Origin: Planctomycetota bacterium
GTDB taxonomy: Bacteria > Planctomycetota > UBA1135 > UBA2386
NCBI GenBank assembly: GCA_046290465.1
Contig: JBKAGP010000001.1
Location: forward strand, 224,001 to 288,000
Reading direction: 5' to 3'
Length of the DNA: 64,000 bases
The translations under genes were made by a program, and so were the position numbers. Each line of letters opens with the position of its first letter. The stretch's first letter is position 1. Positions 1-64,000 of this stretch are shown here, in pieces. The notes beneath the pieces are model-generated. The model was not told the DNA's origin and made no database searches. It saw nothing but the letters and a program-made list of their open reading frames with translations.

Positions 1-1319
1 GCGAACACCAAGAACGTGCTGCCGGCCGGGTGGAAGCCGCCGTGCAGCGCGATGCCGTTGAGGACCGCGCCCATGCCGTGCTCACGGATGCCGTAGTGCA
101 GCGTGCGGCCGGCGCGGTCCTCGCGCGTGAACGAGCCGTCGGCCTTGATCGCGGTCTTGCACGACGGGTCGAGGTCGGCGCTGCCCGATACCATGCCCGG
201 CATCAGCTCGGCGGCCTTCTGGATCACCTTGCCGCTGGTCGCGCGGGTCGCCGCCTTGTCGTCGCCGGCGGCCGCGAGCAGTTGCTCGAACAGGTCCGCC
301 GGAGTCTCGCGGGAGAGCATTGCGTCCCACCTGGCGGCGGCAGCGGCGTTCTGCTGGCGCCAGGCGTCGAAGTCGCCGTGCCACTGCTTGCGCGCCGCTT
401 CGTTGTCGGCCTTGCGCAGCCGGAAGATCTCGCGCGCCTTGTCGTCGACGTAGAAGTCCTCGGCCGGCAGGCCCAGCGCCTGCTTGCTGAGCGCGACTTC
501 CTCGTCGCCGAGCGGGGCGCCGTGCACGCCGTGGGTGTTGGCCTTGTTGGGGCTGCCCTTGCCGATCGTGGTCTTGCAGCAGATCAGCGTCGGCCGCGAC
601 TCGCTCGGTGGCGTGCGCGCGCCGGTCGCGATCGACAGCGCCTTGCGCACCTGGTCGACATCGTGGCCGTCGCAGTGCAGCACGCGCCAGCCCTGCGCTT
701 CGAACCGCTTCTGGATGTCTTCGCCGGTCGCGAGGTCGGTGTGGCCCTCGATCGTGATGTGGTTGTCGTCGAACAGGCAGACCAGGTTGCCGAGGCCGAG
801 GTGGCCGGCGAGGCCGGCGGCCTCGTAGCTGATGCCCTCCATCAGGTCACCGTCGCCGACCGTGACGAACACCCGGGAGCACAGCAGGTCCGTGCCGGTG
901 CGCGCGGCGGCCATCTTGGATGCGATCGCCATGCCGACGGCGTTGGCGAACCCCTGGCCGAGCGGGCCGGTGGTGGTCTCGACGCCGACCGTGTCGCCGA
1001 ACTCGGGGTGGCCCGGCGTCTTGCTGTGCAGCTGACGGAACTGCCTGAGGTCGTCGAGCGTGACCGGGTAGTCGGCCAGGTGCAGCAGCGCGTAGAGCAG
1101 CATCGAGCCGTGGCCGCCCGACAGCACGAACCGGTCGCGGCCCATCCATTCGGGTTCTTCCGGCGACCAGCGCAGGAACTCGGTCCAGAGCACCGCGGCG
1201 ACCTCGGCCATGCCCATCGGCATGCCGGGGTGGCCGGAGTTGGCCTTCTGCACGGCGTCCATGGCGAGGCCACGGATGGTGTTGGCGACGGGGGTGAGGT
1301 CGTGCGTGGTCGCGGTCAT
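1..1319 (-). CDS. tkt: Transketolase (3' end runs off the window)
   Basis: Manual minus-strand translation from ATG 1319: MTATTHDLTPVANTIRGLAMDAVQKANSGHPGMPMG, DRFVLSGGHGSMLLY, TPGHPE, GPLGQG, GDGDLMEG (TPP motif), YGIREHGM. Confidence 0.97.
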   Translation of the reverse strand, partial: MTATTHDLTPVANTIRGLAMDAVQKANSGHPGMPMGMAEVAAVLWTEFLRWSPEEPEWMGRDRFVLSGGHGSMLLYALLHLADYPVTLDDLRQFRQLHSKTPGHPEFGDTVGVETTTGPLGQGFANAVGMAIASKMAAARTGTDLLCSRVFVTVGDGDLMEGISYEAAGLAGHLGLGNLVCLFDDNHITIEGHTDLATGEDIQKRFEAQGWRVLHCDGHDVDQVRKALSIATGARTPPSESRPTLICCKTTIGKGSPNKANTHGVHGAPLGDEEVALSKQALGLPAEDFYVDDKAREIFRLRKADNEAARKQWHGDFDAWRQQNAAAAARWDAMLSRETPADLFEQLLAAAGDDKAATRATSGKVIQKAAELMPGMVSGSADLDPSCKTAIKADGSFTREDRAGRTLHYGIREHGMGAVLNGIALHGGFHPAGSTFLVF

Positions 1320-1548
1320 TGGCTCCGGCAACATAGCGAAGCGGTGCACCCGGGAGAACGGTGTGCTCGGCCGCGATCCGGCCCGGGCTCTGGACGGGAT
1401 GTGGAAACCCGATGGCGCCATGTCGGCAACCTGTTCGGCCACGCCAACTAGGAGGCCGTGCGGCGGCGCGACCGGCCGCCGCGTGCTAGCATCGCCAGCA
1501 GAAAAAGGTGGCGGCCGACCCGGCCGTCGATGTCACGAAGGAGAATCC

Positions 1549-2757
1549 ATGCACAAGTCCCTGTCGTCGCAGTTCCCGGTCTCGCTGGTCCTGGTCTCGC
1601 AGTTCCTCGTCTCACTTGTTCTCGTTTCGCTGGCGCCGCTCGCGGCGCAGACCACCTGGCTGGTCAATCCGTTCGGTGGGCCTGGTGTGCAGTTCCCCGA
1701 CGTGCAGAGCGCCGTGAACGCGGCGGCCGACGGCGACACGATCCTGGTGCAGCAGGCGTTCCTGGCTGGGGCGACCGGATTCACGACCAGCAAGGGGCTC
1801 ACGATCGTGGGGATCGGCGGCAGCGTGCCCCTCGACACGACCCACCTCGACCCGGTGCGGGTGACCGGCTTGCCGGCGACCAGCACGTTCCGGATGAGCG
1901 GCTTCCGGCGGATCAGCAACGGCATGCTGCACCTGGTCGTCGAGAACTGCGCCGGGCCGGTGCACCTCGACCAGATCGTCGCGCAGGAGAACGCCAACGG
2001 CCCCGAGTTCGGCCCGTCGCTGCAGGTCTACCAGTCCGACCAGGTCACGGTGCGCGAGTGCGTGTTGTTCGGCGGCCCTGCCGTGCAGGTCGACAGCAGC
2101 CGCGTGCTGCTCAGCAGTTGCCAGCTCGGGATGACCCAGATCAACCTCGGCGGCGGCGAATGCCTGACCGCCAACCACTCGCAGGTCGAGGTCGTCGCGC
2201 CGCGCTTCGACACGGGCGTCGCCGTCACGGCCGCGGTGCAGACGCTCAACAGCGACCTGATCGTCTCGGGTGCGGCGTCGAGCCACATCCGCAACGGTCC
2301 GGTGGGGCCGCTCTCGGGCGGCTACGCGATCGTCGCCAACGGGGGCTCGGTCGTCTACGACCCTCGCATCGAGATGAGCCTGGCCTTTCCGTGGGGCGTC
2401 GCGATCGCCGGCACGGCCAGCAAGAGCGCCACCGAGGTCTCTGGCACCTGGGCCCAGCGGACGCCGAGCGCTCCCGACGTGACGGTCGCGACGGTCGCGC
2501 CGGCCGGCGCGTTCGTCGGCATGGCGATCGGGGCGCCCGGACCGTTGGCCAGCACCCCGCTCGGCGTGCTCGGCATCGATCCGCTGCAGCCGTACGGCTT
2601 TCTGCCGGTGGCGACCGCGCCTGCCGGCGGAGTCGTCACGACGACGCTGCCGATCGCGCCGACGCTGACGCTCGGCACGGCCTACGCGGTGCAGGCGGCG
2701 GTGCTGGCGCCGGGCCTGCTCGAGCTGAGCCTGCCGTCGACGTTCGTGGTGTTCTGA
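1549..2757 (+). CDS. Secreted protein with pectin-lyase-like beta-helix N-terminus and C-terminal beta-rich domain
   Basis: AAGGAG RBS before ATG 1549; signal peptide ending LAAQ; DVQSAVNAAADGDTILV start typical of beta-helix proteins. Confidence 0.75.
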   Translation: MHKSLSSQFPVSLVLVSQFLVSLVLVSLAPLAAQTTWLVNPFGGPGVQFPDVQSAVNAAADGDTILVQQAFLAGATGFTTSKGLTIVGIGGSVPLDTTHLDPVRVTGLPATSTFRMSGFRRISNGMLHLVVENCAGPVHLDQIVAQENANGPEFGPSLQVYQSDQVTVRECVLFGGPAVQVDSSRVLLSSCQLGMTQINLGGGECLTANHSQVEVVAPRFDTGVAVTAAVQTLNSDLIVSGAASSHIRNGPVGPLSGGYAIVANGGSVVYDPRIEMSLAFPWGVAIAGTASKSATEVSGTWAQRTPSAPDVTVATVAPAGAFVGMAIGAPGPLASTPLGVLGIDPLQPYGFLPVATAPAGGVVTTTLPIAPTLTLGTAYAVQAAVLAPGLLELSLPSTFVVF

Positions 2758-2814
2758 TCGGCAGAACCCGACGGTGCGATGGAACCTGCCGCGCTGTCCC
2801 GCGAACATCGCGGC

Positions 2815-4020
2815 ATGAGCCGTTCGCATCGCATCGAGTTCGACAACCGGCGCGGCCAGAGCCTCGCCGGCCGCCTGGAGCTGCCGCCGACCGAGCCTCG
2901 CGCGTTCGCGCTGTTCGCGCACTGCTTCACCTGCGGCAAGGACGTCGCGGCGGCGACGCGCATCAGCCGGGCGCTGGCGGCGAAGGGCTTCGGGGTGCTG
3001 CGCTTCGACTTCACCGGGCTCGGCAACAGCGGCGGGGACTTCGCCAACCAGAACTTCTCGTCGAACGTCGACGATCTGGTCGCCGCCGCCGAGTGGCTGC
3101 GGGCCAACCACGGCGCGCCCAGGCTGCTGGTCGGCCACAGCCTCGGCGGCGCGGCGGTGCTGGTCGGCGCCGCCCGCCTGCCGGACGTCGAGGCGGTGGT
3201 CACGATCGGCGCGCCGAGCCATCCCGAGCACGTCACGCACCTGCTGCAGGGCAGCCTCGACACGATCCGCAGCGAAGGCAGCGCGCAGGTGCAGCTGGCG
3301 GGGCGGCCGTTCACAATCCAGAGCCAGTTCCTCGACGACCTCGAGCAGCAGGAGGTGCGCGGCACGCTGAAGACGCTGGGCAAGGCGACGCTGATCCTGC
3401 ACAGCCCGCAGGACGAACTGGTGCACATCGACCACGCGCGCAAGCTCTACGCGCAGCTCGAGCACCCGAAGAGCTTCGTGTCGCTCGACAGCGCCGACCA
3501 CCTGCTGACCAGCAAGGGGGACTCGCAGTACGTCGCCGACGTGATCAGCGCCTGGGCGGGCCGCTACTTGCCGCCGATCGACCACCCGGACACCGAGCAC
3601 GGCACCGTTCGCGTCACCGGCCGCGCCGATGGCTTCCTGCAGCTGTGCACGGCGGGCGAGCACGACTGGCTGGCGGACGAACCGCGCAAGGTCGGCGGCA
3701 CCGACCTCGGTCCGACGCCGTACGACCTGCTGCTGGCGGCGCTCGGGACCTGCACGTCGATGACGCTCGGCATGTACGCGCGCCACAAGCAGCTGCCGCT
3801 GGAGTCGGTGACGGTGGAGCTGCAGCACGACCGGATCCACGCGCAGGACTGCGAGGACTGCGACCAGCAGGAGGCCCGGGTCGACCGCATCCGCCGCGTG
3901 CTGACGATCGAGGGCGAACTCGACCAGACGCAGCGCGCGCGGCTGCTCGAGATCGCCGATCGCTGCCCGGTGCACCGGACGCTCGAGAACCAGATCCAGG
4001 TGGAGACGCGGCTGTCATGA
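2815..4020 (+). CDS. Bifunctional alpha/beta hydrolase-OsmC family protein
   Basis: FAHCFTCGKD, LRFDFTGLG and GHSLGG in the hydrolase part; GPTPYDLLLAALGTC and RCPVHRTLE in the OsmC part. Confidence 0.92.
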   Translation: MSRSHRIEFDNRRGQSLAGRLELPPTEPRAFALFAHCFTCGKDVAAATRISRALAAKGFGVLRFDFTGLGNSGGDFANQNFSSNVDDLVAAAEWLRANHGAPRLLVGHSLGGAAVLVGAARLPDVEAVVTIGAPSHPEHVTHLLQGSLDTIRSEGSAQVQLAGRPFTIQSQFLDDLEQQEVRGTLKTLGKATLILHSPQDELVHIDHARKLYAQLEHPKSFVSLDSADHLLTSKGDSQYVADVISAWAGRYLPPIDHPDTEHGTVRVTGRADGFLQLCTAGEHDWLADEPRKVGGTDLGPTPYDLLLAALGTCTSMTLGMYARHKQLPLESVTVELQHDRIHAQDCEDCDQQEARVDRIRRVLTIEGELDQTQRARLLEIADRCPVHRTLENQIQVETRLS

Positions 4021-5276
4021 CCCAGCGCATTCCCTGCAAGGTCGGCGGCTGCGAGCGCCAGATCCTGCCCGCCACGGCCAAGGACACCGGCGGCATGTGC
4101 ATGCCCTGCCACCTGGGCTGGGGCCATCCGGACCGCAAGCCGACAATGCCTGCGCAGGTCGACCGGTTCGCCGGTGTCGACGATCCGGTCGAGATCCTGG
4201 TGCGGCACTTCGATGCGCCGAAGCCCGACGGCACCGTCTACCTCGATCCACCCGAGCCGGTGCACGCATACTTCGAACGCCTGACGCCGGCCGAGCAGGA
4301 GCGGCTGCGCGACGCGGCGGTCGACCTGATCGCGCGCGGGATCCGCCACGGCGAGCAGCTGGCGATCGCGATCGCCTGCCAGACGTCGGCCGAGGTGCGA
4401 CCGGTGCAGCTGGCGCTGCTGGACCAGGAACGGCTGCTGGCGCCGGCCGCCTTCGCCGGCGCTGCGGCCGACGTGCGCGATCGGCTGTTGGCCCGGCTGG
4501 CCGTCGCCGATCGCCGCGAGCTGTGGGCCGTGCTGGAGGCATTGGCGTGGTGCCGAGACGAGGTCGTGGTCGCGCGATTCGCCGGGTGGCGGGCGACGCC
4601 GCCGCCGTGGTGGACCCGGTTCGGGGGTGAGCTGTGCGAGGTGACGCACCGGGCCGGGTGGGAACTCGACGAGCGCGGTGCCTGCCGTGCGCTGACGACG
4701 GACCGCTGCTACGAGCTGGTCGAGCGGCCGGACGACGGTGCTCCCGGCGCGGTCGGCGATGCGGCCGGCGATGGGGCCGCCGAGCAGGCCGGCGTGGGGG
4801 TCACGGTGCGCAACGGGCAGGCCTGTCCGAGCTGCGGCAACCCGGTCTACGACCTGCTGCGCGTTCGCGAGAGGGCGGGCGTGCTCGCCGTGCCGCTGTG
4901 TCCTGCGTGCCTCTACCACGTCGGCCCGCAGCGCGGCGTGTTCGACGACGCCGGCCGCAGCCGCTTGCTCGCGCCCGACGAAGGCGCCGACGGTGGGCAG
5001 CAGTACGACCCGCTGCCCGAGGATGCGCTGCGCCGGGGTCGGCGGCGGCCGCCGCGGTGGGCGATCGAGTGGGGCGCGGCCCCGGCCTCGCAGCTCGGCG
5101 GACATCCGACCTGGGTGCAGAGCAGCGAGTATCCGTCGTGCCCGACGTGCCGGCGCACGATGCGGTTCGTCGGCCAGCTCGACACCGAGGACCTGGAGCT
5201 CGGCATGGAGGGCTTCCACTACGCGTTCGCGTGCCGATCGTGCCGGACCACCGCCGCGGTGTTCCAGTGCAGCTGA
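4017..5276 (+). CDS. Cys-rich hypothetical protein, DUF1963/YwqG-like C-terminus
   Basis: ATGA overlap with the upstream stop; SQLGGHPTWVQ..YPSCPTC..MRFVGQ; three Cys-pair sets. Confidence 0.7.
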   Translation: MTQRIPCKVGGCERQILPATAKDTGGMCMPCHLGWGHPDRKPTMPAQVDRFAGVDDPVEILVRHFDAPKPDGTVYLDPPEPVHAYFERLTPAEQERLRDAAVDLIARGIRHGEQLAIAIACQTSAEVRPVQLALLDQERLLAPAAFAGAAADVRDRLLARLAVADRRELWAVLEALAWCRDEVVVARFAGWRATPPPWWTRFGGELCEVTHRAGWELDERGACRALTTDRCYELVERPDDGAPGAVGDAAGDGAAEQAGVGVTVRNGQACPSCGNPVYDLLRVRERAGVLAVPLCPACLYHVGPQRGVFDDAGRSRLLAPDEGADGGQQYDPLPEDALRRGRRRPPRWAIEWGAAPASQLGGHPTWVQSSEYPSCPTCRRTMRFVGQLDTEDLELGMEGFHYAFACRSCRTTAAVFQCS

Positions 5277-5280
5277 GCCG

Positions 5281-5748
5281 CTACAGCTCGCGCGTCATGC
5301 AGATGCTGAAGCCGTCGTCGACGTAGTCGCCGAACGGCGGGCACGGCGCGAAGCCGAAGCGCCGGTAGAGGCTGCGCGCCGGTGCGAACGCCTCGTTGTT
5401 GCCGGTCTCGAGGCTGAGTCTGCGGTAGCCCCGCTGGCGCGCCGTGGCCAGCATGTGCTCCATCAGCTGCGCGGCGACGCCACGGCGCAGGTGGCTGGTC
5501 GCGGTGCGCATCGACTTGAGTTCGCCGTGTGCGGGGCCGAGTTCGCGCAGCGCGCCGCAGCCGGCCAGCTGGTCGCCGTCGTAAACGGTCCAGAAGGTCA
5601 CGTCGGGCGCGCGCAGGCCGTCAAGGTCGAGCGCGTGCACCGCGCCGGGCGGCGAGTTCTGCGCCGCCATCTCGAGGTGCTCCTGCAGCAGCGCCTGGAT
5701 CGCTTCGCCGCGCAGGTCGTCGACGCGCAGTTCGAAGCGGCCGGGCAT
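5281..5748 (-). CDS. GNAT N-acetyltransferase (YsnE/YedL-like)
   Basis: GELKSMRT, RRGVA acetyl-CoA motif, LSLETG, LYRRFGF. Confidence 0.9.
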   Translation of the reverse strand: MPGRFELRVDDLRGEAIQALLQEHLEMAAQNSPPGAVHALDLDGLRAPDVTFWTVYDGDQLAGCGALRELGPAHGELKSMRTATSHLRRGVAAQLMEHMLATARQRGYRRLSLETGNNEAFAPARSLYRRFGFAPCPPFGDYVDDGFSICMTREL

Positions 5749-5752
5749 CGGC

Positions 5753-6093
5753 TCAGTGGCCTTCCTTGACCATGTTGACGTTCCAGGACGGGATCACGAT
5801 CTCGACCCTGCCGTCCTCGGGCAGCCGCTCGAGCCGCGCCTGGCAGCCGAGCCGCGAGTCGAGCGCGACGTCGCGCGCCTCGTCGAGCTGGTCGAGCTCG
5901 TCGTCGCTGGCCTCGGGGAAGCAGTCGAAGCCGTGCTTGATCTTGACGTGACAGGTCGAGCACGCGCAGACGCCGCCGCATGCGTGGTCGAGTTCGACTC
6001 CCTGCTGCAGGGCCGCTTCGAGGATGGACTGGCCGACCGCGAGCTTCAGCTCCTTGGTCTCGCCGTCCGCGTTGACGATCAGGCGGGCTTCGC

Positions 6094-6097
<4 letters not shown>
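5753..6097 (-). CDS. fdx: ISC-type [2Fe-2S] ferredoxin
   Basis: [14 protein letters not shown] and SRLGCQ; last isc gene. Confidence 0.95.
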
Positions 6098-7928
<1,831 letters not shown>

Positions 7929-7932
<4 letters not shown>

Positions 7933-8429
7933 GACTTGGCTTCGAGGTCGTGCAGGGCCTTCAGGTGGTAGTGCGACTGGTGCACGCGGCGCGCCGCCGC
8001 GGCGAAGTCCCGGTCGGCGACCGCGCGCTGCAGCGCGTCGAAGTCGGCGTCGACCGCGGCCTGCAGCTTGTCGGTCAACGCGGCGCTGCGGTCGCTGTCG
8101 GCGAACGCGACCTCCTCGGCCAGCTCCAGCGCCTCGGCCAGGAACATCGGGTCGAGCTTCTTGTTGGCCTCGAGCACGCCGGGCTGCTCGGCTTCGAGTA
8201 GCGCACGGGCGCGCTTCCAGCGGTCGCGCAGCACGTTCCAGGCGTCGTTGATCTCGGCGGCGCGCTGCAGCACGGCGACGCAGTCGTCGGAGTTCTCGGA
8301 CCGGTTGTGGTCCGGATGGCAGTCGCGCGAGAGCTTGAGGTAGCGGAGCTCGAGATCGTTCGGGTCGAGGTCCAGCGTGCGGGGGACGCCGAACACCGCG
8401 AACGCGTCGGGGGCGGGGACGTGGATCAC
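7929..8429 (-). CDS. hscB: Co-chaperone HscB (J-domain)
   Basis: HPD motif (CHPD), [21 protein letters not shown] start at 8429 assumed. Confidence 0.88.
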
Positions 8430-8440
8430 GGCTGTGGCTG

Positions 8441-8842
8441 CTACGCGCTGAACGACGTGCCGCAACCGCAGGTGCCGGACGCCTGCGGGTTCTTGAAGAC
8501 GAAGCCGCGGTCGAGCAGACCGTCGTTGAAGTCCAGCTCGGTGCCGCCCATGAAGAACTCGCTCTTCTTGTCGACGACGATCTTCACGCCGTGCTGCTCG
8601 AACGTCAGGTCGAACTCGGTCGGGCCGGCTTGGTCGAAGTCGAGCACGTAGGTGAAGCCCGAGCAGCCGCCGCCCTTGGCGCCGATGCGCACCCAGGTCG
8701 ACTCCTCCGGGAACTTCTGCTCCGCGATGACCCGCTGGATCTCCTTGGCGGCGCGTTCCGTCAGCTGCACGCCGCGGCTCGGCTTGGCCTTCGGCTCCTC
8801 GGTGTCGCTGCCGGTCTGGTTGCTCTCGGTGGTGTCGCTCAC
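8441..8842 (-). CDS. iscA: A-type Fe-S carrier IscA/HesB
   Basis: GGGCSGFTY and CGCGTSF; GTG start overlaps the iscU stop. Confidence 0.93.
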
Positions 8843-9249
8843 GACTTGGCCTCCTCCTCCGCGGGGAGCTTGCCGTTCTTGCGCTTCCAGTCGTCGATCG
8901 CGGCCTTGATGGCGTCCTCGGCGAGCACCGAGCAGTGGATCTTGACCGGCGGCAGCGCGAGCTCCTCGACGATCTGGGTGTTCTTGATCTGCGCGGCGGC
9001 GTCGATCGTCGTGCCCTTGAGCCACTCGGTGGCGAGCGACGACGAGGCGATCGCCGAGCCGCAGCCGTAGGTCTTGAACTTGGCGTCGACGATCTTGCCG
9101 CCGTCGTCGACCTTGATCTGCAGCTTCATCACGTCACCACACTCCGGTGCGCCGACGACGCCGGTGCCGACGTCCTCGGCGTCCTTGTCGAGCGAGCCGA
9201 CGTTGCGCGGGTTTTGGTAGTGGTCGAGGACCTTGTCGCTGTAGGCCAT
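8839..9249 (-). CDS. iscU: Fe-S scaffold IscU
   Basis: MAYSDKVLDHYQNPRNVG, PECGDVM, GCGSAIAS, LPPVKIHC (HscA-binding LPPVK). Confidence 0.98.
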   Translation of the reverse strand: MAYSDKVLDHYQNPRNVGSLDKDAEDVGTGVVGAPECGDVMKLQIKVDDGGKIVDAKFKTYGCGSAIASSSLATEWLKGTTIDAAAQIKNTQIVEELALPPVKIHCSVLAEDAIKAAIDDWKRKNGKLPAEEEAKS

Positions 9250-9308
9250 GGTTGGGTTCGCTGTTGGTTGGTGCTTTGGTTGTTTCGGTTGCTGTTGGGT
9301 CGTGGCGA

Positions 9309-10523
9309 TCAGTGCATCGTCCACTTGACCTGGCTGAGATCGACGCCCTCCTGGACCATCTCCCACAGCGGGCTCATCTCGCGCAGGCGCTTGACCTCGG
9401 TGATCACGCGATCGGCGGCGAAGTCGACCTCCTGCTCGGTGGTGAACCGGCCGAGCGAGAAGCGGATCGAGCTGTGCGCGAGTTCGTCGCCGAGGCCGAG
9501 GCTCTTCAGCACGTAGCTCGGCTCGAGGCTCGCCGACGTGCACGCGGAGCCCGACGACACGGCGACCTCCTTGATGCCCATCAGCAGCGACTCGCCCTCG
9601 ACATACGGGAACGAGATGTTGGTCAGGTGCGGCAGGCGGTGCTCCGGGTCGCCGTTGATGACGGCGTCCGGCAGCTCCTTCAGGATCCGGTCCTGCAGCC
9701 GGTCGCGCAGCGCGATCAGCTTGTCGACCTCGGTGGCCATCTCCTCGCGGCAGATCCGCGCGGCCTCGCCCATGCCGACGATGCCGGTCACGTTGAGCGT
9801 GCCCGAGCGCATGCCGCGCTCGTGGCCGCCGCCGTCCATCTGCGACGTCAGGCGAACGCGCGGGTTCTTGCGGCGGACGTAGAGGCAGCCGACGCCCTTG
9901 GGGCCGTACATCTTGTGCGCGCTGAGCGACAGCAGGTCGATGTTCTGGTCCTCGACGTCGAGCGGCAGCTTGCCGGCCGCCTGGGTCGCGTCGGTGTGGA
10001 ACAGCGTGCCCTTCGCCTTGCAGAGCGCGCCGATCTCCTTCAGCGGGTGGGCGGTGCCGACCTCGTTGTTGGCGGCCATCAGCGAGACCAGGATGGTCTT
10101 GTCGGTGATCGCGTTCTCGAGCTGCTTCAGGTCGACGTGGCCCTTGGCGTCGACGTCGAGCCAGGTCACCTCGTAGCCCTGGGTCTCCAGGTACTTCATC
10201 GGGTCGAGCACGGCCTTGTGCTCGGTCACCGCGGTGATCAGGTGGTTGCCCTTCTGCTTGTACATCTGGGCGACGCCCTTGATCGCGAGGTTGTTGGCCT
10301 CGGTCGAGCCGCTCGTCCAGAGCACCTCCTTCGGGTGCGCGCCGATCAGCTGCGCGACCTGGCCGCGCGCTTCCTCGACCGCGGCCTCGGCCGTCCACCC
10401 AAACGAGTGGCTGCGGCTGGCGGCGTTGCCGAAGGTATCGGTGAAGAAGGGCACCATGCGCTCGACGACCCGCGGGTCGCACGGCGTCGTGGCGCTGTAG
10501 TCGAGATAGATCGGCTTGTTCAT
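9309..10523 (-). CDS. iscS: Cysteine desulfurase IscS
   Basis: [20 protein letters not shown] (PLP Lys), SSGSACTS. Confidence 0.98.
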
Positions 10524-10539
10524 CTAACTGGGGTTGCCG

Positions 10540-11226
10540 CTACTGGGTTTGCCGCTGCTGGGGGTTGCCGGTGCGCGCCGCGTCGCCACCGCTGGTCGAC
10601 CCTTCGGTGGCGTCGCCGGTGGTGGCGTCTGCGGACGAGCAGACAGGGGTCATGGCGCACAGTTCGTCGAGGTGGATCTCGGCGAACAGCTTGCGGATGC
10701 GCTCGTGCACGACGCGCATCGGTTGCTTGCTGGGGCAGAACGCGATCAGCGCGCAGTCGGTGCTGCCGGTCGACGCTGTGGACGCGTCGTTGCCGGCCAT
10801 GCTCGGTGCCTGCGGCAGCAGGCCGGAGGCGGCCGAGTCGCCGTGTACTGAGTCCCCATCTACCGAGTCCCCATCTACCGAGTCCTCGTGTACTGAGTCC
10901 TCCTGTGAAGGCTCGTCGTGCGAGACACAGTCGACCAGCACGAACTTGCCCTCGACGACCTCGAGGATCTGGCCGAGCGTGATCTCGCTGGGGGCGTGCG
11001 CCAGGCGATAGCCGCCGCGCAGGCCGCGCACCGAGTCGAGCAGGTCGTGCCGCGCGAACTCCTTGAGCAGGTTGGCGACGACGCTCTTGTTGAGGCCCGC
11101 CTGGCGCGCGATCTCGTGCGCGCTGACCACGGTGTCCTCGGCGCTACCCCCGGGGTAGGCACCCTGGCGGGCGATGGCGCCCAGCAGGAACACGGCGTAG
11201 TCGGCTTTCTTGGAGATCCGCAGCAT
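10540..11226 (-). CDS. Rrf2-family regulator of the isc operon
   Basis: MLRISKKADYA, SVRGLRGGYRLA, three Cys; first gene of the isc operon. Confidence 0.9.
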   Translation of the reverse strand: MLRISKKADYAVFLLGAIARQGAYPGGSAEDTVVSAHEIARQAGLNKSVVANLLKEFARHDLLDSVRGLRGGYRLAHAPSEITLGQILEVVEGKFVLVDCVSHDEPSQEDSVHEDSVDGDSVDGDSVHGDSAASGLLPQAPSMAGNDASTASTGSTDCALIAFCPSKQPMRVVHERIRKLFAEIHLDELCAMTPVCSSADATTGDATEGSTSGGDAARTGNPQQRQTQ

Positions 11227-11242
11227 GTGCTTTCGGGCGGGA

Positions 11243-11267
11243 AAGTAGACCTGGTTTGGGGCTCATT
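11243..11267. promoter_or_regulatory. Possible Rrf2 operator (imperfect palindrome)
   Basis: AAGTAGACC-N7-GGGCTCATT, 6/9 complementary, just upstream of the Rrf2 gene in the divergent rrf2/ygfZ gap. Confidence 0.3.
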
Positions 11268-11344
11268 CAACGGATCGGCTGGAAAAAGCCCTGAATCGAG
11301 GCACATTTGAACCCAAGAACGCCGACGCCGGAATCCCCGCCGCC

Positions 11345-12244
11345 ATGACCGAGACCCAATTGCCTGCAACCCTCCTTGCCAACGGACCCTACGCGCGTGA
11401 CGACGCGCCGTTCGCGCTGCTCGACGTGCTCGGTCCCGATGCGGGAGCGTTCCTGCAGCGGCTGTGTTCGCAGGACGTCGTCGGACTCGACGACGGGCAG
11501 CTCGCCCCGGCGGCGTTCCTCGACGCCAAGGGCAAGCTGGTCTGCACGGTGCTGGTCTGGCGCCGCGGGGACGGCTTCCGCCTGGAGACGCATCGCGAAC
11601 AGGTCGAGCGGCTGTTCGAACTGCTCGAGCGCTACCACTTCACCGAGAAGCTGAGCATCGCCAGGGTCGAGCAGGGCGGCTGCCACGAATACGTCGCCGC
11701 CGCCGCGGAGCCGGTCGCGAGCGCCGTCAACACCGACGACGGCTGCCAGCTGCGCTATGCGCGCCACGGCGTGCTGTTCGTGCGCAGCTACGGCGACACC
11801 ACGCGGGTGTCGGCGACGCCGCTGGCCGAAGACCTGGCCGAGGCGCTGCGCATGGCCGCGGGGCTGGTGCGCGTCGGTGTCGAGACCGAGGCGAGCACGC
11901 TGGCGCTGGAGGCCGGGCTCGACGACCACTGCTCGACGCGCAAGGGCTGCTACACCGGCCAGGAGATCGTCGCCCGCATCCACACCTACGGCCACGTCAA
12001 CCGCAAGCTGTGTCTGCTGCAGCTCGGCGGCGGCGACGCGATCGAGGCGCCCGCGACCCTGCTCGAGCCCGAGGACGAACTGCCGGTCGGGCGCGTCATG
12101 CACGCGGTGCCGGTCGCCGGCCACGACCTGCGCGTCGGACTCGGCTACCTGCCGAAGGACTTCCAGGCGCTCGGCACCAGGCTCCAGCTCGAGGACGGCG
12201 GGGTGGCGACGGTGGTGGGGTTCGGCGACGCCGCCGACGGCTGA
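11345..12244 (+). CDS. ygfZ: Folate-binding Fe-S maturation factor YgfZ
   Basis: Signature KGCYTGQEIVAR; GPDAGAFLQRLCSQDV N-terminus. Confidence 0.92.
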   Translation: MTETQLPATLLANGPYARDDAPFALLDVLGPDAGAFLQRLCSQDVVGLDDGQLAPAAFLDAKGKLVCTVLVWRRGDGFRLETHREQVERLFELLERYHFTEKLSIARVEQGGCHEYVAAAAEPVASAVNTDDGCQLRYARHGVLFVRSYGDTTRVSATPLAEDLAEALRMAAGLVRVGVETEASTLALEAGLDDHCSTRKGCYTGQEIVARIHTYGHVNRKLCLLQLGGGDAIEAPATLLEPEDELPVGRVMHAVPVAGHDLRVGLGYLPKDFQALGTRLQLEDGGVATVVGFGDAADG

Positions 12245-12257
12245 TGCGCCGCGCCGA

Positions 12258-12323
12258 CCGGCCAGGTGGCCCGGCCAGGTGGCCCGGCCAGGTGGCGCAG
12301 CTTGAACCGGGTTCGGTATGCGG
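12258..12323. repeat. 13-nt x3 tandem repeat fused to one arm of a dispersed REP-like element
   Basis: (CCGGCCAGGTGGC)x3 at 12258-12296; GTGGCGCAGCTTGAACCGGGTTCGGTATGCGG at 12292-12323 matches 52333-52364 at 31/32 nt. Confidence 0.9.
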
Positions 12324-12335
12324 TGTCTGGTGGGG

Positions 12336-13715
12336 TTACTTGCCGGACTTGGTGGGGGCCGGTTCGGCGCCGACAATGCGGATGTCGGCGTCCTTCAGGA
12401 TGTTCTCGCTGAACTCCTTGCCGCGCAGCACGCGCAGGCGCTGCAGCAGCTCCTTGTCGGTCGGGATCGGCTCCTGTTCGAGCACGGTGACCAGGTAGCA
12501 GCCGTTCTCGTCCTGCAGCGGCATCGACACCTCGGCAAGGCCGAGGGCGAACGCGGCCTTGACGATGACCTCCGGCAGCTGCTTCGACGAAGCCCGGTGC
12601 CAGCCGACGTCGCCGCCTTTGCGCTTGCTGGCGCCGTGCTCGCTCTCGATGCTCGCGGTGGCGGCGAAGCCGTCCTTGGCGATGCGTTCGCGGACCTTCA
12701 GCAGCTGCTGGCGCGCCTGCTCGAACGAACGGGTGATGATCGCGTTGGGCTCCTTGCGCGCGCGCAGGTAGATCAGGCCGATGCGGCGGCGGGGGCCGAC
12801 CTCGCGCATCACCTCGTCGCGCTGTTCGACGATCTGTTGGCGCAGCCGCGCGTCCGAGAAGTTGGCGAGCACCAGCTTGTCGAGCAGGATCTGCGAACGG
12901 AACGTGCGGAGCTCGCGCAGCGCGTCGATCGTCAGGCCCTGCGCCTCGAGCAGGTCCTCGAGCCTCACCTGCGAGAACCGCGGGTCCTGCTTCGCTTGCT
13001 GGCGGCGCGCCTCGACGGCTTCGTCGAGGTCCCGGTCGGTGACGCGCAGCTTCAGCTTCTCGGCCTGCTTCTCGATCGACTGCAGGTAGATGACCTGGCG
13101 GATGAAGCGGTCGCGTTCGAAGTCCTCGCTGGTGCGCAGCAGCAGCATGCCGAGGTCCATCAGCGGCACGTTCTGGTCGTCCATCTTCGCGACCGTACCG
13201 ATCGGCAGCTTGTCCGGGTCGGTCTCGATCGCGTGCCGCTTGCGAGCCTCGCCGATCCACAGCTTGAGCATGTCGCCGCTGACCTTCTCCTTCTCCGGGA
13301 GGCCGAGCTCCTTGCGCACCAGCCGTTCTTGCGAGATCTGCACCTTGAGGTCGTCGAGCCAGCGCTCCTCGTCGGTGTTGCGCACGGCGGCGACCGTGGC
13401 CGGGTCGACGCCGGCCGCCCGCAGCTGCTGCTGCAGCTGCTTCCAGAACTGCTCGGCGTCGGCGCGCGTCGGCGTCAGGCCGTGCTTCTGGGCCTCGGCG
13501 CGCGTCATCAGCGTGTCGACGATCATCTCGCAGGCCTCGCGGCCGCGGTCGCGACGCCGCAGGTGGAAGGCCATCTCGAGCGCGACGTCGGCGCGCGTCA
13601 CGGTCATCGGCTGACCTTCGAGCTTGTAGGTGGCCAGGACCTCGGTCGGCGCCTGCGGGCACGCAAGCGCCGTCGCGGCGAGGAACAGGATGCTGAGGGG
13701 TGCGGTCGCGGACAT
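12336..13715 (-). CDS. Exported SurA/PpiC-type (parvulin) peptidyl-prolyl isomerase
   Basis: Signal peptide; FAATASIESEHGASKRKGGDVGW and AAFALGLAEVSMPLQDENGCYLV parvulin pattern. Confidence 0.75.
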   Translation of the reverse strand: MSATAPLSILFLAATALACPQAPTEVLATYKLEGQPMTVTRADVALEMAFHLRRRDRGREACEMIVDTLMTRAEAQKHGLTPTRADAEQFWKQLQQQLRAAGVDPATVAAVRNTDEERWLDDLKVQISQERLVRKELGLPEKEKVSGDMLKLWIGEARKRHAIETDPDKLPIGTVAKMDDQNVPLMDLGMLLLRTSEDFERDRFIRQVIYLQSIEKQAEKLKLRVTDRDLDEAVEARRQQAKQDPRFSQVRLEDLLEAQGLTIDALRELRTFRSQILLDKLVLANFSDARLRQQIVEQRDEVMREVGPRRRIGLIYLRARKEPNAIITRSFEQARQQLLKVRERIAKDGFAATASIESEHGASKRKGGDVGWHRASSKQLPEVIVKAAFALGLAEVSMPLQDENGCYLVTVLEQEPIPTDKELLQRLRVLRGKEFSENILKDADIRIVGAEPAPTKSGK

Positions 13716-13762
13716 GAGCCGTCGGACGATACCAGACGGCCGTCGCTTCCCGGGACCCCCGA

Positions 13763-14584
13763 TCAGCCGAACCGGCCCTCGATGTAGTCGGAGGTCTCCT
13801 TCTGCTGCGGCGACACGAACATGCGTTCGGTGGCGCTGTGCTCGATCACCTTGCCCAGCAGCATGAAGACGCACTCGTCGCTGGCGCGGCGGGCCTGGGC
13901 CATGTTGTGGGTGACGATCAGGATCGAGTACTTGCCGCGCAGCTCCCAGATCAGCTCCTCGACCGCCGAGGTGGCCTCGGGGTCGAGCGCCGAGCACGGC
14001 TCGTCCATCAGCAGCACGCTCGGTCGGGTCGGCAGCAGCCGCGCGATGCACAGCTTCTGCTGTTCTTCGAGCGACAGGCCGGTGGCCTTGGTCGACAGCT
14101 TGTCCTTGACGCGGTCCCACAGCAGCACCTGCTGCAGCGCCTGCTCGACGACGGCGTCCTCGTCGGCGCGCGAGGTCTTGCCCTCGCGGTGCAGGCGGTG
14201 GCCGAACAGCACGTTGTCGCGGATCGACAGCGGCAGCGGGTTGGGCCGCTGGAACACCATGCCGACGTGGCGGCGGACCTGGATGCGCGACGCGTCCGCG
14301 CCGTAGATGTCCTCGCCGAGCACCTCGATGGTGCCGGTCGTGCGCACGTAGCCGAGCCGTTCGTTGATGCGGTTGCAGCTGCGCAGCAGCGTCGACTTGC
14401 CGCAGCCCGACGGCCCGATCATCGACGTGACGATGCCGGACTTGATGGTCAGGTGGACGTCGTGCAGCGCCTGGAAGTCGCCGTACCAGAGGCTCATGTC
14501 GCGGACCGCGATGGCCGGCATCGCGTTGGCGGCGGCGTCGAGCACGGGGTCGCCCGGCGCGTGGGGTGCGGTGTGATCAGCCAA
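13763..14584 (-). CDS. pstB: Phosphate ABC ATPase PstB, copy A (degenerate signature motif)
   Basis: GPSGCGKST, VGMVFQRPNP, LLMDEPCSALDP, VTHNMAQARR, YIEGRFG; signature reads LSLEEQQK. Confidence 0.93.
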   Translation of the reverse strand: MADHTAPHAPGDPVLDAAANAMPAIAVRDMSLWYGDFQALHDVHLTIKSGIVTSMIGPSGCGKSTLLRSCNRINERLGYVRTTGTIEVLGEDIYGADASRIQVRRHVGMVFQRPNPLPLSIRDNVLFGHRLHREGKTSRADEDAVVEQALQQVLLWDRVKDKLSTKATGLSLEEQQKLCIARLLPTRPSVLLMDEPCSALDPEATSAVEELIWELRGKYSILIVTHNMAQARRASDECVFMLLGKVIEHSATERMFVSPQQKETSDYIEGRFG

Positions 14585-15437
14585 AGCGGCCCTCCAGGTA
14601 GTCGACGGTGCGCTGGTCCTTGGCGCCGCCGGTGAACAGGTCCTCGGTCTCGCCGATCTCGACGCAGCTGCCGTTCAGGAAGAACGCGGTGCGGTCGGCG
14701 AGGCGACGGGCCTGCTGCACGAGGTTGGTGACCAGCACGATGGTCATCTCGTGGCGGAGCTCCTTGAGCACCTCCTCGATCCGCATCGTGGTGACCGGGT
14801 CGACCGCGATCGAGAACTCGTCGAGCAGCAGCACCTCCGGCTGCTGCGACAGCGCGCGTGCGATCGTCAGCCGCTGCTGCTGGCCGCCGGACAGCAGCGA
14901 GCCGAGGTTGGACAGCCGGTCCTTGACCTCGTCCCACAGCGCTGCGCGGGTCAGGCAGCGCTCGACGATGCCGTCGAGCTCGGACCTGCGCGTGATGCCG
15001 CTCAGCCGCGGCGCCAGCGCCACGTTGTCGTAGATCGACAGCGGCAGGCCGACCGGCAGCGGGAACACCACGCCGATGAAGCGGCGCAGCGCGTAGAGGT
15101 TCTGCACGTCGCGCACGTTGCGGCCGGCGAACTCGATGGTGCCGTCGACCTGCATGTCGTCGACGAACTCGTCCATGCGGTTGAGCGCGCGCAGGAACGA
15201 GGTCTTGCCGGCGTTGGCGGGGCCGATGATGCCGAAGATCTCGTTGCGCTGGACCTCGAAGCTGACGTTCTGCAGCGCGACCTTGTCGCCGTAGCGGATG
15301 GTCACATCGGCGAACCGCAGCATCGGTTGGCTCTGCCCAGTATCGCTGTTGCCAGTGTGGCTCTGCATGGTCGGGTCCTGCACGGTCGGGTCCTGCACGG
15401 TCGGGTCCTGCTCGGTGGCGTCGGTCGGGCCTACCAC
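14577..15437 (-). CDS. pstB: Phosphate ABC ATPase PstB, copy B (degenerate Q-, D- and H-loops)
   Basis: GGGAGG RBS before GTG 15437; GPANAGKTS, AALWDEVKDRL, LSGGQQQRL, LLDEFSIAVDP, VTNLVQQARR, YLEGRFG. Confidence 0.9.
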   Translation of the reverse strand: MVGPTDATEQDPTVQDPTVQDPTMQSHTGNSDTGQSQPMLRFADVTIRYGDKVALQNVSFEVQRNEIFGIIGPANAGKTSFLRALNRMDEFVDDMQVDGTIEFAGRNVRDVQNLYALRRFIGVVFPLPVGLPLSIYDNVALAPRLSGITRRSELDGIVERCLTRAALWDEVKDRLSNLGSLLSGGQQQRLTIARALSQQPEVLLLDEFSIAVDPVTTMRIEEVLKELRHEMTIVLVTNLVQQARRLADRTAFFLNGSCVEIGETEDLFTGGAKDQRTVDYLEGRFG

Positions 15438-16306
15438 TTCTTCCTCCCGCGCAGGCGCATGCGCAGCCAGATGGCGATGGCGTTCATCGCGAGCACGACC
15501 AGGATCAGCGTCAGCGCGACCGCGAACGGAACCTCGCGCGGCACGTTGGTCACCTGCGTCGAGACCGTGTAGAGGTGGTACGACAGCGCCATCGTGCGGT
15601 CGAACACCGAGTCCGGGGAGACCAGTCGCAGGAACACCGCGCCGGTGAACATGATCGGCGCGGTCTCGCCGACCGCGCGGCTGACCACCAGGATCAGGCC
15701 GGTCAGGATGCCGCTGACGGAGTTCGGCAGCACGATCGTCGCGATCGTCTGCCAGCGGGTCGCGCCCATGTTCCAGCACGCCTCGCGGAAGCTGTGCGGC
15801 ACCGCCTGCAGCGACTCGCGCGTCGACACGATCACGACCGGCAGCGTCATCACCGCCAGCGTGCAGCCGGCGGCGAGCACCGATTCGCCGAAGTTGAGGA
15901 AGTAGACGAACGCACCGACGCCGAACAGCGCGTGCACGATCGACGGCACGCCGGCGAGGTTGACGATCGCCAGGTTGATCAGGCGGGTCAGCCAGTTGTC
16001 CTTGGCGTACTCGCTGAGGTAGACGGCGGCCGCGACGCCGAGCGGCAGCGCCACCGCCAGCGCGACGCCGGTCAGGCAGACCGTGCCGACCAGCGCCGGC
16101 CAGATGCCGCCCTTGGCGCCGAGTTCGCTCGGCTTGTCGAAGAAGAACGACCACGACAGCGCCGGCCAGCCCTCGACGACCAGCACCGAGAGGATGCCGA
16201 GCACCGGCAGCAGCAGGAACATCACGAAGCCGGCGAACAGCGTGCGCACCAGCTTCTGGGTCGACAGACCCTTCTGCTCCATCTGGGTGGGGACGAAGGT
16301 GCTCAT
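15431..16306 (-). CDS. pstA: Phosphate ABC permease PstA
   Basis: GGIWPALVGT, YLSEYA, LAGVPSIV, RAVGETAP. Confidence 0.95.
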   Translation of the reverse strand: MSTFVPTQMEQKGLSTQKLVRTLFAGFVMFLLLPVLGILSVLVVEGWPALSWSFFFDKPSELGAKGGIWPALVGTVCLTGVALAVALPLGVAAAVYLSEYAKDNWLTRLINLAIVNLAGVPSIVHALFGVGAFVYFLNFGESVLAAGCTLAVMTLPVVIVSTRESLQAVPHSFREACWNMGATRWQTIATIVLPNSVSGILTGLILVVSRAVGETAPIMFTGAVFLRLVSPDSVFDRTMALSYHLYTVSTQVTNVPREVPFAVALTLILVVLAMNAIAIWLRMRLRGRKKW

Positions 16307-17256
16307 CGCCGCCCCCGTCCGCGCACGATCCAGTCGGCGACCAGGTTGATCGAGAACGTGATCAGGAACAGCAGCAGGCCGAGCACGAACAGGACCTGGT
16401 AGTGGTCACTGCCGACGGCGGCTTCGCCGAGCTCGGCGGCGATCGTCGCGGTCAGGGTCGCGGCGCTGTCGAACACGCTCTCGGGCGCCATCAGGCGGTG
16501 GCCGCTCGCCATCAACACGGCGATCGTCTCGCCGAACGCGCGGCCGATGCCGAGCAGCACGGCGGCCGACAGGCCCGGCCGGGCGTGCGGCAGCACGACC
16601 TTCCAGATCACCTGCCAGCGGGTCGCGCCGAGCGCTTCGGCGGCCTCGCGGTAGCTGTCCGGCACGGCCTTCAGTGCGTCCTCGGCGATGGTGGTGATGA
16701 TCGGTGCAGCCATCAGCCCGAGGATCAGGCCGGCGTTGAGCACGTTGAGGCCGACCTGCACGCCGAACGTGTCCTTGATCCACGGCGCGATCACCGCGAG
16801 GCCGATCACGCCCCAGACCACCGACGGGATCGCCGCCAGCAGTTCGATGACGATCTTGAGCCACTCGCGCTGCTTGCCGCGCGCGAACTCGCCGACGTAG
16901 ACGGCCGCGCAGAACGCCAGCGGCACCGCGATCAGCATCGCGACCACGGTGATCCAGGCGGTGCCCGCGATCAGCGGCATCGCGCCGTAGCTCGGCGGCT
17001 TGGCGGTCGGCTCCCATCGGTCGCCGAACAGCAGTTCGCTGATCGACAGGCGATCGAAGGCGAACTCGGCGCCCTGCGAGAAGATGAACAGGAAGATCGC
17101 GCCGATGAACAGGATCGCCGACACGCCGCCGATCGAGACGAGGCTGCGGGCGCCGAAGTCCCGCCACCACGCGCCGTCGCGTCGGTCGAGGCTCTGCAGG
17201 CGCTTGGCCGTCGCTGCCGGGTCGCTACCAGGTGGGGGAGAGCTCGCGTCGGTCAC
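16303..17256 (-). CDS. pstC: Phosphate ABC permease PstC
   Basis: ELLAAIPSVVWG, EAAEALGATRWQ (EAA loop), RAFGETIAV; GTG start assumed. Confidence 0.95.
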   Translation of the reverse strand: MTDASSPPPGSDPAATAKRLQSLDRRDGAWWRDFGARSLVSIGGVSAILFIGAIFLFIFSQGAEFAFDRLSISELLFGDRWEPTAKPPSYGAMPLIAGTAWITVVAMLIAVPLAFCAAVYVGEFARGKQREWLKIVIELLAAIPSVVWGVIGLAVIAPWIKDTFGVQVGLNVLNAGLILGLMAAPIITTIAEDALKAVPDSYREAAEALGATRWQVIWKVVLPHARPGLSAAVLLGIGRAFGETIAVLMASGHRLMAPESVFDSAATLTATIAAELGEAAVGSDHYQVLFVLGLLLFLITFSINLVADWIVRGRGRR

Positions 17257-17258
17257 GG

Positions 17259-18323
17259 TCAGCTCGCTTGTTCGCCGCGGAGGTTCTCCATCAGCTCGCG
17301 GATCATGGGGGTCAGTTGGCGGTAGACGCTCTCCGGGCCGTCGCTCGGGTCGACCTGCCAGGTGATCATCGTGGTGTGGAACGGCAGCCGGCCGAGCCGG
17401 TCGCGGATGCTCGGCTCGAGCCCGACTACCAGGTCGTAGTCGATCAGCTCCTCGCGCATCGTGTCGAACCCGACCGGCCAGGCGCGCCCGAGGTCGATGC
17501 CGACGCTGCCGGCGAACGTGGCGAAGTCGGCGTCCAGCTCTTCGCCCGGTTCGAGGCCGGCGCTGCGGTAGCGGCCGCTGTTGGGGAACGCCTTGGTCGT
17601 GAAGTGCTCGGCGAGCTGGCTGGTGCCGGTGTTGAGCTCGTCGACGAACAGGATGTTGAAGGTCTTCTCGCCCTTGGTCTTGCCGTTGACGACGAACACC
17701 GTCTCTTCGCAGATGTTCTTCGCCTGGTGGATGACGCGCTCGAGCCGGTTGAACGTCGCCATCAGCGCGAACAGCTCCGATGACGGTCGGCTGTTGGCCT
17801 CGCCCTCGCGGGCCAGGTCGGTGAACACCCGGTCGAAGTAGCGGGCGAACTGCGAGGCGTTGGCCAGCGTCGACATCGCCAGCTCGACCTCGCGCGACGT
17901 GAAGCTGCGCAGCGCGTCGGCGAGCAGGCGATGGGCCTGTTCGGCCATCATCTCGATGTCGCGCGCGACCACCGGCGGCGGCGGCGTCGACAGCTGCGCG
18001 GCGGTGCGCGAGATCGTCGTGGCGTAGTCGCCGATGCGCTCGAGGCCGATGCTCAGCCGTAGCACCGCCGACACCGTGCGCAGGTGGCCGGCGCTCGGCA
18101 GGTGGCGGGCGACGAACGCGTGGCACAGGCGATCGAGCTCGCGCGTCTGCCGGTTGGTGGTGTAGTCGCCGAGGATCGTCTGCGCGGCGAGCTCCTTGTC
18201 GACCTGCAGCACGGCGCGCACCGACTGGTCGAGCGCCTTCAGGATCGATTGTCCGACGATGCCGACCAGCTCGTCGATCCAGTTGAGGTCTCGTACCAGG
18301 CGTTCTTCGTAGTGGCTCGTCAC
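17259..18323 (-). CDS. phoU: PhoU fused to a degenerate ArsC/LMW-PTP-like domain
   Basis: Two PhoU repeats (LERIGDYA, LERVIHQAKNICEE) then ILFVDELNTGTSQLAE..SAG..YDLVV; GTG start at 18323. Confidence 0.88.
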   Translation of the reverse strand: MTSHYEERLVRDLNWIDELVGIVGQSILKALDQSVRAVLQVDKELAAQTILGDYTTNRQTRELDRLCHAFVARHLPSAGHLRTVSAVLRLSIGLERIGDYATTISRTAAQLSTPPPPVVARDIEMMAEQAHRLLADALRSFTSREVELAMSTLANASQFARYFDRVFTDLAREGEANSRPSSELFALMATFNRLERVIHQAKNICEETVFVVNGKTKGEKTFNILFVDELNTGTSQLAEHFTTKAFPNSGRYRSAGLEPGEELDADFATFAGSVGIDLGRAWPVGFDTMREELIDYDLVVGLEPSIRDRLGRLPFHTTMITWQVDPSDGPESVYRQLTPMIRELMENLRGEQAS

Positions 18324-18533
18324 GTCTCGTTCTGCTTCCTTCCCCGGCGCGGGGGAACGCAGCAGTGTGGCGGCGCCGTCTGTGCGCGTAAAGCTCCGCC
18401 CCCGAATCGTGGCGACGATCCGGTCGAACAGCGTCGGCGCGTCGAGCCTCGGCTGCGGTGCCTCACGCACCGTGGCTCCCGTGTTCGGCGTGGTGCACGG
18501 CGGGGTTCCCAGCGGGGCTCACAGCGGCGGGGC

Positions 18534-19397
18534 TCACAGCGGGCGCACCGGCGAGTAGCCGCGGTTCTTCAGGACCGTCTGGCCGTCGTCGCCGAGGATC
18601 CAGTCGAGGTACTCCTTGACGGCGCCCTGCGGCTGGCCGTTGGTGTACATGTAGAGCGGGCGCGAGATCGGGTAGCTGCGGTCGAGGATCGTGTCGTTCG
18701 ACGGCGTCACCGGCTCGCCGCCGCCCTTGTTGACGACCGGCAGCAGCCGCACGTGCTCGGTCGCGTAGGCGAGGCCGCTGTAGCCGATCGCGTTGAGGCT
18801 GCCGCTGCAGAACTCGACCACGTCCTTGCTGCCGTTGAGGTTCAGGCAGCGCGGCTTGAAGCGGCCCTTCTTGCCGAGCACCGCCTCGCGGAAGTACTCG
18901 TAGGTGCCGCTGTTGTTCTGGCGGCTGACCAGCACGACCTCGTTGTCCTGCTCGTTGCCGAAGTCGACGCCGAGCTGGGTCCAGTTCTCGAGTTCGCCGC
19001 CGTCGCCGAACAGCGCGTCGAGCTGCTCCATGGTGATCGACTGCAGCGGGTTGTCCTTGTGCACGTAGACCGCGATGCCGTCGAAGCCGACGATGTGCTC
19101 GACCGGCTCCTGGCCGAGCGCGCGGGCGCGCTTGTCCTCGGACGGCTTCAGCTTGCGCGAGCTGTTGGCGAGGTCGATCGTGCCCGAGATGACGTTGGCG
19201 ATGCCGGTGCCGGAGCCGCCGCCGGAGACCGAGATGACGATGTGGTCGGTGACCTTGTCGTAGGCCTCGGCCCAGGCGCCGGCGACCTCCAGCATGGTGT
19301 CGCTACCCTTGTTGCAGACCTCGGTGTAGCTGCGGCCGGACTTCCAGAAGCAGCCGGTCAGAAGGCAGCTGAGCAGGGCGACGAGGGCGATCTTCAC
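18534..19397 (-). CDS. pstS: Phosphate-binding lipoprotein PstS
   Basis: Lipobox LLTGC; KGSDTM, GGGSGTGI, SRQNNSGTYEYF, YPISRPLYMY. Confidence 0.95.
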   Translation of the reverse strand: MKIALVALLSCLLTGCFWKSGRSYTEVCNKGSDTMLEVAGAWAEAYDKVTDHIVISVSGGGSGTGIANVISGTIDLANSSRKLKPSEDKRARALGQEPVEHIVGFDGIAVYVHKDNPLQSITMEQLDALFGDGGELENWTQLGVDFGNEQDNEVVLVSRQNNSGTYEYFREAVLGKKGRFKPRCLNLNGSKDVVEFCSGSLNAIGYSGLAYATEHVRLLPVVNKGGGEPVTPSNDTILDRSYPISRPLYMYTNGQPQGAVKEYLDWILGDDGQTVLKNRGYSPVRPL

Positions 19398-19471
19398 GGT
19401 GGTCGAGGGGCAGCGAGGGGTGGCCGGAGCGGCCGCGGGCGCGGTTCCGGGGTGACGTATGCTGCACGCCG

Positions 19472-19512
19472 TCATCAAGGCCCCTCGGAGACTTGATGAA
19501 GAAACGATGAAG
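19472..19512 (-). promoter_or_regulatory. Pho-box-like direct repeat plus inverted repeat upstream of pstS
   Basis: Minus strand CTTCATCGTTT CTTCATCAAGT (11-nt period, 19491-19512); overlapping IR TCATCAAG-N12-CTTGATGA (19472-19499). Confidence 0.6.
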
Positions 19513-19520
19513 GATGCCGC

Positions 19521-20606
19521 TCAGCCGGTCGTGCGGGAGGCGCTGCCGCCGGTCGCCGGGCGCGGCGAACGATGCCGCGCGATCGGCGGGGTCTGCGGGG
19601 CGTCGTCCATCGGCACCAGCGGCGGCAGGCCGTTGGCGTCGACCTGCTCCCCGGGCGGGCGGTGGCGGAAGCGGCGGCTCTGCCAGAACCACTGCTCGGG
19701 CGCTTCGACGATGCCCTGGCCGAGCGCCTTGTTGATGCGGGTCGTGATCGCGACCAGGTCGCGCTCGCGGTCGCCGGTGCCGGCCTCGCGCACGATGTCG
19801 AACACCCGCAGCCGGTAGCGCATCCGGCCGGTGCGCAGCACGGCGACCACGGCGATCGGCGCGCCGGTCGACAGGTGCAGCAGGGCCGGCGTCGCGACGG
19901 TGCGCGCCGAGATGCCGAGGAACGGCGCGACCACGGCGCTGTGCTTGCCGCCGCCGTCGGACAGCAGCCCGATGACCTGCTTGTCCTCGAGCGTCTTCTT
20001 CAGGGTCCACATGACCTTCTTGCGCGCGACGACGGTCTGGCCGGTGCCGGTGCGCAGCCGTTCGATCAGGCGGTTGAGCGCCGGCAGCGGGCTCGGCCGG
20101 AACACCGACGTGATCGGCAGGCCGAGCAGGCCGGCGACGTAGCCGCTGACGTCCCAGACGCCGACGTGGCCGGTCGCGAAGATCAGCCCGTTGCCCTCCT
20201 CGTAGAGTTCCTGCAGCTGCGGGTACTCGTCGAGGTCGCAGTGCAGGTGCAAGTTGTCGGCGGTGATCCGACGCATGCGGCAGAAGTCGATCATGATCCA
20301 CGCGATGTGGCGCGACCACTTCCACATGTGGCCCTTCGGGCGATGCGGGCCGAGCTGCGAGCCCTCGCGGAAGGCCAGCCGCGTGTTGCGCCAGTAGCCG
20401 CTGGAGCGGCGGCCGCGGCGGTCGTGCAGCGACCAGTAGAGCCACCACGGGATCGCCAGCAGGTCGCCGAGCGCATAGGCGAGCCAGCTCGGCAGGATCG
20501 AGATCGACCAGATCAGCGCAGCCAGCAGACCGACGACGACCCGCTGCCAGAGCGCCTCGCGCGGCGGCTTCTTCGGGCTCGGGTCGATGGCGTCCGTCTC
20601 GGTCAT
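19521..20606 (-). CDS. Lipid A acyltransferase family (LpxL/HtrB-like)
   Basis: TGHVGVWD (HxxxxD/E), APFLG, APEQWFWQSRRF. Confidence 0.85.
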   Translation of the reverse strand: MTETDAIDPSPKKPPREALWQRVVVGLLAALIWSISILPSWLAYALGDLLAIPWWLYWSLHDRRGRRSSGYWRNTRLAFREGSQLGPHRPKGHMWKWSRHIAWIMIDFCRMRRITADNLHLHCDLDEYPQLQELYEEGNGLIFATGHVGVWDVSGYVAGLLGLPITSVFRPSPLPALNRLIERLRTGTGQTVVARKKVMWTLKKTLEDKQVIGLLSDGGGKHSAVVAPFLGISARTVATPALLHLSTGAPIAVVAVLRTGRMRYRLRVFDIVREAGTGDRERDLVAITTRINKALGQGIVEAPEQWFWQSRRFRHRPPGEQVDANGLPPLVPMDDAPQTPPIARHRSPRPATGGSASRTTG

Positions 20607-21901
20607 TGCGCCGCTGCTACGCGGTTGGATGGCAACCGCACCATCAAAAGGCACAGCAGGCCCAGCAGCAACTGCGAGCTCTGCGCGAGCATCGCCGGCT
20701 TGCTGCCGAACTCGTCGTGCACCAGGCCGTAGACGACGCCGCCGATCACCGACAGCTTGACCGTGATGCCGTAGAGGCCGAAGTACTGGCCGATCTTGTC
20801 GGGTGGCGCCAGCAGCACCACGACCTTGCGCCCGGCGGTCCAGATCCCGGTCAGCCCGAAAGCGCCGAGCGCGACCAGCGTGCACAGGTAGCCGATCGGG
20901 CTGACGCCGCCGAACCAGGCGCCGCCGGCGAGCGCGAACAGCAGGCCAACGGCGCTGACGCGCAGGACGGCGAGCGGCGCGCGGTCGGTCCAGCGGCCGA
21001 TGCTGATGCCGACGAGCATCGCGATGACGTTGAGGCAGAGGCCGGCGATCTGCATGAACTCGTCGATGCCCGCCTCGCCCTGGAAGGTCGCGCCGAACAG
21101 GTCGACCCCGGTTTCGGCCTTGGCGGCGAACACGTCCTTGGTGAAGTCGGCGAAGTAGAGCACCGCGGTGTTGAGCACGTCGACGAGGAAGAAGTTGCCG
21201 ATCAGGAACCACATCAGCGCCGGATGCCGGGGCAGCGTGCGCACGGTCTCGAGCAGCCGGCCGTTGGCCTCGCGCAGGATCGGGCCGAGCGGGCCGCCGA
21301 CGCGCGGCGCGGCGCGCCGTTCGCGCACGAACAGCAGGCACGGCAGCGCCAGCACGGCGAACAGCGCGGCGGCGATCAGGAAGAACGAGCGCTCGCCGGC
21401 GGGAAGCGTCAGCAAAGACACCAGCACCAGGATCGTGCCGAGGTAGCCGACGCCGACGCCGAGGCCGCTGACCCGTCCGGCGCGTTCGGGCGGCGCGACC
21501 GAGGTCAGCAGCGCGTTGTAGAACAGCAGCGCGAGGTTGTAGCAGAGGTTGGCGGCGAAGAAGCAGAGCAGCAGCCAGCCGCCGCCCCAGTCGAGGCTCC
21601 AGCCGGCGAGCGCCGTGATGCACAGGCCGGTGGTGACGATCAGGTAGCGGCTGGTGCGGCCGGTGGTGTCGACCAGCGCGCCGAAGAACGGCACCAGCAG
21701 GCCGGCGGCGACCATCGACAGGAAGTTGGTGATGCCGTGGCCGCTGAGGCCGCCGAGCACCTCCTTGGCGTACGGCGTGAACACGAACGTCACCGTCGCG
21801 ATGTAGACGGTGTTGGCCAGGTCGTACAGCACCCACGACCCGACGCGCAGCGGCGACGTCTGCACGGCGTCGTCCGCGTCGGTCTTGTCGGTGTCGGCCA
21901 T
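20603..21901 (-). CDS. MFS transporter (UMF1/Atg22-like)
   Basis: SWVLYDLANT, FYNALL, GQYFGLYG; about 12 hydrophobic segments. Confidence 0.85.
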   Translation of the reverse strand: MADTDKTDADDAVQTSPLRVGSWVLYDLANTVYIATVTFVFTPYAKEVLGGLSGHGITNFLSMVAAGLLVPFFGALVDTTGRTSRYLIVTTGLCITALAGWSLDWGGGWLLLCFFAANLCYNLALLFYNALLTSVAPPERAGRVSGLGVGVGYLGTILVLVSLLTLPAGERSFFLIAAALFAVLALPCLLFVRERRAAPRVGGPLGPILREANGRLLETVRTLPRHPALMWFLIGNFFLVDVLNTAVLYFADFTKDVFAAKAETGVDLFGATFQGEAGIDEFMQIAGLCLNVIAMLVGISIGRWTDRAPLAVLRVSAVGLLFALAGGAWFGGVSPIGYLCTLVALGAFGLTGIWTAGRKVVVLLAPPDKIGQYFGLYGITVKLSVIGGVVYGLVHDEFGSKPAMLAQSSQLLLGLLCLLMVRLPSNRVAAAQ

Positions 21902-22001
21902 CCGCGCAGTGTGCCGACTCCGCGCCGCGTAACCAGCCGCAGGTCGTGTCGGTGCGCGGAAAACCCGTGCGTGCGAACCGCACGGCGGCGAGGATCCCGG
22001 C

Positions 22002-22652
22002 ATGAACGTATCGGATGTGATGTGCAAGGAGCCGCGCGCGGTCCGCATGGTCGACACGCTCGACGCCGCGGCGCAGGTGCTCTGGGATCGGGATTGTGGC
22101 TTCGTGCCGGTGACCGACGGCGCCGACGTGCTGGTCGGAGTGTTGACCGATCGCGACCTCTGCATGGCCAGCTACACCCAGGGCAAGCCGCTCGCCGAGG
22201 TGCCGGTGCTGGTCGCGATGGCGCGCGAACTGACCACGTGCGGTCCCGACGACGAGCTCAAGGACGCGATGAAGGTGATGGCGACGGCGCGCGTGCACCG
22301 GCTGCCGGTGATCGACGAGCGCGGTGTGCTGTGCGGGGTGCTGTCGAGCAACGACCTGGTGCACGCCAGCATGGCGCGGCCGGCGGCGTTGGCGCAGAAG
22401 GCGGTGATGGAGACGCTGGCGGCGATCAAGGAGCCACGCGATGGCGTGCGTTCGTTCGGCGCGACGTCGACGCGCAAGGCGCGCGCCGCGAAGGCGACGG
22501 CCAGCAAGGGGGCGAGCAGCAAGCGGACGACCCGCAAGGCATCGACGGGCAAGGCATCGACTGGCAAGTCGTCGACCGGCAGGGCGTCGAGCAAGGCGCG
22601 CACCAGCAAGGCGCGGCCGGCGAAGGCCCGCTCCAGCAAGGGCAAGGCGTAG
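22002..22652 (+). CDS. CBS-pair protein with Lys/Ala/Ser-rich basic tail
   Basis: DCGFVPV, LVGVLTDRDL, VHRLPVID..GVLSSNDL; KASTG-repeat tail. Confidence 0.9.
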   Translation: MNVSDVMCKEPRAVRMVDTLDAAAQVLWDRDCGFVPVTDGADVLVGVLTDRDLCMASYTQGKPLAEVPVLVAMARELTTCGPDDELKDAMKVMATARVHRLPVIDERGVLCGVLSSNDLVHASMARPAALAQKAVMETLAAIKEPRDGVRSFGATSTRKARAAKATASKGASSKRTTRKASTGKASTGKSSTGRASSKARTSKARPAKARSSKGKA

Positions 22653-22671
22653 GCTCCGAGGCGTCGCCCGC

Positions 22672-23796
22672 ATGGCCGTGTCGTTCACCGTGAGCTCCGA
22701 GACGGCGTCGAACGGACGCCACCGGGTGGCGATCGCGGGTGCGGTGACGCTGGTCGAAGGACGCCGGCTGTGGCGCGAGGTGCCCGACGCGTTCGGGCCG
22801 GCGCAGCTCGCCGACCTCGACCTGTCGGCGGTCGTGCGGCTCGACGGCGGCTCGGCCGCGCTGCTGGCGGCGATGGTCACCCAGCTGCGCGCCGAGGGCC
22901 GCGAGGTCGAGGTCGTCGGCGCCAGCGGTGAGACCTCGCAAATGCTGAAGCTCTACGACTGTACCCGCAGCGTGCCGTGCGAGCGCGAGACGCCCAAGCA
23001 CCCGGGCGTGATCACCGAGACCGGCAACGTCGTGGTGGCGGTGCTCGAGGGGGCCCGCGCGATCCTCGAGTTCGTCGGCGACTTCGTGGTCGGCATCGTG
23101 AACGCGCTGCGCCGACCGGCGAGCGTGCACTTCGGGCAGTTCTGGAACCTGATCGAACGCGCCGGCGCCGACGGCGTGCCGATCGTGCTGCTGATCAACT
23201 TCCTGGTCGGCGGCATCCTCGGCCTGCAGGGCGCGATCCAGCTGCACCGGTTCGGCGCCGACCAGTTCCTGGCCGACATGGTGGGCCTCGCGATGGTGCG
23301 CGAACTCGGGCCGCTGATGACCGCGATCCTGGTGACCGGCCGCAGCGGTGCCGCCTACGCCGCCGAGCTCGGCACGATGAAGGTCAACGAGGAGATCGAC
23401 GCGCTGCGCACGCTCGGCCAGGATCCGCAGCGGTTCCTGGTGTTCCCGCGCGTCTTGACGCTGGTGCTGGTGGTGCCGCTGCTGACGCTGCTCGGCAACC
23501 TGGTCGGCGCGGTCGGTGGCTGGGCGATCGCGGTCGGCTACCTCGACCAGCCGACGGTCGTGTACCTGCAGGCGCTGCAGGCGGCGGTCGACCTCGGCGA
23601 CCTCGGCACCGGCCTGCTCAAGTCGCTCGGCTTCGCCGGCGCGATCGGCCTGGTCGCCTGCCAGCGTGGCCTCGCGACCACCGGCGGCGCCGACGGGGTC
23701 GGCCGCGCGACCACCTCGGCGGTGGTGACGTCGCTGTTCCTGCTGGTCGTGCTCGACGCGCTGTTCACGTGGGCCTTCACCCTGTTGGATTGGTGA
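22672..23796 (+). CDS. mlaE: MlaE-family ABC permease with N-terminal STAS domain
   Basis: LDLSAVVRLDGGS (STAS), RELGPLMTAIL..GRSGAAYAAELGTMKVNEEIDAL. Confidence 0.9.
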   Translation: MAVSFTVSSETASNGRHRVAIAGAVTLVEGRRLWREVPDAFGPAQLADLDLSAVVRLDGGSAALLAAMVTQLRAEGREVEVVGASGETSQMLKLYDCTRSVPCERETPKHPGVITETGNVVVAVLEGARAILEFVGDFVVGIVNALRRPASVHFGQFWNLIERAGADGVPIVLLINFLVGGILGLQGAIQLHRFGADQFLADMVGLAMVRELGPLMTAILVTGRSGAAYAAELGTMKVNEEIDALRTLGQDPQRFLVFPRVLTLVLVVPLLTLLGNLVGAVGGWAIAVGYLDQPTVVYLQALQAAVDLGDLGTGLLKSLGFAGAIGLVACQRGLATTGGADGVGRATTSAVVTSLFLLVVLDALFTWAFTLLDW

Positions 23797-23797
23797 C

Positions 23798-24541
23798 ATG
23801 CGGAAGGTGCTCGAGGTGCGCGACCTGGCGATCGGACACGGCGGCGAGGTGCTGCTGGACGAGCTCGCGTTCGACGTGCTGCGCGGCCAGGTGTTCGCGA
23901 TCCTCGGCGCCTCGGGCTGCGGCAAGTCGACGCTGCTGCGCACGTTGATCGGCCTGCAGGCGCCGCTCGGTGGGCGCGTGCACTTCACCGGGGTCGGCAC
24001 GCCGCAGGACGCGATGATGCCGCCGCGGTTCGGGGTCGTGTTCCAGTCGGCGGCGCTGTTCGGCTCGTCGACGCTGCTGCAGAACGTGCTGCTGCCGCTG
24101 CAGAAGTGGACCGGCCTCAGCAAGGACGCCGCCCACGTGGTCGCGATGGGGCGGCTGCGCCTGGTCGGCCTCGAACGCTACGCCAACCACCTGCCGTCCG
24201 AGGTCTCCGGCGGCATGCGCAAGCGCGCCGGCATCGCGCGCGCGCTGGCGCTCGATCCGCCGCTGCTGTTCCTCGACGAACCGTCGGCCGGCCTCGATCC
24301 GATCACCGCCGCCGAACTCGACGAACTGATCGTGACGCTGGCCCGCGGCCTGCAGGTTACGATCGTGCTGGTGACGCACGAACTGCCCTCCATCCGTCGC
24401 GTCGCCGACCAGTGCATCATGCTGGACCGCGAAGCGGGCGGCATCATCGCGCGGGGCAGTCCGCGCGCCTTGTCCGAGCGGCCCAACGACGCGCGCGTGC
24501 GCGCGTTCTTCGGTCGCCAACCGCTGCAGGAGCATCTGTGA
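23798..24541 (+). CDS. mlaF: MlaF-family ABC ATPase
   Basis: GASGCGKST, VSGGMRKRAGIARA, FLDEPSAGLDP. Confidence 0.9.
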   Translation: MRKVLEVRDLAIGHGGEVLLDELAFDVLRGQVFAILGASGCGKSTLLRTLIGLQAPLGGRVHFTGVGTPQDAMMPPRFGVVFQSAALFGSSTLLQNVLLPLQKWTGLSKDAAHVVAMGRLRLVGLERYANHLPSEVSGGMRKRAGIARALALDPPLLFLDEPSAGLDPITAAELDELIVTLARGLQVTIVLVTHELPSIRRVADQCIMLDREAGGIIARGSPRALSERPNDARVRAFFGRQPLQEHL

Positions 24542-25548
24542 CCGCGCCAGCCTCTCGTTGGAAACTCGGCCTGTTCGTCGTCGCCGGTTCGGCGATCGGC
24601 CTGCTCGGCGTCGCCTTCCTCGGCGCGCGCGAGCTGCAGCGCTCGACGCACACCGCCTACGCCTACTTCGACGAGGCCCTGACCGGGCTCGAGGAGGGCT
24701 CGTCGGTCAAGTTCCGCGGCGTCACCGTCGGCCGCGTCGAGCGCATCAAGTTCGCGTCCGACAAGAAGCACCTCGAGGTGCAGGCGTCGCTCTACGACGA
24801 CTACCTGAGCGACCTCGGCCTCGATGCGTCGAAGCTCGACGCCGACAACCCGCTGACGCGCAACCTGCGGGCGCAGGTGGTGATGTCGTGGGTGACCAGC
24901 ACCGCGTTCATCCAGGTCGACTACTTTCCCGATCCGCCGCGCGGCCCCCAGCTGCTGCCGTTCGACGTGCCGTCGGATGGGGTCACGCTGCGCACCGTGC
25001 CGAGCACCGCCAAGAGCCTCGAGTCGTCGACGCGCGAGGTGCTGCGCGAACTGCCGCGGGTGGCGTCGACGGTGCGCGAGCTGGTCGACCTGCTGCGCAC
25101 CGAGCTGAGTGCGGCCCGGCTGCCGGAGGTGTCGCGCAAGCTGCAGTCGCTGCTGAGCAAGGTCGAGAAGCAGGTCGACGCGCTCGATGCCGAGGGCGCG
25201 GTGGCGGCGGCGACCGGGGCGCTGCAGGAGGTCGGTGCGACCGCGGCGGCGTTCCGCGAGGAGCGCGAGGGCCTGCGGGCGACGATGGCGGCGTGGACGG
25301 AACTGGGCCGTTCGCTGCAGCGGGAGGTCGAGGCGATGGCGCTCGACGAGACCAGCGCCGGCGTGCGCGGGGCCGCGGTGCACCTCGGTGGCCTGGCCGA
25401 ACTGCGCGCCGACGTGCGCGCCGAACTGCACAACCTGCGCCGCGCGCTGGCCGCCGTCGAGCGGCTGGCGGCGATGCTCGAACGCGACCCCGGCTCGCTG
25501 CTGCGCGGCCGCGGCGCGTCCAACTCGCCGTGGAAGGAGGACAAGTGA
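24538..25548 (+). CDS. MCE/MlaD-family protein
   Basis: N-terminal TM, GLEEGSSVKFRGVTVGRV, helical tail ending LERDPGSLLRG. Confidence 0.88.
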   Translation: MTAPASRWKLGLFVVAGSAIGLLGVAFLGARELQRSTHTAYAYFDEALTGLEEGSSVKFRGVTVGRVERIKFASDKKHLEVQASLYDDYLSDLGLDASKLDADNPLTRNLRAQVVMSWVTSTAFIQVDYFPDPPRGPQLLPFDVPSDGVTLRTVPSTAKSLESSTREVLRELPRVASTVRELVDLLRTELSAARLPEVSRKLQSLLSKVEKQVDALDAEGAVAAATGALQEVGATAAAFREEREGLRATMAAWTELGRSLQREVEAMALDETSAGVRGAAVHLGGLAELRADVRAELHNLRRALAAVERLAAMLERDPGSLLRGRGASNSPWKEDK

Positions 25549-26078
25549 TGCCGCGATCGAGCCCGTTCCTGGTGGTGCTGCTGGGCGGTGCCGCGACGCT
25601 GTCGAGCTGCCTGTCGTCGGGGCCCCCGGCGCCGCCGGTGCGCTGGTTCGACCCGACCGCCGCGTTCGGCACCGCCGAGCGCGGCTCGCCGGTCGAGCCG
25701 GTGCAGGTCCGCGGCCAGTCGCACCTGGTCCAGGACATCGCCGTGCGGGTGTCGCCGTTCGAGATCGTCTACGACGGCGACCACCGCTGGCTGATGCCGC
25801 CCGAGGAGATCCTGCGGCGCGCATTCGTGCACGACGGCGTGCCGATCACCGGCGCCGGCCGGCTGGTCGAACTGACCGCCTTCGAACTGCAGCGAAGTTC
25901 CGGCGCCGCCGCCGCCCGCGTCGCCTGCCTCGTGCACCCGAGCCGCGAAGGTGCGATCGCGGCGCAGCCGCTCGAGGCCGTCGTCGCCGCCCCCGACGAC
26001 TCGCTGCCGTCGCTGACCCTGGCCATGGGCCAGGCCGTGCAGCAGCTCGTCACCCAGATCCACGAGCTGCCCCAGTAG
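25548..26078 (+). CDS. PqiC-like auxiliary lipoprotein
   Basis: Lipobox LSSC; HRWLMPPEE; last gene of the MCE operon. Confidence 0.7.
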   Translation: MPRSSPFLVVLLGGAATLSSCLSSGPPAPPVRWFDPTAAFGTAERGSPVEPVQVRGQSHLVQDIAVRVSPFEIVYDGDHRWLMPPEEILRRAFVHDGVPITGAGRLVELTAFELQRSSGAAAARVACLVHPSREGAIAAQPLEAVVAAPDDSLPSLTLAMGQAVQQLVTQIHELPQ

Positions 26079-26118
26079 GGCTATGGGTAGGGTTGCGGGA
26101 CGGAGAGTTGCGTACGGA

Positions 26119-26178
26119 CGCGGTTCGTCCGCCAACCTTCGCGGCGGCGCAGCCGCGAAGGCTGGCGGACGAACCGCG
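26119..26178. terminator. Long hairpin between convergent genes (bidirectional terminator or REP-like)
   Basis: 27-bp arms (26119-26145, 26152-26178), one mismatch, GGCGCA loop. Confidence 0.65.
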
Positions 26179-26204
26179 ACTGCACGGCAACCTTCGCGTG
26201 TGGG

Positions 26205-27686
26205 TCAGCGGAGGGTCTGGTCGAGCGGGGCCGGGGCCGCGGTGAGCGGGCCGAGCACCATGGCCTGGCGCCAGACCTTGAGCGCGGTGCGGCGGTCGTC
26301 GGCGGTGGCCTTCTGGTCCTGCAGGGTGGCGAGCACCTGGCGTTGGGCCTCGGCGTGGCCGGCAGAAAGCAGCGCGTACCAGCGGTCGCGGTGCGCGGTC
26401 AGCGCGATCGGCAGTTCGATCAGGCGCGACAGGGAGGTGGGGTTCTCTTCGACGCGATGCAGCGCGCGCGCGATCCGCACTAGCAGTTCGCGGTCGTCGA
26501 TGACGCGGAACAGGTCGCGCAGCATCGGCGCGGCGCGCTTCTCGTCGCTGCGCGCGACCAGCTCGGCGGCGGCGACGCGGGCTTCGGCGGGGGCGTGGCC
26601 GGTGGTCGCGACCTCGACCGCGCGGTCGAGCAGCTTCTGCGACGGCGGCGCCTGGAAGCCGGCGAACAGGGCGCCCAGGCGGCGTAGGTTACGCTCGGCC
26701 AGCAGGTGTTGCTCGAGCGCGCCGCGCATGCTCGCGCCGCCGATCGCCAGCATCGCCTCGACCGCCTGCGTGCACTCGTGGCCGTGGTTGCTGCGCAGCG
26801 CGCGCGCGGCGATCTCCATCGCCGGCAGGTGCCGCGAACGGGCGAGTCCGAGCAGGGCCAGGGCCCGCAGCTCGGCGTCGTCGTCGCCTTCGGCGATCTG
26901 CGCCAGCTCGTCGATCCAGCCGTCGTTCTGGTCGGCGGGGCGGCCGGCGATCCAGGCGACGACCGCCTGCCGTTCGGCGGCGCTGCCGCGGCGCAGCACG
27001 CGCTGCAGGTCGCGCGGCTCGAGCGAACCGTCGAGCGGCAGCACCAGCCGCAGCAGCGCCGCGCGCACGTCGGTGGCGCGGTTGGCGTCCTCGTCCATCA
27101 GCAGCCGCAGCGCGCCGAGTTCGGGGCGGTCGGGCTGGCCGGCCATCGACTGCAGCAGCGCCAGCAGCACGTCGTGCTGGCGCTTCCAGCTGCCGCGACG
27201 GAACAGCGTCAGCGTGCGCGCGACCGACGTGTCGACGCGGTCGACCGGGACCAGGCCGAGCGCGTAGGCGGCGATCACGCCGTCCTCGCTGCCGCGGCTC
27301 TCGACGGTGCGCAGCTGGGCCTCGAGGTGGTGCACGGCGGTCGGCGTCGCCAGCAGGCCGAGCGCGATGGTGGCGCGGCGCCGCGCGGCCGGCGCCGGAT
27401 CGACGGCCAGCTCGAGCAGGCGCGCTTCGTGCACCACGCTGCCGGTCGCGGCGACGATCAGCGCCGCTTCGCCGCGGGTCTCGGCGTCCTTGCTCTGCAG
27501 TTCGGCGGCCGCGTCCTTGGCGACCATGCGTTCGATACCGCTCGCGCCCGGGGTCTGCGCGGAAGCGCACAGTGCAGTTGCGAGCAGCACCAGCGCACAC
27601 CCGCCGAGCCGGTGGACGAACGTCGCCCCACGCGCGCACTGGCGGCGGTCACGGACGTGGGCGATGGCAACGGGGCGCTGGTTCAC
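26205..27686 (-). CDS. Exported HEAT-repeat-like protein (start uncertain)
   Basis: Signal-like LVLLATALCASAQ; repeated RGEAALIVA, RRRATIALG, RALALLGLA helices. Confidence 0.65.
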   Translation of the reverse strand: MNQRPVAIAHVRDRRQCARGATFVHRLGGCALVLLATALCASAQTPGASGIERMVAKDAAAELQSKDAETRGEAALIVAATGSVVHEARLLELAVDPAPAARRRATIALGLLATPTAVHHLEAQLRTVESRGSEDGVIAAYALGLVPVDRVDTSVARTLTLFRRGSWKRQHDVLLALLQSMAGQPDRPELGALRLLMDEDANRATDVRAALLRLVLPLDGSLEPRDLQRVLRRGSAAERQAVVAWIAGRPADQNDGWIDELAQIAEGDDDAELRALALLGLARSRHLPAMEIAARALRSNHGHECTQAVEAMLAIGGASMRGALEQHLLAERNLRRLGALFAGFQAPPSQKLLDRAVEVATTGHAPAEARVAAAELVARSDEKRAAPMLRDLFRVIDDRELLVRIARALHRVEENPTSLSRLIELPIALTAHRDRWYALLSAGHAEAQRQVLATLQDQKATADDRRTALKVWRQAMVLGPLTAAPAPLDQTLR

Positions 27687-27861
27687 AACTCGGGTATCGG
27701 TAGCGTAGTATGCCGGGCCGAATCGCAGGTTGGAACGCGACTCGGCGACCTTTCCCCGATCGGGCCGGGCGGCGCGATCGAAGGACCCTTGGACCCGAGC
27801 AAACCCCGTTCCGTCCCGCCTTCGTCCAGGAACGGAATCCCACCCGCGATCCCAAACTGCG

Positions 27862-29085
27862 ATGCGCACAGCCATTCTCGATGCCTGGTCCGGGGTCGCG
27901 GGCGACATGTGGGTCGGCGCGATGCTCGACGCCGGCGCCCCGCTCGCGCCGCTGGCGGATGCGGTGCGCTCGCTGCAGTTGCCCGGGGTGGCGATCCGCA
28001 GCGAGGTCGTGATGCGCGCGAGCCTGCGCGGGGTGAAGTTCCACGTCGACGTCGGCGGCGCGCCCGAACCCGGGAAGTTCGCGTTGATGGCGCCCCAGAG
28101 CCACGCCGGCGTGCAGCTGCCGCAGCACGCCGACCACGTGCACCGGCGGCTGTCGGACATCCGCCGCATCGTCGACCGCGCGGCGCTGCCCGACGACGTG
28201 CGGGCCCGCTGTGTCGCGGTCTACCGGCACATCGCTGAGGTCGAGGCCGAGGCGCACGGCACCACCGTCGAGGACGTGCACTTCCACGAGGTCGGCGCCG
28301 AGGACACGATCGTCGACGTCGTCTGCGCATGCCTGTGCGTGCACCTGCTCGGCATCGAACGGCTCTACGCCAACGGCATCGCGGTCGGCTCGGGCACGGT
28401 CCGGGCCGCGCACGGCATCCTGCCGGTGCCGGCCCCGGCGACCGCGGCGCTGCTCAAGGGCATCCCGGTGCGCACCGGTGGCCTGCGCGGCGAGCGCACG
28501 ACGCCGACCGGCGCCGCGCTGCTCAGGGAGTTCGGGCACGGCTTCGACCAGCCGGTGCCGCTCGAGGTCGAGGCGATCGGCTACGGCGCCGGCACCCGCG
28601 ACGACCCCGACGTCCCCAACCTGCTGCGCGTGATGGTGGGGGCGAGCCTGGCGGCGAGTTCGCCGACCGAGCTCTGCGAACTGTCGTGCCAGCTCGACAC
28701 GGCGACCGGCGAACAGGTCGGCTGGCTGCTCGATGCGCTGCTGCAGCGCGGCGCGACCGACGCGTTCGCGACGCCGATCACGATGAAGAAGGGCCGGCCG
28801 GGCGTGCTGCTGACGGTCCTGTGCGAGGAGGTCGATGCGCCGTCGTTGACCGACCTGCTGCTCGAGGAGTCGTCGTCGCTGGGCGTGCGCCGCCACCGCG
28901 TGCAGCGCACCGTGCTCGAACGCTGGCAGGAGACCCGCGCGACGCCGCTCGGCGACGTGCAGTTCAAGGTGGCGAGGCTGCCGTCCGGCGAAGTGGTGGC
29001 GCGACCCGAGGACGACGAACTGCGTCGCTTGACGCAGGCGCATGGCCTGGGTCGCGCCGAGGTGCTGCGCCGGCTGTCGACCTGA
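27862..29085 (+). CDS. larC: Nickel-pincer cofactor nickel insertase LarC (unsplit)
   Basis: GVAGDM, VHFHEVGAEDTIVD, HGILPVPAPAT, TPTGAA, MKKGRPG, SSLGVR. Confidence 0.92.
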   Translation: MRTAILDAWSGVAGDMWVGAMLDAGAPLAPLADAVRSLQLPGVAIRSEVVMRASLRGVKFHVDVGGAPEPGKFALMAPQSHAGVQLPQHADHVHRRLSDIRRIVDRAALPDDVRARCVAVYRHIAEVEAEAHGTTVEDVHFHEVGAEDTIVDVVCACLCVHLLGIERLYANGIAVGSGTVRAAHGILPVPAPATAALLKGIPVRTGGLRGERTTPTGAALLREFGHGFDQPVPLEVEAIGYGAGTRDDPDVPNLLRVMVGASLAASSPTELCELSCQLDTATGEQVGWLLDALLQRGATDAFATPITMKKGRPGVLLTVLCEEVDAPSLTDLLLEESSSLGVRRHRVQRTVLERWQETRATPLGDVQFKVARLPSGEVVARPEDDELRRLTQAHGLGRAEVLRRLST

Positions 29086-29230
29086 CGCGTCCGAGACCGA
29101 CGCGTCCGAGACCGACGCGTCCGGGAACGGCCGGAAGAAGCCGGAATCGGCGGGACCGATCGGGCCGTCGCTCGTAGCAGCCGCGCCGCCCGGCCCGCAG
29201 GCGGTATCCTGCCCGCCACCCGTTCCCCTC

Positions 29231-30292
29231 ATGCACACCCGCCTTCCGACCCTCCTCGCCGGGCTGCTGCTCACGGCAGCACCCGCTCTCGCCCAGAACG
29301 GCTCGGCCGTCTACCGCTTCACGTTCCAGAGCACGTGGAGCGCGCAGACCCATCCGACCAGCTTCCCGTCCAACCCGCACTATTCGCCGCTGGTCGGCTG
29401 CACCCACGACGCCAACCTGGTGCTGTGGCAGCCCGGCGGCATCGCGACGCCCGGCATCGAGCAGATGGCCGAGACCGGCGCCACGTCGGTGCTGGTCAAC
29501 GAGCTCAACCAGCACGTGCAGAACGGCGTCGCCGGCCAGGCGCTCAACTACGGCGGCGCGGGCGCGCTCGGCAACTCGCCCGGCACGGTCAGCGTGACGT
29601 TCACGGCGTCGCCCGAGCACCCGCAGCTGTCGCTGGTGACGATGCTGGCGCCGAGCCCGGACTGGTTCGTCGGCGTGCACGGCGTCGACCTGATCCAGAA
29701 CGGCGACTGGGTCGAGTCGCTGGTGCTGCCGGCGACCGTCTACGACGCCGGCACCGACAGCGGCGTCTCCTACAACTCGGGCAACGCCGACGTCACCCCG
29801 CACCAGCCGATCGCGATGGTCAGCACGGCGGTCGGTCCGTTCGTGGGCGCGTCCACGCAGGTCGGCACGATCATGATCGAACGCCTGCACAGCACGCTGG
29901 TCTACGGCTGCGGCAACCCGACCGGCAGCATGGCGATCGCCGGCTCGCCGCAGCTCGGCCAGTGGCTGCAGTTCTCGCTCAGCGATCCGACCGGCCAGCT
30001 GCCGACGCCGGCGGTCTCCGGCCTCGCGATCTCGACGGCGCCCGACCCGGCGTTCCCGTGCGGCACGTCGCTGCCGGGCTTCGGCCTCGGCAACGGCCAG
30101 AGCGGCGAAGTGCTGCTGGCGACCGTCGACGGCCTGACGACCGGCCCGACGTTCACCGGTGGCTCGGCGACAATGTTCGTGCAGATCCCCAACCAGCCCG
30201 CGTTCGTCGGCCAGCAGTTCTACTTCCAGGGGCTGCTCGCGAGCGCGCGGGTCGGGTTGGCGCAGGCGGTGTCGCTGCGCATCGGCAACTGA
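29231..30292 (+). CDS. Secreted spondin_N domain protein with C-terminal beta-rich domain
   Basis: Signal peptide; HYSPLVG, TMLAPSPDWFVG, YDAGTDSG. Confidence 0.88.
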   Translation: MHTRLPTLLAGLLLTAAPALAQNGSAVYRFTFQSTWSAQTHPTSFPSNPHYSPLVGCTHDANLVLWQPGGIATPGIEQMAETGATSVLVNELNQHVQNGVAGQALNYGGAGALGNSPGTVSVTFTASPEHPQLSLVTMLAPSPDWFVGVHGVDLIQNGDWVESLVLPATVYDAGTDSGVSYNSGNADVTPHQPIAMVSTAVGPFVGASTQVGTIMIERLHSTLVYGCGNPTGSMAIAGSPQLGQWLQFSLSDPTGQLPTPAVSGLAISTAPDPAFPCGTSLPGFGLGNGQSGEVLLATVDGLTTGPTFTGGSATMFVQIPNQPAFVGQQFYFQGLLASARVGLAQAVSLRIGN

Positions 30293-30340
30293 CGCGGCTG
30301 AGGGTTGCCTGGCAGGCGCCGCGCATCTCCAATGCGGCGC

Positions 30341-31348
30341 ATGCACACGCCTTCGCTCGATCGTCGCGGCTTCCTCGGCGTCGCCGCCGGCCTCGCCGGT
30401 TCTTCGTTGCTCGCATCCTCGGGGCTGGTGTCTGCGGGCCTGGTGCCTTCCGGCCTGCTGCCTTCAGGTTTGGGCGGCTCGCCGCCGGTGCCGGCGAAGC
30501 CGCTGTTCGGGATCAGCCTGGCGCAGTGGTCGCTGCACCGCACGCTGCGCAAGGGCCAGCTGAGCAACCTCGACTTCCCGAAGAAGGCGAAGTCGTTCGG
30601 CATCCACGCGGTCGAGTACGTCAACCAGTTCTTCAAGGACAAGGCCAAGGACGCGAAGTACATCGCCGAGCTGAAGAAGCGCTGTGACGGCGAAGGCGTG
30701 CAGAGCCTGCTGATCATGTGCGACGGCGAGGGCGCGCTCGGCGCCAAGGACGACCGCCGCCGCAAGCAGGCGGTCGAGAACCACCACAAGTGGGTGGTCG
30801 CCGCCAAGGCGCTCGGCTGCCACTCGATCCGCGTCAACGCGCAGAGCCAGGGCAGCTACGACGAACAGTCGAAGCTCGCCGCGGACGGCCTGCGCCAGCT
30901 GTGCGAGTTCGCCGACTCGCACGGCATCTACGTCATCGTCGAGAACCACGGCGGCCTGTCGTCGGACGGCAAGTGGCTCAGCGCGGTGCTGAAGAAGGTC
31001 GACCACGCGCGCGTCGGTTCGCTGCCGGACTTCGGCAACTTCAAGATCGCCAAGGGCAAGACCTACGACCGCTACCAGGGCGTCGACGAGCTGATGCCGT
31101 TCGCGCAGGGGGTCAGCGCCAAGTCGCACGACTTCGACGACGACGGCAACGAGAAGCACACCGACTACGACCGCATGCTCGAGATCGTCGTCGGCAAGCA
31201 CGGTTGGCGCGGCCACGTCGGCATCGAGTTCGAGGGCAGCGGCAGCGAGGACGTCGGCATCCAGAAGACCAAGGCGCTGCTCGAGCGCGTGCGCGACGAC
31301 CTGTCCGCCAAGCTGCAGAAGCAGGCGGAGAAGAAGGAAGGCAAGTGA
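30341..31348 (+). CDS. Tat-exported sugar phosphate isomerase/epimerase (AP endonuclease 2 TIM barrel)
   Basis: DRRGFL Tat motif; [32 protein letters not shown]. Confidence 0.9.
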
Positions 31349-32487
31349 ACGAACGCTTGCAGAACCTGCCGACCTACCCGATGGTGCAACTGTCGGCGTG
31401 GAGCCGCGAGATCGAGGAGCGCGGGCTCGAGCTGCTCGACTTCGGCACCGGCGATCCGCGCGAGCCGACGCCGGCGATCCTGCGCCAGGCGATGATCGAC
31501 GGGGTCGACGAGGTCAGCCAGTACCCGCCGAACCACGGCACGCAGGAGCTGCGCGAGGCCGTCAGCGGCTACCTGCAGCGGCGCTTCGGGCTCACCTTCG
31601 ACGCCGACACCGAGGTGATCGGCACGTTCGGCAGCAAGGAGGCGCTGTTCCACCTGCCGATGACGTTCGTGCACGAGGGCGCCGAGCGCAACGTCGTCGT
31701 CTACGGCGAGCCGGCGTACCCCGTCTACCGGATCGGCGCGCTGTTCGCCAACGCCGAGCCGCACGCGGTGCTGCTGGGGCCCGACAACGGCTACCAGATG
31801 GATCCGGACGCGCTGCCCGACGGCCTGCTGGCGCGCACCGCGATGGTGTTCTTGAACTACCCGCACAACCCCAGCGGCTACAAGCTGCGCGACGAACTGT
31901 ACCGACGCTGGGTCGAGGTGCAGCGGCAGCACGGCTTCGTGCTGGTCAGCGACGAGTGCTACGCCGATCTCAACTACGAAGGCGAGCAGCCGAAGACGCT
32001 GCTCGAGTTCGGCCGCGAGGGCTGCCTCTCGGTGCATTCGCTGAGCAAGCGTTCGGGCATGACCGGCTACCGCTCGGGCTTCGTCGCCGGCGACCCGGAG
32101 CTGATCGCCGTCTACAAGCGCTTCCGCGCCAGCATGGGTACCGCGCCGCAGAGCTTCGTGCAGGCCGCCGCCAGGCTCGCCTGGACCGAGCCGCAGCACG
32201 TGCAGGACCGCCTGCGCGTGTTCGCCGCCAAGCGCGACGTGCTGCTCGCGATGGCGCACGAGTGTGGCCTGAAGGTGCACGGCAGCGAGGCGGGGCTGTA
32301 TCTCTGGCTCGAGATCCCGGCGGCGTTCTCGGACGACGTCGCCTACGCCGAACGGTGCCGCGAGCAGGGCATCCTGGTCGCGCCGGGTTCGTTCTTCGGC
32401 GCGGGCCAGCAGCGCTTCGTGCGGCTGGCGCTGGTGCCGACGCTGGAACAGTGCCGGGAGGCGGCCGCGAAGTGGCCGCGGATGTGA
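31345..32487 (+). CDS. Class I/II PLP aminotransferase (DapC-like)
   Basis: [42 protein letters not shown]. Confidence 0.88.
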
Positions 32488-33557
32488 TGCGGCTACTGGC
32501 GACGATCCTGATGACGGCTGCCGCGCTGTTGGCGCAGCGCAAGCCGAACGTCGTCGTGATCCTGGCCGACGACCTCGGCTACGAGTGCCTGACCTGCAAC
32601 GGCGGGCGCAGCTACCAGACGCCGAACCTCGATCGCCTGGCGGCCACCGGCGCGCGGTTCACCAACGCGCACGTGCAGCCCCTGTGCACGCCGACCCGCG
32701 TGCAGGTCATGACGGGGCAATACAACGTGCGCAACTACATCGGCTTCGGCCAGCTCAAGCGCGACGAGGTGACGTTCGGCAACCTGTTCCGCGACGCGGG
32801 CTATCGGACCGGCATCGCCGGCAAGTGGCAGCTCGGTCGGGTGGCCGGGCTGCCGCGGCAGTTCGGCTTCGACGAGCACGTGCTGTGGCAGCACACGCGC
32901 TTCGCGCCGCGCTACCCCAACCCGGGCCTCGAGCACCAGAACGAGCAGGTCGACTACCACAACGGCGAGTACGGGCCCGACCTCGTCAGCGACTTCGCGG
33001 TCGACTTCGTGAAGCGGCACCGCACCGAGCCGTTCTTGCTGTACTACCCGATGATCCTGCCGCACTTCCCGCACCAGGCGACGCCGGACAGCGAGGGGTG
33101 GGACCCGAAGATCAAGGGCGAGAACAAGAACAAGGACGACCGCTACTTCGCCGACATGGTCCGCTACATGGACAAGCTGGTCGGCCGGCTCGTCGACACG
33201 CTCGACGAGCTGCAGCTGCGCGACGACACGCTGGTGCTGTTCGTCGGCGACAACGGCACCTACCGCAGCCTGCGGTCCAGGTTCGGCGACCGCACGATCC
33301 GCGGCATGAAGGGTCGCACGACCGTCTACGGCACGCACGTGCCGATGATCGCCAACTGGCCGGGGCGCATCGAGCCGATGGTCGTCGAGGACCTCGCCGA
33401 CAGCACCGACGTGCTGCAGACGATCTGTGACGTCGCCGACGTCGACGTGCCGAAGCAGCTGCCGCTGGATGGCCACAGCCTGTGGCCGCGGCTGCAGGGC
33501 AAGGGGGCTTCGCCGCGCGAATGGATCTACTGCTGGTACAGCCCGCGCGGCGAGCCG

Positions 33558-35033
<1,476 letters not shown>

Positions 35034-35109
35034 CGATCTCGGTCGGCACGACCGAGCGCCGACATGCCGCGTACTCTAGCAACTCGAGGACCGCCCCGCG
35101 CCGGCCGCT

Positions 35110-36867
35110 TCAGCGCCCTTGCGCAAGGAGCAGCGCGTCCAGCACCTGGGCGCGGTTGGACGAAGGCAGCCGCGCCGCGACCTTGCGGATCTTCTCGTCC
35201 GCGGCGCGCCCGACGAGCGCGAGCAGCAGCCTGGTCTTGTCGGTCGACGACGTGATCCTCGCAGCCTCGGCGACCAGCCGGTCGGCGTCGGCCACGCCGA
35301 GGTCCGGGCTCGCGACCAGCGCGTCGAGCACCTCGCGGCGGCTGCCGCTGCTGTCGATGCTGCGGCAGGCCTGCAGCAGCGACGACACCGACGCCTTGCC
35401 GACCAGTTCGCGCAGGACCTTGCTCTCGTAGCTCGAACTGCGGATCCGTTCGGCTGCGCTGGCGACCTGGTCGGCGTCGCGCTGCGAGAGCTGCGGCCGA
35501 CGGGCCAGCGCGTGCAGGACCTGGTAGCGGCCGCTGGACGCGTCGATGCGCACCGCGGCGGCGGCGATCGCGCCGTGGCTCGCGTGCGGCAGCAGCGCCA
35601 GCAGCACCTTGGCTTCGGAGGACGAGCTGCCGATGTCGTCGACGGCGGCCGCGATGCGGTCGGCGTCGGCCTGCGACAGCGCGCCGTGCGTGGCGAGCGC
35701 CTGCAGGACCTCGGCTCGCCGGCTCGACGAGTCGATCTTCACGGCTGCCTCGACGATCGAGTGGTTGCTGGCGTGCGCAACCAGCGCGCGCAGCACCTCG
35801 GCTTCCTGGCTCGAGCTGCCGATGCTGTCGGCAGCCTTCGCGATCCGGTCGGCGTCGGCGGTGCTCAGGCCCGGGTGCGAGCCCAGCGCCAGCAGCACCT
35901 GGTAGCGGCTCTTGGACGAGTCGATCCTGCGGGCCGCGGCGACGATGGTGTCCTGCGAAGCTGACGGGATCAGCGCGGTCAGCACCGCGGCCTCGTAGCG
36001 CGAGCTGCCGATGCGGTCGACGGCGGCCGCGATCCGGTCGGCATCGCGGGCGCCGAGGTCCTGCGCGGCGAGTTGTTCGAACACGCGAAAGCGCGACTTG
36101 CTCGAATCGATCCGGACCGCGGCGTCGACGATCGCGCCGGCCGTCGCCTTCGGGATCAAGGTCGACAGCACCTCCGCTTCGCGCCGCGAGTTCTGCAGCT
36201 GGTCGACGACGCCGGCAAGGGCGTCGGCGCGGGCCGTGTCGAGCTTCGGGTGGCTGGCCAGGACCGTCATGCACGTGTGCATCGAGGTCGAACGGGAGCC
36301 GCCGGCCGCCGAGCGGCCGTTGATCGGGCCTTCCGGGCAGTCGGCGGTGAGCGGGCCACCGGCCTCGAGGGCCTGGACCAGCAGGTCGAGGTCGGCGCCG
36401 GACGTCGCCCGGCCGGCGGCTTCGGCGAACAGCGCCGAACGGGACTCGTGGCGAACGAGGCGCGGCAGCTCGCGCAGGGTGCCTTCGAGGTCCTGCTCGA
36501 GCTGCTCGCGCAGCGCGGCGCTCGTCGCCAGGTCCGGGTGCGGCACGATCGTGCCGTCGGCGAGGCGCAGCTCGATGTTCGGGCGCAGGTAGCGGAACAG
36601 CCAGCCCAGCGACGCCGGGTCCTCGTCGTACCATGGTTCGAGGCGCTCGACCCGGAAGACCTCGATCTCGCCGCTGCTCTCGCGCCGCAGCTCGGCGTGG
36701 CGCTCGACGCCGTCGTCGTGCAGGTCGAGCTGGATGTGGTCGCCGCGGTCCTGGTAGCGGTGCGAATACGAACTGCTCGAGTGGAAGCGGGCGTGGCACG
36801 AGGCCAGGGCCAGCGACAGCAGCAGGGTCGGGACGAAGGTCGTGGGCCGGCGGTTCGCGTGGGGCAT
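35110..36867 (-). CDS. Lipoprotein with alternating helical repeats
   Basis: Lipobox LALASC; about 11 units starting IDSS/IGSS. Confidence 0.78.
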   Translation of the reverse strand: MPHANRRPTTFVPTLLLSLALASCHARFHSSSSYSHRYQDRGDHIQLDLHDDGVERHAELRRESSGEIEVFRVERLEPWYDEDPASLGWLFRYLRPNIELRLADGTIVPHPDLATSAALREQLEQDLEGTLRELPRLVRHESRSALFAEAAGRATSGADLDLLVQALEAGGPLTADCPEGPINGRSAAGGSRSTSMHTCMTVLASHPKLDTARADALAGVVDQLQNSRREAEVLSTLIPKATAGAIVDAAVRIDSSKSRFRVFEQLAAQDLGARDADRIAAAVDRIGSSRYEAAVLTALIPSASQDTIVAAARRIDSSKSRYQVLLALGSHPGLSTADADRIAKAADSIGSSSQEAEVLRALVAHASNHSIVEAAVKIDSSSRRAEVLQALATHGALSQADADRIAAAVDDIGSSSSEAKVLLALLPHASHGAIAAAAVRIDASSGRYQVLHALARRPQLSQRDADQVASAAERIRSSSYESKVLRELVGKASVSSLLQACRSIDSSGSRREVLDALVASPDLGVADADRLVAEAARITSSTDKTRLLLALVGRAADEKIRKVAARLPSSNRAQVLDALLLAQGR

Positions 36868-36985
36868 GGCGGGCGGCGGGGCGCGAGTTTCGGTGGGGGA
36901 GCGGGCGGCTGGCACGCCCTGCAGCAGGAGCGGTCGCAGGAGGACCCCGCGGGAGCGTCGATCCCGGGTCCGGGGCGGCGCGCCG

Positions 36986-37309
36986 CTAGCGTCCCTGCAC
37001 GTAGGGCAGGCCTTGGCTCGCCCAATATGCCATGCCGCCGCGGATATTCGTGATCTCGCCGAAGCCCGCCTGGGTCAAGACCTCGCAGGCCGCGACGCTG
37101 CGCACGCCGTGCTCGCAGTAGACGAACCAGCGCTGGTCGCGGTCGAGTTCGTCGAGCCGCTGGGCCAGCACCTGGACCGGGATCAGGGTCGCGCCGTCCA
37201 GTCGGTGGCTGTCGTGCTCGGGCTGCGTGCGCACGTCGAGCAACCGGATGGTCGGGTCCTGCTGCAGTTCCTGCTGCGCGTCTTCGGGTTCGAGGTTGCG
37301 GTAGGTCAT
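36986..37309 (-). CDS. Single-domain rhodanese
   Basis: LLDVRTQPEH, YCEHGVRS, NIRGG. Confidence 0.9.
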   Translation of the reverse strand: MTYRNLEPEDAQQELQQDPTIRLLDVRTQPEHDSHRLDGATLIPVQVLAQRLDELDRDQRWFVYCEHGVRSVAACEVLTQAGFGEITNIRGGMAYWASQGLPYVQGR

Positions 37310-37324
37310 GCCGTCGGGATCAGT

Positions 37325-37396
37325 GTGTCGGAATCCACGTGTCGGAATCAACGTGCCGGGAATCAACGTGCCGGGATTCAACGTGCCGGAATCAAT
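37325..37396. repeat. 14-15-nt tandem array x5 spanning the ubiD stop codon
   Basis: GTGTCGGAATCCAC GTGTCGGAATCAAC GTGCCGGGAATCAAC GTGCCGGGATTCAAC GTGCCGGAATCAAT. Confidence 0.9.
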
Positions 37397-39197
37397 CGAG
37401 GTGGCCGCGGTCGCTGTCGCCCATCTCGACGCGACCGGCGGGGAAGTACTCGCGCCAGCGGCTGGTGACCAGCGCCGCGGTGTCGGGGTCGCAGAACAGT
37501 TCCTTCGGGTAGTTCGGCTTCATCCGGGCATCGACGACCACCGGCGGCGTGTAGCTCGGCTGGCTGCGCACCAGCTGCAGGTCGCGGGCGTGCAGGTCGG
37601 CCGCCGGCTCGAAGCGGGTGAACGTGGTCCACAGGAAGTTGACGCTCGAGCGCGCCGCCTGGTCGGCGTCGTCGACCAGCACCACGAACGGCCAGGGCTC
37701 GATGCCGTCGTGCCGGGCGAGCGCGGCCGCGGCGTTCGGGTCGTGCTCGAAGCGCGGCCCCTGCACGACCAGGCAGCCACCGCAGAACACGTTGGCCTTG
37801 GCGAAGCCCGGCGGCAGGCTGCCGGAGAACTCCCGCGGCAGGTCGCGCACCGGCTCACCCAGGCCCAGCATCACGCCCTTGCTGCCCTTGTTGACCTCGG
37901 GGCCGGCGTAGTCGAGCGTGTCCATCGACAGGCTGCCGAACACGTAGAGGTCGGTGCCGAAGCGGCAGCGCGCGAGGATGTGTTCGAACACCTGGCGGAA
38001 GTCGGTCAGGTCCTGCGGCGTGTCGGTCAGCAGCAGGAACTTGGTCAGGCTCAGCTGGCCCTCGCCGAGGATCCGGAACGCGCTCTGCATCGCCTCGCGG
38101 CCGTAGCGTTCGCGCACGACCGCGGCGGCCAGCGAGTGGTAGCCGGTCTCGCCGTACGACCACAGGTCGCGCACCTGCGGCATCGCGACCTTCGCCAGCG
38201 GCTTGAGCAGTTCCTGCAGGTAGTCGCCGAGGAAGAAGTCCTCCTGGCGCGGCTTGCCGACGACGGTCGCGGCCAGGATCGGGTCCCGCTGGTGCAGCAG
38301 CGCCTTGGCGCGCAGCAGCGGGTAGTCGTGCTCGAGCGAGTAGTAGCCGTAGTGGTCGCCGAACGGGCCCTCGGGATGGCGCTCGCCCGGCCGGACCTCG
38401 CCGACGATGACGAACTCGCTGTCGGCGACCAGCGGCAGCGGCGAGTGCTCGGAGCTGCCGGTGCGCAGCCGCTGGTTCATCAGCAAGGAACACAGCAGCA
38501 CCTCGGGCACGTTCTCGGGCAGCGGCGCGATCGCGCTCAGGATCAGCGCCGGCGGGCCGCCGATGTGCACCGCGACCGGCATCGGCTGGTCGCGTTCTTC
38601 GTAGGCCGCGAGGTGGTAGCCGCCGCCCTTGCCGATCTGCATGTGCAGGCCGGTGGTGTCGTCGGAGAACCGCTGGATGCGGTACATGCCGAGGTTGCTG
38701 CCGAGGCCGTCGGGGTGCTCCGTGTAGACCAGCGGCAGGGTCACGAACGGCCCGCCGTCCTCCTCCCAGGTGCGCAGCAGCGGCAACCGGTCGAGCCGCG
38801 GCGGGCTGTCCTGCACCGCGAGGCCGGGCGCGTTGCGCACCCGTTTGCGGCCGACCTTGAGCAGCGGGCCGAGCAGGTCCCGATGCTGCCACAGCTTGCC
38901 GAGGCTCGGCGGCAGCAGCGTGTGCGGCACGTCCGCGAGTCGCTGGACCAGTTCGAGCGGCCGGCTGCCGAACGCCAGTTCGACGCGCTTTTTGGTGCCG
39001 AACAGGTTGGTGACGGCGGGCCACGGCGAGCCCTTGACGTTCTGGAACAGCAGCGCGGGGCCGCCGGCGGCGATCACGCGGCGGTGCACCTCGGCGGCTT
39101 CGAGGTCGGGATCGACGGGGGCGTCGATCTCGACGAGTTCGCCCTCCTTGCGGAGCACGTCGAGGAACGCGCGCAGGTCGACGAGCGGTCGGGACAT
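37392..39197 (-). CDS. UbiD-family prFMN-dependent decarboxylase (long form)
   Basis: NLGMYRIQ, EGPFGDHYGYY, GKPRQED, DTLDYAG. Confidence 0.92.
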   Translation of the reverse strand: MSRPLVDLRAFLDVLRKEGELVEIDAPVDPDLEAAEVHRRVIAAGGPALLFQNVKGSPWPAVTNLFGTKKRVELAFGSRPLELVQRLADVPHTLLPPSLGKLWQHRDLLGPLLKVGRKRVRNAPGLAVQDSPPRLDRLPLLRTWEEDGGPFVTLPLVYTEHPDGLGSNLGMYRIQRFSDDTTGLHMQIGKGGGYHLAAYEERDQPMPVAVHIGGPPALILSAIAPLPENVPEVLLCSLLMNQRLRTGSSEHSPLPLVADSEFVIVGEVRPGERHPEGPFGDHYGYYSLEHDYPLLRAKALLHQRDPILAATVVGKPRQEDFFLGDYLQELLKPLAKVAMPQVRDLWSYGETGYHSLAAAVVRERYGREAMQSAFRILGEGQLSLTKFLLLTDTPQDLTDFRQVFEHILARCRFGTDLYVFGSLSMDTLDYAGPEVNKGSKGVMLGLGEPVRDLPREFSGSLPPGFAKANVFCGGCLVVQGPRFEHDPNAAAALARHDGIEPWPFVVLVDDADQAARSSVNFLWTTFTRFEPAADLHARDLQLVRSQPSYTPPVVVDARMKPNYPKELFCDPDTAALVTSRWREYFPAGRVEMGDSDRGHLD

Positions 39198-40543
39198 CAG
39201 TTGCTTTCGGCGGGGAAGAGGAAGCGGCGCACGATCGCGGCGACCCGGCCGGTCGCGCCCGGCTCACCGAGCCGTCGACGGACTTCGTCGAGGCCCTGAC
39301 GGCAGATGCGCCGCGCGTCGTCGTCGAACCAGAGCGCCTCGGCGTCGCGCTGCACGTCCTGCCAGCCCGCTTCGCGGTGGAAGCAGTGCTCGGGCGCGAC
39401 CTCGCGACCGGCGATCAGGTTGGCGCCGGCGATGAACGGCACGCTGAGGATGTTGTGGTAGCCCATCGACGAGATCATGCCGCGCAGCTTGTAGACGACG
39501 ATGGTCGGGTTGCCGTGCAGGCAGGCCTCCAGCGAACCGGTGCCGGACTTGGCCAGCACCAGATGGGCGCCGGCGAGCCAGGGCGCGAGCGCGCCTTCGT
39601 GATGCTCGACGTCGCTGGCGCCGACCTGCTCGAGGATCGAGCGGATCAGTTGCGTGCGCCGCGGGTTCTTGTGCGGCAGCACGACGCGCAGGTCCGGTTC
39701 GCGTTGCCGAAGCGCGTCGGCGATGCGCAGCATGCCGGCGAGGTTGGCTTCGATCTCGGCGCGCCGGCTGCCCGGCAGCAGCACCAGCGTGCGCCGCGCG
39801 CGCACCTCGGCGACGGCGTCGGCGGCCGGCGGGTGTTCGGCGAGTTCGTCGAGCAGCGGGTGGCCGATGTAGGCCGCCGGCACGCGGTTGCGCCGGAAGA
39901 ACTCGGTCTCGAACGGCAGGATCGTCAGGGTCGCGTCGACCGCACGCCGGTAGCGTCGCATCCGCCACGGACCCCACGCCCAGTACTGCGGCGCGATGTA
40001 GTGCAGCACCGGCACGCCGCGGCGCTTGCAGGCCTTGGCCATCACCAGGTGCAGGCCCGGGTAGTCGACCAGCACGACCAGGTCCGGCGGGTCGTCGCGC
40101 AGCAGCCGCAGGAAGTCGGCGAACGCGCGCAGGATCAGCGGCAACTGCTTGAGCACCCCGACGACGCCCATGACCGCGTGCTCGCTGAGCCCGAAGCGCA
40201 CCTCGGCGCCGGCCTCGGCCAGCTGGCCGCCGCCGAATGCCGACGTGCGCACGCCGTCGCCGAGCGCGCGCACCAGCCTGGTGGCGTGCAGTTCGCCGCT
40301 GGCCTCGCCGGCCGAGACGAACAGATGGGGGCGGTCGCCGCGCTGCGGCTTGCGCTTGCCGAAGAACCGTTCGAGCTGCTCGAGGTCGTCACCCGGCGGG
40401 CGCTGGCTGGCGGCATCGAGCGCGGCGCGCGCCTGCTGCCGCCAGTGGTGGCGGCGCGGCAGGTACAGCAAGAGCCGCACCGGCACCGTCAACGTGCGCA
40501 CCAGCTCCTTGACCAGCGTGATCGCGACCAGCAGCCAGGTCAC
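39197..40543 (-). CDS. lpxB: Lipid-A-disaccharide synthase with N-terminal extension
   Basis: SAGEASGE, VDYPGLH, APQYWAW, ILPFE, GHPL, LLPGSR, SGT. Confidence 0.92.
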   Translation of the reverse strand: MTWLLVAITLVKELVRTLTVPVRLLLYLPRRHHWRQQARAALDAASQRPPGDDLEQLERFFGKRKPQRGDRPHLFVSAGEASGELHATRLVRALGDGVRTSAFGGGQLAEAGAEVRFGLSEHAVMGVVGVLKQLPLILRAFADFLRLLRDDPPDLVVLVDYPGLHLVMAKACKRRGVPVLHYIAPQYWAWGPWRMRRYRRAVDATLTILPFETEFFRRNRVPAAYIGHPLLDELAEHPPAADAVAEVRARRTLVLLPGSRRAEIEANLAGMLRIADALRQREPDLRVVLPHKNPRRTQLIRSILEQVGASDVEHHEGALAPWLAGAHLVLAKSGTGSLEACLHGNPTIVVYKLRGMISSMGYHNILSVPFIAGANLIAGREVAPEHCFHREAGWQDVQRDAEALWFDDDARRICRQGLDEVRRRLGEPGATGRVAAIVRRFLFPAESN

Positions 40544-41348
40544 GGCTCGGTTCGCCTCAGCGCGCGGTAGCTCAGCGCGTAGAACGCGACGCACGCGACC
40601 AGCAGCCAGGTCGTGTTGCCGTGGCCGCGGATCGGGTCGAACATCTGCCACGCCGGCGTGTTGCCGCACAGGATCGGTCCGTACCAGTCGAAGTCGACCA
40701 GCCGGAACAGGCTGTAGGGGCGGATGCGCTGGGTCATGTAGATGCCCAGCTGCAGCACCAGGAACGCGCCGACGACGGCGGCGACGTGCGCCTGCACGCG
40801 CAGCCGGATCGACATCCAGATGGTCATCAGCAGCACCGTCGCGGCGAAGATCGCGGCGTGCAGCGAGCCGAGGAACAGCTCGTAGGCGGGCAGGTCGTAC
40901 TCGATGACCCACGACCACGGGATCGCGCTCGCGTTGACGACGAAGATCGGCACGGTGACGACCAGGAGGCTCGGCCAGGTCTTCTGCCACAGGATCGAGC
41001 CGCGCGAGACCGGTCGCGCCAGCAGGAACTCGAGCGTGTGGTTCTCGCGTTCGCGGGCGAACAGGCCGACGCCGATCAGCACGGCGGCGGCGGTGGCGAC
41101 CAGGTTGCAGCTGCGGAACAGCAGCATCGTCGCGCACCAGTTGATGTAGGCGATGCTCTCGTCGCGGTTGCTGACGGCCTCGCCGATGCGCTTCATGAAC
41201 TCGATGCCGATCGTCTTGAACAGCGTCGAACGCTGCAGGTCGGCGTAGATCTCCGGCCACAGCAGCAGCACCGGGATCGCCAGCGCCTCGAGGATCACCA
41301 CGTAGGTGAGCCCGATCAGCCACAGCTCGCGCATCGTCTTGCGCCAGA

Positions 41349-41352
<4 letters not shown>
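40540..41352 (-). CDS. ABC-2 type permease
   Basis: ARERENHTLEFLLARPVSR; six hydrophobic segments. Confidence 0.85.
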
Positions 41353-42271
<919 letters not shown>

Positions 42272-42275
<4 letters not shown>

Positions 42276-42832
42276 GCCGCCGCCTCGCGCAGGAAGTTGC
42301 CGAGCAGCCGTTCGCCGTGCTCGGTGCGGAACGACTCGGGGTGGAACTGCACGCCGTGGGTCGGGTGGGTTCGGTGCTGCACGGCCATCACTTCGCCGGC
42401 ATCGCTGTGCGCGGTTGCACGCAGTGCGTCGGGCAGCGTGCGCGGCACGTAGAGCGAGTGGTAGCGGCAGGCCAGCAGCGGCTGCGGCAGATCCGCGAAC
42501 ACGCCGGTGCCGTCGTGGTGGATCGGCGTCGGCCGGCCGTGCACCGGCTCGCCGCGCACGATCTCGGCGCCGAACGCCTGCGCGATCGTCTGGTGGCCGA
42601 GGCAGACGCCGAGCAGCGGTCGTTCGCCGGACCAGCGGCGCACGACGTCGAGGCAGCGGCCGGCGTCGTCCGGGCGGCCAGGTCCGGGGGACAGCACCAC
42701 CGCGCGGTAGCTGCCGATCGCGTCGACGGCCACCGCGTCGCTGCGCACGACGTCGACCTCGGCACCGAGCTTCTGCAGCGCCTGGGCGAGGTTCCAGACG
42801 AACGAGTCCTTGTTGTCGAGCAGCAGGATCAA
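42272..42832 (-). CDS. Anthranilate/aminodeoxychorismate synthase component II (TrpG/PabA)
   Basis: LLDNKDSF, SPGPG, GVCLGHQ, RYHSL, QFHPES. Confidence 0.93.
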
Positions 42833-42879
42833 GCAGCAGGATCAAATCGGGGGCCGTGACAGTATCGTTCTGTCGACCG

Positions 42880-44229
42880 ATGAACATCCTGATCGTCGGC
42901 CTCGGCGAAGTCGGCAGCTACCTGGCGAAGGTGCTGTCGACGGAGGGGCATTCCATCACCGTGATCGACCCCGATCGCGACCGTATCCGCCGGGTCGCCG
43001 ACCTGCTCGACGTGCAGGCCGTGCACGGCGACGGCTCGCGTCCGGACGTGCTCGACCGCGCCGAGGCGCACTCGTGCGACCTGCTGCTGGCCGTCGCCAA
43101 CGACGACAAGGTCAACATGCTGACGACGCTGTTCGGCAAGCGCATGGGGGCCAAGAAGACCGTGCTGCGCCTGCACGACACGTCGGCGGTGCGGCGTTCG
43201 CGCACGTTCTTCCGGAAGAACCTGCAATACGACCTGCTGCTGTCGCTGGACGACCTCGCGGCCGAGGAGATCGTCAAGCTGGTGCGGCAGTCGGCGGCGC
43301 TCGGCGTCGAGAACTTCGCCGAGGGCAAGGTGCAGATGCGCCGCTTCAAGCTCGAGGAGAAGGGGCCGTTCACCGGCCAGCTGGTCAAGGACATCAAAAT
43401 CCCGAACGGCATGCTGATCACCGCGATCGATCGCGACCACGAGGTGATCGTGCCGGGCGGCGACGACGACCTGCGCGCCGAGGACGAGCTGTTCGTGCTC
43501 GGCGAGCCGAAGGCGATCGCGACCTTCGAGAAGAAGCTAGGTGGCAAGAAGCAGCGCGCGCGCAACGTGGTCGTGTTCGGCGCCGCCGGCATCGCGCAGC
43601 AGGTCTGCCAGGCGCTGCAGCGGGAGCACGTCAACGTGCGCTGCATCGTCGAGAGCCGCTCCGAGGCCGAACGCCTGTCCGAGGTGCTCAAGAACGTCGT
43701 CGTGCTGCACGCCGATGCGACCGACCTGAACTTCCTGCAGGAGGAGCACGTCGGCGACGCCGACGCGTTCCTCGGCGTGTCGCTCGAGGACGAACGCAAC
43801 CTGATGTCGTGCCAGCTCAGTCGCAACCTCGGCGTCGAACGCACGGTCGCGCTGGTGCAGAAGCCCGACTACGTGTCGCTCTACCAGCAGCTCGGCATCG
43901 ATACGGCGGTGTCGCCGCGGTTGCTGTGCGCCAACCGCATCCTGGCGTTCGTGCGCAGCCGCAGCATCTCGACGATCGCGACCATCGAGGAGGGCAAGGC
44001 CGAGGTGCTCGAACTCGAGATCGGCGCCGGCAGTTCGCTGGTCGGCAAGGCGCTCAAGGACGCCGGCTTCCCGCGCGGCTGCGTGGTCGCCGCGATCACC
44101 CGCGAGGACGGCCACGTCGTCATCCCGCGCGGCGACGACGAGATCCGCGCGCACGACCAGATGGTCCTGTTCGTGCTGCACGACGTCGTCGAGAGCGTGC
44201 TCAGCCTGGCCGGGGTCGAGCGCGAGTAG
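42880..44229 (+). CDS. trkA: Trk potassium uptake regulatory subunit (two RCK domains)
   Basis: MNILIVGLGEVG, GDGS, tandem RCK_N/RCK_C, AVSPR, VIPRGD. Confidence 0.9.
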   Translation: MNILIVGLGEVGSYLAKVLSTEGHSITVIDPDRDRIRRVADLLDVQAVHGDGSRPDVLDRAEAHSCDLLLAVANDDKVNMLTTLFGKRMGAKKTVLRLHDTSAVRRSRTFFRKNLQYDLLLSLDDLAAEEIVKLVRQSAALGVENFAEGKVQMRRFKLEEKGPFTGQLVKDIKIPNGMLITAIDRDHEVIVPGGDDDLRAEDELFVLGEPKAIATFEKKLGGKKQRARNVVVFGAAGIAQQVCQALQREHVNVRCIVESRSEAERLSEVLKNVVVLHADATDLNFLQEEHVGDADAFLGVSLEDERNLMSCQLSRNLGVERTVALVQKPDYVSLYQQLGIDTAVSPRLLCANRILAFVRSRSISTIATIEEGKAEVLELEIGAGSSLVGKALKDAGFPRGCVVAAITREDGHVVIPRGDDEIRAHDQMVLFVLHDVVESVLSLAGVERE

Positions 44230-44230
44230 C

Positions 44231-45019
44231 TCAGTTGCCGTCGCCTGCGGGCTTCGGCGTCGGTATTGGCAGCGGCGTCGTCGTTGGCTGCAGGGTCGTC
44301 GGCTGCAGGGTCGTCGGCTTCTGCTGCGCCGGCTGGCCGTCGACCGGCTTCATCACCGAGATGCCGTCGTTGCGGTACTTGGGCGCGAGGTCGGTCGGGT
44401 ACTTGCGCGGCACCGCGAGCAGTTCGCGCACGCGGTCGACGCCGGCGAACACGTAGTAGCGGCCGGCGGCCGGGCCCGCGTCGACGGTGGCGATGCCGGC
44501 GATCAGGCCGGCGAACATCGACTCGCCCTTGGGGCCGCGGCACAGCAGCGTCGCGCCGCCCGGCAGGTCGGTGCCCGGGTCGCGCAGCAGGTCGCCGGCG
44601 AGGCCCTTGCCGCGCGCGAGGTCGACGGCCACGGTGCGCACCGACGTGCCGTCCTCGGTCCACATGACCCACAGGTCGTCGTCGGCGGTGGGGCTGTGAT
44701 CGAGTGCGCGCGCCATCTGCGTCTTGAGGTCGATCTCGGCGCGCACGAAGCGCGGGCTGACCGGCTGCAGCGCGCCACTCTCGATCACCGGCGTCGGGCC
44801 GAGGAAGTAGTGCACGCGGCACGGCCCGTCGGTCGCGGTGCTGCCGAGCGACAAGACGCCGAACTCGGTCGCCGCTCCGTACTCGACGCCGCCGGTGGTC
44901 TCGAGCAGCACCACCGGGCGGGTGCGGTCGATCCAGTGCTCGCCCGAGAAGAACCAGGCCGAGCAGCTCGACAGCAGCGCCGTCAGCAGGAGCAGGGGGG
45001 CCGCGACTTTGCAACGCAT
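44231..45019 (-). CDS. Hypothetical lipoprotein
   Basis: Lipobox LLSSC; Pro/Thr-rich tail with PTTLQ repeats. Confidence 0.7.
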   Translation of the reverse strand: MRCKVAAPLLLLTALLSSCSAWFFSGEHWIDRTRPVVLLETTGGVEYGAATEFGVLSLGSTATDGPCRVHYFLGPTPVIESGALQPVSPRFVRAEIDLKTQMARALDHSPTADDDLWVMWTEDGTSVRTVAVDLARGKGLAGDLLRDPGTDLPGGATLLCRGPKGESMFAGLIAGIATVDAGPAAGRYYVFAGVDRVRELLAVPRKYPTDLAPKYRNDGISVMKPVDGQPAQQKPTTLQPTTLQPTTTPLPIPTPKPAGDGN

Positions 45020-45045
45020 GGTGGAATCCTAGCAGCGCCGGGCGC

Positions 45046-46464
45046 TCAGTCGACCTGCAACCGTTCGCGGTCCTGGGACGAGCGCAGCCGCAGCACGAAC
45101 ATCAGGCCGATGGCGACCGTGAACAGGCCGATCGCCAGACCCCACCAGAGCCCGGCCGGACCCATGTCGAGTCCGAATGCCAGCGCCGAGCCGAGGGTCA
45201 GGCCGAGCAGCCAGAAGCCGATGACGTTGGCGATCACCGCCGAACGCATGTCGCCCATGCCGCGCAGGCAGCCGACCGCGACCACCTGCAGGCCGTCGCC
45301 GATCTGGAACACGCCGGCGATCGGGATCAGCGTCGCCGCGACCGCGATCATCGGTTCGTGTTCGGCGAGCACCGAGGCCAGCTGCGTCGGCAGCAGCAGG
45401 AACAGCAGCATGAACGCGGTCATCGCCGCGGCGGCGGCGCACAGCGCGACGAACACCGAGCGCCGCACGGCCTCGGGATCGCGGCGACCGACCGCCCAGC
45501 CGACCCGCACCGATGCGGCGATGCCGAGGCCGAGCGGCACCATGAAGCTCAGCGATGCCAGCATCATCGTGATCTGGTGGCCGCCGAGCAGCCGGCCCGA
45601 GCCGTCGGCGCCCGGCTGCGTCTCGAGGAAGCCGACCAGCAGGCCGACCGCGCCGAACGCGCCCCACTCGAGGGCGAACTGCAGGCCGATCGGCGAGCCG
45701 AGCTTGAGCATGCGCCACAGCGGCCCGACCGCGAACGCGCGGGCGCGCACGGTCGCGTCGCGCAGCCGCGCGAGCTGTGGGCCGAGGTCGCGCCAGCCGA
45801 ACGCGACCAGCCCGAACAACATCAGCCAGCGGCACACGACGGTGGTCAGGCCGGCGCCGGTCGCGCCCATCTCCGGCAGGCCGAACGCGCCGAAGATGAA
45901 CACGTAGTCGAGCGCGAAGTTGGCGACGTTGCCGGCGACGATCGTCAGCACCTGCGGCATCAGCCGGGCGTGCGCCGACAGCAGGCTGCGCAGCGCCGCA
46001 TACCACAGGAACGGCAGGATCCCGATCGTCTGCAGCCGCGCGTAGCTGGCCGCCTCGGGGATCAGTTCGGGCGGCTGCTGCAGCAGTTCGAGCCAGGTCG
46101 CCGCCGGCAGCAGCACCACCGCGGTCGGCACCGAGAGCAGCAGGCCGAGCAGTAGCGTGCGGCCGAGCAGCCGCGGCACCGCTTCCTGGTCGCGGGCCCC
46201 GACCGCCTGCGACAGCAGCGGGTCGGCGGCGGTGACCGCGCCCATGCAGAACACCATGGTGCCGAAGCTCAGCAGGTTGCCGAGCGTCATCGCCGGCAGC
46301 GAACTCTCGTCGTGCCGGCCGAGCAGCGCGACGTCGACGAAGTTCATCGCGGTCATGCCGAACTGCACGAACGCGATCGGCACGCCGAGCCGCATCAGCT
46401 GCCGCATCTCGTCCCAGAACGTGCGGCTGGGCTGCTGGCTCTCGTGCTGCGGTCGTGGCTCCAT
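45046..46464 (-). CDS. MATE efflux transporter (NorM-like)
   Basis: MNFVDVALLG, LGSPIG..LEWGAF, RVGWAVG, FQIGDGLQ..GCLRG. Confidence 0.92.
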   Translation of the reverse strand: MEPRPQHESQQPSRTFWDEMRQLMRLGVPIAFVQFGMTAMNFVDVALLGRHDESSLPAMTLGNLLSFGTMVFCMGAVTAADPLLSQAVGARDQEAVPRLLGRTLLLGLLLSVPTAVVLLPAATWLELLQQPPELIPEAASYARLQTIGILPFLWYAALRSLLSAHARLMPQVLTIVAGNVANFALDYVFIFGAFGLPEMGATGAGLTTVVCRWLMLFGLVAFGWRDLGPQLARLRDATVRARAFAVGPLWRMLKLGSPIGLQFALEWGAFGAVGLLVGFLETQPGADGSGRLLGGHQITMMLASLSFMVPLGLGIAASVRVGWAVGRRDPEAVRRSVFVALCAAAAAMTAFMLLFLLLPTQLASVLAEHEPMIAVAATLIPIAGVFQIGDGLQVVAVGCLRGMGDMRSAVIANVIGFWLLGLTLGSALAFGLDMGPAGLWWGLAIGLFTVAIGLMFVLRLRSSQDRERLQVD

Positions 46465-46526
46465 CGGCGCATCGCGCGAAGGCGCGGCGCAGCACTTTGG
46501 CCGCAGCCGGATCGGAAGCAAGTGGC

Positions 46527-46652
46527 TGTGGGAAGTCGTGTGGAAGCGGGATGTGGAGAGCTCCTAACCAGCTGTCGGTCTGCCCGTTTGGCTGTTGGTT
46601 ACCTGTGGACAGTTGGCCGCGCTGTGGAATGTCGTGTGGAAAGTGTGCAGAG
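46527..46652. promoter_or_regulatory. Cluster of seven co-oriented DnaA-box-like 9-mers
   Basis: TGTGGGAAG 46527, TGTGGAAGC 46539, TGTGGAGAG 46552, TGTGGACAG 46604, TGTGGAATG 46623, TGTGGAAAG 46635, TGTGCAGAG 46644; reverse complements resemble TTWTNCACA. Confidence 0.6.
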
Positions 46653-46843
46653 CCGCCGAGCGTCGCCGTGCCGCGTCTGGAGGGCGTCTGGCGCGGGGTT
46701 CGCGGGCCAGCCCGGGCGCCGCCGCCGCGGCCGAAGCGCGGCGCGGCCGGGGTGCGCGCGCCGCGGGCGCGCAGCCGATCGTGCGTCGGGATCCGCCGTC
46801 GGCCATTCCCTGGTGTTCGGGTTTTGTTAGGTTCTCGTTCGCC

Positions 46844-48100
46844 ATGGAACGACGCATCCTGCACGTCGACATCGACGCCTTCCTCGCCTCCGTCGAGCAG
46901 CTCCGCGACCCTGCCGTGATGGGCCGGCCGGTCGCGGTCGGGACCGGAGTGGTGGCGTCGCGCTCGTACGAGGCCAAGCGGCGTGGCGTGGAGACGGCGA
47001 TGCCGCTGCACGAGGCGATGCGGCGGTGCCCGGAGCTGATCGTGCGGCCCGGCGATGCGCGGCTGGTCGAGCGCTACCGGCAGAAGGTCGCCGAGGTGCT
47101 GCGGCAGTTCTCGCCGGTGGTCGAGGTCTGTTCGCTCGACGACTTCTACGCCGACCTGACCGGCGTGCCGATGGTCGTCGAACAGGTGCTCGAGGACCCG
47201 ACCGGCGTGGCGGGCGAACGTTCGCTGGTGGCGCTGGCGCGCGAGATCCGGCGGCGGGTGCGCGCCGAGACCGGACTGTCGGTCGCGCAGGGGCTCGGCA
47301 GCACGCGCACGGTCGCGCGGCTGGCGACCACCAGGGCCAAGCCCGGCGGCATCTGCGAGGTGCCGAACGGCCGCGAGCGCGACTTCCTCGGCGACTTCCC
47401 GATCGAGCTGGTGCCGGGGCTCGGGCCGAAGAGCCAGCAGCTGCTGCAGAAGGTCGGGATCGAGAACGTGCGGCAGCTGTGGACCGTCGACCGCGAGCTG
47501 CTGCGGCAGAGCTTCGGCAAGCGCGGCGACGACGTCTGGCTGCGCTGCCGCGGCCTCGACGAAGAGCCGGTGAAGGAGACGCCGACGATGCGCAGCATCT
47601 CGCGCGAGTCGTCGTTCGAGCCGCGGCACGACGCGCAGTCGCAGCAGCGGCCGTTCTTGCGCGGCATGCTCGCCTACCTGCTCGACCGCGCCGCGACCGA
47701 ACTGCGCCAGCAGCAGCTGCTGGCGCGCACCGTGCAGGTGCGGTTGCGCCACGTCGACGGCGTCGCCGGCGAACGTTCGCGTTCGCTGCGCGACGCGACC
47801 GACCGCACCGACCTGTGCATGGAGCTGGCGACCGCGCTGCTCGACGAACTGCTCGAGCGCCGCGTGCTGGTGCGGTTGGTCGGCGTCACGCTGACGTCGC
47901 TGCAGCCGCGCGGCCAACGCCAGGGCCAGCTGTTCGCCGCCGAGGACGACGCGCGGCAGAAGCTGTTCGCGGCGGTCGACCAGGTGCGCAAGCGGCACGG
48001 CTTCGGCGCGCTGGTGGTGGGGGCGGCCAGCGACCTGCTCGGCCAGCTGCCGCACGGCCGCCACGGCTTCCGGCTGCGCACGCCGTCGTTGACGAAGTGA
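46844..48100 (+). CDS. dinB: Y-family DNA polymerase IV
   Basis: HVDIDAFLASVE, SYEAK, SLDD, KPGG, VPGLG, SISRESSF, QGQLF clamp motif. Confidence 0.92.
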   Translation: MERRILHVDIDAFLASVEQLRDPAVMGRPVAVGTGVVASRSYEAKRRGVETAMPLHEAMRRCPELIVRPGDARLVERYRQKVAEVLRQFSPVVEVCSLDDFYADLTGVPMVVEQVLEDPTGVAGERSLVALAREIRRRVRAETGLSVAQGLGSTRTVARLATTRAKPGGICEVPNGRERDFLGDFPIELVPGLGPKSQQLLQKVGIENVRQLWTVDRELLRQSFGKRGDDVWLRCRGLDEEPVKETPTMRSISRESSFEPRHDAQSQQRPFLRGMLAYLLDRAATELRQQQLLARTVQVRLRHVDGVAGERSRSLRDATDRTDLCMELATALLDELLERRVLVRLVGVTLTSLQPRGQRQGQLFAAEDDARQKLFAAVDQVRKRHGFGALVVGAASDLLGQLPHGRHGFRLRTPSLTK

Positions 48101-48151
48101 GGTCGACCCGGCCGGCCGGCGGGTGAGCCCGACGACGGCTGGGCCGTCGCG

Positions 48152-50728
48152 CTACTGCACGACGACCGCGACGAAGCTGTGCGGGTGGTCGCTGATCAGC
48201 TTCTCGATGTGGCCCGCAGCCGCCAGGTTGCGCCGCTCGGACAGCGTGCGCAGGCCGGCAGCCAGGCGCTTGCCCGCCTGCAGCTCGTCGCGCAGCACCG
48301 GCGCCCACGCCTCGCTGCTCTCCGGCAGGTCGGACAGCAGGGTGTCGAACACTACTGCGCGGAACGGGTAGCCGTCCTCGCCGGTGCCGCTGTCGTCGCT
48401 GCCCTTCTGCACGCGGGCCAGGTAGGTCGACGCGGCGCGCGCGTGCGCGTCGAGCGCGACGAACGCGAGGAAGCACTCGCGGCTGCCGGCGGGTGCGCCG
48501 TCGACCTGGGCGCAGAGCTCCTGCCACTGTTCGACCAGCAGCGAGCCGTAGTCGAAGCTGCGGTCGCGCGGCCGGCGGCCGGTGGTCTTGGTCAGCAACT
48601 GGCGCTGCTCACGATCCCACTGCAGCACGCGCAGGCTCTCGTCGCCGAGCACCAGCTCGAGCTCGCCGTTGCTGCAGTGCTGCTCGAGCACCTTGGCGAA
48701 CAGGTCGGCGTGCGCCGCCCAGCCCTGCAGCGCCCGGGCACGTTCGGCGGCCTCGGCCTGCTCCAGGTCGGCGGCGAACGCCTGCAGCGCGCTGCCGACG
48801 CCGGCGAAGTCGAACGCGGCCAGCGCGCTGCGCACGCGGTCGGCCCGCAGCAGTTCGTCGTAGCTCTGCCAGACGCCGGCGCGACGCGCGGTCTTGAGGG
48901 CCGCCAGCGCGGCGTCGCCGGCCTCGATCTCCTGCTTGCTGGCGGCGAGCTCGTCGCCGACCTGCCGCGGCCAGCGCTGGTCCGGCTGCAGGCCCTGCCG
49001 CAACGCCTCGAGCGCGGTCGCGAGCGCCTGCTCGTCGTCGCCGGCGCGCGCGGCGACGACCGGATCGCGCAGCTCCTGCAGACGCTGGCGTGCCTTGTCG
49101 AGGATCTCGTCGCGCAGCTTGGCGACGCCGGCCGCGAGCTCGTCGTCCCCGGCGAGATCCTTCGGCGGCTCGACGTCGAGACCGCGCAGCGCAAGTTCGT
49201 AGTCGTTGGCGTCGAGCGGCGTCACCGTGCCGCTGCGCAGCTTGGCGACGTGCTCGGCGATCTTGGCGCGGCGCTGTTGCAGCAGCTGTTCGCGCCGCGC
49301 GACGTCGCGGCGGATGTCGGCCGCGAGCCGGGTGGCGCGGTCGGCCGCGCCGGTGCCGACGTGCGCGCTGGCGACCCCGTCGAGCGCGACCGCGAGCTGC
49401 TCGTCCTCGGCGTCGCCGACCTGCACCTCGAGCAGCGCGATGGTCGCGTCCTTCTCGCGGGCCTGCGCCTCGAGCACCTGGATGCGATCGGCGAACTGCT
49501 GCTTCTCCGGATCGTCGTAGACGACCTTCTCGGTGATGATCTCCTTCTCCTTGGGCTTGGTCACCGCCCAGTAGATCGCGCCGCCGGCGACCACCACGGC
49601 CGCCGCCGCCAGCCCGATCCACAGGCCGCGCTTCTGCGGCGGCTGCAGCAGCGCCTCGAGCTCCTCCAGCAGTTCGTTGGCGGTCTGGTAGCGGTCGCCC
49701 GGATCCTTCGCCATCAGCCGCTGGATGATCGCGGCGACTTCCTGCGGCACGTCGGAGTTGGCCTTGTTGGCCGGTTCGGCCGGCTCCTTGACCTGCGCAC
49801 GCAGGATGTCCTTGACCGTCTGGCCGCGGAACGGCGTCTTGCCGGTGACCAGGCGATAGAACGTGCAGCCGAGCGCGTAGAGGTCGGTGCGGTGGTCGAG
49901 CGGCTGCTTGAGGACCTGCTCGGGCGCCATGAAGTGCGGCGTGCCGATCGCGCGGTCCTCCTGCTGGTCCGACGACGTGCTGGCCAGACCCAGGTCGGCG
50001 ATCTTGATCGCGCCGTGCTGGTCCAGCATCAGGTTGTCGGGCTTGATGTCGCGGTGCACGATGCCGAGCGACTCGGCGTAGGCGAGGCCGGCGGCGGCGT
50101 CGGCGACGACCTGCATGGCGCGGTCGACCGGCATCACGCCGTTCTGCTTGAGCCAGTCCTCGCAGGAGCCGTCGTGCATCAGCTCCATCGCGTAGTAGTA
50201 GAGGTCGCCGTCGTGTTCGACGTCGAACACCGACACGACGTTGGGGTGCTGCAGCTTGGCCGCCGCGCGCGCCTCGGCGACGAACTGCGACACGAACGCG
50301 GCGTCCTGGGTCTGCGCGCTGTTGAGCACCTTGAGCGCGACCTGGCGGTGCAGGCTGGTCTGCTCGGCGCGGTAGACCGTGCCCATGCCGCCCTTGCCGA
50401 GCACGTCGATCATCCGGTAGCCGGCGATCGTCGGCATGCTCTGGTCCTGCACGTCGCCGTAGGCCAGCCGGGTGGTGCCGATCTCGATGACGTCGCCGTC
50501 CTGCAGGCGGCTGGCCTGCACGTCGGCGCCGTTGACCCGCACCGGGCCGTTGGCCTTGATGCCGAAGCCTTCGCCCTTGAGCGCCTTGACGACCGCGTGC
50601 TGCTCGAGCACGCCGGCCTCCCGGATGCGCAGGGAGCACTGGTCGCCGCTGCCGAGCAGCGTCGGGATGTCGCGATCGAGCGGGACGGTGGTGCCGGCGA
50701 GCGGGCCGGTCTCGACAGTGAGTCGCAC
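48152..50728 (-). CDS. FHA-domain membrane Ser/Thr protein kinase
   Basis: FHA-like N-terminus (RLQDGDVIEIG), LGKGGMGTVY, VALK, HRDIKPDN, DLG, GTPHFMAPE; one TM then helical region. Confidence 0.92.
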   Translation of the reverse strand: MRLTVETGPLAGTTVPLDRDIPTLLGSGDQCSLRIREAGVLEQHAVVKALKGEGFGIKANGPVRVNGADVQASRLQDGDVIEIGTTRLAYGDVQDQSMPTIAGYRMIDVLGKGGMGTVYRAEQTSLHRQVALKVLNSAQTQDAAFVSQFVAEARAAAKLQHPNVVSVFDVEHDGDLYYYAMELMHDGSCEDWLKQNGVMPVDRAMQVVADAAAGLAYAESLGIVHRDIKPDNLMLDQHGAIKIADLGLASTSSDQQEDRAIGTPHFMAPEQVLKQPLDHRTDLYALGCTFYRLVTGKTPFRGQTVKDILRAQVKEPAEPANKANSDVPQEVAAIIQRLMAKDPGDRYQTANELLEELEALLQPPQKRGLWIGLAAAAVVVAGGAIYWAVTKPKEKEIITEKVVYDDPEKQQFADRIQVLEAQAREKDATIALLEVQVGDAEDEQLAVALDGVASAHVGTGAADRATRLAADIRRDVARREQLLQQRRAKIAEHVAKLRSGTVTPLDANDYELALRGLDVEPPKDLAGDDELAAGVAKLRDEILDKARQRLQELRDPVVAARAGDDEQALATALEALRQGLQPDQRWPRQVGDELAASKQEIEAGDAALAALKTARRAGVWQSYDELLRADRVRSALAAFDFAGVGSALQAFAADLEQAEAAERARALQGWAAHADLFAKVLEQHCSNGELELVLGDESLRVLQWDREQRQLLTKTTGRRPRDRSFDYGSLLVEQWQELCAQVDGAPAGSRECFLAFVALDAHARAASTYLARVQKGSDDSGTGEDGYPFRAVVFDTLLSDLPESSEAWAPVLRDELQAGKRLAAGLRTLSERRNLAAAGHIEKLISDHPHSFVAVVVQ

Positions 50729-50857
50729 GTGGCGGGGTCGGGTTCGGAGCAGAGGGGGCGCGACGAGTATCGCAGAGCCCGCGTCAGGTCGCGAGCGGCC
50801 TTTGCCAGCAATCCGCTACACTGCAGCTCCGCCCCTCGCTGCAACCGCACCTTCCCG

Positions 50858-52261
50858 ATGCTCCGATCCGTCGTCCGCCGCGCCTTCGCGGCCTCCCTGC
50901 TCTCCACGTTCACGCTGGCAACGGGTCTGCAGGCCCAGGATGCCAGCAGCCGGCCGGCGCTAGGCAAGGGCGCGACCGAGGCGCTGGTCGCGCGCTACGA
51001 GGCGGCCGAGCACTGGGTGCAGAAGGTCGTGGTGCTGCTGTCGCTCAACGGCTACTGGCACCCGTCCGCCGACCAGATGCTGATCTCGGCGATGTCGGAT
51101 CGCGACGCGCGGCTGCGTGCGTTCGGCCTGGAGGCGCTGCTGCGCGCCGACGATGCGCTGATGCCGATGGTCGCGACCACCGCGCTGCTCGACGAACTGA
51201 TCCAAAAGCAGGCCGGCGCGTCCAACAAGCACTACGCCGCGCGCGTGCAGGACGCGCTGGTGCGGCTCGCGCCCGACGCCGGCGCCAGCAAGAAGAGCGA
51301 ATGGGTGCGCTGGTGGCGTGAGCGCCGCGACGCCCACAAGCCGGTCGAGTGGGTCGAGAAGGCGCAGCCCGATGCCGGCGCCGGCGGCACCGCGGCCGCG
51401 GCCAACCGCGCCTTCGACCTCTACCAGTCGGGTCTCGACCTGATGCTGTGCATCGATTCGACCGGCAGCATGCAGCCGACCATCGACGCGGTCGCCGCGG
51501 CGCTCGGCGAGATGGTCGACATCCTCGACGGCATCTCGCCGAAGATGCGGCTCGGCATCGTGCACTACAAGGACGAGGGCGAGCTCGGCGACAGCGGCGC
51601 GAAGGTGATCCAGCCGCTCAACAAGAACATTAAGACCGCACGCAAGAAGCTCGAGAAGCTGCGCGCGTTCGGCGGCGGTGACCTGCCGGAGGCCGTGCTC
51701 GGTGGCCTCGACCTGGCGCTGCACAAGAAGATGAAGTGGAAGGACGACGCCAACAAGCTGGTGATCGTCATCGGCGACGCGCCGCCGCACCCGCGCCACG
51801 CCGACACGCTGGTCGAGCTCGCCAAGGACGCGTTCGAACGACCGGGCTCGCACGGCGTCGGCAACAAGAAGCCGACCACCGGCAAGCGCAAGCTGACGCC
51901 GTTCTTGACGTCGACGATGGGCGTGTTCGTCAAGCCGGGCCCCGGCATCCAGGTCGCCGCCCAGTTCGTGCAGGCGCAGAAGCAGATGCGCAAGGACTTC
52001 GAGGCCGTCGCGAAGGCCGGCGGCGGCGTCTTCGTCGAGATCGAGTTCGTCGTCGACAGCGTGCGGCCGAAGACCTCGAAGGAGAAGCGCGAGGAGAAGG
52101 AGAAGCGCGAGGAGAAGGAGAAGGGCGCGTTCGAGAACGAGGCGACCCGCAAGGTCGTCGAACACATCCTGGTGCTGTCGTTCGGTGAGCGCTTCCGCGT
52201 CGAGATGCGCGACTTCGTGCGGATCTTCTACGAGTACAAGAAGGCCGAGTTGATCAAGTAG
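50858..52261 (+). CDS. Secreted HEAT + VWA domain protein
   Basis: Signal peptide ending LQAQ; MIDAS DSTGSM, GGGDLPE, IGDAPPH. Confidence 0.85.
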   Translation: MLRSVVRRAFAASLLSTFTLATGLQAQDASSRPALGKGATEALVARYEAAEHWVQKVVVLLSLNGYWHPSADQMLISAMSDRDARLRAFGLEALLRADDALMPMVATTALLDELIQKQAGASNKHYAARVQDALVRLAPDAGASKKSEWVRWWRERRDAHKPVEWVEKAQPDAGAGGTAAAANRAFDLYQSGLDLMLCIDSTGSMQPTIDAVAAALGEMVDILDGISPKMRLGIVHYKDEGELGDSGAKVIQPLNKNIKTARKKLEKLRAFGGGDLPEAVLGGLDLALHKKMKWKDDANKLVIVIGDAPPHPRHADTLVELAKDAFERPGSHGVGNKKPTTGKRKLTPFLTSTMGVFVKPGPGIQVAAQFVQAQKQMRKDFEAVAKAGGGVFVEIEFVVDSVRPKTSKEKREEKEKREEKEKGAFENEATRKVVEHILVLSFGERFRVEMRDFVRIFYEYKKAELIK

Positions 52262-52276
52262 GCCGGCGTGCAACCA

Positions 52277-52364
52277 CCGCATACCGAACCCGGTTCATCC
52301 TGCGCCACTTGTCGCGCGCATGCGCGCGACAAGTGGCGCAGCGTGAACCGGGTTCGGTATGCGG
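52277..52364. repeat. 88-nt near-perfect palindrome (REP/REPIN-like)
   Basis: 44-nt arms with no loop, centre 52320/52321, 2 non-complementary positions; right arm recurs at 12292-12323. Confidence 0.9.
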
Positions 52365-52507
52365 CACACGCGGCGTCGGTGGGTGTGTGCGCGTGGGCTT
52401 TGTGCGCTACGTTTGGTGGTGCATCACGCATCGCAGCCTGGATGTCTGGAGGTCGTTCGACTGGCGGCGGTTCCTCGCGTGGCGGTGGGGCAGCGCGAAG
52501 ACTGGTC

Positions 52508-53407
52508 ATGAGCAACGAACGGAACGAAGTCCGGGACCGCATCGTCGGCTGCATCGTCGCCGGCGCGCTCGGCGACGCCCATGGCGGCCCGTAGGAGAAC
52601 GGCACCGCGGCTGCGCCTGATCGTGCGCGCCGGATCTCCGACGACACCCAGTTGACGCTCGCGACCTGCGAGGCGATCGGTGCGGGTGGTCGGGTCGAGC
52701 CCGAGGACGTGGCCGCGCGGTTGCTGGCGTGGTTCCGCTCGGGGCGGCTGCGCGGGGTCGGTGCGAGCACGCTGCAGGCGTTGCGCGATCTCGATGCCGG
52801 GGCGCACTGGGCCGCTGCCGGTCGCGTCGGAGACCGCGCCGCCGGCAACGGTGCTGCGATGCGGATCGCGCCGTTGGCCTTCTGCCGGGAAGCATCGCCG
52901 CAGGCCGGCGCCGCGCTGCTGCGGGACGTCGGTTCGATCACGCATCGCAACGACGAGGCGATCGCGGGAGCCGGCGCCATCTTCCATGCGATCCGCTGCT
53001 GCTTCGAAGCGCGACGGGTCGTCGACGACCTCGCCGAGCGGGTCGCGTCTGCGTTGCCGGACACGCGCGTGCGCGATGCCCTGCAGGTTGCGGCCGGGTT
53101 GCCGGTTGCAGCATCGGTGCGCATCGCGGCCAGCGTGCTGGGGTGTTCGGGCTACGTCGTGGAGTCGGTGCCACTTGCCATCTTCGCGGCGCAGCGCGCC
53201 CACACGGCGGGCCTGCCGGAGGTCTTCGAGGAGATCAACGACACGCGTGGGGATACCGACACGATCGCGTCGATGGCTGGCCAGGTGTTCGGCGCGGGGG
53301 CCGGGCTGGCGGCTATTCCGATCGAACGGTTCGTCGAGGTCGACGGGATCGACGAGGTGATCGCCGTCGCCGAAGAGCTGGCGGCGAAGCTCGCCGCTCC
53401 GTCGTAG
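52508..53407 (+). pseudogene. ADP-ribosylglycohydrolase (DraG/ARH family) with in-frame TAG at codon 29
   Basis: GALGDAHGGP-TAG(52592-52594)-E, then SDDTQL, GNGAAMRIAP, ITH and GDTDT in the same frame. Confidence 0.82.
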
Positions 53408-53561
53408 GCCAGGGCGCTGCGGCGTGCCGTTGCGAGCGCATCGGCTGCCGAACGGACTCGCCCGGCTCGCGCGTGAGCCGCACGCAGCGATTGGCGGGGG
53501 CGCCCGAGCGCTGTCCGCAGCGCCGCACCACGATCCGGCGGCGAACGGATCGGCCTCCGAG

Positions 53562-55022
53562 CTACGCCACCGTCTCCGGCGCCACGCCGCACGCTGCCTG
53601 GATCTCGACGCAGTACCGCGTGTTGAGCTGCAGCTTGGCGACCTCGCTGATCTCGACGCCAGGGATCCACAGCACGCGGTCGTCGGCGTCGACGACCAGC
53701 GGCATGCGGTCGCGGTCGAAGCGCGGCACGTGGCGGCTCTGCAGGAAGCGGCGCAGTTCGACCGGCTCGCCGTAGCCGAGCGGCTGGAAGCGGTCGCCCG
53801 GCCGGCGCGTGCGCAGCCGCCATGGCTGCGGGCACAGTCGCGGGTCGAGCAGCGCGCGCAGCGGGCCGGCTTCCTCGGGGGACGGCACCAGTGGCGGCAC
53901 CGGATGGCCGTTGGCCTGCATCGTCCACTCGGTCGCGCCGAACGGCTGGCGCGCGGAGTCGACGATCAGCTGCTGGCCGCCGTCGTCGGTGCGCGGCGGC
54001 TTGCCGGCGCGGTCGGTGTCGATCAGCAGCAGGCCGTCGCGGATCCGTTCGACCAGCAGGCCACCGCGGCCGGCGACGCGCTTGCCGTCGTCCATGTCGA
54101 GCAGGTCCATGACGCGGTCGAGCCAGGCGGTGGTCGGCGCGTCGCCGTAGGGGTGCATCGTCACGTGCGCCTGCCGCAGCGCTTCCCGCACGAACGGCAG
54201 CGTGTGCACGTCGATGCCGGCGAGGTCGAGTTCGAGTCGCCACGACGCCTTGTTGCGGGTGCGCTGCGTCAGCACCCGCAGGCCCTGCGCCTCGACGATC
54301 TCGTTGGCGGCGCGCGCGGTGCTGGCGACCGTCATGATCGCGACGTCGAGGCCGATGCCCATGCGCTTGCGCAGCGAAGGGATGGTGCGATGGCGCAGTT
54401 CGTTGCGGGCCAGGCCGAGATCTTCGTTGCTGGAGTCGTGGTAGGGCTGCTCGCCGAGTCGCTCGATCAGGCACTCGATGGTGGTGCGGCGCGTGCGCAG
54501 CATCGGTCGCACCAGCAGCAGGCGATGCTCGTCGTCGCCGAGCCAGCGCGACTCGGGGATGCCGGCGAGGCCGCGCGGGCCGGTGCCGCGCAGCATGCGG
54601 AACAGCACCGTCTCCAGGTTGTCGTCGGCGTGGTGCGCGGTCACCAGCACGGCGGCGCCGAAGTGGCGAGCGCAGTCCTGCAACTGCTCGTAGCGGGCCG
54701 TTCGCAGCGCGTCCTCGCCGGGCGTCTCATCCTGGGCCCATCGCAGCCGTCGCACCTGGATCGGCACGTCCAGCCGGTCGCACAGGTCGAGCACGTGCTG
54801 GGCATTGGCGCCGCTGTCCTCGCGCACGCCGTGGTCGATGTGCGCCACACAGAGGGGGCCGCGCAGCCGCCCCTCGTCGTAGAGCCGGGTCAGGGCCAGC
54901 AGCAGCAGGGTGCTGTCCATTCCGCCCGAAACCGCCGCCAGCACCGGACCTTCCGCGGCGACGTTCTCGTAGCGCGAGAGGGTCTTCGCGCAGGTATCCA
55001 GCAAACGAACGAAACTGTCCAT
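53562..55022 (-). CDS. tilS: tRNA(Ile)-lysidine synthase
   Basis: AVSGGMDS, HIDHGVR, TAHHADDNLET, RPML, RNELRH, C-terminal RRPGDRF. Confidence 0.95.
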   Translation of the reverse strand: MDSFVRLLDTCAKTLSRYENVAAEGPVLAAVSGGMDSTLLLLALTRLYDEGRLRGPLCVAHIDHGVREDSGANAQHVLDLCDRLDVPIQVRRLRWAQDETPGEDALRTARYEQLQDCARHFGAAVLVTAHHADDNLETVLFRMLRGTGPRGLAGIPESRWLGDDEHRLLLVRPMLRTRRTTIECLIERLGEQPYHDSSNEDLGLARNELRHRTIPSLRKRMGIGLDVAIMTVASTARAANEIVEAQGLRVLTQRTRNKASWRLELDLAGIDVHTLPFVREALRQAHVTMHPYGDAPTTAWLDRVMDLLDMDDGKRVAGRGGLLVERIRDGLLLIDTDRAGKPPRTDDGGQQLIVDSARQPFGATEWTMQANGHPVPPLVPSPEEAGPLRALLDPRLCPQPWRLRTRRPGDRFQPLGYGEPVELRRFLQSRHVPRFDRDRMPLVVDADDRVLWIPGVEISEVAKLQLNTRYCVEIQAACGVAPETVA

Positions 55023-55079
55023 TGGATGGGAAGGGCAGGCCGCTAGACTGCTCGGCCGATTTTCCGCGCAGTCCGCTAA

Positions 55080-56144
<1,065 letters not shown>

Positions 56145-56224
56145 TCGCAGCAGTTCCGCCAGACGCGGGCTCAAGAGCCCCAACTCGAGCGCCCAGACTC
56201 CAACCCTCAGACGCGAGCGCAGCC

Positions 56225-57478
56225 ATGAGCTACCAGGCGATCACCGATCTCGATCTTTCCGGCAAGCGCGTCCTGATGCGCGTGGACTTCAACGTTCCGC
56301 AGGACAAGGCGACGCTCGCGATCACCAACAACCAGCGGATCGTGTCGGCGCTGCCGACGATCCGCTACGCGCTCGAGCAGGGCGCGTCGGTGGTGCTGAT
56401 GTCCCACCTGGGTCGGCCCAACGGCGAGCGTGTCGAGGCGTTCTCGCTGCGCCCGGTCGCCGAGGAGCTGGCGCAGCTGCTCGGCCAGCCGGTGCAGTTC
56501 CTGCCGCAGTGCGTCGGTGCCGAGGTCGAGCAGGCCTGCGGTCCGGGCGTGCTGCAGCCGGGCACGGTGGTGCTGCTCGAGAACGTGCGCTTCCACATCG
56601 AGGAAGAGGGCAAGCGCAAGGTCGTCGACGCCGACGGCAACAAGAGCAGCGAGAAGGCCGACCCGGACCAGGTCGACGCGTTCCGTCGCTCGCTGGCGGC
56701 GCTCGGCGACGTGTTCGTGCTCGACGCGTTCGGCACCGCGCACCGCGCGCACAGCTCGGTCAGCGGCGTCGCCGAGCGGCTGCCGTCGGCGGCGGGCCTG
56801 CTGCTGGCGCGCGAACTCGACGCGTTCGGCAAGGTGCTCAGCAACCCCGAGCGCCCGTTCGTCGCGATCCTCGGTGGCGCCAAGGTCAGCGACAAGCTGC
56901 CGGTCATCGAGAACCTGCTGCCGAAGGTCGACAAGCTGATCATCGGCGGCGCGATGGCCTACACCTTCTTGAGCAAGATGGGCAAGCAGGTCGGCACGTC
57001 GCTGGTCGAACCCGATCTGCTGGCAGAGGCCGGCCGCGTGATGGCGATGGCCGAGCAGCAGGGCAAGCAGCTGCTGTTGCCGGTCGACCACGTCGCTGCG
57101 CCGAAGTTCGCGGCCGATGCGCCGGTCAGCACCCACGAGGGCGACATCCCCGACGGCCTGATGGGCCTCGACATCGGCCCGAAGACGATCGCCAGCTACG
57201 TCGCCGCGCTGAGCGGCGCCAAGACCGTGATCTGGAACGGCCCGATGGGCGTGTTCGAGATGGACGCGTTCTGCAAGGGCACCGAGGCCGTCGCCCAGGC
57301 GGTCGCCGACGCCACCGCCAACGGCGCGTTCACCGTCGTCGGTGGCGGCGACTCGGTCGCGGCCGCGGAAAAGCTCGGCATCGTCGACAAGCTCAGCCAC
57401 GTCTCCACCGGCGGCGGCGCCAGCCTCGAGCTGCTCGAGGGCAAGACCCTGCCCGGCGTCGCCGCCCTCTCGAACTAG
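56225..57478 (+). CDS. pgk: Phosphoglycerate kinase
   Basis: MRVDFNVP, SHLGRP, DAFGTAHRAH, GGAKVSDK, WNGPMG, STGGGASL. Confidence 0.98.
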   Translation: MSYQAITDLDLSGKRVLMRVDFNVPQDKATLAITNNQRIVSALPTIRYALEQGASVVLMSHLGRPNGERVEAFSLRPVAEELAQLLGQPVQFLPQCVGAEVEQACGPGVLQPGTVVLLENVRFHIEEEGKRKVVDADGNKSSEKADPDQVDAFRRSLAALGDVFVLDAFGTAHRAHSSVSGVAERLPSAAGLLLARELDAFGKVLSNPERPFVAILGGAKVSDKLPVIENLLPKVDKLIIGGAMAYTFLSKMGKQVGTSLVEPDLLAEAGRVMAMAEQQGKQLLLPVDHVAAPKFAADAPVSTHEGDIPDGLMGLDIGPKTIASYVAALSGAKTVIWNGPMGVFEMDAFCKGTEAVAQAVADATANGAFTVVGGGDSVAAAEKLGIVDKLSHVSTGGGASLELLEGKTLPGVAALSN

Positions 57479-57549
57479 CGTCCGGTTCGCAGGTCTGGTC
57501 CCGTAGGTCTGTCCCGTAGGTCTGCTTCCGGGACGAAACCTCTCCGACC

Positions 57550-60500
57550 TCAGCCGAGCCGCCGCCGTAGCCACCGCCAACCGCACGCGTAGGCCAGACC
57601 CGTCACGGTCGGCGCCGCGCGGAACAACCGCCACCAGCGCAGGTGCGTGCGGTCGTGCGGGCCGCGGCTCTCGTCGTCCGACAGCTCGGCCAGGCGCAGG
57701 ATCTCGGGCAGCGCGGCCAGGAACGCGCGGCGCCGGCCGAACCAGCCGTTCGCCATCGCGATGCGCGCCAGCGTCGCCAGCTGCACGACGCGCAGCTTCT
57801 CGCTCGGGAAGCTCTCGGTCTCCATCTCGCACAGCTCGAGGCAGCGCGCGTGCTCGCCGCGCCGGTAGGCGCACTCGGCCAGGAACCGGCGGTGCCACCA
57901 GACCGAATGGTCGGCCGGAACGTCGGACGACAGCGCGAAGCTGCTGACCTCCTCGACGCGGTCCCACTGATCGAGGTCGGCGTGCACGCCCGACAGGTTG
58001 GCGAGCATCCAGCCGCGCACGCCGGCGCGTCGGTAGTTGCCGTCGGTCAGGCGCACCGCGGTCGCCGCGCCGGCGTCGTCGTTGAGCGCGTAGACGATGC
58101 GCGCCCAGCTCTCGGTGTCGTCGATCGGCGGCTGCAGGTTGCGGGTGACCCAGCGGTCGATGTCGGCGACCCGGTAGTTGCCGTTGCACGCATACAGCAG
58201 CCGCGCCAGCACCTCGAGGCGGTCCTCGTCGGGCAGCCAGGCCGCGAACCGGTCGAGCCGCCGCCAGAAGCCCTTGTCCTGCTCGGCGATCAGGATCGTC
58301 AGCGCGTTCTCGTGCAGCCGCACGTCGGCCTCGCGTTCGCTGTCGGTGAGCACGCGGTCGAGCAGCGCGGTCTGGGCGCGACGGTCGCGGCCGCGCATCG
58401 CCTCGTCAGCGCGGCGCAGGCGCTCGACGTTCGCTTCCGGCTCGCGCAGCAACCGCAGGAAGAACGGCTCGGCGCGTTCGCGCTCGCCGGTGCGGGCCAG
58501 CGCCTCGCACAGCATCGCCGCCCGGTGGAACGGCTGCTGCGCCGGATCGGTCGCGCCCGGGAACAGCTCGGCGACCCGCTTGGGCTTGCCGCGCTCGAGC
58601 AGCACGTGCGCCAGCCGGTCGCGCGCCCAGTCGTGGTCGGGCGCCCGCTCGAGCGCCTTGCGCAGGTCCCGTTCGGCCAGCGCCAGCTCGTCGCGGCGGA
58701 TGTGCACGTCGGCCGCGTAGCAGAACGGCGTCGGGTTGTCGGCGATCGCCGCGGGCGGATCGCCGCACAGTTCGAGCAGGTCGGCGTCGCGGTGCTCGTC
58801 GTCGAGCCAGGTCATCAGCTCGAACCAGCCGTCGACGAAGTCGTCGTGCCGCTGCAGCAGCGCCACCAGCCCTTCGCGGGCCGCGGCCAGCTCGCCCTGC
58901 AGGCGGCGGATGCGCAGCCGCGACAGGTGCAGCTGCGGGTCGTCACCGAGCAGTTCGAGGCCGGCCGCGATCACCTGCTCGGCCTCGTCGAACTTGCGCA
59001 ACTCGAGCAGCGCATCGAGCAGCTGGGCGCGCGCGCTGCCGGTGCGCGGATCGATGCGAACGGCCTGCCGCAGCGCCGCGACCCGCTGCTCCTGGTCGCC
59101 GAGCGCCTCGTGCGCCGTCGCCAGCAGCTCGTAGCTGAGTCGCCACGTCGGGTTGTCGCGCACGCACGCCTCGGCGTGGCGCAGCGCCGCGTCGAGCTCG
59201 CCGATCTGTGCGCGCCACATCACCTGCGCACGGCGAACCCAACCGTAGTCGGGACTGAGCAGCGCGGCCCGGTCGGCGCTCTGCAGCGCGCCGTCGCGAT
59301 CGCCGAACGTCCAGCACAGGCTCGCGCGCATGCCGAACAGCGTCGGGTCGCTCGGCGCGTTTTCGATGCCGCGATCGTAGGTCGCCATCGCCTCCTGCGT
59401 GCGGCCCTCCTGCTCGAGCGACTCGCCGAGTTCGACCCAGGCCTGGCCGTAGCTCGGTTCGCGGTCGATCAGCTCCTGCAGCAGGTCGCGCTCCTGCTGG
59501 CGCTGGCCGGCGGCGCGCAGGCAGCGGCCGAACAGGATCCAGTTCGACAGGATCCACGGGAAGTCGTCGCGCAGCTTGCGGCCGATCTCGACGGCCGCCG
59601 CGGCGTCGTGGTCCGAGACCCAGCTGCAGCGCGACGCGGCCAGCGACGGGTCGCCGGGAAACCGCTCCTGCAGCTGCTGCAAGAACGTCTCGACGTCGTC
59701 GTCCTCGAGGTCGCTCGCGATCACGCGCACCAGGTAGTCGAGGTCGTCCTGCGCCGGCGGCACGTGGCCCTGCAGCGCCTTTGCCATCGCCTCGCGCACC
59801 GCGGCCGCCGATTGCCCGGCGTTCTCCGCCAGCTGCCGGCGACGCGACAGCAGCGCCGGTTCGTCGGCCCAGCGCACCGCCGCGTCGGCCAGCAGCGCGC
59901 GGCAGCGCGCGAGCTCGCCGGTCTCCTCGGCGACGTCGATCGCGTCGAGCACGACCGGCAACGAGTCGGGCATCTGCTCGAGCATCACCGCCGCGTGCGG
60001 CGCCGCTTCTTCGGCGCGGCCGCTGCGGATCAGGTGGCGGGTCAGGCGACCGAGCAGCCACCACTCGGTCGGGTGTTCGTCGACCAGCCGCCGCATCAAC
60101 TGCTCGGACGCGGCGCGTTCCTCGATCTCGTCGTAGAACTCCTGCACGCGCACCAACAGCCGCGGGTTCTCGCCGTGCTCTTCGATGCACTGCGCTGCGC
60201 GCTGCAGCGCCGCGTCGCGGCCTTCGGTCGCCAGCGTGTCGCGCAGCATCGCCGCCCACGCGCCGCCGTTCTGCGGATCGAGCTCGACCGCCTGGCGCAG
60301 CGCGTCGCTGGCCGCGGCGAAGTCGCGCTCGGCGAGCGCCAGCCGGCGGCGCGCATCCTGCAGCGGCAGCGGCCGCCAGCGCGCCTCGTCCTGCAGCAGC
60401 TCCTTGGCCTCTGCGCGCTGGCTGTCGGTCAGCAGCAGGTCGAACAGCTGTTCGCGGACCTCGGGTTCGTCGGCGTGGTGCAGCGCATCGCGCAGCACCC

Positions 60501-62556
60501 CGATCGCCTCGCTGCGCCGGTGGGCCGCGTCGAGCGCGCGGGCCAGCGTCGCGCGCGCCTCCCAGCGGGTGCTGCCGATGTCGTCGACGCGGCGCTGCAA
60601 GAACGCGAGGCCCTCGTCGCGGCGGCCGAGCAGCGCGCACGCATCGGCATAGCTGTCGGCCAGCCGTTCGTCGTGCGGCTCCAGCGCGGCGCACAGCCGA
60701 TACAGCGCCAGCGCGTGTTCGCGGCGGTCGAGGTCGTTCCAGCAGATGTCGGCGACGACCTTGACCGGCAGGGCCCGGCCCGGCATCAGCCTGGTGACGC
60801 GACGCGCCAGCTGCTCGGCGCGCGCGCGGGTCGGCGCGGCGTGGCGCAGGTGCTCGGCGAGCATCAGCATCTGGTGCGGCGACTTGCCGCCCGCGTGCCG
60901 CTCGAGCAACGCGACGAACGGCTGCCAACGGTCCTGCGCGCGCAGCTCGACCGCATAGCCGTACTGCCAGTACGGATCGTCGCGGTGCTGTTCGTAGCGT
61001 TCGCGGTAGAGGCGCAGCCGTTCGCGACGGTCCTCGCGCTCGTAGGCGATCCGGATCGCGGCCTCGAACCGCGGCGTCGACGGCTCGCGGGCCAGCAGGT
61101 CGGCGCCGAGCTGCTCGGCGCGCGCGAGGTCGCGTTCGTCGTAGGCCTGGCGCAGCTCCTGCAGCAGCATCATCTCGTCGCGCAGCGGCAGCAGCTCGAC
61201 CGGGACCCGGTCGGATTGGTCCTTGGGCAGCAGCAGCGCACAGTCGCCGCCGCGCGACTGCATGTGCTTGTCGAGCCACTCGGCGTCCATCTCCTGCAGC
61301 GACGAGAAGTTCGGATCGCGCACGATCACGGTGCCGAGGCCGCGGTCGTAGCCGCAGATCGCCTGGCGGTGGCCGGACGTCTCGGCGCGCGTGCTCAGCG
61401 CGAACGGCAGGCCGCGGTCGAGCAGCTGGTGGGCGACGTCGATGTCGAACTGGAAGAACCAGACGTCGAGGTCGCGGCCGCGCGCCCAGCGTAGTTCGGC
61501 GTGCGACGCGGTGCCGTCGTAGGTGATCTGCTCGGCGATCTCGCGCTGGTCGACGTCGATGCCGGCGTAGGCGAGCAGCGACGACATCGTCGCCGGCGAA
61601 CAGGTCGAGTGGTCCTGCCGCACGAACGGCACCTGCAGCACGTGTCGGCCGCCGCCCTCGGGGTGTTCGTCGAGCCAGCTGGACAGCCGGTCGGTCCACT
61701 TGCGCATGCGCGGCCCGGCCTTCTGCATCCACTGCAGCGCCGCGTGCGCATCGCCGAGGCGGCGGTGCACGCGCGCCAGCTGCATGTTGGCGCCGGTCTG
61801 CTGGTGGCGGTCGAGCGGCATCTCGGAGATCACCCGTTCGAGGCGCGCGCGGCCGTGCTCGAGCTGGCCGGCCTCGACCAGCGCGTCGGCGTAGAGCAGT
61901 TCGAGCGACGGGCACTGGATCGTGGCGCAGGCTTCGTCGAGCGACTGCAGCGCCTCGTCGGTGCGCCGCTTCTGCAGCAGGAACCAGCTCTGCTGCTCGT
62001 GCACGAACGCGTTCTCGGTCCAGCGCCGGCGCGCCGACTGGCAGGTCTCGAGCGCGCGTTCGGTGTCGTCCTGCATCCACAGCGTCCAGGCCCGTTCGCG
62101 CACCAGGTCGCAGTCCTCGCCGTAGCGTTCGGCGGCGGCGTCGAGCACCTCGTGCGAACGGTCGTAGATGCGCGCGTAGGCGAACACGCGCGCGCGCGCC
62201 AGCTCGTGCCAGCGGGCTTCGCCGTCGTCGCGCGGGGCCGGCGCGTCGTCGCGCAGCAGCTGCTCGTAGCACTCGAGCGTGCGGCCGCGGCGCAGCGCGT
62301 CGAACAGGCCGCGCGTCCGGCTCCACAGCGCGTCGGGGTGGCGGGTGCGGATCCTGCGACCGAGCCAGTGGCGGCGGGTCTCGAAGCCGAGCCACCAGGC
62401 GAGGTCGTGGGCGAGCTGCAGGAACGTCGGGTCGGCCGCGGCGAAGCCCCGTTGGTAGTGCGGCTGCAGCGCGGTCCAGGCATCGACCCTTCGGCCGGCT
62501 TCGAACTGCGCGCGGATCGTCGCTGCGGTCTCTTCCCAGTTGGGCTCCAGCTCCAT
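57550..62556 (-). CDS. 1668-aa TPR protein with internal C39-like peptidase domain
   Basis: VPFVRQDHSTCSPAT (Gln/Cys), GHRQAICGYD (His), VRDPN (Asp); TPR-like helices on both sides. Confidence 0.8.
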   Translation of the reverse strand: MELEPNWEETAATIRAQFEAGRRVDAWTALQPHYQRGFAAADPTFLQLAHDLAWWLGFETRRHWLGRRIRTRHPDALWSRTRGLFDALRRGRTLECYEQLLRDDAPAPRDDGEARWHELARARVFAYARIYDRSHEVLDAAAERYGEDCDLVRERAWTLWMQDDTERALETCQSARRRWTENAFVHEQQSWFLLQKRRTDEALQSLDEACATIQCPSLELLYADALVEAGQLEHGRARLERVISEMPLDRHQQTGANMQLARVHRRLGDAHAALQWMQKAGPRMRKWTDRLSSWLDEHPEGGGRHVLQVPFVRQDHSTCSPATMSSLLAYAGIDVDQREIAEQITYDGTASHAELRWARGRDLDVWFFQFDIDVAHQLLDRGLPFALSTRAETSGHRQAICGYDRGLGTVIVRDPNFSSLQEMDAEWLDKHMQSRGGDCALLLPKDQSDRVPVELLPLRDEMMLLQELRQAYDERDLARAEQLGADLLAREPSTPRFEAAIRIAYEREDRRERLRLYRERYEQHRDDPYWQYGYAVELRAQDRWQPFVALLERHAGGKSPHQMLMLAEHLRHAAPTRARAEQLARRVTRLMPGRALPVKVVADICWNDLDRREHALALYRLCAALEPHDERLADSYADACALLGRRDEGLAFLQRRVDDIGSTRWEARATLARALDAAHRRSEAIGVLRDALHHADEPEVREQLFDLLLTDSQRAEAKELLQDEARWRPLPLQDARRRLALAERDFAAASDALRQAVELDPQNGGAWAAMLRDTLATEGRDAALQRAAQCIEEHGENPRLLVRVQEFYDEIEERAASEQLMRRLVDEHPTEWWLLGRLTRHLIRSGRAEEAAPHAAVMLEQMPDSLPVVLDAIDVAEETGELARCRALLADAAVRWADEPALLSRRRQLAENAGQSAAAVREAMAKALQGHVPPAQDDLDYLVRVIASDLEDDDVETFLQQLQERFPGDPSLAASRCSWVSDHDAAAAVEIGRKLRDDFPWILSNWILFGRCLRAAGQRQQERDLLQELIDREPSYGQAWVELGESLEQEGRTQEAMATYDRGIENAPSDPTLFGMRASLCWTFGDRDGALQSADRAALLSPDYGWVRRAQVMWRAQIGELDAALRHAEACVRDNPTWRLSYELLATAHEALGDQEQRVAALRQAVRIDPRTGSARAQLLDALLELRKFDEAEQVIAAGLELLGDDPQLHLSRLRIRRLQGELAAAREGLVALLQRHDDFVDGWFELMTWLDDEHRDADLLELCGDPPAAIADNPTPFCYAADVHIRRDELALAERDLRKALERAPDHDWARDRLAHVLLERGKPKRVAELFPGATDPAQQPFHRAAMLCEALARTGERERAEPFFLRLLREPEANVERLRRADEAMRGRDRRAQTALLDRVLTDSEREADVRLHENALTILIAEQDKGFWRRLDRFAAWLPDEDRLEVLARLLYACNGNYRVADIDRWVTRNLQPPIDDTESWARIVYALNDDAGAATAVRLTDGNYRRAGVRGWMLANLSGVHADLDQWDRVEEVSSFALSSDVPADHSVWWHRRFLAECAYRRGEHARCLELCEMETESFPSEKLRVVQLATLARIAMANGWFGRRRAFLAALPEILRLAELSDDESRGPHDRTHLRWWRLFRAAPTVTGLAYACGWRWLRRRLG

Positions 62557-62605
62557 CAGGCGCGCGAACGTAGGCGCGCGCCGGCGGGAGGCAAGCCCGG
62601 TGCCC

Positions 62606-63184
62606 CTAGACCCGCAGCGAGTATTCGAACTGGTTGACGCGCGCGACCGCGTGCCAGAAGTCGTCTTCGACGAAGTGCGGCTCGACCTGGAACGCGCCGT
62701 CCTGGCCGGCCTGGCCGGTGCGCACCAGGATCGTGCCGAGCTCGGCGCGCTGGCCGGCGAGGATGTCCGACGTCGTGTGGCCGATCATCCAGCTGCGCTG
62801 CAGGTTGAGGTCGAACTCCTGCTGGGCCATCTTGAAGATGCCCGGCCCCGGCTTGCGGAACACGCTCTCCTTCTTGAAGCGGCCCTTGCCCTTGGGGTGG
62901 TAGGGGCACGAGTAGATCTTGGCGATCGGGATCTGATCGTCGTGCATGCGCTGCAGGAACGCCTCGCAGAACTTGGTGAACTCGCGTTCGCGATATTTGC
63001 CGAACGCGATGTCGGTCCGGCTGGTCGCCACGAAGATCTTGAACTGGCTCGGGTCGATGCGGGTCAGCGCGTCGACGGCGCGGTCGAGGAAGGGGACGGT
63101 GCCGTCTTCGGTCAGGCGCGCCTGCTCGACGAGCACGCCGTCGAGTTCGAAGAAGAGGCCCTGCTTGTCGGGGATCTTGGCCAT
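62606..63184 (-). CDS. GmhB/HisB-like HAD IIIA protein with degenerate catalytic motifs
   Basis: FELDGVL, CPYHP, RKPGPG, SWMIGH, ILVRTG follow the GmhB layout. Confidence 0.82.
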   Translation of the reverse strand: MAKIPDKQGLFFELDGVLVEQARLTEDGTVPFLDRAVDALTRIDPSQFKIFVATSRTDIAFGKYREREFTKFCEAFLQRMHDDQIPIAKIYSCPYHPKGKGRFKKESVFRKPGPGIFKMAQQEFDLNLQRSWMIGHTTSDILAGQRAELGTILVRTGQAGQDGAFQVEPHFVEDDFWHAVARVNQFEYSLRV

Positions 63185-63454
63185 GGGGGAGTCGGTGGTC
63201 GGGCGAGGCGGGGGAGCCCGTCGCCACCCATGGCATCGGAAGGACGCGGCCCCGCCTTGAAATCCGGGGAAAAACGCCCTGAAGTCCGGTCATGCCGGCA
63301 TTTCGGTCGGCCGCTCCCGGCGGAACCGGCTGGCGCTCCCGGATTTGACGCCTAACTTGGGCCGTGTGCGGCAGAAAGGCTGGCCCCGGCCACCGGGTGG
63401 GGCGTAGGGCTGGCATAATCCGTGGTCGCCCCCCCGACTCGTCCCTCCAACCCC

Positions 63455-64000
63455 TTGCCCGATCGTTCCGACAACGAGCTGATGCTCCGTGTCCAGGCTG
63501 GTGACCTGGAGGCGTTCGAACTGCTGGTCGTGCGGTTCCAGTCGATGGTCTACGGCCTGGCGATCAGCATGCTGCGCCGGCCGGAGGACGCCGAGGAGGC
63601 GGCACAGGACACGTTCCTGAAGCTCTACCGCGCCCGCGGCCAGTTCGACGGCACCCGCAAGCTCGGGCCGTGGTTGCTGCGCATCGCCGGCAACGCCTGC
63701 CGCGACCGCCTGCGCCGCCGTCGCGTCGCCGAGCTGCCGACCGCCCGCATGGACGTCGGCGACCGCGACCTGCTCGGCGAGCTGCCGGACCCGCGCTCGG
63801 CGCAAGGCGACCAGCTCGCCCCGACCGTGCGCACCGAGCTCGACCAGCTCAGTGACAAGGTGCGCCTGCCGCTGGAGCTCAAGTACCTGCGCGGCAAGAC
63901 CAACCAGGAGATCGCCAACGCGCTCGGCATCTCGGTCAGCAACGTCAAGGTCCAGATCGCGCGCGGCAAGGACATCCTGCAGAGCCGGCTCGAAGGCCAG
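63455..64000 (+). CDS. ECF sigma-70 factor (3' end runs off the window; start uncertain)
   Basis: Manual translation: DNELMLRVQAGDLEAFELLV, DAEEAAQDTFLKLY, WLLRIAGNACRD, QEIANALGISVSNVKVQIARG. Confidence 0.92.
   Translation, partial: MPDRSDNELMLRVQAGDLEAFELLVVRFQSMVYGLAISMLRRPEDAEEAAQDTFLKLYRARGQFDGTRKLGPWLLRIAGNACRDRLRRRRVAELPTARMDVGDRDLLGELPDPRSAQGDQLAPTVRTELDQLSDKVRLPLELKYLRGKTNQEIANALGISVSNVKVQIARGKDILQSRLEGQ

Follow-up and report, generated by a model that had tools for sequence, protein, structure and literature searches.

The two adjacent pstB genes analysed in this study have lost their ATPase motifs reciprocally: the downstream copy (copy A) is degenerate in its signature, and the upstream copy (copy B) is altered in the motifs that face a partner's signature. 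On sequence grounds, the two products likely form an obligate A-B heterodimer, in which one site would hydrolyse ATP and the other, though non-hydrolysing, would probably still bind nucleotide.

The pair lies at the end of an intact pstS–phoU–pstC–pstA–pstB–pstB operon on the minus strand of the window, which is the whole 64,000-nucleotide stretch of DNA analysed here, and the gene ends overlap or nearly touch, with stop/start overlaps throughout. The pstS gene (18534..19397, −) encodes a phosphate-binding lipoprotein (TIGR02136, 231.4 bits, above the cut-off of 206.6), whose presumed start at GTG 19397 was chosen from a lipoprotein-like signal and whose nearest solved structures are the phosphate-binding proteins 4pqj and 4omb. 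It is followed by phoU (17259..18323, −), fused to a C-terminal LMWPc/ArsC-like domain and scoring over the cut-off for Pfam PhoU and just under it for TIGR02135, and then by the permease genes pstC (16303..17256, −; TIGR02138, 282.7 bits, cut-off 196.45) and pstA (15431..16306, −; TIGR00974, 266.6 bits, cut-off 193.45). The permeases are those of a type I importer, encoded apart from the genes of the nucleotide-binding domains (NBDs) and accompanied by a binding protein. Copy B (14577..15437, −; presumed start GTG 15437, overlapping the pstA stop) and copy A (13763..14584, −; start codon uncertain, TTG 14584, overlapping the copy B stop by 8 nt) score 285.3 and 318.8 bits with TIGR00972, so that neither reaches the PstB equivalog cut-off of 343.2 bits, although this is still the best family for both. 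The closest solved structure to copy A is E. coli PstB 9k3x.

Two arginines select phosphate in E. coli PstA and PstC, as described in PMC12976172. Arg210 of the window's PstA aligns with Arg220 of the E. coli protein, which binds phosphate, and Arg239 of PstC aligns with Arg237 of E. coli PstC; in the related loci described below, these residues are kept in 114 of 119 PstA rows and 81 of 81 PstC rows (rows not deduplicated). The closest relatives with a named host are from Planctomycetota, to which the host of the window therefore probably belongs. The host genome is a single contig, 94% complete by markers, in which the pair provides the sole PstB-like matches; the next best match has 155 bits, and no third, canonical PstB scores above it. 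No family match for Pit (PF01384) or Na/Pi (PF02690) was found in this 94% complete genome, which is not proof of absence. One PhoU and, elsewhere in the genome, two more matches to the binding-protein family were found, and PhoB had no clear match over the cut-off (best, 248.8 of 296.2 bits). Based on the likeness of PstS to phosphate-binding proteins, the retained arginines and the lack of any other PstB, Pit or Na/Pi match, this operon is most likely the working phosphate importer of the genome.

Elsewhere in the window, the minus strand at 5753-11226 carries what we take to be an iron-sulfur cluster operon encoding an Rrf2/IscR-like regulator, IscS, IscU, IscA, HscB, HscA and ferredoxin, with a presumably YgfZ-like gene at 11345-12244 upstream of it, and the plus strand at 22441-26078 carries a presumed MlaE/MlaF/MlaD-like ABC cluster. 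The ATPase of the Mla-like cluster is among the genes of this genome that match TIGR00972 weakly. The N-terminal extension of copy B contains a short tandem repeat (15370-15415), consisting of three near copies of 15 bases that encode QDPTV-like units; low-complexity inserts of this kind also occur in the Rrf2-like gene (10540-11226).

Copies A and B are 40% identical, and their motif columns are homologous. Copy A retains the A-loop, Walker A (GPSGCGKST, 14390-14416, −), Q-loop (VFQ, 14249-14257, −), Walker B, D-loop (DEPCSALD, 13982-14005, −) and H-loop (VTHN, 13904-13915, −), and its signature alone is degenerate, reading LSLEE (14063-14077, −) in place of LSGGQ. Copy B retains an intact LSGGQ (within LSGGQQQR, 14880-14894, −), together with an altered Walker A body (GPANAGKTS, 15198-15224, −), a Q-loop in which Gln is replaced by Pro (VFP, 15060-15068, −), an altered D-loop region (DEFSIAVD, 14799-14822, −) and Asn in place of the H-loop His (14724-14726, −); the Lys-Thr of Walker A, the Tyr of the A-loop and the two acidic residues of Walker B (DE) are still present. 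The full motif set is thus present in neither copy, and each motif named in the first-pass annotation lies where it had been placed there. The positions of Gln160 and Glu179 of E. coli PstB are kept in both copies.

In the known head-to-tail dimer of NBDs, from which we assigned the two composite sites, site 1 would combine Walker A and B, the Q-loop and the H-loop of A with the LSGGQ of B, all canonical, and site 2 would combine the same four motifs of B with the LSLEE of A, thereby collecting the changes. The serine of Walker A touches the γ-phosphate. With the roles given to the other site residues in the reviews PMC7756269 and PMC3971661, site 2 would have lost or altered its γ-phosphate contacts (Walker A Ser, Q-loop Gln, H-loop His and the signature Gly-Gly) and kept the residues holding adenine, the β-phosphate and Mg (A-loop Tyr, Lys-Thr and Walker B Asp). 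Since an AA dimer would have two spoiled signatures and a BB dimer two spoiled catalytic halves, only AB would have a full site. The earlier claim that all changes fall in one composite site agrees with this division into a canonical and a degenerate site, but it does not extend to the D-loop, which sits mid-interface and serves both ATP sites (PMC7756269).

In the proposed motor, A and B would be the unlike ATPase subunits under one PstC-PstA channel. After the docking of PstS, ATP would close site 1, with the dimer hinging at site 2; phosphate would then pass to the Arg pair, and a single hydrolysis would reset the pump. That one-site motors can work is indicated by the example of HisP, which PMC3971661 cites as working with a single active site, and by the matching layout of E. 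coli LivF/LivG. The coupling helices of the two permeases differ at one position (Trp in EACWNMG of PstA, Glu in EAAEALG of PstC), and in counts that were not deduplicated, the Trp was found in 104 of 119 PstA rows of asymmetric loci vs. at most 2 of 64 in other loci, and the Glu in 62 of 81 PstC rows vs. 0 of 55. Such unlike helices would set which ATPase docks where; subunit-specific docking fits this difference, which is confounded by descent. When the complex formed by PstA, PstC, A and B was predicted from alignments, it scored 0.25 against a mark of 0.32, with the controls not folded and no contacts given, and this score carries no weight for or against the heterodimer.

The pairing was then followed in relatives. 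The set of loci comprised the best 80 of 602 from a search of GTDB contigs with B, the best 80 of 577 from a search of metagenomes with A, 30 each from searches with A and with B in one 300-genome sample of the phylum, and 20 hand-picked regions. These contained 160 adjacent pstB pairs, of which 136 remained after dropping duplicates and the window's own pair. The upstream copy has the His-to-Asn change in 126 of the 136, and wherever the downstream signature of such a pair is readable, it is degenerate (124 of 124; cut off in the other two). Of the remaining ten pairs, nine carry canonical motifs in both genes and the tenth is intermediate. Another Asn/LSPEQ pair, with its genes 640 bases apart (L222), was left out of the count.

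Of the 47 loci approached through B, 44 show a degenerate partner; the partner is cut in two, and the last locus stops at a contig edge. From the A side, which covers near relatives of A and the one phylum sample, 79 of the best 80 metagenome loci (of 577) have a degenerate signature, and the upstream pstB called in 70 of these 79 has Asn in every case (70 of 70). The first-pass expectation that an LSLEE/LSLEQ-type signature in one copy goes with the His-to-Asn change in its partner is therefore borne out from both directions. Among the nine A-side loci without a called upstream gene, five have fewer than 60 bases upstream, two contain a B-like C-terminal piece and one a PstB piece; on the metagenome contig L177 (1-1401), an A-type gene is preceded by no more of B than its final 21 codons, which come after unrelated DNA, so that this lone A copy may reflect either a deletion or a misassembly.

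In B, the H-loop position is Asn in all 126 pairs lacking His, and the Q-loop position, which can be read in 114 copies, holds Pro in 96 of them and Ala in 18; Walker A Lys (113 of 113 readable), the Walker B DE with its catalytic Glu (123 of 123 readable), an A-loop Tyr or Phe (109 of 113) and an xxGGQ signature (121 of 121) are retained. In A, the fourth signature position is Glu in 122 and Asp in two of 124 readable copies, and the third is mostly Leu, with Ala, Pro and Gly also occurring; Walker A and the Gln are kept in 126 of 126 and the His in 122 of 122 readable copies. The altered D-loop was rejected as a core feature, since the ordinary DEPCSGLD or DEPTSALD occurs in 19 of the 123 B copies that can be read. 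Therefore, the core pattern as read from these alignments is the His-to-Asn change and Gln loss in B together with an acid in the A signature, to which the altered D-loop is secondary.

Of the 300 genomes in the phylum sample, at least 38 carry the pair, which occurs in two grades: that of the window (TNL, Pro and DEFSI) in 22 of 38 genomes, and a milder one (TNN, Ala and an ordinary D-loop) in 16. The named hosts (L001-L019) belong to seven phyla, namely Planctomycetota, Pseudomonadota, Acidobacteriota, Myxococcota, Ca. Poribacteria, Ca. Binatota and Verrucomicrobiota, and include two unplaced deltaproteobacteria; among them is the cultured Limisphaera sp. 4302-co (L019). Of five other genomes checked, two have the pair as their only PstB matches and three also have a canonical pstB, and several further sampled genomes of the phylum carry a canonical pstB in addition to the pair. 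Three odd loci were also observed. In the intermediate pair from Syntrophobacteraceae (L045:6001-7518), the upstream copy has an altered Walker A and Ala in the Q-loop and keeps its His in PHS, and the downstream signature is LSLGQ. In Ca. Poribacteria, a third PstB-like gene (L015:8522-9274), located behind the pair and a permease-like gene, is degenerate in signature, Q-loop and H-loop alike and falls outside A and B in the tree described below. The second pstB of Nostoc (L044:7461-8225) has Pro in the Q-loop and an altered Walker A and keeps His and LSGGQ; as it is nearest to cyanobacterial canonical PstB, it represents a separate change.

Both copies are under purifying selection, with a median dN/dS of 0.101 (B) and 0.095 (A) in 61 comparisons between close sequences, which are not independent of one another. 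The codons of the replaced residues vary synonymously, both codons being used, and this variation, together with recurrence in 126 related pairs, means that the motif changes are not due to chance or decay; a pseudogene or sequencing error was rejected on the basis of the dN/dS of about 0.10 and the same recurrence. An unrooted quick-mode tree was built with the motif columns removed; its 160 rows were the two copies of the window, 61 pairs picked at below 80% identity from 109 of full length, 32 of 91 canonical copies and four odd ones. One branch (support 97) sets apart all 62 A types, and another (support 85) sets apart all 62 B types together with the upstream copy of L045. The pairs were gathered for their similarity to A or B and apparently share a single origin; counts such as 124 of 124 thus represent long retention under selection and not repeated origin. 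The A and B distances correlate at 0.918 (61 pairs, with identities down to 42-44%), a value reached in none of 2000 permutations; this speaks for long co-inheritance of the two copies and was rejected as proof of A-B contact, since any co-inherited operon genes would show the same. Close kin have canonical single or tandem pstB (e.g., G119 and G271), and the spread over phyla is patchy, which suggests that the operon has been transferred or lost as a unit.

Whether site 2 still hydrolyses ATP is a point on which the first-pass description of one canonical and one dead site needs revision: the site is degenerate, but "dead" is too strong a word. The catalytic Glu and Walker A Lys of B are kept in every readable copy, and PMC7756269 reports that transport by ABCC1 with the His-to-Asn change in NBS2 was wild-type-like and that degenerate sites may hydrolyse slowly. 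Site 2 may thus turn over slowly, given this Glu and the tolerance of the substitution in ABCC1. A heterodimer in which both sites hydrolyse, site 2 being merely re-tuned to be slower or differently gated, would also account for an Asn that is fixed and not free to vary. However, four γ-phosphate contacts are changed together, including Pro or Ala in the Q-loop and an acid in the signature in all readable pairs, and the kept Glu could be structural; we therefore regard hydrolysis at both sites as unlikely.

Two further alternatives were considered. In the tandem pair of E. faecalis, PstB2 can replace PstB1 when overexpressed (PMC12096839), and by analogy, one copy of the window pair could work as a homodimer, or with a canonical PstB from outside, with the other being accessory or regulatory. 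The canonical pstB genes found elsewhere in some genomes could pair with A or B there, and L177 has A without a whole B. Nevertheless, both E. faecalis copies are canonical in that report, neither AA nor BB would hold a complete site, and this genome offers no other PstB match, which makes such an arrangement quite improbable. Nor is much weight to be given to a decaying duplicate or to an operon that only senses phosphate, both very improbable here: both copies are below the TIGR00972 cut-off, PhoU carries an extra pseudo-phosphatase domain, and signalling by E. coli Pst without transport is possible according to PMC5775613, but the dN/dS is low in both copies, site 1 and PstS are intact, the arginines of the channel are kept, and no other phosphate importer family was found in the genome. 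The A-B heterodimer with one hydrolysing site accordingly remains the preferred reading.

Beyond holding nucleotide, site 2 of this heterodimer could have been re-purposed as a sensor that ties uptake, or the signal reaching the PhoU fusion, to the ATP/ADP or phosphate state of the cell, an idea we put forward tentatively and consider rather doubtful. The kept adenine, β-phosphate and Mg contacts would serve such a role, and the fixed signature Glu of A would occupy the place of the γ-phosphate, where the Lys of Walker A in B and the invariant Asn of that copy would hold it, so that site 2 would prefer ADP or would latch shut without ATP. This regulatory idea draws on E. coli, in which the conformation of PstB signals phosphate status (PMC5775613). 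The LMWPc/ArsC-like domain of the window's PhoU (17259-17669, −) is without the catalytic Cys and Arg and matches Pfam LMWPc at an E of 0.0016, below the cut-off. An LMWPc-like tail was found in 35 of 58 PhoU genes of loci with asymmetric copies vs. 0 of 52 in other loci, the 23 unfused genes being counted whether or not a contig end cuts them or a second copy exists. Of 11 tails tested, nine match Pfam LMWPc at E < 0.1, four of them over the cut-off, and judged by eye, none of the 35 has Cys at the nucleophile position of the catalytic motif. The tail is a possible phosphate- or arsenate-binding pseudo-enzyme, and since the pairs in L011-L013 and L016 have no PhoU fusion beside the operon, the fusion is not required.

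Several known systems can be compared with the pair. The system resembles E. coli PstSCAB in having PstS, PstC, PstA, PhoU and PstB-family ATPases with the phosphate arginines kept. E. coli Pst, in contrast, has two identical PstB subunits (PMC12976172; PDB 9k3x, 9k3y and 9k3s), whereas here there are two different ATPases with one complete composite site and a PhoU fused to a pseudo-phosphatase domain. The tandem pstB genes of Bacillota are likewise adjacent in one pst operon, but unlike those of the window, both copies are canonical, as in E. faecalis, where one suffices when overexpressed (PMC12096839), and as in all nine His/GG pairs of our set, including that of B. subtilis (L030). According to PMC12096839, no earlier study had compared tandem pstB copies; PstBA/PstBB of B. 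subtilis were modelled as a heterodimer in PMC11466899.

The first-pass annotation had called such a layout unusual for a binding-protein-dependent importer, which is too strong in view of LivF/LivG, RbsA and NupO. In E. coli, LivG (L111:4725-6207 carries LivF and LivG) has the signature LAYGD and keeps Gln and His, and LivF has the signature MSGGE, with the H-loop His replaced by Gln and a Q-loop that contains Glu; this importer, with a binding protein and two ATPase genes, has the same reciprocal layout as the window pair, as read here from sequence, in a different family with 26-27% identity to copy A. A published statement of this LivF/LivG motif loss was not found in our literature search, and PMC6703430 mentions LivF in passing with nothing on its motifs. 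B. subtilis RbsA and NupO are also binding-protein importers with one degenerate ATP site each (PMC11466899), but their NBDs are fused in one chain, and their second Walker A is without the Lys that B keeps. One-site motors are common in exporters, as PMC7756269 and PMC3971661 describe for TM287/288, TmrAB, TAP and ABCC proteins. As in the heterodimeric exporters, the signature is changed in one NBD and the cis motifs in the other, all in one site; unlike the pair, TAP and TmrAB have an exporter fold with fused TMD-NBD, and Glu-to-Asp in Walker B, the usual second mark of degenerate sites (PMC7756269), is absent in the pair.

Among the families compared, the loss of the Q-loop Gln with a fixed signature acid is particular to asymmetric PstB pairs. 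No description of an asymmetric one-site motor in Pst was found in the full-text literature searched, which was mostly open-access and without supplements. The novelty is the occurrence, fixed form and spread of the one-site layout in the Pst family; the surprise is limited, as the principle is already known from exporters and the Rbs/Nup importers.

Pst is treated as a pump driven by a homodimer, the conformation of which also signals phosphate status (PMC5775613, PMC12976172). As both copies of the pair miss the PstB cut-off, genomes of this kind can look as though they had no proper PstB in annotation. Transport and signalling may be separately mutable here, unlike in the E. coli homodimer, because they could sit on different subunits. 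A widespread natural Pst with what appears to be one complete ATP site would provide a test of how many ATP are used per substrate in type I importers, and the same natural variant would test what degenerate ATP sites do.
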